In this document: positions 1 to 32,000 of the stretch, one piece after another
Layout: the number at the start of each line of letters is the position of its first letter
How positions within the stretch are numbered: the stretch's first letter is position 1
The notes under the pieces: model-generated
Databases searched by the model: none
Told to the model about the DNA's origin: nothing
Seen by the model: the letters and a program-made list of their open reading frames with translations, nothing else
Position numbers and translations under genes: made by a program
NCBI RefSeq assembly: GCF_000019605.1
Contig: NC_010482.1
Location: 1,260,001 to 1,292,000, forward strand
Length of the DNA stretch: 32,000 nucleotides
Direction: 5' to 3'
Source of the DNA: Candidatus Korarchaeum cryptofilum OPF8
GTDB lineage: Archaea; Korarchaeota; Korarchaeia; Korarchaeales; Korarchaeaceae

Positions 1-6
1 GCTCGC

Positions 7-1104
7 TCAAAGCTCTTGGAACCCCCTCACTACCTTGGAATCCATCTTCCTAATGAGAGCTAAGAGTAGCTTCATCGTGGCTTCGACATCATCTGGGGAG
101 AGTATCGAGCTGTGAGAGTGTATGTGCCTCGTAGGAATTCCGAGGACAACTGATGGAACTCCCTTGCTGTGCAGATGAACCCTTCCAGCATCGGTTCCCC
201 CTCTAACCGCTGAGAGTTGGTAGGGTATATTCTCCTCCTCCGCTACCTCTATCACGAACTCCCTCAGCTTGAAGTTCGGTATCATGCTCCTATCCCAAGT
301 TATTATCGAGACACCCTCCCCCATCTTCGCTGGGGCCTCAGCTGAAGTTATCCCCGGGGAGTCGCCAGCTATATCGACGTCCACTGCAATGAAGACATCA
401 GGATTGACAACATCAGCTGCTGTCTCAGCACCTCTCAATCCGACCTCCTCCTGCACAGTCGCTACAGCGTAGTAAGTATTGGGATGATTGACTCCCCCCT
501 CCTTCAGATTCCTGAGGACCTCCATGACGACTAAAGTGCCAACTCTGTCATCGAAGGCCTTCCCGAGCCAAGCCTTTCCTCCTCTCAATACCTCAAATGG
601 CGCTAGAGGGGCGACTGGATCCCCTATCCTTATCCCCATCTCCTTCACCTGATCCTTATTCTTAGCCCCTACGTCTATGAAGAGATCCTTTATCTCAATG
701 GGCTTATTCCTCTCCTCGGGAGTCATAAGATGAGGGGGCTTGCTAGTGATCACTCCAACGTGATCCCCTCTTTTCGTCCTCACGATGACCCTTTGAGCCG
801 GTAATGTAGTCGAGGCCCATCCACCCAGCGTTTCGAACTTAAGGAATCCATTATCCTCTATTGAGACTATTATAAAGCCTATCTCATCAACATGACCGGC
901 AGCCATGACTTTTGGTCCCTCAGTTTCTCCAGATTTCTTGAATATGAGGGATCCGAGGCCATCCCTTATCGAGCTCTCTGAAAAAATCGAGTATCTCTCC
1001 TTGATTAAGTTAATTGGCTCGGATTCGAATCCGGAGGGACCAAAACTCTCCGAGAGCCTGGAGAAGAAGCTCACCAACTCGTCGTCCATAGGGCTAGTAA
1101 CCAT
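7..1104 (-). CDS. M42-family metallo-aminopeptidase (TET/FrvX-like)
   Basis: Complete 365-aa ORF. Motifs GHVDEIGFIIVSIEDNGFLKFETLGGW, AFDDRVG and QEEVGLRGA are typical of M42 co-catalytic aminopeptidases. Confidence 0.9.
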   Translation of the reverse strand: MVTSPMDDELVSFFSRLSESFGPSGFESEPINLIKERYSIFSESSIRDGLGSLIFKKSGETEGPKVMAAGHVDEIGFIIVSIEDNGFLKFETLGGWASTTLPAQRVIVRTKRGDHVGVITSKPPHLMTPEERNKPIEIKDLFIDVGAKNKDQVKEMGIRIGDPVAPLAPFEVLRGGKAWLGKAFDDRVGTLVVMEVLRNLKEGGVNHPNTYYAVATVQEEVGLRGAETAADVVNPDVFIAVDVDIAGDSPGITSAEAPAKMGEGVSIITWDRSMIPNFKLREFVIEVAEEENIPYQLSAVRGGTDAGRVHLHSKGVPSVVLGIPTRHIHSHSSILSPDDVEATMKLLLALIRKMDSKVVRGFQEL

Positions 1105-1135
1105 ATGTATAAATTAACCTTTATCCGATAGAGCG

Positions 1136-2146
1136 ATGATGCCTAAGGAACCCGGAGCTCATATGAGAGCTGAGATAAATGAGCAACCTGAAGCCATCGC
1201 TAGGACACTTAAGGAGTGCTCCAATGAAGTGAGCGAAGCCGCTAAACTATTGGATAATTCATTCATATATGTCACCGGCAGTGGATCGAGCTATCATTCC
1301 TCGCTGGTGTTGAGCAGGGCGCTCTCCAGGATTGCTGGCTTGAGAGCGACCGCGATACCGGCATCGGAGCTCCCGGAGTGGATCCCAGGGGAGCTCCCCA
1401 ATTCATCTCTCGTAGCGATCTCCCAGAGCGGAGAGAGTATAGATGTTATAAATGCCGTAGAATCTTTCAGAAAAGCTTCTCCCGAATCTCCCATTCTCTC
1501 GATAACGAATACTAGGAATAGCACCCTCCATAAGATCTCCGATGTATCTATAATCACTAGGGCTGGGGAGGAAAGAGCTATAGCTGCTACGAAGACTTAC
1601 ACTACACAGCTCGCAGCTTCTTACCTCCTCTCACTAGAGTTAGCGGGGATCAGGGGTAAGGATATTGAGGAGCTCAGGAGGGAGCTTGAGAGGGTCCCTG
1701 ATGCCATCAGGGAGATCTTAAGTAAGGATTATAGAATCTATGCCGATAAAATAAGGGAAAAGGAGTTTGGATTCATTTTAGGAAAAGGACCGAATTATCC
1801 TACAGCTCTAGAATCTGCTCTAAAGCTTAGGGAGACTGCGAACCTGCACTACGTAGGTTACTCGGCGAGAGAGTTTTTGCACGGCCCAATACAGCTCCTC
1901 ACAAAGGGGACTCCCGTATTCCTAATACTAGGATCGGAGATAGAGGATATAGCCCAGAAGGTGAGATCCCTCGGAGGTGATGTTATAAATGTGGATGAAG
2001 GAGGGGATATCGAACTTCCGAAGATCAGCTATGAGCTATCCCCCATAGTCGCAGTAGTCCCGATGCAATTGCTCTCACTGGAAGTATCTATTTTAAGAGG
2101 ACTAGATCCAGATAAGCCTGAGAGATTGACTAAGGTGGTGAGATGA
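1136..2146 (+). CDS. SIS-domain sugar-phosphate isomerase/deaminase (GlmS isomerase-half-like, no glutaminase domain)
   Basis: 336 aa. Has N-terminal EINEQPEAI, GSGSSYHS and a second SIS repeat, as in the C-terminal half of GlmS or in GlmD/AgaS-type proteins. TATA-like TATAAATT at about 1108-1115. An alternative ATG lies at 1163. Confidence 0.8.
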   Translation: MMPKEPGAHMRAEINEQPEAIARTLKECSNEVSEAAKLLDNSFIYVTGSGSSYHSSLVLSRALSRIAGLRATAIPASELPEWIPGELPNSSLVAISQSGESIDVINAVESFRKASPESPILSITNTRNSTLHKISDVSIITRAGEERAIAATKTYTTQLAASYLLSLELAGIRGKDIEELRRELERVPDAIREILSKDYRIYADKIREKEFGFILGKGPNYPTALESALKLRETANLHYVGYSAREFLHGPIQLLTKGTPVFLILGSEIEDIAQKVRSLGGDVINVDEGGDIELPKISYELSPIVAVVPMQLLSLEVSILRGLDPDKPERLTKVVR

Positions 2147-2799
2147 TGAAACTACTCCTGATGGAGTTGGACAACGTGCTCTACAATTCCAAGCTCCTCA
2201 AGGCGATAGCTAGGGAATGGGCTGTGACAGCGATGAGGGAAGCCGGCCTCCCCATAGAGCATGAGATAGCCATGGAGACTCTGATGGAGGTCATTAGAGA
2301 TAAGGGGGAAGATTATCCATTCCATTTCGATGAGATGATGGTCAGATTGGGGCTTAAGAGGGATTTCAGGGTGATAGCTGCCGGAGTGATCGCATACCAC
2401 GATGTGAAGAGGGCCTTCCTCAGACCTCAGCCCGGCATCATGGAGCTCATAATGAGAGCGAGGGATATGGGGCTTACTATAGGTGTTATATCGAGGGGAG
2501 AGCCCGTTAAGGAATGGGAGAAGATCCTGAGATTGGGCATCCATCATATCGCCCATAAGATCTGGATAGGGAAGGATGTCTCCCTTAGAAGCATTTTATC
2601 CGATGGATTTAAGCCAGAGGAGATAATATTCATCGTTTGGAGCCCTGAGAATTTCAATGAAGCTAGAGAGCTCGGAATCAAGCATCTAGTGAAGGTGGGC
2701 GATGGTAAGATAGAGGTATTAGAGGGAGGCATTCTGGTCAAGGAGGGTGAACCTTGGAGACTAAAGGATGTTGTAGAAAGCCTTTTAGGAAGGCAATAG
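2143..2799 (+). CDS. HAD-superfamily-like protein with degenerate catalytic motifs
   Basis: 218 aa, with a 4-nt ATGA overlap with the upstream gene. The N-terminal LLMELDNVLY resembles HAD motif I but reads D-N-V instead of D-x-D, and no clear motif IV acidic pair is present. The fold assignment is tentative. Confidence 0.45.
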   Translation: MMKLLLMELDNVLYNSKLLKAIAREWAVTAMREAGLPIEHEIAMETLMEVIRDKGEDYPFHFDEMMVRLGLKRDFRVIAAGVIAYHDVKRAFLRPQPGIMELIMRARDMGLTIGVISRGEPVKEWEKILRLGIHHIAHKIWIGKDVSLRSILSDGFKPEEIIFIVWSPENFNEARELGIKHLVKVGDGKIEVLEGGILVKEGEPWRLKDVVESLLGRQ

Positions 2800-3239
2800 T
2801 CGGAGGTAGCTTCGATAGGCTTCATAGAGGGCACAAAGAGCTATTAGATTTAGCGTGTAAAGTAGCAGAGAGTCTGATCGTTGGATTAGCGGATGGACCC
2901 CTGGTGGAATCGAAGCCCCTAGCGGATAAGATCCTCCCCTTCGAGGAGAGGGAGATGTCCCTCAGGGAGTTTTTGGATTCTAGGGGGGTGCCTTACGAAA
3001 TTGTAAAAATTTTTGATCCAATAGGACCGGCTGCAGACATCGAGGACGCTGATGTCATAATAGTATCCACTGAGAGCTATAGAGGGGCTTTAGCTGTCAA
3101 CGAGAGGAGAAGGGAGAAGGGATTGAGTGAGCTCAAGATAATAGTCATTCCACTTGTCCTAGCTGAAGATGGTAAGCCTATATCCTCCAGCAGGGTGAGG
3201 AGCGGGGAGATCGATACGGAGGGCAGGCCCCTAATATAA
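2754..3239 (+). CDS. coaD: Phosphopantetheine adenylyltransferase, archaeal type (cytidylyltransferase family)
   Basis: GGSFDRLHRGHKELL (HxGH nucleotidyltransferase motif) and a C-terminal ISSSRVR motif. About 160 aa, as in archaeal PPAT. The only in-frame start upstream of the motif is TTG at 2754, which overlaps the upstream gene by 46 nt. Confidence 0.85.
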   Translation: METKGCCRKPFRKAIVGGSFDRLHRGHKELLDLACKVAESLIVGLADGPLVESKPLADKILPFEEREMSLREFLDSRGVPYEIVKIFDPIGPAADIEDADVIIVSTESYRGALAVNERRREKGLSELKIIVIPLVLAEDGKPISSSRVRSGEIDTEGRPLI

Positions 3240-3285
3240 CGTTAAATTTTTCAATTATATAGGTCCAGATACGGGGTGTTAGCTT

Positions 3286-4428
3286 TTGCCAGGGGAACTG
3301 CGGCTGATGACCGGTTACGACGCTTTAGTTGAGGGGGCAATTACAGCCGGCTGTCGCTTCTTCGCTGGTTATCCGATCACCCCTTCCACAGAGATCGCCG
3401 AGAGAATGTCCAATCGGTTGCCAAAAGTCGGAGGCATATTCATCCAGATGGAGGATGAGCTTGCATCCATAATAGCGATAATAGGGGCCTCATGGGGCGG
3501 CCTGAAGGCCATGACAGCTACCAGCGGGCCTGGCTTTTCCCTCATGCAGGAAGGTCTGGGTTTCGCGATAATAACGGAGACCCCTATAGTCTTGGTCGAT
3601 GTCATGAGAGGCGGGCCCTCGACGGGCTTAGTCACACTACCATCTCAAGGGGATGTGATGCAAGCGAGATGGGGGAGCCATGGCGATTATGCTATAATCG
3701 CCCTTGCACCATGGAGCTCTCAAGAGATGTTCGATTTAGCAATAAAAGCATTTAATCTGGCTGAGATCTACAGAAATCCTGTTATCATACTCTCCGATGA
3801 AGTAGTGGCCCACATAAGGGAACCCATAAAGATCCCCCCTCCGGATGAGATAGAGGTCGTTGAGAGGAGGAAACCCTCCGTCCCGCCGACGGAGTTCATA
3901 CCTTATCTCCCAGATCCCGGGGAATGGGTGAGCCCGATGCCAGCATTCGGGGAGGGCTATAATTTGCTGGTTGAGAGCGTCATGCATGATGAATTCGGCC
4001 ACAGGATCGGTATGGGGCAACCTATCGCTGAGAGGAAGATAAAGAGAATCTACTATAAGATAGAGAAGAACGTGGAGAAGATAGCGATGTATGAGGAGAG
4101 GGGTCTCGAGGATGCCGATGTGGCCATAGTCACATATGGTTCCTCAGCGAGGACCTCCCTGAAGGCTATGAAAGACGCTAGAAACCTTGGAATAAAGGTT
4201 GGGATGCTGAGGTTGATAACTCTTTGGCCTTTCTATGATAAACTCATAGAAGAGCTATCCAGCAAGGTGAAATCCATAGTTGTCCCTGAGATGAATATGG
4301 GCAAGATCGTCAGGGAGGTTGAGAGGGCTTCCAAGGGGCAGTGCAAGATACTCCCGGTTCCCAAGGTTGGAGGCGTCTTGCATAATCCTGATGAGATTTT
4401 ATCAGCTGTGAAACTGGCTGCGAGGTGA
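3286..4428 (+). CDS. korA: 2-oxoacid:ferredoxin oxidoreductase, alpha subunit
   Basis: GYPITPSTEI motif and a length of about 375 aa typical of KorA-type alpha subunits. Start is TTG at 3286 or ATG at 3307. TATA-like AATTATATA at 3254-3262. Confidence 0.9.
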   Translation: MPGELRLMTGYDALVEGAITAGCRFFAGYPITPSTEIAERMSNRLPKVGGIFIQMEDELASIIAIIGASWGGLKAMTATSGPGFSLMQEGLGFAIITETPIVLVDVMRGGPSTGLVTLPSQGDVMQARWGSHGDYAIIALAPWSSQEMFDLAIKAFNLAEIYRNPVIILSDEVVAHIREPIKIPPPDEIEVVERRKPSVPPTEFIPYLPDPGEWVSPMPAFGEGYNLLVESVMHDEFGHRIGMGQPIAERKIKRIYYKIEKNVEKIAMYEERGLEDADVAIVTYGSSARTSLKAMKDARNLGIKVGMLRLITLWPFYDKLIEELSSKVKSIVVPEMNMGKIVREVERASKGQCKILPVPKVGGVLHNPDEILSAVKLAAR

Positions 4429-4432
4429 TTGT

Positions 4433-5278
4433 ATGATTCAGGAGGAGAACTTCGAGCATATACTTGCGAAGAAATATATGAGAACTGAATTATTGCCTCA
4501 TGCTTTCTGTTCTGGCTGCGGAATAGGGATAATTGAGAGGATGATTCTGATGGCCTTCGAAGAACTGGGGGAGGAAGAGTGGAAGAGAACAGTCTTTGTC
4601 AGTGGGATAGGATGCTCCGGTTGGACCCCATTGTACTTTAGGAGCGATGTAGCTCATACACTACACGGTAGAGCGCTTCCCTTCGCCATTGGCTTGAAAT
4701 TGGCTAAACCGGAGCTCAATGTCGTTGTGGTAATGGGGGATGGTGATTCTATGGCTATAGGGGGAAATCACCTCATTCATGCAGCTAGGAGGAACATAGG
4801 GCTCACTGCCATCATAGTGACCAACATGGTATACTCACTCACGGGAGGTCAGATGGCTCCGACGACACCGGAGGGGGCTATAACTCAGACCACACCTTAT
4901 GGGAATATAGAGCCGAATTTCGACTTAATCGAGTTGATGAAAGCTGCCGGAGCTACTTATTTAGCTAGGTGGACGACATATCATGTAATTCAAGCTAAGA
5001 ACAGTATAAAGAAGGCGGTGAAGCATAAGGGATTCTCTGTCGTCGAGATAGTATCTCAGTGCCCCACTTTCATGGGGAGATATGTCCTCAACAAGTCTGA
5101 TCCCAGGGATATAATGCAGTGGTTCAAGGAAAATTCGATACCTGTAAGCGTCGCAGCTACTAAGAGTCCGGAGGAGCTTAAGGGCAAGATAATAGTCGGG
5201 GAGTTCCTCCACAAGCCTGAAGTAATGGAGTACACAGAGAGGCTTAAGCTCCTCAGGGAGAGAGTTGGGAGGAGATGA
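4433..5278 (+). CDS. korB: 2-oxoacid:ferredoxin oxidoreductase, beta (TPP-binding) subunit
   Basis: Has CSGCG, GIGCSGW and the GDGD TPP/Mg motif. 281 aa, directly downstream of the alpha subunit. Confidence 0.9.
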   Translation: MIQEENFEHILAKKYMRTELLPHAFCSGCGIGIIERMILMAFEELGEEEWKRTVFVSGIGCSGWTPLYFRSDVAHTLHGRALPFAIGLKLAKPELNVVVVMGDGDSMAIGGNHLIHAARRNIGLTAIIVTNMVYSLTGGQMAPTTPEGAITQTTPYGNIEPNFDLIELMKAAGATYLARWTTYHVIQAKNSIKKAVKHKGFSVVEIVSQCPTFMGRYVLNKSDPRDIMQWFKENSIPVSVAATKSPEELKGKIIVGEFLHKPEVMEYTERLKLLRERVGRR

Positions 5279-5610
5279 ATATGTCGACAGCTAAGGTAAG
5301 GCAAATAGTCGTCAGTGATAAGCTCTGTAAGGCATGTTACCTCTGCATATGGGCCTGCCCATGGGGGGTGCTGGAGATAAAGGAGGAGAGGAACTGGAGG
5401 GGGATAAAGAAGCCGTATGCAGCCAAGATTGAGCAATGTAGAGCTTGCAGGTTATGTGAACTCTATTGTCCGGATTTCGCGATACAAGTGGTAGTCGATG
5501 AGGAAGAGGAGAAGAAGATCCTGGAGGTTGAGGAGAGATACGAGAGGAAGTGGTTTGATAGGTTAAAGAAGAGGGATGAGATAATCTCGAAGGGTGTGTG
5601 GTGGTTATGA
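5275..5610 (+). CDS. korD: 2-oxoacid:ferredoxin oxidoreductase delta subunit (2x[4Fe-4S] ferredoxin) with charged C-terminal tail
   Basis: Two CxxCxxCxxxCP motifs (CKACYLCIWACP and CRACRLCELYCP). Overlaps the beta subunit by 4 nt and the gamma subunit by 13 nt. Confidence 0.85.
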   Translation: MNMSTAKVRQIVVSDKLCKACYLCIWACPWGVLEIKEERNWRGIKKPYAAKIEQCRACRLCELYCPDFAIQVVVDEEEEKKILEVEERYERKWFDRLKKRDEIISKGVWWL

Positions 5611-6155
5611 GGATAGAGGTCATGATATCCGGTTTCGGTGGTCAGGGTGTAGTTGTAGCTGGAGCTGTTTTAACTCAGGCAGCAGTTCTAGGGAATTATT
5701 ATGCGACATCTACTTATACTTATGGACCGGAGGCCAGGTTAGGGTCGACGAGGTCGGAAGTAGTGATATCGGATGAGGAAGTGGACTACCCGAAGGTGCT
5801 CAATCCCGATTATTGGATAGTAATGAATCAGCACTCTTTAAATACATTATCTCCTAGATATCAATTTGGAAAGACTATTGTTATTGCTGACGAGTCTAAT
5901 ATAAAATATTTCGAGCCAATAGAGAAAAAAGCGAAGATAATTTACAAAATTCCTGCAACAGATGAGGCAGAGAGGCTGGGGGATAGGCTAGTCACCAATA
6001 TGCTAATGTTAGGTATATTCTCCGGGATTTCTGGGGTAATATCTCCGGAGAATCTAAAAGAAGCTATAAGGGAAACTGTCAGACCTCAATTTATCGAGAT
6101 GAATATAAGAGCTGTTGATAGAGGGATTGAGATAGCCAAGACTCTCAAGGGATAA
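5598..6155 (+). CDS. korG: 2-oxoacid:ferredoxin oxidoreductase, gamma subunit
   Basis: N-terminal GFGGQGVV motif and a size of 185 aa match OFOR gamma subunits. Confidence 0.85.
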   Translation: MVVMRIEVMISGFGGQGVVVAGAVLTQAAVLGNYYATSTYTYGPEARLGSTRSEVVISDEEVDYPKVLNPDYWIVMNQHSLNTLSPRYQFGKTIVIADESNIKYFEPIEKKAKIIYKIPATDEAERLGDRLVTNMLMLGIFSGISGVISPENLKEAIRETVRPQFIEMNIRAVDRGIEIAKTLKG

Positions 6156-6174
6156 CTTTAATTCCCTCCCACTA

Positions 6175-6180
6175 TTTTTT
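6175..6180 (+). terminator. Oligo-T tract (T6) downstream of korG stop, candidate archaeal terminator
   Basis: TTTTTT lies 20 nt after the TAA stop at 6153-6155. Archaeal RNA polymerase terminates at oligo-T runs. Confidence 0.35.
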
Positions 6181-6183
6181 CCT

Positions 6184-6246
6184 CGGGCTGTGATGAGTGT
6201 TCGGCAAGAGGGCTTAAATGGCCCTTAAGAGGGTCAGCTGAGCCCG
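6184..6246 (+). ncRNA. Candidate box C/D (kink-turn) small RNA
   Basis: Reads 5'-CGGGC-U-GUGAUGA-(41 nt)-CUGA-GCCCG-3'. Consensus C box at 6190-6196, D box at 6238-6241, and a 5-bp terminal stem (6184-6188 with 6242-6246). The 41-nt spacing between boxes fits archaeal C/D sRNAs. TATA-like CTTTAATT at 6156-6163, about 24 nt upstream. Internal D'/C' boxes are not recognisable; a hairpin AGGGC-N7-GCCCT takes their place. Confidence 0.45.
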
Positions 6247-6256
6247 GGAGGATATA

Positions 6257-6940
6257 TTGCTACCGATCAGAGATGAGAACCCGAGTTACGTTAGGCCTCT
6301 AGTCAGCTACTCGCTCATAGCGATCAATGTGATGGTCTTCATCTTGGAATCATCGAGCCCGGAACTGATGAGTTCCCTCATAAGCGGATATGGCTTCACC
6401 CCCCTGGCCTTCATAGGGAGGCCTCTCTCAAATTCCTATAGGTTGATCACATCAATCTTCCTCCACGGTGGCTGGATTCACTTAATCGGAAATATGTTGT
6501 ATCTTTTCATCTTCGGGGATAACGTCGAGGCCGCCCTTGGACGTATAAATTATTTAATTTTCTATCTTTTTTCCGGAATTTCAGCAAACTTCGCTCATAT
6601 GATCGCCTCGAGCTTCCTCGGGATGCCGTTGGATCTGCCAGCTGTAGGCGCTTCCGGGGCGATAAGCGGAATTTTAGGAGCCTATCTGATCTTTTATCCG
6701 AGGGCTAGGATAATCACAGTCATACTCTTAGGGTATCTCGTTACATTAAGGCCGATATCTGCTAAGTACTTTCTGATTTTCTGGTTCATCCTACAGCTGA
6801 TCCCAGGAATTCTTGGAGAGGCTGTTGGAGTCGCTTACTGGGCTCATATAGGGGGCTTCCTCGTGGGCATAGTGATAGCTCTCCCATATAGATTCTCGAG
6901 GAGGGATCGCCTTGGAGGACATAGATTTACTGGCCGGTGA
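6257..6940 (+). CDS. Rhomboid-family intramembrane serine protease
   Basis: Has HGGWIHLIGNMLYLFIFG, GASGAISGILGAY (catalytic Ser) and AHIGGF (catalytic His). Multi-TM protein. TTG start is required because the first ATG lies inside TM1. Confidence 0.9.
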   Translation: MLPIRDENPSYVRPLVSYSLIAINVMVFILESSSPELMSSLISGYGFTPLAFIGRPLSNSYRLITSIFLHGGWIHLIGNMLYLFIFGDNVEAALGRINYLIFYLFSGISANFAHMIASSFLGMPLDLPAVGASGAISGILGAYLIFYPRARIITVILLGYLVTLRPISAKYFLIFWFILQLIPGILGEAVGVAYWAHIGGFLVGIVIALPYRFSRRDRLGGHRFTGR

Positions 6941-7508
6941 GTTAGCTGAAGTCATGAGGATAGCCTACATTAAGGGGATCACTACTGGAGGAGGGGGAAA
7001 CGCGAGCATAAGGATCTCTGACGGGTTCCTCATAACCCCCTCTGGGAAATTCAAGGGGAGACTCGAGGGAAAGGATATCCTCATGATAAACAATAGGGGC
7101 GAGGTTATTCGAGGGACAGGTAAACCTAGCTCCGAATGGAGGTTGCACTTGAAGATATATTCTATGAGGGAAGATATCAACTCCGTCCTGCACTGCCATC
7201 ATCCTCTAGCCACAGCATTCTCGATCTCCTTCAGGGACTCCTTGAAAGATATCGTTAGAGATTTCATGACGGAGGAAGCGAGCATCTTCCTGAAGGAGCT
7301 GACTGTAGTTCCATGGAGACCATTCGGGACTCAGGAACTAGCTGATATAGTTAGTGAAGCATTGAAAGATTCCAATGCAGTCTTAATAGAGAGACACGGG
7401 GCATTAGTTGTAGCTGAGGATCACTGGAAAGCCCTCGCTGCTATGGAATCTCTTTTGGAGACGCTATGGATCTTCTTATTCTGTAAGATCTTGAGGGGGA
7501 TTACCTGA
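6912..7508 (+). CDS. Class II aldolase/adducin-family protein (fuculose-phosphate aldolase or MTRu-1-P dehydratase-like)
   Basis: Has GGGNASIR, ITPSG, HCHHP and ERHGALV motifs. TTG start overlaps the rhomboid 3' end by 29 nt. Confidence 0.85.
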   Translation: MEDIDLLAGELAEVMRIAYIKGITTGGGGNASIRISDGFLITPSGKFKGRLEGKDILMINNRGEVIRGTGKPSSEWRLHLKIYSMREDINSVLHCHHPLATAFSISFRDSLKDIVRDFMTEEASIFLKELTVVPWRPFGTQELADIVSEALKDSNAVLIERHGALVVAEDHWKALAAMESLLETLWIFLFCKILRGIT

Positions 7509-8868
7509 ACCTCCAGGGCCTCCCTACACCGACGTAAGCCCTTCCAGCTGGGATGCGATCGACCTCCATTAAATCTCTACCGTCAACTATCAGCCTTATT
7601 TTCTCACTCATCGAGAAGAGCTCGCTCACACTCATTTTATAGATGCTATGATCCGTCGATATCACGACCACATCAGCTCCCAAGATCTCCTCCATATCGT
7701 TGACCAATCTCACCCCCATGGAGGAGAGCTTCTCATCCTCGCTTATGAATGGATCTTGGACCACTAAATCCTCGAATCCCATGGAGAGCAGCTCTTTAAC
7801 TAATTCATAAGTTGGAGAGAGCCTTGGATCCCCTATATCCCCCCTGAAAGATAATCCAAGAATTGCTATTTTCGGATTCTTCAATCCCAATCTCGAGATA
7901 CCCTCTCTCACGAGTTCAGCGACTTCCTTCGGCATGAACTCATTTATCCCCCTAGCTGTTGAGGTGAGATTCAGCTCGAATCCAACCGATTTGGCCTTCC
8001 AGATTAGGAACTTAGGGTATATGGGGATGCACAATCCTCCGACCCCAGTACCAGGCTTGTGGAGGTTGGAGTAGGGTTGACTGTTCGCAGCTTTAGCGAC
8101 CTCCTCGTAATCTATACCCAGCTTCCTGCATAGGATTGCGAGTTCATTCGCTAAAGCTATGTTGACATCCCTGTAAACCCCTTCAGCGAGCTTCTCAAAT
8201 TCAGCCACCAGTTCGTTCGATACCCTTATCACTCCCCTTTTGGAGATCACTGAATAGAGGATAGATGCTATTTCACCGCTCCTCTCGTCTACTCCCCCGA
8301 TTATTTTTGGGTAAGATTCTACGATGTCCCTCAGGGCTCTGCCTTCCGATATCCTCTCAGGGCTGTAAGCCAGACCGAACTCGCCTAGGGAAAGTCCGCT
8401 TTTCTCCTCCAATATCGGTTTGAGTAAATATCTAGTCGTCCCCGGGGGGACACTGCTCTCCAGAATGACAAGATCTCCTCTCTTGAGGCCCGAAGCTATC
8501 GACTCAGCAACCGAGCTTATTGCCGATAGATCTGGCTTCCCATCAGCCATCATCGAAGGAACAGCTATTATCTTCACGTCGGACTTAGCTGATGCCTCCT
8601 TTCCATCCGATGTTGCATATAGCCTTCCTTCCAACTTAGCCTTCTCGAAAATTTCTGAGAGACAAGGCTCATTCACTGGGGGCTCTCCCTTATTCAAGGC
8701 TCCGACCTTTCCCTCATCCTTATCTACTCCTATCCCCCTCGCTCCAGCTAGGAGCCAAGCCGCTAGTATAGAGGCTCCGACATGCCCTATGCCGTATACA
8801 GCTACTGTTATTCTGCCAGTTCGCAAGCCCATCTTGAGCTCCGAGGGACTTAATTCCATCACGGGCAT
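7501..8868 (-). CDS. Nucleotide-sugar dehydrogenase (UDP-glucose/UDP-ManNAc dehydrogenase family)
   Basis: N-terminal Rossmann motif VAVYGIGHVGAS and catalytic-Cys region GGLCIPIYP. 455 aa. The start may be the internal Met13. Confidence 0.88.
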   Translation of the reverse strand: MPVMELSPSELKMGLRTGRITVAVYGIGHVGASILAAWLLAGARGIGVDKDEGKVGALNKGEPPVNEPCLSEIFEKAKLEGRLYATSDGKEASAKSDVKIIAVPSMMADGKPDLSAISSVAESIASGLKRGDLVILESSVPPGTTRYLLKPILEEKSGLSLGEFGLAYSPERISEGRALRDIVESYPKIIGGVDERSGEIASILYSVISKRGVIRVSNELVAEFEKLAEGVYRDVNIALANELAILCRKLGIDYEEVAKAANSQPYSNLHKPGTGVGGLCIPIYPKFLIWKAKSVGFELNLTSTARGINEFMPKEVAELVREGISRLGLKNPKIAILGLSFRGDIGDPRLSPTYELVKELLSMGFEDLVVQDPFISEDEKLSSMGVRLVNDMEEILGADVVVISTDHSIYKMSVSELFSMSEKIRLIVDGRDLMEVDRIPAGRAYVGVGRPWRFR

Positions 8869-8930
8869 TTTGATCAGGATCTAATCGGGCTCGCACTTAA
8901 AGATGTTGACCCCCTATTACGGAATTTGTA

Positions 8931-9800
8931 ATGATAAGGATTAAAGCATTAGAGGATGCGATCCTCGGGGGGATTAAAATAGGAGAGGAAGAGCTAAAGC
9001 TTCTACTGGATCCTTACGTTAGAAAAGCGGACTTAGCGTTAATGGAAGCTTTGAGGAATAATATGGAAAATCCTTTCGCCGATCCATTAATCGAATTCAT
9101 GAAAGGAGGGAAGAGGATAAGGCCCGCAATACTCTTCCTAATCAACGAGGCCTGTGGTGGTGGAGGGAGCCCTGAGCTTGCTGCAGCAGCTGTGGAGTTA
9201 ATACACACAGCCTCCCTGATCCATGATGACATAATAGATGATAGCGATTCCAGGAGGGGGATTCCATCTTTCCACATAAAGCATGGCACGGAGATGGCAA
9301 TATTAATAGCTGATTTCATCCTATCGATCGTCCTAGAAATAGTGAGCAAGTATGAGGATAAGAGAATAGGGAGGCTCCTCTCTGAAGCCACTAAGCTCAT
9401 GTCAATAGGGGAGATGATGGAAGTTATCCTCCTGAGGAGAGGGGACCCAATAAGCGTGGAAGATTATCTTAATGTACTGAAGTACAAAACGGCCTCCCTC
9501 TTCCAGACGGCCTCATCCTTGGGAGCACTCATAGCTGGAAGGGATGATCTATATGAGGAGATGGGCCTCTACGGTCTCTATCTCGGGCTATCCTACCAGA
9601 TAAGGGACGATCTCCTTGACTGGGGTGAGAAGGGGGAGATCACGTATCTTCTGAAGGGAAATGATGTTAGAGAATTTCTCGAGGATTTAGCTCTTCAATA
9701 CTCAATGAAAGCGATGGATAAGCTAAATTTTATTCCAGATTCTCCTCAGAAGAGGATTTTGAGGGAGATCGCAGCTTACTCCATCGAGAGGAAAATATAG
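8931..9800 (+). CDS. idsA: Polyprenyl (geranylgeranyl) diphosphate synthase
   Basis: First Asp-rich motif LIHDDIIDDSDSRRG and second Asp-rich motif IRDDLLD. Confidence 0.9.
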   Translation: MIRIKALEDAILGGIKIGEEELKLLLDPYVRKADLALMEALRNNMENPFADPLIEFMKGGKRIRPAILFLINEACGGGGSPELAAAAVELIHTASLIHDDIIDDSDSRRGIPSFHIKHGTEMAILIADFILSIVLEIVSKYEDKRIGRLLSEATKLMSIGEMMEVILLRRGDPISVEDYLNVLKYKTASLFQTASSLGALIAGRDDLYEEMGLYGLYLGLSYQIRDDLLDWGEKGEITYLLKGNDVREFLEDLALQYSMKAMDKLNFIPDSPQKRILREIAAYSIERKI

Positions 9801-9823
9801 GTTATTTAAAATTAAAAAAATAG

Positions 9824-10534
9824 TCATATGTAAGATAGAAATCCAATTAGCAGGAAGATGTTTGATACGAGCCATGTAACTAAAGAAGCTATCGCAGCCC
9901 TCGTACGCGTCATCCCATATCCTCTGATGTAAGAGAGCAGGAGCACTAGTAGGAACCAAACTGAGATTATCAGCTGTAGGACAGATTCTTGGAGGAATAT
10001 CTCCCAAGGGACATTAGTATTGAAATTCATCTGGGGCCCTATCTCGATGACCCATCTTGTCGTAGGTAAGGAAAGCCCAAGTACTGCTAGCAATATTCCG
10101 TAAACTATAGATGGGAGGCTCCTAAGGCCGGCTAAAGCTATTCCCGATGATAGACTCCCCTTCCCCGCGAGTAATTTAGCTACTAGAAATATCACGATCC
10201 CTGAGATTATTCCAGCTAATAACTCGCCTATGAGAGAATCTATGAAAATGATCAGCGGGTTTCTCAGCATTAAATCCATCACACTCTTCATGAGCTGCAG
10301 GGTCTCAGCTGGGAGCTCCTCAGATGCCCTTATCTCGATGAGGAGCTTGTTCATGATAAGCCAGCTTCCCAATGCTTGGAAGGGAGAGCTTATTATTGTA
10401 GCTAGGAGCCAGTATTTGAGCCTTGGAGATGATATAATTGCTGAGAAGATCCTATTGGACAATATCGCGGGTTGAAGAATGTACTCCTTGAATGAATATT
10501 CCTCAATCGGGGCCTCCTCTATCTCGAACCCCAT
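9824..10534 (-). CDS. Integral membrane protein, possibly Yip1-domain-like
   Basis: 236 aa with an acidic N-terminus followed by about 5 hydrophobic segments. No catalytic motif recognised. TATA-like TTATTATAT on the minus strand at about 10565-10575. Confidence 0.55.
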   Translation of the reverse strand: MGFEIEEAPIEEYSFKEYILQPAILSNRIFSAIISSPRLKYWLLATIISSPFQALGSWLIMNKLLIEIRASEELPAETLQLMKSVMDLMLRNPLIIFIDSLIGELLAGIISGIVIFLVAKLLAGKGSLSSGIALAGLRSLPSIVYGILLAVLGLSLPTTRWVIEIGPQMNFNTNVPWEIFLQESVLQLIISVWFLLVLLLSYIRGYGMTRTRAAIASLVTWLVSNIFLLIGFLSYI

Positions 10535-10640
10535 AGCAGATCCCCCTCATTCTTAGTGGCGCATATAATAATGCTATTCGGTCAGATCGAAAGCGACAAC
10601 TGGAGGGAAAAATTTATTTCTCCACGGTCTATAATTCTGC

Positions 10641-10706
10641 GGGGCGATGATAGGAACGAACATCAACGAAACGAAGGGATGTAGTTCCCAGCTCACACTG
10701 AGCCCC
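10641..10706 (+). ncRNA. Candidate box C/D (kink-turn) small RNA upstream of tRNA(CAU)
   Basis: Reads 5'-GGGGC-GAUGAUAG-(44 nt)-CUGA-GCCCC-3'. The 5-bp terminal stem (10641-10645 with 10702-10706) abuts the D box at 10698-10701. The near-consensus C box (AUGAUAG or GCGAUGA, depending on register) places a 3-nt bulge, G-A and U exactly as in the 6184 candidate. Possible D' ACGA at 10666-10669 and a weak C' AUGUAGU at 10679-10685, 12 nt before D. TATA-like AAAAATTTATTT at 10608-10619, about 27 nt upstream. Confidence 0.45.
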
Positions 10707-10713
10707 CATAATG

Positions 10714-10726
10714 TTTATTAATTTAA
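10714..10726 (+). promoter_or_regulatory. TATA-box-like element for tRNA(CAU)
   Basis: TTTATTAATTTAA is centred about 24 nt upstream of the tRNA 5' end at 10744. Confidence 0.5.
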
Positions 10727-10743
10727 GGGGTGGAGAAGCAAGA

Positions 10744-10847
10744 GCCGGGGTAGCTCAGCCTGGTTTGAGCGCCGGACTCATAAGTGGGCAGGGCCCCGGC
10801 GCCGCTGGGATATCCGGAGGTCCCGGGTTCAAATCCCGGCCCCGGCA
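10744..10847 (+). tRNA. tRNA with CAU anticodon (elongator Met, or Ile2 if C34 is modified) containing a 29-nt intron at 37/38
   Basis: Manual cloverleaf: acceptor GCCGGGG/CCCCGGC, D stem GCUC/GAGC, anticodon stem CCGGA/UCCGG, loop CUCAUAA, T arm CCGGG-UUCAAAU-CCCGG, discriminator A. Intron at 10783-10811. CCA is not encoded. Not initiator-like, since the 5' end is not AGCGGG. Confidence 0.9.
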
Positions 10848-10878
10848 TAAACATTATTACTTGAGCTCTGAGTTATGA

Positions 10879-11691
10879 ATGGTCAAAGATGGGCTACTAA
10901 CTCCGATAGGAGACCCTCCTAATATTATGGCTTACTCCCACCTTCAGATCTCGTTCATCGGCTTCATCTTGAATGTAGGCCCGCCCACCCTCCTGATCTA
11001 TGTGATCTCGCTAGCAGTGATTATGACCCTCTTCAGGAGGGAGATGAAATTCGAAATAGGGAATAAAAATGACAGAAGAAAGCCGAAAATAGAGAAAAAT
11101 TTCCTTATAATCAGCATTTTAGTATTAACTCTTGTACTTTTGCTTTTCCTTCTTCAGGATATCACTGGGATAAGTCCCAGCGCCTCGGCTCTCTATGGTG
11201 CGACCTTACTGATGATAATAGGCGGTAGGAGGATGGCTACCATACTCAGGGAGGTTAACTGGGATCTCCTCATTTTCCTCGGAAGCATCCTGATCTTTTC
11301 CGGAAGCTTGGAAAAAGTCGGTATTCTCCATTTATTAGCTCAGATTATTTCTAAATCAACTCATGGGAACCCACACACCCTAACGACACTCATAGCGTGG
11401 CTCTCATCCCTCGTCTCAGCATTAGTCGATAACATACCTTACGCGGCTGTGATGATACCCGTCATAGATGAACTAGTGAGCTTGACTGGCTACTACGAGC
11501 TTTGGTGGGTTTTCCTGATCTCCGTTGGCTTAGGGGGGATAGCGACGCCGATAGCCTCAGTGCCCTCTCTCCTCACATACTCCGCGTTGAGGGATAAGTT
11601 CGAATTTAAGTTCCTAGATTTTATGAAGATCGGCTTAATCGTATGGGTAATTTTGACTTTATCCCTGAATCTATATTATTTGCTGCTGTAA
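10879..11691 (+). CDS. ArsB/NhaD (citrate-transporter-like) permease, apparently N-terminally truncated
   Basis: 270 aa with about 7 TM segments. It begins with GDPPNIMAY, a motif that in my recollection lies mid-protein in full-length (~400-450 aa) family members. An in-frame TGA sits immediately upstream at 10876-10878, and the tRNA ends only 31 nt upstream. Confidence 0.65.
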   Translation: MVKDGLLTPIGDPPNIMAYSHLQISFIGFILNVGPPTLLIYVISLAVIMTLFRREMKFEIGNKNDRRKPKIEKNFLIISILVLTLVLLLFLLQDITGISPSASALYGATLLMIIGGRRMATILREVNWDLLIFLGSILIFSGSLEKVGILHLLAQIISKSTHGNPHTLTTLIAWLSSLVSALVDNIPYAAVMIPVIDELVSLTGYYELWWVFLISVGLGGIATPIASVPSLLTYSALRDKFEFKFLDFMKIGLIVWVILTLSLNLYYLLL

Positions 11692-12080
11692 GTGATCACA
11701 CTTATTCCTCTTTTCTTCGCCCTCTCCGCTAGGGAGTTGTCGAATGTCACTATGGGAAGCCCCTCCCTCTCAGCTTGCTGTAGGATCAGCTCGTCCTCGA
11801 ACTCCAAGGGATCTTCTAACATCACGGACTCTATCAAGTCCTCGGGCTCGTTATTCGACACTTTGACCCTCCTATTCATCAGTAATGATAGCAGGAGATT
11901 CTTCCTCGACTTTTCGTCCAATCCAGCTCCTCTAGTGAACCAAAATAGTTCTACAAATACTATGAATGGTATTACCCATTCCTCCAATGATGAGAGAATC
12001 CTCCTAGCTTCCTCATGATATTTAGTATCCTTAAAATGGGCAAATATGAGCACATTCGTATCTATTATCGCCCTCCTCAA
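11676..12080 (-). CDS. vapC: PIN-domain ribonuclease toxin (VapC)
   Basis: 134 aa. N-terminal AIIDTNVLI has the conserved Asp, and further acidic residues sit at PIN positions. Has a 4-nt overlap with the upstream small ORF. Confidence 0.85.
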   Translation of the reverse strand: MRRAIIDTNVLIFAHFKDTKYHEEARRILSSLEEWVIPFIVFVELFWFTRGAGLDEKSRKNLLLSLLMNRRVKVSNNEPEDLIESVMLEDPLEFEDELILQQAEREGLPIVTFDNSLAERAKKRGISVITYSSK

Positions 12081-12259
12081 GCGAGAGCCCCCTTCCTTAT
12101 CATATACTCTATATCTTCCAATGAGAGATCCATCCTAAGTTCGGAGGATTCCTCCCACTTAATCGGTGAGAGAATAATCTTCCCCTCCAAGATCTCCAGC
12201 AAATAAACTCCATCCTTTATCTTCCCCTTGATCTTCCCATCCTTTATGAAGACCAGCAT
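12077..12259 (-). CDS. Putative VapB-like antitoxin (family not recognised)
   Basis: 60-aa ORF translationally coupled to vapC by a 4-nt overlap. GGTGAT Shine-Dalgarno-like sequence lies 3 nt upstream of the ATG. Assignment rests on position only. Confidence 0.5.
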   Translation of the reverse strand: MLVFIKDGKIKGKIKDGVYLLEILEGKIILSPIKWEESSELRMDLSLEDIEYMIRKGALA

Positions 12260-12271
12260 AATATCACCTAA

Positions 12272-12345
12272 TGGGGCCGCCGGGATTTGAACCCGGGACC
12301 TCCGGCTCCCGAGGCCGGCATCCTACCTAGCTAGACCACGGCCCC
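12272..12345 (-). tRNA. tRNA-Pro (CGG)
   Basis: Reverse complement folds as GGGGCCG-UG-GUCU-AGCUAGGUA-GGAU-G-CCGGC-CUCGGGA-GCCGG-AGGUC-CCGGG-UUCAAAU-CCCGG-CGGCCCC-A. 74 nt, no intron, CCA not encoded. Confidence 0.92.
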
Positions 12346-12362
12346 TCTGTGTGGAGTATCGA

Positions 12363-12373
12363 CTAAATTAAAG
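12363..12373 (-). promoter_or_regulatory. TATA-box-like element for tRNA-Pro
   Basis: Minus-strand CTTTAATTTAG is centred about 23 nt upstream of the tRNA 5' end at 12345. Confidence 0.5.
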
Positions 12374-12736
12374 TTATGGTTGGGAGTGGCTCACCGACCC
12401 GCATGTGAGACCGCTGATGACCCCCCTCTCAAATATTATTGAAATCGTGACCCCCTCATCTTCAATATCTAAATCTATCTCTTCAGTTTTGGAATAAAGA
12501 GTTTCGTTTAGCTCCATTATTTTAACGATTTTACCGTCTTTCGATAGGGTAAGATAGTATATCTTGCAAGGAGAGCCATTATTCTCGAGTAAAACACGCA
12601 CCTTTCCCTCTCCGCATTCCATAGTAGCGACTAGACCGGATTTGAATTCACTAACCTTCTCATAGCTGATCAATAGTGCTGAGAATGCGAATAAAACTGC
12701 GGCAGTTACCAGCAATATTTTTCCATTTATACTCAC
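12374..12736 (-). CDS. Hypothetical protein with N-terminal membrane anchor or signal
   Basis: 120 aa. One hydrophobic N-terminal segment (ILLVTAAVLFAFSALLI) is followed by a probable beta-rich domain with 3 Cys. Has a 4-nt overlap with the upstream ORF. No family recognised. Confidence 0.55.
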   Translation of the reverse strand: MSINGKILLVTAAVLFAFSALLISYEKVSEFKSGLVATMECGEGKVRVLLENNGSPCKIYYLTLSKDGKIVKIMELNETLYSKTEEIDLDIEDEGVTISIIFERGVISGLTCGSVSHSQP

Positions 12737-13101
12737 TCACCACCCGATTTGACCCTCTCGGAGAACCAACTGGGTTCCTTGGAGAGCTTCACTACCGGGA
12801 AGGTTAGCTTATCTGAGGATAACTCCTGCAAGAACTCGTAATGCTCCCCCGTCTCATCCGCCCTGTAAACTAGGAAACTCCCGTCATCATCCCCCTCGTA
12901 AAGCGTGAAGGAGAAGACATCGAGCTTAGTTATCCCGTAATTGTTTGCGAAAGTCCCTATGACTCTCCCATTGAGGGAATCGCTCCAGAATTCTATCAAC
13001 ACCGAGACGGAATCCGTGGATGCTGCCAATCTCAGTAGATCTAGGATCGATTTCAATCTCAATAACTCCAATTCCCAATCACTCCTTTCCTCTCCCAACA
13101 T
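12733..13101 (-). CDS. Hypothetical acidic soluble protein
   Basis: 122 aa. Same strand and spacing as the TrmB operon. No motif recognised. Confidence 0.55.
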   Translation of the reverse strand: MLGEERSDWELELLRLKSILDLLRLAASTDSVSVLIEFWSDSLNGRVIGTFANNYGITKLDVFSFTLYEGDDDGSFLVYRADETGEHYEFLQELSSDKLTFPVVKLSKEPSWFSERVKSGGE

Positions 13102-13124
13102 ATCACCTCGTTAAGAGGGTGTCA

Positions 13125-13847
13125 TTAGCTTATAACTGGTGACCCGGAGTTATAGAGCCCCCTAAAAAGGTTGAGCAGAGCTGATAGGAGGGGTCCCTCA
13201 GAAGCGTAAACCCCGCTCTTTAGCCCTTCATCGCTGAGTATGCATGCTCTCTCATTTGAGATCATGAATATCCCGTGTTTACCCACTACTCTACAATTAA
13301 CCTTAGGGATGCCTAAGCGAGATTGGATAGACGGTGTCTCTAATACAGCTCTTATATCAATATTGGGTAATTTAGGTATGAGATTAACATTATTTTCACT
13401 AATTACCAAATTTATTCTCTCTTTTGCACTATTAATGATTATTCTTGCCATTTTACTGATGACGTTTTCGCCTCTCACCGGGATTATGGATCTCTCAAAT
13501 ATCCAGAGCCCCTCATCTAAATTCAGGGAGTAGAGTCTGCTTATCACATTCAATCTAGCCCTAGCATTCTCAATAACTCTCTCAGCAAGTAGAGACGCCA
13601 TTTCATTAGGTGAAGGCGCTGAGACTTTAAGGGGCCTTCCGCTGTGCACTTTAACGAAACCTTCCTCGTTGAGGGAGGAGATCACTGAATATACCTTAGT
13701 CCTCGGGAGATCTGTCATCATGCTTAGTTCACTCACCTTAAGGGCTTCTCTCCTTAGGCTGAGACATGCAAGTACTTTAGATTCGTAAGTCGTGAACCCG
13801 AGTTCCCTGAAGACCCTTATGAACTTATCTATATTACCATCACCCAT
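13125..13847 (-). CDS. TrmB-family transcriptional regulator
   Basis: N-terminal winged-helix region FTTYESKVLACLSLRREALKVSELSMMTDLPRTKVYSVISSLNEEGFVKV is typical of archaeal TrmB regulators. 240 aa. Confidence 0.85.
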   Translation of the reverse strand: MGDGNIDKFIRVFRELGFTTYESKVLACLSLRREALKVSELSMMTDLPRTKVYSVISSLNEEGFVKVHSGRPLKVSAPSPNEMASLLAERVIENARARLNVISRLYSLNLDEGLWIFERSIIPVRGENVISKMARIIINSAKERINLVISENNVNLIPKLPNIDIRAVLETPSIQSRLGIPKVNCRVVGKHGIFMISNERACILSDEGLKSGVYASEGPLLSALLNLFRGLYNSGSPVIS

Positions 13848-14148
13848 CCTCCGCTATCTCTGCGAAGATCTTCCCATCGGCGATCTTCCTAACCCTAGCT
13901 CTCACAGTTACTCCTGGATCCGGGGCCCCAACTACTATGACTTGCCTTCCCTCGTAAATCCCCTCGCCCTCTCCCTTCCTATTGATCGATCTCACGAGAA
14001 CTTCTATTAGATCCCCTGGCTTAATTGATGAATGCCCTTCCGTTATTCCATCTATTCTCACCTTGTATAAGTTCTCCCTAGCTTTTCTTCCCCTCATACC
14101 TTTCCATCCTTTCAATATCTCCTCTTCTCTTGGATTTTTTCTTGGCAT
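13840..14148 (-). CDS. TRAM-domain RNA-binding protein with basic N-terminal extension
   Basis: C-terminal PGDLIEVLVRSINRKGEGEGIYEGRQVIVVGAPDPGVTVRARVRKIADGKIFAEI matches the small archaeal TRAM fold pattern. Has an 8-nt overlap with trmB. Confidence 0.8.
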   Translation of the reverse strand: MPRKNPREEEILKGWKGMRGRKARENLYKVRIDGITEGHSSIKPGDLIEVLVRSINRKGEGEGIYEGRQVIVVGAPDPGVTVRARVRKIADGKIFAEIAEDG

Positions 14149-14203
14149 GGCTTTTCCCCATTAAACCTAGCTAATTGGGGGTTCCAGCTTAAAAAGATCC
14201 CGA

Positions 14204-15580
14204 TCAGTCTTCCACCACCACGCCCATCAGATCCATGACATTGGTCAAAGTGGGTCCCGTTATTATCGCATCACCTAACCATGAGAAGAAGCTGTAAGAG
14301 TCATTATTCTTGAGGTACTCCTCGGGCTTCAACCCCTCACTTAAAGCCCTCTCAAGCGTATGACCATCGCATATAGCTCCAGCAGCTTCCGATGTACCAT
14401 CTATACCATCAGTCCCAATAGATGCTATAGCTACTCCATCTAGCCCAGCTACTTGCCTCACCGCACCGAGTACAAGTTCTTGATTCCTCCCGCCTACACC
14501 CTTTCCCGTCACGGTAACAGTGGTCTCCCCACCCATTAGGAGGGCTGCTGGAGGGGATAGAGGTATTCCCTCATTCCTGATTGAGGAAGCTAGTCCAGCG
14601 AGCATCTTCCCTATGTGTCTAGCCTCCCCCTGAACTCTAGATCCCAGGACCAATGTACTATACCCGAGGCTCCTCAGGACGCCCTCAGCCGCCTGAACAG
14701 CTTTAAGGTTGTTCGCGACTATCATATTAGTTACGTTCTCAAATATCGGATCCCCGGGCTTTGGAGTTTCCGGGATCCTTCCTTCCACACCATCCTTTAT
14801 CACCTTTATGATGGATTGGGGCATCCTCTCCACCAATGAATAGTTCCTCAAAACCTCCCAGGCATCTTGGAACGTAGTCTCATCTGGTGCTGTTGGACCC
14901 GATGCTATCGTATCCAAGGGATCCCCTATGACGTCCGATATTATCAGGGATACGACTCTAGCCGGATATGCGGCCTCAGCTAGCCTCCCTCCCTTCACCC
15001 TCGAGACGTGCTTCCTAACTGTGTTTATTTCCCTTATGTCTGCCCCACTTAGGACGAGTAGCCTGTTCATTTCTCTCAAATCTTCCAAGGTTATGCCCTC
15101 CATCGGATATTCCATGAGTGCTGAACCTCCTCCCGAGATCAGCACTATGACTAGATCCTTCTCATCCGCCTTTGAGAGTATTCTCAGCATCTCCCTCGCC
15201 CCGTTGATACTCCCCTCATCCGGGATGGGATGGCCCGCCGGATTCAACCTTATCTTTGATAAATCAACCAGTTTCTCTGTTTTAGCTGGTACATTCACCC
15301 AGCCCTCAGATATCCTCTCTATCTTATCTTCAACAGCTTTCGCCATCATGCCGCTAGCTTTTCCAGCCCCTATAACGAATATCTCCTCGAAATCACTCAG
15401 CTCTATAGACTTATTCATCTGGAATATTGAGTTGTCCGATATCCTGCTAGAGACGGACTTATATGGATCTACGGATGCTATCGCCTTATCGAATGAGAGT
15501 AATATCGATCTTCTAGCATTTTTATCCTTTTGCGTGGGGCCATTCATCGTCAAATCCTCTAAATTCTTTATATAGCTCAA
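14204..15580 (-). CDS. gck: Glycerate 2-kinase (MOFRL family)
   Basis: Has LISGGGSALM, GGETTVTVTGKGVGGRNQE and GTDGIDG motifs (DUF4147 plus MOFRL architecture). 458 aa. Confidence 0.9.
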   Translation of the reverse strand: MSYIKNLEDLTMNGPTQKDKNARRSILLSFDKAIASVDPYKSVSSRISDNSIFQMNKSIELSDFEEIFVIGAGKASGMMAKAVEDKIERISEGWVNVPAKTEKLVDLSKIRLNPAGHPIPDEGSINGAREMLRILSKADEKDLVIVLISGGGSALMEYPMEGITLEDLREMNRLLVLSGADIREINTVRKHVSRVKGGRLAEAAYPARVVSLIISDVIGDPLDTIASGPTAPDETTFQDAWEVLRNYSLVERMPQSIIKVIKDGVEGRIPETPKPGDPIFENVTNMIVANNLKAVQAAEGVLRSLGYSTLVLGSRVQGEARHIGKMLAGLASSIRNEGIPLSPPAALLMGGETTVTVTGKGVGGRNQELVLGAVRQVAGLDGVAIASIGTDGIDGTSEAAGAICDGHTLERALSEGLKPEEYLKNNDSYSFFSWLGDAIITGPTLTNVMDLMGVVVED

Positions 15581-16812
15581 GGTGAATCCACCTCCCTCAT
15601 CCCCAGCTCCTCACCATCCTCGCTGAGTCTGATGAACCCGAATATTATGCTATCAACATCTCCCCCATACCTCGTGAGGATCTCCGCCTTCCCATCCAGG
15701 GGATCGAAGGATTCCATTATCCCCACGCCCGAGCATCTCCCATTCAGCTTGAGACCAACATATAAGTTTTTGTATACGTTGATCGGGGCGCATTTAACTT
15801 CCTTTCTCATAAGATCCTCTAACTTCTTCACCTTCATCCTCTCAACATACCCCTCGCTGAGTATTAAGAGCATATCAGCAGACTCCTCGACCCATATTAC
15901 CCCGCTCCCCATAAGCTCGGATAGGAAGGGAGCATATTCTCTCCTCTCATCTCCCGTGAACAGGAAAGTATTCTCTATTCTGACCTTCCTCAAATCGAAG
16001 GTTCTTCTATTCCCATTTTCGAGATATTTCTTGTATAATGCCTTCCTGCAGAGGGATCTATAACCCTTATCCTTGGGCAGATCTCTGACGGGGGATCTCA
16101 CATTCACGGCTTTCGCGCCTATAGGGACGCTGCGTATCAAGTGCCTGAGCTCCCCCTCAGATCTCTCTATGAATATTATGACATCGGGCTGTAAGAGCTC
16201 TATCTTGAGTTTCTTGAGCGTCCTCGCTGCGGCACCATCGACGAAACCTGTCGTATTTATGAGAATCGTTTTCTCCTTGACATCCCTAAAAGCTTCCCAC
16301 GTGCCCACTAGGAATTGGAGTAAGTGACCTCTCGGGCTCTTATCCCCTATGAAGTACATGAACTCCGGATCCAAGAGCTTCATCTGATAGACCGGATCCC
16401 TCAAGTTAGATGAAGATATCACCCCGGGCGGACCGAGATCCGACTGCCCGATATCGGAATCTATTATAGAAACTCTGGTACCGTTTAGGAGCAACTTATT
16501 GGCGAGGTAGAGGATAGAGGAGCTCTTCCCTGAATCCACCTTCCCAATAAACATAACAGTTTTATCTGGTATCTTCTCTAGAAGATTATGCCACCATTCC
16601 GGAATTGGATCATTTATTTTAATAAAATTCGATCCAATGATATTTAATTTTGCTCCATGGTTGCTCGTTATCAGGAGATCCATGGCTTCCTGAGAGAGGC
16701 TTATCTCTTCGAAAGGCACACCCCAGACCTCAGCATCCCCGGAGATCACTTTAATAGTAGCAGGAGTCCTAGCTATCAATCCCTCATTGCGTTGGAGCTC
16801 GACCTCTTCCAT
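15577..16812 (-). CDS. clp1: Clp1/Grc3-type polynucleotide 5'-hydroxyl kinase
   Basis: P-loop GKVDSGKSS followed by IIDSDIGQSDLGPPG, characteristic of the Clp1 kinase domain. 411 aa. Has a 4-nt overlap with gck. Confidence 0.8.
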   Translation of the reverse strand: MEEVELQRNEGLIARTPATIKVISGDAEVWGVPFEEISLSQEAMDLLITSNHGAKLNIIGSNFIKINDPIPEWWHNLLEKIPDKTVMFIGKVDSGKSSSILYLANKLLLNGTRVSIIDSDIGQSDLGPPGVISSSNLRDPVYQMKLLDPEFMYFIGDKSPRGHLLQFLVGTWEAFRDVKEKTILINTTGFVDGAAARTLKKLKIELLQPDVIIFIERSEGELRHLIRSVPIGAKAVNVRSPVRDLPKDKGYRSLCRKALYKKYLENGNRRTFDLRKVRIENTFLFTGDERREYAPFLSELMGSGVIWVEESADMLLILSEGYVERMKVKKLEDLMRKEVKCAPINVYKNLYVGLKLNGRCSGVGIMESFDPLDGKAEILTRYGGDVDSIIFGFIRLSEDGEELGMREVDSP

Positions 16813-16982
16813 CGGGTCTCCCCTAAGAGGGACGATAAAAAGGTAGTGCTATCCATGAATTACTTCGATGAGGAGAGAAGAATGAAGGGTGGGGTGAAAG
16901 GTGTTACTATGATCGTCCCGTGAAGTTTTGAAGTATTTTAGCTGATCGCATGATTTAATAGTACTATGTGGGAGGGAGTATT

Positions 16983-17726
16983 ATGTTTAGTGTTAAGGTG
17001 GGTTGCTGTGGCTTCCAGATATCTAAGAAGAAGTACGCTGAGATCTTCGATCTCGTGGAGGTTCAGGAGACCTTCTACAAATTGCCCAAGTTGGAGACCG
17101 TGAGAAGATGGAGGGAGGAAATTGGAAGCGAATCATTCGAATTCTCCGTCAAAGCATGGATGGTTTTCACACATGATCCATCGAGCGCTATCTGGAGGAA
17201 AACGGGAGTTCCTAAAGATGATGATTATGGTTTTCTCAGACCCACTGGTAAAAATCTCGAGGCATGGGATCACTTCAGAGAGATCCTGAGGGAGCTCAAC
17301 TCCGATCTCGTGATATTTCAGAGCCCACCTTCTTTCAAAGCGACGGATGAGAATATTAAGAACTCGAGAGATTTCTTCGAATCCATAAAAGGGGGGCTTA
17401 GGATAGGATGGGAAATAAGGGATGAGAGCTGGCTGAAAAGTGATCATTTCAAGAGGATCCTGGAGGATCTAGGAATAACTCACGTAGTTGATCCCCTCTA
17501 TGAGGTACCCATTCATGGGAGTTTCAGGTATTACAGGCTTCACGGATCGAGGAAGGGGAGGAGGATCGTTTACAGTTACAAGTATTCGGAGGAGGATCTA
17601 CTCAAGTTACTGGAATATTTGAGGAAGTATGCGATGGAAGTTAATTATGTCCTCTTCAATAACTCCTACTTCAGCTTAGATAATGCTAAGAGCTTCAAGT
17701 CCCTCTTGGAATCTCAGCTCAAGTAG
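16983..17726 (+). CDS. DUF72 (UPF0759) family protein
   Basis: N-terminal VGCCGF and YYRLHGS motifs as in DUF72 TIM-barrel proteins. ATG at 16983 is preferred over the upstream GTG at 16968, and GGGAGGG precedes it. Confidence 0.8.
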   Translation: MFSVKVGCCGFQISKKKYAEIFDLVEVQETFYKLPKLETVRRWREEIGSESFEFSVKAWMVFTHDPSSAIWRKTGVPKDDDYGFLRPTGKNLEAWDHFREILRELNSDLVIFQSPPSFKATDENIKNSRDFFESIKGGLRIGWEIRDESWLKSDHFKRILEDLGITHVVDPLYEVPIHGSFRYYRLHGSRKGRRIVYSYKYSEEDLLKLLEYLRKYAMEVNYVLFNNSYFSLDNAKSFKSLLESQLK

Positions 17727-18997
17727 TACCATCCCTCCATCTTCGACCAGTCCCACTTTATCCCCTCGCTGACGGCCATCCCGTAAACTATAGAGCCCCT
17801 CCAAACGCTGAATTGAGGGTCCGAAACTATCTTTGGATCGACTTCCAGCCCTATTGACCTCAACATATTCTTCAATTTCGTTGGAGAATCCGTTGCTATT
17901 CCCTCTAAACCCTTCGGAACGCTCCAGTTGAAAGCACCGCCTGAGAGTATTATCCTCCTAGAAACGGAAGTTTGGAGCTCAACCGGTATCTTTGATATCG
18001 AAAGCCTTATAGCTTCAGCTAGCGTCACGTTCCCCGGGATCACCTCTCCACCTATTAGAGTATCCTTCGGAGGAGTGAAGCCCCTCGAGTAATAGCTCTC
18101 AAATATTTCATGACCCGGGTTGAAGAAGAACTCACCGATTAAGAATCTCTGCCAGGCCTTCTCCCCCATATCGATCTCCACAGTGGTTCCGGGAATCCTG
18201 AATACTGATTGAAGGGCTCCTGGATGATCTTTAGACCATGGAATAGCTTTATTTAGGTCTAACGGAAGTAATCCAGCCATTTCTTTGAAGATTCTGACGA
18301 ATTTCTCCTCTCTAGCTAGATCTGAGTACCCCAGATCTTTCAGTATCTGGGCGGTTATCTTATCTGAATCGCTCCCTCCTCTATTGAGAGGTATTAACGC
18401 TGCCCTTATAACGTCCCTACTTATCGGTGTCACTTGAGTGTTCCCGTGGCCGGCCTCCACTACTACGCAAGTTACCGCTTTCTCCGCGATAGCAACAGCT
18501 AAGGGCTGGGGTATTATCGTCACCGCTCTGACTAAACCCCCTCCTTCCTCTGAGTTGACCTCCTGATATATCTCGAAGAGCCTCTCATACATATAAGTTG
18601 GGGCTTGCGCAGCTAGAGCTGCCACAACGAAGAAGCCTGAGAATGGTATTCCTGTAGTATCGACTCTCCCGGGATAATGCTTAAGTAAGGAGTACCTTAC
18701 GAGCTCCTTGACGACTTTCCACCCTCTTTGATCTTCTCTCTCTATAACTCCGTTCCTCATAGGATAATAGAGTCTCGATAGATCAGCTCTAGACTCCAGA
18801 TACTCTGAGACCTCATCCCCAACGACGACTTCCTTCACGCTTATTCCTCTCACCTCAGCCGAGACCTTGGATATCTTAGGGAAGTACCCCCTGTTCTCTA
18901 TCACGCTAGGGCCGGTCTTCATCATCCACCAGGGACCGAATTTGTAGAACGAGGTCCCGAAGTCGGAAGCGAAAACTGGTTTAGGTTGAGCTAGCAT
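17714..18997 (-). CDS. Crenactin (archaeal actin homologue)
   Basis: Actin-fold motifs in the crenactin form: DFGTSFYKFGP, IIPQPLAVAIAEKA, VVEAGHGNTQVTPIS, LNRGG, ILKDLGYSDLAREE, IILSGGAFNWSVP and PQFSVWRGSIVYG (compare actin SVWIGGSIL). Confidence 0.9.
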   Translation of the reverse strand: MLAQPKPVFASDFGTSFYKFGPWWMMKTGPSVIENRGYFPKISKVSAEVRGISVKEVVVGDEVSEYLESRADLSRLYYPMRNGVIEREDQRGWKVVKELVRYSLLKHYPGRVDTTGIPFSGFFVVAALAAQAPTYMYERLFEIYQEVNSEEGGGLVRAVTIIPQPLAVAIAEKAVTCVVVEAGHGNTQVTPISRDVIRAALIPLNRGGSDSDKITAQILKDLGYSDLAREEKFVRIFKEMAGLLPLDLNKAIPWSKDHPGALQSVFRIPGTTVEIDMGEKAWQRFLIGEFFFNPGHEIFESYYSRGFTPPKDTLIGGEVIPGNVTLAEAIRLSISKIPVELQTSVSRRIILSGGAFNWSVPKGLEGIATDSPTKLKNMLRSIGLEVDPKIVSDPQFSVWRGSIVYGMAVSEGIKWDWSKMEGWYYLS

Positions 18998-19586
18998 GGC
19001 CTGACACCTCCCTCATCCGTCTCAGATCGGAGGCCCTGATAAGCTTATTGGGGTTCACTCTCATTCTGCTGAGATCTACCTCAATGCCCTCCCTAATGAG
19101 GAGCAGGGCCTTCAGCTCCTCCCCGTAACCGTAGCCCCCTACCCTCATGTCTCCCCTGACCACTCTATGACAGGGGACTATGAGCGGGAAGGGGTTCTTA
19201 GATGCGTAAAGCCCGACGGCCCTCGGGGAAGTAGCTATCAATCTAGCGAGCTCCCCATAGGTCGTGAACGTACCCCGGGGGATGAGGGAAATCGCTTCGA
19301 GGGCCTCCTGGAATTTTATGTTTTCATGATTTGCTAACATTATATTAGAAGTATCTTCATTTTCTCCCGAGAATATTTTGTAAATTTTTACTGGCAACTC
19401 TCCACAATTCACAGAGCCCTTCTCCAATGTGAGATTGGGCCAAGCGGATCTGCAGTTCTTAATTAGATCATTCTCGGCCTCTTTTTCTCCCCTTAGAGGT
19501 ATCGTATTGCAGTAAATTGTCCCTTCAGCCTCGGCAATTCCTATGAATGAGCCTCCTATCGAGAAAATCTCGTACTTTACTCTCAT
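18981..19586 (-). CDS. ogt: O6-alkylguanine-DNA alkyltransferase (Ogt/MGMT)
   Basis: Active-site IVPCHRVV plus the upstream TYGELA helix-turn-helix region. 201 aa. Confidence 0.9.
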   Translation of the reverse strand: MRVKYEIFSIGGSFIGIAEAEGTIYCNTIPLRGEKEAENDLIKNCRSAWPNLTLEKGSVNCGELPVKIYKIFSGENEDTSNIMLANHENIKFQEALEAISLIPRGTFTTYGELARLIATSPRAVGLYASKNPFPLIVPCHRVVRGDMRVGGYGYGEELKALLLIREGIEVDLSRMRVNPNKLIRASDLRRMREVSGHASST

Positions 19587-19620
19587 CCCTGACCTCTCAC
19601 GCGCAAATATGGGAATGCGC

Positions 19621-19628
19621 TATATAAA
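19621..19628. promoter_or_regulatory. Palindromic TATA element in the 65-bp divergent ogt/rtcA intergenic region
   Basis: TATATAAA lies 24-31 nt upstream of the rtcA ATG at 19652 and 35-42 nt from the ogt ATG at 19586. Flanked by the inverted repeat GCGCA-N10-TGCGC. Confidence 0.45.
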
Positions 19629-19651
19629 GCAGAGCGGAGGGGGTCACATGT

Positions 19652-20698
19652 ATGGAATTCATCAGGATAGATGGGAGTTACGGTGAGGGAGGAGGATCCC
19701 TCCTGAGGTATGCTATAGCCCTCTCCTCAGTGACGATGAAACCCGTCGAGATATACAATATAAGGGTTAAGAGAGCCAATCCGGGCTTGAGGCCACAGCA
19801 TCTGAATGCTGTAAGGGCTTTAGCGAGGATAACGGAAGCTACTGTAGAGGGCGATGAGGTGGGATCCACTGCTCTGAGGTTCATACCTAGGAAGAGAGCA
19901 GGAGGCAGCTTTGAGATAGACATAGGGACTGCTGGAAGTATAAGCCTCATCATACAAGCAATCCTACCTGCTTGTATATCTTCAGAGGAGGAGATCTCCC
20001 TGAGAATTAGGGGAGGGACCGATGTCCCATTGGCGCCGCCGATCGATTATATGGCTGAAGTCTTCCTCAGGAATATGGCCCCTCTAGGAGTGAGGGCTGA
20101 GCTCAAGTTGCTGAGGAGGGGGCACTACCCTAGAGGAGGAGGTATCGTTGAGCTACATGCTAGCCCATCCAAGCTCTTTCCGATCGATAAAGTGAGAGGG
20201 GAAAAGTTCGATAGAGTTTTGGGAAGATGCCATGCCGTCAAGCTTCCAAGGAGTGTTGTGGAGAGGATATCCTCCTCTGCCATCGATACGCTCAGGAAGG
20301 AGGGGCTGAGGGTTGAGATAGAGGAGGAATGGTCTGAAGATGGGCATTTGGGTCCAGGAGCCGGGATCGTCCTCTGGACAGATTCCAACCCAAGGATCGG
20401 GGCCGATGAATTAGGAGAGAAGGGTAAACCGAGCGAGGTAGTTGGTAAGAATGCTGCTTCAAAGCTCTTAGATGAAATAAAAGCGGGGATGGCTTTCGAT
20501 AGTCACATGGGTGATATGATAATTCCTTATCTTGCTCTAGCCAGGGGGAGATCTAGAGTGGGCATATCGAAGCTTACGTTGCATGCTGAAAGTAACATAT
20601 GGCTCGTTGAGAGATTCCTCCCGGTTAAGTTCATCGTTCAAGGTGGAGTGGGCTCGCCGACTGTGATAGAAGTAGAGGGTGCTGGGCTTGAGCTATGA
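19652..20698 (+). CDS. rtcA: RNA 3'-terminal phosphate cyclase
   Basis: N-terminal DGSYGEGGGSLLRYAIALS matches the RtcA signature. 348 aa. Confidence 0.92.
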   Translation: MEFIRIDGSYGEGGGSLLRYAIALSSVTMKPVEIYNIRVKRANPGLRPQHLNAVRALARITEATVEGDEVGSTALRFIPRKRAGGSFEIDIGTAGSISLIIQAILPACISSEEEISLRIRGGTDVPLAPPIDYMAEVFLRNMAPLGVRAELKLLRRGHYPRGGGIVELHASPSKLFPIDKVRGEKFDRVLGRCHAVKLPRSVVERISSSAIDTLRKEGLRVEIEEEWSEDGHLGPGAGIVLWTDSNPRIGADELGEKGKPSEVVGKNAASKLLDEIKAGMAFDSHMGDMIIPYLALARGRSRVGISKLTLHAESNIWLVERFLPVKFIVQGGVGSPTVIEVEGAGLEL

Positions 20699-22349
20699 TG
20701 ATGAGTTCATGAGGAGAGCCAAATACATCTCTGACATCGCTCACGTAGAACTCGATGAGATCCTGAGAAAGGTTGAGGAATATATAGAGGAAATGGGCGG
20801 CTTAATTAAGCCGGATGGGGCTCTTTCCCTTATCGCAATGGAACTGGGGGTCGAGATTTCATCAGAGACTGTGAAGAAGCCTTTGCTAAGGTTGGACAGG
20901 CTGGTCCCGGGGATGAGAAAGGCATCCGTCAGGGGCAGGATCTCGAAAATATATGGAGTGATAGAATACGTGAATAGAAGTGGAGAGAGATCGGAGAGAG
21001 CCGAGCTTAGGATCTCAGACGATTACGGCCAGGCAGATGTCATAATATGGTCTCAGAGTCTCGTAGATGAGGTTAAGAGGGGGAAGTTGAGAGAGGGTGA
21101 TGAGGTCCTCCTGAGCGATGTAAGAGTGGCTAGCAGAGGCGGGAGGATCGTAATTCATCTGAGCTCGGATTCAAAGATAGAGGTTCTTTCTAGAGGAGTG
21201 GCACCGGCTAGTGAGGTAATATCGAGCACGGAGGAGATTTACGGGAGGGAAGGGGAGGAGATAGACTTCAGGGGAACTGTTGTCAGGACCTTCCCAGTAT
21301 CGGAGTTCATGAGGGAGGATGGGAGGAAGGGAAGAAGGGGATCAGCGATAGTTCAGGGGGAGGATGGAGGTACAATCAGGGTCCTTTTCTGGGGAGATAA
21401 AGCTTCTTACTCTGAGAACCTAAAACCAGGCGCTCTGGTAACGCTCAGGAACTTCAGAGTCATTACTAGGGAGGATTCTGTCGAGCTCCACTCGACATTG
21501 AGGAGCTCTGTGGATATAGAAGGAGGTATTGAGACTATAGAAGCAACAGTCCTTTACAAATTCCCAGAAGAATCTTCTCTCTTGGGAAAGAAGTTCTTAG
21601 ACATTCTAGTTGAGATAGATGGTGAGCTAGCGATATTGAGGATCTGGGATAAGTGGGTCGATCTACTGAGGGGCATGGAGCCGCCCTTCATCGTGAGGGT
21701 AGGTCCTATATTCAGGAGGTACGATGATTTACTTTCGCTCAGCAGGTCCGGGAATCTTGAGATCGTTGAGATAGTAGACAGGAAGGTTAAGGATATAGAG
21801 AAGCTCGCGAGATCCCTCAAGTACAAGAGGGTTCCAATAGGGGAAGCCTCTGACGGCTTCAGGGAGTTCAGGGGAACGATCATAGGGATCTCTGAGGAAG
21901 CTAAGGTCTCTTGGCACTGCCCGCTCTGTGGGGCTAGGGTCAGCTATGAATACGGTAGCTACAGCTGTCCGAATTGCGGCCCACTGGAGAGGGCGATCCC
22001 CCTCCTCTACCTCAGCCTCACGCTAGACGACGGTACTGGGGTCGCTAGAGTGATGGTCTTTGGGAGAAATGCAGAGAGGTTACTTCGGATGAGCACTGAG
22101 GATGTGATAAGGAGGGCTGATGAGCTGGGTCAGCCCTTCCACTCGATACCAACCGATGAGCTCTCAGCTGAGATCTTGGGCAGGGAGGTCATAGTCAGGG
22201 GGAAGGCTACTTACATGGAAGGGGGGCTCGTTAAGGTGGTCCTAGATGAGATCGAACCTGTCGACTATTCAAGCGAGGTTCATTCACTAATAAGGGAAAT
22301 AGAGGAACTTTGGTTGGGGGCTGAGGGAAATGAGAATAGTGATGGATGA
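20679..22349 (+). CDS. rpa: Replication protein A-like ssDNA-binding protein (multiple OB folds plus zinc ribbon)
   Basis: Three to four OB-like repeats; the last is interrupted by CPLCG-N13-CPNCG. The start is ambiguous: GTG at 20679 or ATG at 20709. Confidence 0.8.
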   Translation: MLGLSYDDEFMRRAKYISDIAHVELDEILRKVEEYIEEMGGLIKPDGALSLIAMELGVEISSETVKKPLLRLDRLVPGMRKASVRGRISKIYGVIEYVNRSGERSERAELRISDDYGQADVIIWSQSLVDEVKRGKLREGDEVLLSDVRVASRGGRIVIHLSSDSKIEVLSRGVAPASEVISSTEEIYGREGEEIDFRGTVVRTFPVSEFMREDGRKGRRGSAIVQGEDGGTIRVLFWGDKASYSENLKPGALVTLRNFRVITREDSVELHSTLRSSVDIEGGIETIEATVLYKFPEESSLLGKKFLDILVEIDGELAILRIWDKWVDLLRGMEPPFIVRVGPIFRRYDDLLSLSRSGNLEIVEIVDRKVKDIEKLARSLKYKRVPIGEASDGFREFRGTIIGISEEAKVSWHCPLCGARVSYEYGSYSCPNCGPLERAIPLLYLSLTLDDGTGVARVMVFGRNAERLLRMSTEDVIRRADELGQPFHSIPTDELSAEILGREVIVRGKATYMEGGLVKVVLDEIEPVDYSSEVHSLIREIEELWLGAEGNENSDG

Positions 22350-22977
22350 TAGGGAACCTGAAAGCGTAGAAAGAATTCTCAAGAGTAATGGAATAATCGT
22401 TGAGAGGAAGAGGATAGAAGTAGCCGACTATCTAATAGGAGCGGATGTCTGCGTCGAAAGGAAAACTCTGGAGGACTTTTTGAGGTCTATATACGATGGG
22501 AGACTCTTCGATCAAGTTGAGGAGATGATGAGGTGCTGCAGCAGGATTTTAGTGCTTGTCGAGGGATCTCATAGGCTTGATGGGAGAGGAAGGCTTCACT
22601 ATCTCGGAGCTCTAGCTTATCTATCCCTTAAAGGAGTCTCCGTAATACATGTGAATGGATATGAGGATACTGCCTATCTTCTAACATATCTAGCTAGGAA
22701 AGTTGAGGGAGATAAACCATCTATAATCCCGGTTAGGAGAAGGAGGAAGGCAAAGAGCTTTGAGGAAGCCTATTCTATCCTACTGAGTTTCCCATCGATC
22801 GGTCCAAAATCCGCTGAGAAATTGATGAGTGAGTTCAAAAACCTCAGGGAGATATTCAATGCGGACTTCCCTAAGCTGAAGAGCTTGATAGGGGAAGCCA
22901 AGGCGAGGAAATTCAGGGAAGTCCTTAACTCCCCCTTCGTTTATGAAAGAGAAACTAAGTTGGAGGATCAGGGATAA
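22330..22977 (+). CDS. xpf: Short XPF/ERCC4-family structure-specific nuclease with C-terminal (HhH)2
   Basis: ERCC4 core VADYLIGADVCVERKTLEDFLRSIYDGRLFDQ and HhH region FPSIGPKSAEKLMSEF. Overlaps the rpa 3' end. No helicase domain. Confidence 0.85.
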   Translation: MRIVMDDREPESVERILKSNGIIVERKRIEVADYLIGADVCVERKTLEDFLRSIYDGRLFDQVEEMMRCCSRILVLVEGSHRLDGRGRLHYLGALAYLSLKGVSVIHVNGYEDTAYLLTYLARKVEGDKPSIIPVRRRRKAKSFEEAYSILLSFPSIGPKSAEKLMSEFKNLREIFNADFPKLKSLIGEAKARKFREVLNSPFVYERETKLEDQG

Positions 22978-24266
22978 AGCCTCACAGGCGTTCTCGGGAA
23001 TGGGATGGCATCTCTTATGTGAGGCAGGCCTGCGATCCACCTGATAGTCCTCTCTATACCTAACCCGAAACCGGAGTGGGGGACGCTCCCATATCTCCTT
23101 AGATCTAGATACCACTTATAATCCTCGGGATTGAGCCCTTCCTCGACTATCCTAGATATAAGCTCATTCTCACTCTCTATCCTCTGCCCTCCTCCAACTA
23201 TTTCTCCTATCCCTTCGGGAGCGAGCAAGTCTGCGCATAAGACAACCTCCGGCCTTTTTGGATCTTGTTTATGATAGAATGCTTTAGCTTTCTTCGGATA
23301 ATGTGTGACGAAGACAGGCAAGTCGAATTCTAGTGATATGAGCCTCTCGACTTCTGTACCGAAATCTTCTCCCCACTCTATCTCAGCTCCCTTCCTTTTA
23401 GCCAGCTCCAATGCTTCATCATATGTTATTCTGGGAAACCTCCCCTCAATAGCCTCCATTCTCCTTCCTAAAGCTTCTAATTTATCTGAAGCCCTCTCCA
23501 CTACTTTCTCCACTATATACTTCACGAGGGATTCCACTACATCCATCATTCCATTGAGGTCGGCCCAAGCCATCTCAGCCTCAGCGTGCCAGAACTCAGT
23601 TAAATGCCTCCTAGTTCTGGATTTCTCAGCTCTGAAGCTCGGTTGTATTGTGTAAACATTTTCGAATGAGAATATAGCAGCCTCAAGATAGAATTGAGAG
23701 CTCTGGGTGAGGTAAGCTTTTTTCCCGAAATATGGGACCTCAAAGAGTGTAGCCCCTCCCTCTACGGCCGCGCCAACGAATGTTGGAGCCTCAACCCTTA
23801 CGAATCCATTGTTGACGAACCACTCTTCAGTCGCTCTCATCACCTCCATCCTTATCATCAGAGCGTTCCTCATCCTCGTGGTCCTTATGTGCAAGTGCCT
23901 GTTGTCTAATAGAAACTCTTCACCAACTCCTGGTTTTATTGGGAAATCTTTCGAATCCCCAACGAGGATGAACTTAGATGCTATTACCTCCAACCCTCCA
24001 GGGGCCCTGGGATCCCTTCTGAGACTCCCTTCCACGATTATAGATGCCTCTATCCCGGCACCTCTAGCAGCGGTCAGCTCCTGCTCGGATAAGTTTCCCT
24101 CTCTCAAAACCACTTGAACGGAGCCTGTTGCATCCCTCATCCTTATGAAGACTATCCCCCCAAGCTCACTCTTCCTCTGCACCCACCCAGCTAGTCTGAC
24201 ATTCTCTCCCTCCTCGAGGCCCCTGAGCTCGGCTATGTAATGGGTCTTCGCGTTGAATTTCCACAT
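22968..24266 (-). CDS. asnS: Asparaginyl-tRNA synthetase (class IIb)
   Basis: Has AYLTQSSQFYLE, FRAEKSRTRRHLTEFW, GFGLGIERTIRW and C-terminal IPFPRTP, which favour AsnRS over AspRS. 432 aa. Confidence 0.85.
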   Translation of the reverse strand: MWKFNAKTHYIAELRGLEEGENVRLAGWVQRKSELGGIVFIRMRDATGSVQVVLREGNLSEQELTAARGAGIEASIIVEGSLRRDPRAPGGLEVIASKFILVGDSKDFPIKPGVGEEFLLDNRHLHIRTTRMRNALMIRMEVMRATEEWFVNNGFVRVEAPTFVGAAVEGGATLFEVPYFGKKAYLTQSSQFYLEAAIFSFENVYTIQPSFRAEKSRTRRHLTEFWHAEAEMAWADLNGMMDVVESLVKYIVEKVVERASDKLEALGRRMEAIEGRFPRITYDEALELAKRKGAEIEWGEDFGTEVERLISLEFDLPVFVTHYPKKAKAFYHKQDPKRPEVVLCADLLAPEGIGEIVGGGQRIESENELISRIVEEGLNPEDYKWYLDLRRYGSVPHSGFGLGIERTIRWIAGLPHIRDAIPFPRTPVRLYP

Positions 24267-24348
24267 ACCACATCACCTCTCCGATGCACGGGGAATCAAT
24301 AATTAAGTGCATCTGTGAAGCTACTTAATATCCTTTGGGGGGATATAT

Positions 24349-25686
24349 TTGGAGCTCAGGGAGGCTATCGATAATCTTCTTGAGAGGAAATTGATAGAGG
24401 TAGTAGAGGATCCTGTATCCGTTGAATATGAAGCGGCATCCTACTTGATCAAGTATGACGGCAAAAAGGCCCTGTTATTCAAGAGACCAGTGCTAGCTGA
24501 TGGGAGGGAGTCCATCTTCAAGATCTTTGGGGGGTTCGCCACCTCTAGGGATGTTTTGGCTGCTTCCATGGGATTAAAATCGGTAAATGAGCTTAGGAAG
24601 AAGGTAAGAGAGTCCTTAAGAGATCCTGGAAGGGAGCCTGTAGAATCCCATCCTGAGTGGAGAAGGGCTAAGTTGAGTTTGAAGGATCTCCCGATACTGA
24701 GGCATTATACTGGGGAGCCGGGCCCCTATATGACGGCATCTATCGTCATCTTCAGGGATGAAGGAAAGTTCTCATCTTCCTACCATAGGATGCTCCCTAT
24801 TTCAGAGAATAAGCTCGTTTTGAGAGCTGTAGAGGGGAGGAAACTTAGTAGGACCATTGAGAAATACTCGAGATCCGGGAAGAGTCTTGAAGTAGCTGTC
24901 TCCATAGGAAATCCTGTTGAGGTATTGATAGCATCTGCTGTACCAGCTGAGGATAGGGATAAGCTATCATTAGCCAGTGGGATATCAGGAGAGCCATTAG
25001 AAATATCTAAATGTGAAGATCTGGATGCTTGGGCACCTTCAAAGGCAGAATTAGTTATTTGTGGGAGGATAGAGCCCGGTGAGCTCGCTCCCGAGGGCCC
25101 CTTCTATGAGATACTTGGGAAGGATATAGTGAGGATGCAACCCGTCCTCACGGTCGATTCGATCTACGTAAGGGAGAGCCCCATATATCAGGCGATTCTC
25201 CCGGCAGGGATGGAGCACCAAATTTTGATGGGTCTTCCTGTCGAACCACTCATTGAGGAGAGGGTTTCTGAAGTCGCTGAAGTTGTAGATGTGGCTATGA
25301 CGCCTGCTGGAGCTGGCTGGGTGGAGGTAGCGATCTCCATAAGGAAGACGCATGATGATCAACCGGCCCTAGCAGGCATCATGGCAATATCCGCTCATAA
25401 AAGCCTGAAGAGGGTAATAGTAGTTGATGATGATGTGGATGTCACGAATTACATTGAAGTGATGAGAGCTGTAGTTCAGAGGGCGCACATACCGGAGGAT
25501 TATAAGATGATAAGCGGTGTACGGGGCTCATCCTTGGATCATAGCAATCTGAGGGAGATATATTTGGATGGGGAGAAGAGGATCTTGAGGCTTCCCCAGG
25601 GGAAGATGATAATAGACGCCACTGTGAAGGGGCCGAGAGATCTCACTGAGATCCCTAGGAACCCTCTCGTCGGGAGTAATCGTTAA
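24349..25686 (+). CDS. UbiD-family (prFMN-dependent) decarboxylase
   Basis: The N-terminal ELREAIDNLLERKLIEV pattern, PGPYMTASIVI and EGPFYE are UbiD-like. 445 aa. TTG start is required because the next ATG is about 70 codons in. Confidence 0.85.
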   Translation: MELREAIDNLLERKLIEVVEDPVSVEYEAASYLIKYDGKKALLFKRPVLADGRESIFKIFGGFATSRDVLAASMGLKSVNELRKKVRESLRDPGREPVESHPEWRRAKLSLKDLPILRHYTGEPGPYMTASIVIFRDEGKFSSSYHRMLPISENKLVLRAVEGRKLSRTIEKYSRSGKSLEVAVSIGNPVEVLIASAVPAEDRDKLSLASGISGEPLEISKCEDLDAWAPSKAELVICGRIEPGELAPEGPFYEILGKDIVRMQPVLTVDSIYVRESPIYQAILPAGMEHQILMGLPVEPLIEERVSEVAEVVDVAMTPAGAGWVEVAISIRKTHDDQPALAGIMAISAHKSLKRVIVVDDDVDVTNYIEVMRAVVQRAHIPEDYKMISGVRGSSLDHSNLREIYLDGEKRILRLPQGKMIIDATVKGPRDLTEIPRNPLVGSNR

Positions 25687-25722
25687 ATATCTTTATCATT
25701 GGATCTCACATGGAAGTGAGGG

Positions 25723-26817
25723 ATGCTCAAGGCCATCACGGGAATGGTGAAGACCGACGTCCACGATCACTATCTCTATAAGATAAAGATGGGGGAACTC
25801 GAATCTCTGCTCGATGCTCTGGGCTATAGGATCGTGGAGAGGATAATACAGGTCAGGGAGAAAGAATCTGTCGACTTCGTATTTGGGAAGGGAAAGATAG
25901 ATGAGATAAAAGATAGAGTGAGGAAATTGGATCCCGATGTGTTCGTCCTGTATAACAACATAACTAGCAAACAGAAGTGGAACCTCGAGAGGGCCCTGGG
26001 AGTTGAGGTAATCGATAGATATGATGTAACTCTCATGATATTCAGGGAAGCAGCTAGTGACATCTTATCCAAACTACAGATAGAACTCGCATCGCTCGAG
26101 AAGCATTTTCCATACGTTAAACTTTCAGCTTCAATAAAATACAAGAGAATGAAGGCTGGTTTCAAGGGAGGAGGAGAGTACGCGTACCATAAGCAGATAA
26201 GGGCTATGCAGAAGAGGATCAAGATACTGAATGATAAGATAGAGAAGCTAAGTAGACAAAAAGAGTTGGAAATCCTGAAGAGAATAGATGATGGAGCCAA
26301 AATAGCGGTTCTCACAGGTTATTATAATGCCGGGAAGACCAGCATCTTCAACGCCCTCACAGGGTTCAATAAGCCTGTGAGTGATAAGCCTTTCACCACG
26401 TTATCGAGCAAATATGCCGGGATCGAGGGGGAAAAGGTATACTTAGTTGACACAATAGGCTTCGTGATAGACCTAGATCCGAGGCTAATTGCTTCATTTA
26501 AGCTCAACCTTCTTGACATAAAATATTCTAATAAGCAGATTCTAGTTATAGATATATCTGATAGAGACGAATTGTTGAAGATAAAATTGAAGGAAGATCT
26601 GAGGATACTGAAGGAGCTGGGGAAGAGGGAGGAGAGCATGATAATAGCTGCCAATAAGGCTGATCTCGTGGGAGATTCTGACATGAGAAGGAAGGAGGAA
26701 TTAATAGTGGATATAGCTGGCAAGGATGTACCATTGATACCCGTTTCCACTGTAGATGGTAGAGGATTGAGGGAGTTAGTGCGGACAATGATGGAGGAGC
26801 TCGAGCTCATCAGATAG
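25723..26817 (+). CDS. hflX: GTPase HflX
   Basis: HflX N-terminal domain (GKGKIDEI, NLERALGVEVIDRYDVTLMIF, LQIELASLE). G1 is GYYNAGKTS, G3 is DTIGF and G4 is NKADL. Confidence 0.9.
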   Translation: MLKAITGMVKTDVHDHYLYKIKMGELESLLDALGYRIVERIIQVREKESVDFVFGKGKIDEIKDRVRKLDPDVFVLYNNITSKQKWNLERALGVEVIDRYDVTLMIFREAASDILSKLQIELASLEKHFPYVKLSASIKYKRMKAGFKGGGEYAYHKQIRAMQKRIKILNDKIEKLSRQKELEILKRIDDGAKIAVLTGYYNAGKTSIFNALTGFNKPVSDKPFTTLSSKYAGIEGEKVYLVDTIGFVIDLDPRLIASFKLNLLDIKYSNKQILVIDISDRDELLKIKLKEDLRILKELGKREESMIIAANKADLVGDSDMRRKEELIVDIAGKDVPLIPVSTVDGRGLRELVRTMMEELELIR

Positions 26818-26869
26818 TTGCATAAAAGAAAACTTTTTATTTTTGAAATATTCAGGTCCCGGGGTTCTC

Positions 26870-27421
26870 ATGAGCTACGTGAGATACATCTCCACTTCAG
26901 CATTGCTCGGGGCTTTAGGAAATATTTTAGCAATAGTATCGATGTTTTTGGGTAATATTCATCCACAGATAGCGATCGATATGTCTCATGTTGCCACAGT
27001 CATCGGTGCTTACATACTCGGGCCCTTCTGGGCAGCACTCGTCGGCTTACTCATCTCAATAGTGCCTTTCATTAGGTTCGGAATCATGGGGAGTCTGGGA
27101 CCTCTCATCGGATCCCTCATATTCCCAGGGAAGGCGATGACTGGCCTCTTCACTGGGTTCCTAGCTAGGAGGATTAGGAGACCTATCATAGCCTTAACAT
27201 TAGGATACGTACCTGAGAGTCTCTTCACATGGGCTACATTCAAATTGTGGATACCTATTTTCGCTCCTCAGATAGCGGGCTGGCTGACTGATGCTGTGAT
27301 ATACGGAATCCTCGTTAAGGCGTGGTTTGAGATATTATTCATAGGAGCGATCTCGGAGCTTATCATTCCCAGAGTAAAAGGCATGATACCCTATGGCCTT
27401 CTGGACAAGCCTGGCCACTAG
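26870..27421 (+). CDS. Small integral membrane protein (5-6 TM), possibly transporter S-component-like
   Basis: Hydrophobic throughout. ATG at 26870 is preferred over TTG at 26843 because the T/A-rich AAAACTTTTTATTTTT lies about 25-35 nt upstream. No catalytic motif. Confidence 0.55.
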   Translation: MSYVRYISTSALLGALGNILAIVSMFLGNIHPQIAIDMSHVATVIGAYILGPFWAALVGLLISIVPFIRFGIMGSLGPLIGSLIFPGKAMTGLFTGFLARRIRRPIIALTLGYVPESLFTWATFKLWIPIFAPQIAGWLTDAVIYGILVKAWFEILFIGAISELIIPRVKGMIPYGLLDKPGH

Positions 27422-28219
27422 GAAGGCGTCCGATCTGACCCCTGGACATGGAGCAAATTCAACGAAATCCATGCATCTCACATCGCTGAGCTCTACTACT
27501 TTCTTTATTATCTTCAGGACCTGTCCGTAGCTAAGCCCCCCTGGTTCCGGGTTCCCGACGCAGGGTACTTGGGGAGGATCCAATACATCCACATCGACGC
27601 TCAAGTAGACTCTTTTTCCCCTTATTCCATTTAAGATCTCCAAATTTTCCTCCATTCTCTCTGAAAATATTATATTAACAGAGCCGATTTTATCAAGGTT
27701 TTTACCTTCATCGAAGTCCATCGCCCTCACTCCTATCAGGATTATATCCCCCACGAGCTCGCTCATCCTCTTGCACACCGTGGCGTGTGAGATCTTATTT
27801 CCCTCGTATTCATCATAGAAATCGGGATGCGCGTCTAATACTACGATAGCATCGATTTCGTGATTTAACGCCCTCAAGGCTGGAAATGATATCGTGTGCT
27901 CCCCGCCTAGAAGTATCGGTATCTTCCCATCTCCCCTCAATCTTCTAACAGTAGTTTCTACGATATCCATCATTGAGCTAACTGACTTCCCAAGGACGGG
28001 GAGCTCAAAAATTGTATGAATTCCCATATCATTCACGAACGCTCTGAGCTCTATGTCGTATGGATCCATGTACCTAGATGCCTCAATTATCGCCATGGGC
28101 CCGAACCTAGTTCCTCTAGCCCAGCTCTCCGTTGAGTCATAAGGTACGGCCACTACAACATATTTGGACTCCTCGTATGGGTCCCTCAACGCGAGGAAGG
28201 AGAAGGGCACTGAGCTCAT
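27335..28219 (-). CDS. speB: Agmatinase (ureohydrolase family)
   Basis: Mn-binding motifs GGEHTIS, VVLDAHPDF and YLSVDVDVLDP. 294 aa. Confidence 0.9.
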   Translation of the reverse strand: MSSVPFSFLALRDPYEESKYVVVAVPYDSTESWARGTRFGPMAIIEASRYMDPYDIELRAFVNDMGIHTIFELPVLGKSVSSMMDIVETTVRRLRGDGKIPILLGGEHTISFPALRALNHEIDAIVVLDAHPDFYDEYEGNKISHATVCKRMSELVGDIILIGVRAMDFDEGKNLDKIGSVNIIFSERMEENLEILNGIRGKRVYLSVDVDVLDPPQVPCVGNPEPGGLSYGQVLKIIKKVVELSDVRCMDFVEFAPCPGVRSDAFLVARLVQKAIGYHAFYSGNDKLRDRSYE

Positions 28220-28448
28220 CGCTACACTGAGAGGGGCTTTGATAAATCCCTTTCGATATTTTTCAGGAAATTACTGAATAACTCACTCATCTCCAGAAAA
28301 ATTATTTTTTGATAGTTATAAAGTTAATATGATTTTAATCCACTCTCGTGATCTCTCAATGTTCATTAGTACGTATGCTAGCGGGATCAATGTTTTTATA
28401 TGATGACACCCGTAGAAGTTAGCTGAGTACATTGCAGCGCCATGCGAG

Positions 28449-28712
28449 GTGATCAGTATGGTGGCTAGGAGAGTTGGTGTTCCAATGACTGACCGAATCC
28501 TTGAGTTCCTAGATGAGAAAAGGCCCGGCCTGAGGGCAAATGTATGGAAGATCTACTACCCGATGAGGGATGAGCACCCGATAGAGGTGAGTGTCAAGCC
28601 AGGGGCTCTTGCAGGTGAGACCCTCCAGCTTCAATTCGAGAACAGGAAGCTGATAGTGAAGGAGGAAGTGGTCGAGAGGAGACCCGCTAGGGGTGGCGCG
28701 GGAGCCTACTGA
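28449..28712 (+). CDS. Hypothetical small protein (75-87 aa, basic Gly/Arg C-terminus)
   Basis: Codon pattern looks coding (GAG/AAG/AGG rich). Start is ambiguous: GTG at 28449, ATG at 28458 or ATG at 28485. TATA-like TTTTTATAT at 28393-28401. No family recognised. Confidence 0.45.
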   Translation: MISMVARRVGVPMTDRILEFLDEKRPGLRANVWKIYYPMRDEHPIEVSVKPGALAGETLQLQFENRKLIVKEEVVERRPARGGAGAY

Positions 28713-28732
28713 CCCCTTAATTTCTCATTTTG

Positions 28733-28747
28733 TTTTATAAATATATT
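28733..28747 (+). promoter_or_regulatory. TATA-box-like element for porDAB
   Basis: TTTTATAAATATATT lies about 45-55 nt upstream of the porD start (GTG at 28789 or ATG at 28798). Confidence 0.45.
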
Positions 28748-28788
28748 GATGATCAAATTTATTTACCTGCTCGTCCGTTAATTTATCG

Positions 28789-29067
28789 GTGCATCCGATG
28801 GGGTTCGAGGTTCCCATAGTGCTCCCTATATCGAAGCCCAGAAAGGGCTCTTCTGGGGAAACGGGTCTGTGGAGGGTTGAGAGGCCCATCATAAATGAAA
28901 GTAAATGCATTAAATGTTGGCTCTGTTGGTTATATTGTCCTGAGGAGGTCATTTCCGAGGGAGAGAATGGCTTTCCAGTGATAGATCTTTCTTACTGTAA
29001 GGGCTGTGGTGTTTGCGCCGATGTCTGCCCAGCTAAGGCCATAGAGATGGTGAGGGAGTATGGTTGA
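28789..29067 (+). CDS. porD: Pyruvate/2-ketoisovalerate:ferredoxin oxidoreductase delta subunit
   Basis: WRVERPIINESKCIKCWLCWLYCPE and CKGCGVCADVCP are the two 4Fe-4S motifs, with the typical PorD N-terminal segment. Confidence 0.88.
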   Translation: MHPMGFEVPIVLPISKPRKGSSGETGLWRVERPIINESKCIKCWLCWLYCPEEVISEGENGFPVIDLSYCKGCGVCADVCPAKAIEMVREYG

Positions 29068-30286
29068 AGGTGAGTGGAATATAATAACTGGGAACCATGC
29101 CGCAGCTCTCGCAGCAAAACTTGCTAGGGTCAATGTAGTTGCCGCATATCCGATAACTCCTCAGACAACAGTCGTCGAGTATCTAGCTTCTTTCATAGAA
29201 TCCGGTTATATGAACGCTGAATACATAAGGGTCGAGAGTGAGCACAGTGCGATGGCAGCCGTCATAGGAGCTGCGGCCGCAGGCGCTAGGACTTTCACGG
29301 CCACATCAAGCCAGGGGCTCGTCTACATGTCGGAGGTACTTCACTGGGCCGCGGGTTCCAGGACGCCGATTGGCATGGCTGTGATAAACAGAGCTTTAGG
29401 ACCTCCTTGGAACATCCATGTGGACCATCAGGACTCAATGTCCCAGAGGGATACGGGATGGATGCAGATATATGTTTCCTCGAATCAAGAGGTTCTAGAT
29501 ACTATATTAATGATGTACAAAGTGGCAGAGCATCCCGATGTGATGCTCCCCTTCATGGTATGCTTGGACGCCTTCGTCCTAAGTCACACTTTCATGCCAG
29601 TTAATGTGCCAAGGCAGGAGGATGTCGATGAGTTCCTTCCACCTTTCAGACCGGCTTGGATTCTAGATCCATCCGATCCTATAAGTTTTGGAAGCCTAGT
29701 TCTCCCGGATGAGGAATATCAAGAGATGAGGTGGTCCATGGATCTCTCAATGAGAAGGGCACTCGAAGTGATGGAGGACGTAGCTGAGGAATTCAATGAG
29801 AAGTTTGGAAGGTACCATGGAGCTGCTGTCATGAAGTACAAGATGAACGATGCCGACTATGTGATATTGACATCGGCAACGCTAGCCTCTGAGGCGGAAG
29901 TTGCTGTAGATATCATGAGAGATGAGGGGATAAGCGTAGGCCTTCTGAAGCTTAGGTCGTTCAGGCCATTCCCGCACCGCGATATCAAGGAGAACCTGCA
30001 GGGTAAGAAGGGAGTGGTAGTTATTGATAGGAGCATATCCTTCAGTTCGGGTGGACCCATTGGGACTGAAGTGAGATCCTCTCTCTACGATTTGAGCGGG
30101 GCTCCTCCGGTAGTGAATTATATAAGCGGCCTTGGAGGCAGGGATCTCACTTACAAAGATGTGATCGCGATGTTCAAGGATGCAGTCAGTAGGATAGCTT
30201 CTGGTAGAGTGAGGAAGCCGTATTACTGGTACAAATTGAAGCCGGAGTATCAGAGGATTGAGCTAGCTGAGGAGGTGGTGATATGA
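29060..30286 (+). CDS. porA: Pyruvate/2-ketoisovalerate:ferredoxin oxidoreductase alpha subunit
   Basis: AYPITPQT motif. 408 aa. Overlaps porD by 8 nt. Confidence 0.9.
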   Translation: MVEGEWNIITGNHAAALAAKLARVNVVAAYPITPQTTVVEYLASFIESGYMNAEYIRVESEHSAMAAVIGAAAAGARTFTATSSQGLVYMSEVLHWAAGSRTPIGMAVINRALGPPWNIHVDHQDSMSQRDTGWMQIYVSSNQEVLDTILMMYKVAEHPDVMLPFMVCLDAFVLSHTFMPVNVPRQEDVDEFLPPFRPAWILDPSDPISFGSLVLPDEEYQEMRWSMDLSMRRALEVMEDVAEEFNEKFGRYHGAAVMKYKMNDADYVILTSATLASEAEVAVDIMRDEGISVGLLKLRSFRPFPHRDIKENLQGKKGVVVIDRSISFSSGGPIGTEVRSSLYDLSGAPPVVNYISGLGGRDLTYKDVIAMFKDAVSRIASGRVRKPYYWYKLKPEYQRIELAEEVVI

Positions 30287-31170
30287 GCCTCACGATACAT
30301 GAGCTCAGGAAGAGGAGCAGCTCCTACCTCCCGGGTTCAGCTGCATGCCCTGGATGCGGGGCTACTATAGCTTTCAGGATAGCCTCAAGGGTTCTGGGGC
30401 CCAATACAGTATATGTGATCCCCGCATGTTGTTCCAGCATAATACAGTCGCCTTACCCCAGAAGCGCATTCTCAGCCCCCATCCTCAACTTCGCCTTCGC
30501 AGCGGCTGCGGCAGCGGCTTCAGGAGTTTATAGAGCATATAAATTCCAAGGGAAGGATGTGAATGTGGTAGTCTGGGCTGGCGATGGGGGTACAGTTGAT
30601 ATAGGGATACAGGCCCTATCTGGGGCAGCCGAGAGGGGAGAGGACATAATTTACATCTGTTACGATAACGAGGCCTACATGAATACGGGAATACAGAGAT
30701 CTGGAGCCACACCCTGGGGAGCTGTGACTAAGACTACGCCTACGGGCAAGAGGGAGATGCCGAAGGACATGCCCATGATAGTCGCTGCCCATGGAGTGCC
30801 CTACGTCGCTACTGCGAGTGTTGGCTATCCATTTGACCTTGCAAACAAGTTGGAGAAGGCGAAGAAGATAAGGGGATTCAAGTACATTCATATACTCTCT
30901 CCATGTCCTCCTGGATGGGATTTTCCGGTCGAGAAGACAGCTGAGCTTGGAAAGCTTGCTGTGGATACATATTTCTGGCCCCTTTATGAGATAGAGAATG
31001 GGAAGCTGAGGATAACGGTAAAGCCTAGGAAGAGGCCTATTAAGGACTTCCTCGCTATGCAGGAAAGGTTTAAGTCATTAAAGGATGAGGATATCGAGGA
31101 GTTGGAGAGGAGGATCACTGAGAAGTGGAACTTTCTACTTCAGCTTGAGGGACTCGAGAAGATCTTCTAA
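30283..31170 (+). CDS. porB: Pyruvate/2-ketoisovalerate:ferredoxin oxidoreductase beta (TPP) subunit
   Basis: Has CPGCG and GDGGTVDIG TPP motifs. 295 aa. Has a 4-nt overlap with porA. Confidence 0.9.
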   Translation: MSLTIHELRKRSSSYLPGSAACPGCGATIAFRIASRVLGPNTVYVIPACCSSIIQSPYPRSAFSAPILNFAFAAAAAAASGVYRAYKFQGKDVNVVVWAGDGGTVDIGIQALSGAAERGEDIIYICYDNEAYMNTGIQRSGATPWGAVTKTTPTGKREMPKDMPMIVAAHGVPYVATASVGYPFDLANKLEKAKKIRGFKYIHILSPCPPGWDFPVEKTAELGKLAVDTYFWPLYEIENGKLRITVKPRKRPIKDFLAMQERFKSLKDEDIEELERRITEKWNFLLQLEGLEKIF

Positions 31171-32000
31171 CTCCTTTTTTAATTGATAGGAGAGTCGATA
31201 TTATCAGAGCTAATCCCAAGGCCTCAGTCAGGACTCCCAGTACCGTCAAGTAGATCGCTAGAGTTGCGCTATCCTCCGATCCATCCTCGAGGATCTTAGC
31301 GGCAATTCCTGCGAATGGATTGAACCAGGAAGTCTGTTTCACATAACTCCAAGCCGTCCTCGTGAGGGAAGACCTTTGAACGCTCTCCGAGATTATCATA
31401 CCATAGGATCTGAAGAAATCCGAGACATTCTCCCCAGCTGCTCTGTTCAGGTACTTTAAAAGGTCCTCGGGTGAATTGACCGTTGCCTTATCCTTCCTCA
31501 TCTCGGCGAAGAGCTTCTTATATATATCATCTCCGTACTTCCTGGCGAGATCTTTAGCTATTATCAAGCTAGCGGAGTAGTAGAGGGAAGGATCCCCGGG
31601 CAACCCTCCTCCTCTCCAATCTAACAGGAAGCTGAAATCTCCTCCCGTATAAGCCATTATCTGCCTCACAGTATCGTTATCTGGCTCCTCAGGGGGGTTC
31701 ATTCCCATCTCCCTCACTATCACAGAGCTGAGGTATTGCGCTAATCCCTCATGGAACCACCTCAACTCCACGCCCAAGCCAGCGGCTTGCATATATTGGT
31801 GGAGGAGCTCGTGTATCAACGTGAGGGGAAGCTCGTACTCCGGCATCCTAGCGAGCATCATATTGAGATTCACTTCACCCTGAGTTATCACGTCCGATGT
31901 ATAGCGAGGTCCAGTGTATCCTTGCGTCGTTATGTCCTCCATCTTCTCCGGGACGAAGAGGTTAACCTTTACCGGTATCTCCTCCCTCAGAGAGGTTATA
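31115..32000 (-). CDS. Membrane-anchored gluzincin-like metallopeptidase (HExxH...E); 5' end runs off the window
   Basis: IHELLHQYMQ followed by WFHEGLAQY resembles the M1-type HExxH-Xn-E zinc site. C-terminal TM segment LGLALIISTLLSI is followed by a basic tail. The frame stays open upstream of the ATG at 31942 to the window edge. Confidence 0.65.
   Translation of the reverse strand, partial: ITSLREEIPVKVNLFVPEKMEDITTQGYTGPRYTSDVITQGEVNLNMMLARMPEYELPLTLIHELLHQYMQAAGLGVELRWFHEGLAQYLSSVIVREMGMNPPEEPDNDTVRQIMAYTGGDFSFLLDWRGGGLPGDPSLYYSASLIIAKDLARKYGDDIYKKLFAEMRKDKATVNSPEDLLKYLNRAAGENVSDFFRSYGMIISESVQRSSLTRTAWSYVKQTSWFNPFAGIAAKILEDGSEDSATLAIYLTVLGVLTEALGLALIISTLLSIKKGVRRSSRVPQAEVESSTSQ

Follow-up and report, generated by a model that had tools for sequence, protein, structure and literature searches.

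Outside the Asgard archaea, no relative of eukaryotic actin is closer to it than crenactin. In 2011, Ettema et al. reportedly described the crenactin of Pyrobaculum calidifontis together with a cluster of arcade genes, which are said in the same report to be restricted to Thermoproteales and Korarchaeota. To our knowledge, arcadin-2 is the only characterised regulator of crenactin. ATP-dependent formation of actin-like double-helical filaments has been shown only for the Pyrobaculum crenactin (PMC5173319). The crenactin of Candidatus Korarchaeum cryptofilum has itself been in the literature since 2009-2011 (PMC2651865, PMC3160578, PMC7613921), and the gene analysed here is that already-described crenactin. 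The novelty that a sequence-only reading of the locus had attached to it was therefore overstated. The new point is only the class-wide ogt-crenactin gene order in place of arcadin neighbours, and it is a minor one.

The window, which is the whole 32-kb stretch of K. cryptofilum DNA analysed, carries the crenactin gene at 17714..18997 on the (-) strand as an ORF of 427 aa. The sequence-only reading had recognised it by four motifs in their crenactin-specific form, and all four lie where it had placed them: DFGTSFYKFGP at aa 12-22, GHGNTQV at 183-189, ILSGGAFNW at 350-358 and SVWRGSIVYG at 397-406. The ATPase motifs of the actin fold are all present, namely phosphate-1 (DxGTS), phosphate-2 (GHGNTQ), the adenosine motif (SGG) and the catalytic Gln within IPQPLAVAI, and the catalytic and nucleotide-binding motifs are invariant in 19 diverse crenactins compared. 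Because the ORF is 100% identical to a Ca. Korarchaeum cryptofilum protein named 'crenactin' by JGI, it is a real gene and not a chance ORF.

Another actin-fold protein of the ParM/MreB/MamK type, an Hsp70-like protein or a sugar kinase could be suspected from the modest Pfam Actin match (E 1.6e-10) and from the weak match to the MamK family in the NCBIfam scan (36 bits). However, the PDB search aligned the ORF over its full length with crenactin (4cj7/5ly3/5mw1; E 3.5e-103, residues 6-425 versus 11-429), and the next PDB match, Arp2, followed only at E 3e-5. The NCBIfam crenactin model NF053560 gave 642.6 bits, above its curated equivalog cutoff of 630, over model positions 2-422 of 422. The protein is 50-55% identical to crenactins across TACK lineages and has the invariant motifs common to them. 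The matches to 4cj7 and NF053560 refute these other identities, whose probability is practically nil.

The gene upstream of crenactin, ogt, lies at 18981..19586 (-) and encodes an O6-alkylguanine-DNA alkyltransferase of 201 aa that matches PF01035 (78.6 bits, Pfam) and TIGR00589 (72 bits, cutoff 46.4, NCBIfam). In the PDB it matches 1mgt and 2g7h with E values of about 1e-17, and the alignment to 2g7h covers residues 10-169. The protein has an N-terminal domain as in archaeal MGMT and a C-terminal helix-turn-helix domain. Homology stops at residue 169, leaving a C-terminal extension of roughly 32 aa past the canonical fold. The active site PCHRV, read from the sequence at aa 138-142 (19161..19175, (-)), is kept in all 27 Korarchaeia-like Ogt orthologues. 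By sequence, the protein is a canonical member of the Ogt/MGMT family and is predicted to carry out stoichiometric alkyl transfer from O6-alkylguanine.

As the sequence-only reading had it, the crenactin ATG lies 17 nt inside the 3' end of ogt. The overlap spans 18981..18997, with the ogt stop codon TAA at 18981..18983 and the crenactin ATG at 18995..18997, both on the (-) strand. A Shine-Dalgarno sequence, GGGAGGTG, is found at 19005..19012 (-), 7 nt before the crenactin ATG, and its nucleotides double as the Ogt codons R192-E193-V194. Korarchaeia relatives have GGAGGTG, GAAGGTG or GAGGTG at the equivalent site, 7-8 nt before the crenactin start. A Shine-Dalgarno-like GAGGT also stands 5 nt before the ogt ATG, at 19592..19596 (-). 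Divergent rtcA is separated from ogt by a spacer of 65 bp with a TATA box, TTTATATA, at 19621..19628 (-). The box is upstream of both genes, at a distance of about 38 nt from the ogt ATG and about 27 nt from the rtcA ATG. In most Korarchaeia loci the TATA box reads TTTAAATA or CTTAAATA and its position is unchanged. The window shows no enrichment of TATA-like octamers (4 versus 2.1 expected), and the element is called a putative promoter of the ogt-crenactin unit on the basis of its position and conservation. It is possibly the promoter of rtcA as well.

Crenactin might instead have its own promoter in the 3' coding region of ogt. In that case the overlap would be a packing effect, the two genes would have separate transcripts, and their translation would not be coupled. 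In some relatives, A/T-rich stretches do occur 35-55 nt before the crenactin start (AATAATAAA in L010/L011 and GATATAT in L018). However, these stretches are conserved neither in position nor in sequence, the window has no TATA-like octamer 35-55 nt upstream of the crenactin start, and the Korarchaeia loci compared share no conserved TATA-like element inside ogt upstream of the crenactin Shine-Dalgarno sequence. The only conserved TATA box is the one upstream of ogt. The strong Shine-Dalgarno sequence of crenactin is conserved, and such sequences are typical of internal cistrons, while archaeal first cistrons are often leaderless. In several lineages, a gap of 3-30 nt lies between the ogt stop and the crenactin start, so that the overlap itself is not required, which is in favour of separate expression. 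On balance, independent expression is quite unlikely. By sequence, the pair has the features of the proposed operon: the two genes are on the same strand with an overlap or a minimal gap, a Shine-Dalgarno sequence precedes the second cistron, a putative promoter is seen only before the first, and the arrangement is conserved in relatives.

The sequence-only reading had proposed a comparison of synteny in related genomes. The ogt and crenactin genes follow each other on the same strand in 27 of 27 Korarchaeia-like loci, with either an overlap of up to about 40 nt or a gap no longer than about 30 nt. These loci have crenactin identities of 61-97%, and their Ogt identity falls to 34-40%. On the other side of the putative promoter region lies the divergent unit rtcA-rpa-xpf at 19652..22977 (+), identified from ORF calls and Pfam/NCBIfam matches. 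It consists of rtcA (19652..20698, (+)), the gene for replication factor A/RPA (20679..22349, (+)) and that for an XPF/Hef-type nuclease (22330..22977, (+)), and its rtcA/rpa and rpa/xpf junctions each overlap by 20 nt. Both rtcA and rpa are syntenic with ogt-crenactin in all Korarchaeia loci having that flank. The rpa-rtcA|ogt-crenactin block outlasts the rest of the neighbourhood and is kept even where crenactin identity has dropped to 61%; in those loci DUF72, XPF, AsnRS and Clp1 have moved. The downstream side of crenactin has been rearranged several times.

On that downstream side, the convergent DUF72 gene of the window (252 aa, 16968..17726, (+); DUF72 match with E 2.4e-38) overlaps the crenactin stop codon by 13 nt at its 3' end. 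This overlap and the family assignments of both DUF72 and ogt agree with the sequence-only reading. The convergent arrangement is kept in 22 Korarchaeia loci, and other genes replace DUF72 in the most divergent ones. Our literature search found no functional information on DUF72. The genes flanking crenactin in the window are ordinary housekeeping genes, and almost all of its close neighbours are involved in nucleic-acid processing (Clp1 kinase, Ogt, RtcA, RPA and XPF/Hef).

Such a neighbourhood could reflect functional coupling, in which the Korarchaeia crenactin would be co-regulated with ogt in the same operon and with rtcA-rpa-xpf through the shared divergent promoter region. The filament would then act in segregation or in repair-linked nucleoid handling, and Ogt, its tail or the neighbouring proteins would replace the arcadins as partners. 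The survival of the block at the lowest crenactin identity is in line with this, as are the nucleic-acid functions of the neighbours and the extra tail of about 30 aa on most Korarchaeal Ogt proteins. A link to DNA also has a precedent, because arcadin-4 is Rad50/SMC-like and arcadin-2 is located between segregated nucleoids (PMC5173319; bioRxiv 10.1101/2022.04.06.487207). However, ogt is near crenactin in none of the 51 non-Korarchaeia loci. The Ogt tail varies, and the L018/L019 and L029/L030 lineages have a short one. Dual coding accounts for the most conserved residues of the tail, K/R-E-V, because the same nucleotides form the crenactin Shine-Dalgarno sequence. Furthermore, it is common for compact archaeal genomes to have conserved operons that combine unrelated functions. 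Our literature search found no paper that treats crenactin together with Ogt or an alkyltransferase. Functional coupling of this kind is unlikely.

A more far-reaching form of the idea is that rewiring has taken the Korarchaeia crenactin out of the arcadin system and made it part of a genome-maintenance regulon. It would be co-expressed with Ogt and, via a shared bidirectional promoter, with RtcA/RPA/XPF; its filament would serve nucleoid segregation or repair-linked DNA handling, and Ogt (for example through its lineage-specific C-terminal tail) or RPA/XPF would be direct partners. We regard the rewiring as very unlikely; if true, it would be a counterpart in prokaryotes of the part that nuclear actin plays in DNA repair.

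The reading that we prefer is that ogt and crenactin probably form an operon that is specific to the lineage and vertically inherited within a compact genome, and in which expression is coupled and function is not. In class Korarchaeia, where no arcadin genes were found beside it, crenactin would be the second of two cistrons and ogt the first. Transcription would start from the TATA box in the 65 bp between ogt and the divergent rtcA-rpa-xpf unit, and crenactin would be translated from its Shine-Dalgarno-led start inside, or a few nucleotides from, the ogt 3' end. Because the crenactin start lies inside or near the ogt 3' end, translational coupling is possible. Ogt and crenactin most likely act separately, the former as a predicted suicide alkyltransferase and the latter as a cytoskeletal filament. 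As an actin-fold protein, crenactin would form filaments in an ATP-dependent manner and presumably helps to keep the cell a very thin filament. We thus infer co-transcription, translational coupling and functional independence, and the pairing most likely reflects shared expression and not shared function. Because the rpa-rtcA|ogt-crenactin block as a whole is equally conserved, inherited synteny and operon compaction suffice to explain the pairing. What speaks against this reading is that ogt-crenactin and the promoter-sharing rtcA-rpa have persisted through deep divergence despite the downstream rearrangements, which could indicate selection for co-regulation with DNA/RNA repair genes rather than inertia.

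The sequence-only reading had also seen no arcadin partner among the flanking ORFs, and HMM, regex and NCBIfam scans of the window were likewise negative. Its observations hold, and none of the three results that it had named as counting against it was obtained: the ORF is nearer to crenactin than to ParM, MreB or Hsp70, no arcadin homologue turned up among the window ORFs, and the ogt-crenactin adjacency is found in the related loci. The arcadin search covered the 32-kb window of the 1.59-Mb genome and, in 27 Korarchaeia-like genomes, the flanks of ±10 kb; no homologue of arcadin-1, -2 or -4 was found there, with limited sensitivity to very divergent homologues. None of the window ORFs matches an Rkd (arcadin) family of NCBIfam. 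The best match of the arcadin-2 family HMM in the window has an E value of 2.4, which is noise. Arcadin-2 has a conserved Trp-containing helix at its C-terminus, and a regular expression for the C-terminal motif has no match in the window or in L001-L033. A profile search of a sequence database with arcadin-2 gave 15 matches, none from Korarchaeum, among the 8000 word-sharing candidates scored, and its sensitivity is low. The PDB sequence search is blind to arcadin-2 because the deposited peptide has 17 aa and chains shorter than 20 aa are excluded. Arcadin-2 is found in 0 of 27 Korarchaeia-like loci, and it adjoins crenactin in 40 of 51 other TACK loci (37 adjacent and 3 overlapping crenactin). 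The arcadin-4 HMM has matches in 16 of these 51 loci but in none of the 27 Korarchaeia-like ones, nor in the window, where the largest ORF is RPA with 556 aa. For arcadin-3, a small protein, a local HMM was built from an ORF of roughly 70 aa between arcadin-2 and arcadin-4 in Thermofilaceae, which is arcadin-3 by position only because no NCBIfam model matches it; this HMM has no match in the window.

An ORF of 122 aa at 12733..13101 (-) was the one candidate for arcadin-1 and was rejected, since neither by sequence nor by profile does it match 5LY5 (arcadin-1, about 14.5 kDa), and NCBIfam gave no match either. Its AlphaFold2 model is confident, with a pLDDT of 84.5, and Foldseek found nothing in the PDB at E <= 0.001. 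This ORF is homologous to a small Thermofilaceae protein encoded divergently beside crenactin (HMM E 1e-6 to 3e-12). Members of the family, named 'cren protein' by NCBI, also occur in Ignicoccus and Desulfurococcus. Other small ORFs linked to crenactin in other lineages (a 74-aa coiled-coil, protein, the roughly 70-aa arcadin-3-like protein, zinc-ribbon proteins and a cyclophilin-like protein) have no homologue in the Korarchaeia loci.

The lack of arcadin-2 near crenactin throughout an archaeal class is a reminder that the regulation of crenactin is not uniform across TACK archaea. Were the ogt-crenactin link functional, it would tie genome maintenance to an archaeal actin. More likely it is not, and the pair is an ordinary case of genes with unrelated roles that share one operon of a compact genome. 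The class-wide unit also offers a concrete hypothesis about an ogt-crenactin co-transcript and its response to DNA damage.

In Thermofilaceae, Bathyarchaeia, Caldarchaeales and Brockarchaeota (L034-L083), the orthologous crenactins, again 50-55% identical, are directly adjoined by a protein that is about 225 aa long and ends in a C-terminal LPSFxKDNPWLxIL motif. Its gene is downstream of crenactin in most lineages and upstream in some Caldarchaeales, and its best NCBIfam match is arcadin-2/Rkd2 with E 3e-5, far under the model cutoff. Thermofilaceae have in addition an arcadin-4-like SMC/Rad50 protein of about 810 aa (Rkd4 model E 4e-78). Two deep-branching MAGs labelled 'Thermoproteota archaeon' (L032/L033) have crenactins of 54-57% identity. 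L032 resembles Korarchaeia in having rtcA directly upstream of crenactin. However, no ogt is seen near crenactin in either of them, the upstream flank of L033 being shorter than 1 kb, and a convergent arcadin-4-like gene lies downstream (HMM E 2e-125 and 2e-180), preceded in L032 by a weak arcadin-3-like match (E 0.035). The gene order in L032/L033 suggests that the linkage to ogt and the loss of the arcadin linkage arose within the lineage.

Unlike the Thermoproteales, which have no FtsZ, K. cryptofilum has FtsZ (PMC3160578, PMC7613921). The P. calidifontis crenactin (4CJ7, 5LY3, 5MW1; PMC5173319) is about 50% identical to that of K. cryptofilum over the full length with no large insertions or deletions, and the two have their nucleotide-binding motifs in common, as well as the catalytic Gln of IPQPLAVAI. 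In gene order, however, they differ: the Pyrobaculum gene lies in the arcade cluster, whereas in Korarchaeia the upstream position belongs to ogt, and the Korarchaeum crenactin stands behind it in an overlapping two-gene unit with no arcadin found nearby.

The 427-aa ORF at 17714..18997 on the minus strand encodes a bona fide crenactin, as the sequence-only reading had proposed from four motifs, all of which are found in this ORF. A PDB sequence search aligns the protein end to end with the Pyrobaculum calidifontis crenactin structures 4cj7, 5ly3 and 5mw1 (E 3.5e-103), the next matches being Arp2 and actin (E about 1e-5). Consistently, the NCBI curated crenactin model NF053560 scores it at 642.6 bits against a cutoff of 630 bits, and the sole other NCBIfam match is MamK (36 bits). 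The gene is already known. The genome was published in 2008, public databases use the name crenactin, a Ca. Korarchaeum cryptofilum database protein of 100% identity is named 'crenactin' by JGI, and the K. cryptofilum actin homologue has been discussed since 2009-2011 (PMC2651865, PMC3160578, PMC4571572, PMC7613921).

The crenactin ORF overlaps the upstream 201-aa ogt ORF (18981..19586, minus strand) by 17 nt, and its stop is overlapped by 13 nt by a convergent 252-aa ORF (16968..17726, plus strand) that matches the DUF72 family; ORF calling agrees exactly with the geometry first read from the sequence. The 201-aa ORF is a canonical Ogt (PF01035, 78.6 bits; TIGR00589 above that model's cutoff), homologous over both domains to the archaeal MGMT structures 1mgt and 2g7h, with the PCHRV active site at residues 138-142. 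A strong Shine-Dalgarno sequence, GGGAGGTG (19005..19012, minus strand), lies 7 nt before the crenactin ATG, and its nucleotides encode Ogt residues R192-E193-V194. Relatives carry an equivalent Shine-Dalgarno sequence, equally far from the start, which is ATG or TTG and falls at the equivalent codon; this conservation supports the choice of start codon as well as translation initiation within a polycistronic mRNA. Only one promoter-like element is conserved, a TATA box with the sequence TTTATATA (19621..19628; TTTAAATA in relatives). It sits in the 65 bp that separate ogt from rtcA, with the ogt ATG about 38 nt away and the rtcA ATG about 27 nt away. On the rtcA side, rtcA, rpa and xpf overlap one another by 20 nt. 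The arrangement looks like two units, cren←ogt and rtcA→rpa→xpf, that diverge from a single short promoter region and are each presumably co-transcribed. Independent transcription of ogt and crenactin is quite improbable, a smaller reading than the genome-maintenance link weighed below. The genes near crenactin (15577..22977) are mostly involved in nucleic-acid processing, encoding a Clp1-type polynucleotide kinase, Ogt, the RNA 3'-phosphate cyclase RtcA, replication factor A and an XPF/Hef nuclease, along with DUF72, and the cluster's core is conserved throughout Korarchaeia.

The usual partners of crenactin were sought in the 10-kb flanks of 80 crenactin loci taken from species-representative genomes. 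A protein of ~225 aa flanks crenactin in Thermofilaceae, Bathyarchaeia, Caldarchaeales, Brockarchaeota and Methanomethylicus, and it combines a variable linker with the strongly conserved C-terminal motif LPSFxKDNPWLxIL. Published arcadin-2 is crenactin-adjacent and binds a hydrophobic groove through a conserved C-terminal Trp-containing helix, a description that the ~225-aa protein fits in its position and its conserved C-terminal motif (PMC5173319). Its best NCBIfam match is arcadin-2/Rkd2, at E 3e-5 and far under the model cutoff. A family HMM places it beside crenactin in 40 of the 51 non-Korarchaeia loci and finds it neither in the 27 Korarchaeia-like loci nor in the window, whose best match has E 2.4. 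Thermofilaceae have an additional SMC-like protein of ~810 aa that matches arcadin-4/Rkd4 (E 4e-78), and the arcadin-4 HMM detects 16/51 non-Korarchaeia loci but 0/27 Korarchaeia-like ones. All substantial ORFs of the window between 7 and 31942 were scanned against NCBIfam, which gave housekeeping and metabolic families only and no Rkd model, and HMMs of other small crenactin-linked ORFs matched neither the Korarchaeia loci nor the window. The non-arcadin context described earlier thus holds for the neighbourhood. Crenactin without adjacent arcadin-2 is not unique to Korarchaeia; the same is seen in 11 of the 51 other loci, mostly Calditenuaceae and related Caldarchaeales. In Calditenuaceae (L064, L069-L072, L078), a conserved ~70-aa zinc-ribbon protein (CSRC...CPYC) is encoded directly ahead of crenactin in the same orientation, at a distance of about 100-300 nt; these loci lack adjacent arcadin-2, and the protein may be another lineage-specific crenactin companion. 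Immediately ahead of crenactin and in its orientation, Thermofilaceae loci such as L041 (9749..9973) and L047 (9677..9898) encode a conserved ~74-aa coiled-coil protein (…EREFIEIMDRLxQ…), which weakly resembles CdvA (E 0.005) and matches no arcadin model.

The minus strand at 12374..13101 carries a tandem pair of small ORFs (122 and 120 aa) with a 4-nt overlap. The first (12733..13101) is a member of the uncharacterised 'cren protein' family and has a Thermofilaceae homologue whose gene neighbours crenactin in divergent orientation, accompanied by a cyclophilin-like ORF of ~125 aa (e.g. L062 9143..9905); in Korarchaeia the gene lies about 5-7 kb downstream of crenactin. It was rejected as arcadin-1, having no match to 5LY5 by sequence or profile, and as an arcadin in general: the family is broader, occurring also in Ignicoccus and Desulfurococcus, and the confident AlphaFold2 model of the 122-aa protein (pLDDT 84.5; seven strands and two helices in an alpha/beta fold) finds no significant counterpart in the PDB. 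Nearby, a CAU-anticodon tRNA gene with a 31-nt intron (10744..10847, plus strand; Rfam 59.5 bits) was missed by ARAGORN, whose only call is tRNA-Pro at 12272..12345. Set against near-identical metagenome contigs, namely L001 and L002 (99.5%) and L004 (90%), the window is 1,769 bp short at 10879..11691 (junction ~10891/10892), within a tandem pair of DASS/CitMHS transporter genes. The L001 genes encode 441 and 415 aa, and the window keeps only a 270-aa remnant ORF covering TIGR00785 positions 167-434 of 444. Either the reference strain has truly lost this segment or tandem paralogues were collapsed during assembly.

The ogt-crenactin adjacency, for which comparison with related genomes had been proposed, holds throughout the 27 Korarchaeia-like loci, Methanodesulfokora included (crenactin identity 61 to 97%): ogt directly precedes crenactin and shares its strand, and the junction ranges from an overlap of up to about 40 nt to a gap of no more than about 30 nt. 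Ogt identity drops to 34-40% in these loci, but PCHRV is always retained. Wherever the flank is long enough, Korarchaeia-like loci contain the four-gene core rpa-rtcA|ogt-cren; this is true even of the most divergent ones, L029 and L030 (61%), in which AsnRS, XPF, DUF72 and Clp1 are relocated or substituted by other genes. In Methanodesulfokora-like loci (L017-L031), DUF72 (or crenactin) is separated from Clp1 by two inserted genes, one IF-2B-family and one RuBisCO-large-like, a pair which we take to resemble ribose-1,5-bisphosphate isomerase and type III RuBisCO of archaeal AMP metabolism. No ogt is seen in the deeper-branching L032 and L033 (54-57%), each of which carries an arcadin-4-like gene in convergent orientation; L032 has rtcA as the gene just upstream of crenactin and, in addition, a weak arcadin-3-like match. 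This distribution suggests that ogt linkage took the place of arcadin linkage within the lineage. A genuine link of crenactin to genome maintenance is an unlikely, minority reading of the pairing: no ogt was found near crenactin in the loci of other lineages, and the Ogt tail of ~30 aa past the canonical fold is variable, its most conserved residues coinciding with the embedded Shine-Dalgarno sequence and so more readily accounted for by dual coding than by a role in binding. Inheritance alone predicts the persistence of operons and divergent promoter pairs. For these reasons, ogt and crenactin are probably coupled in expression without being coupled in function.

No mention of the class-wide ogt-crenactin unit and its promoter region common with rtcA-rpa-xpf was found in the searchable literature. 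Its significance would grow only if transcript or interaction data tied the filament to DNA repair. The locus differs from the arcade cluster, as arcadin-1, -2 and -4 were looked for nearby and none was found, and the ogt-crenactin unit is a small comparative-genomics addition rather than a new kind of system.
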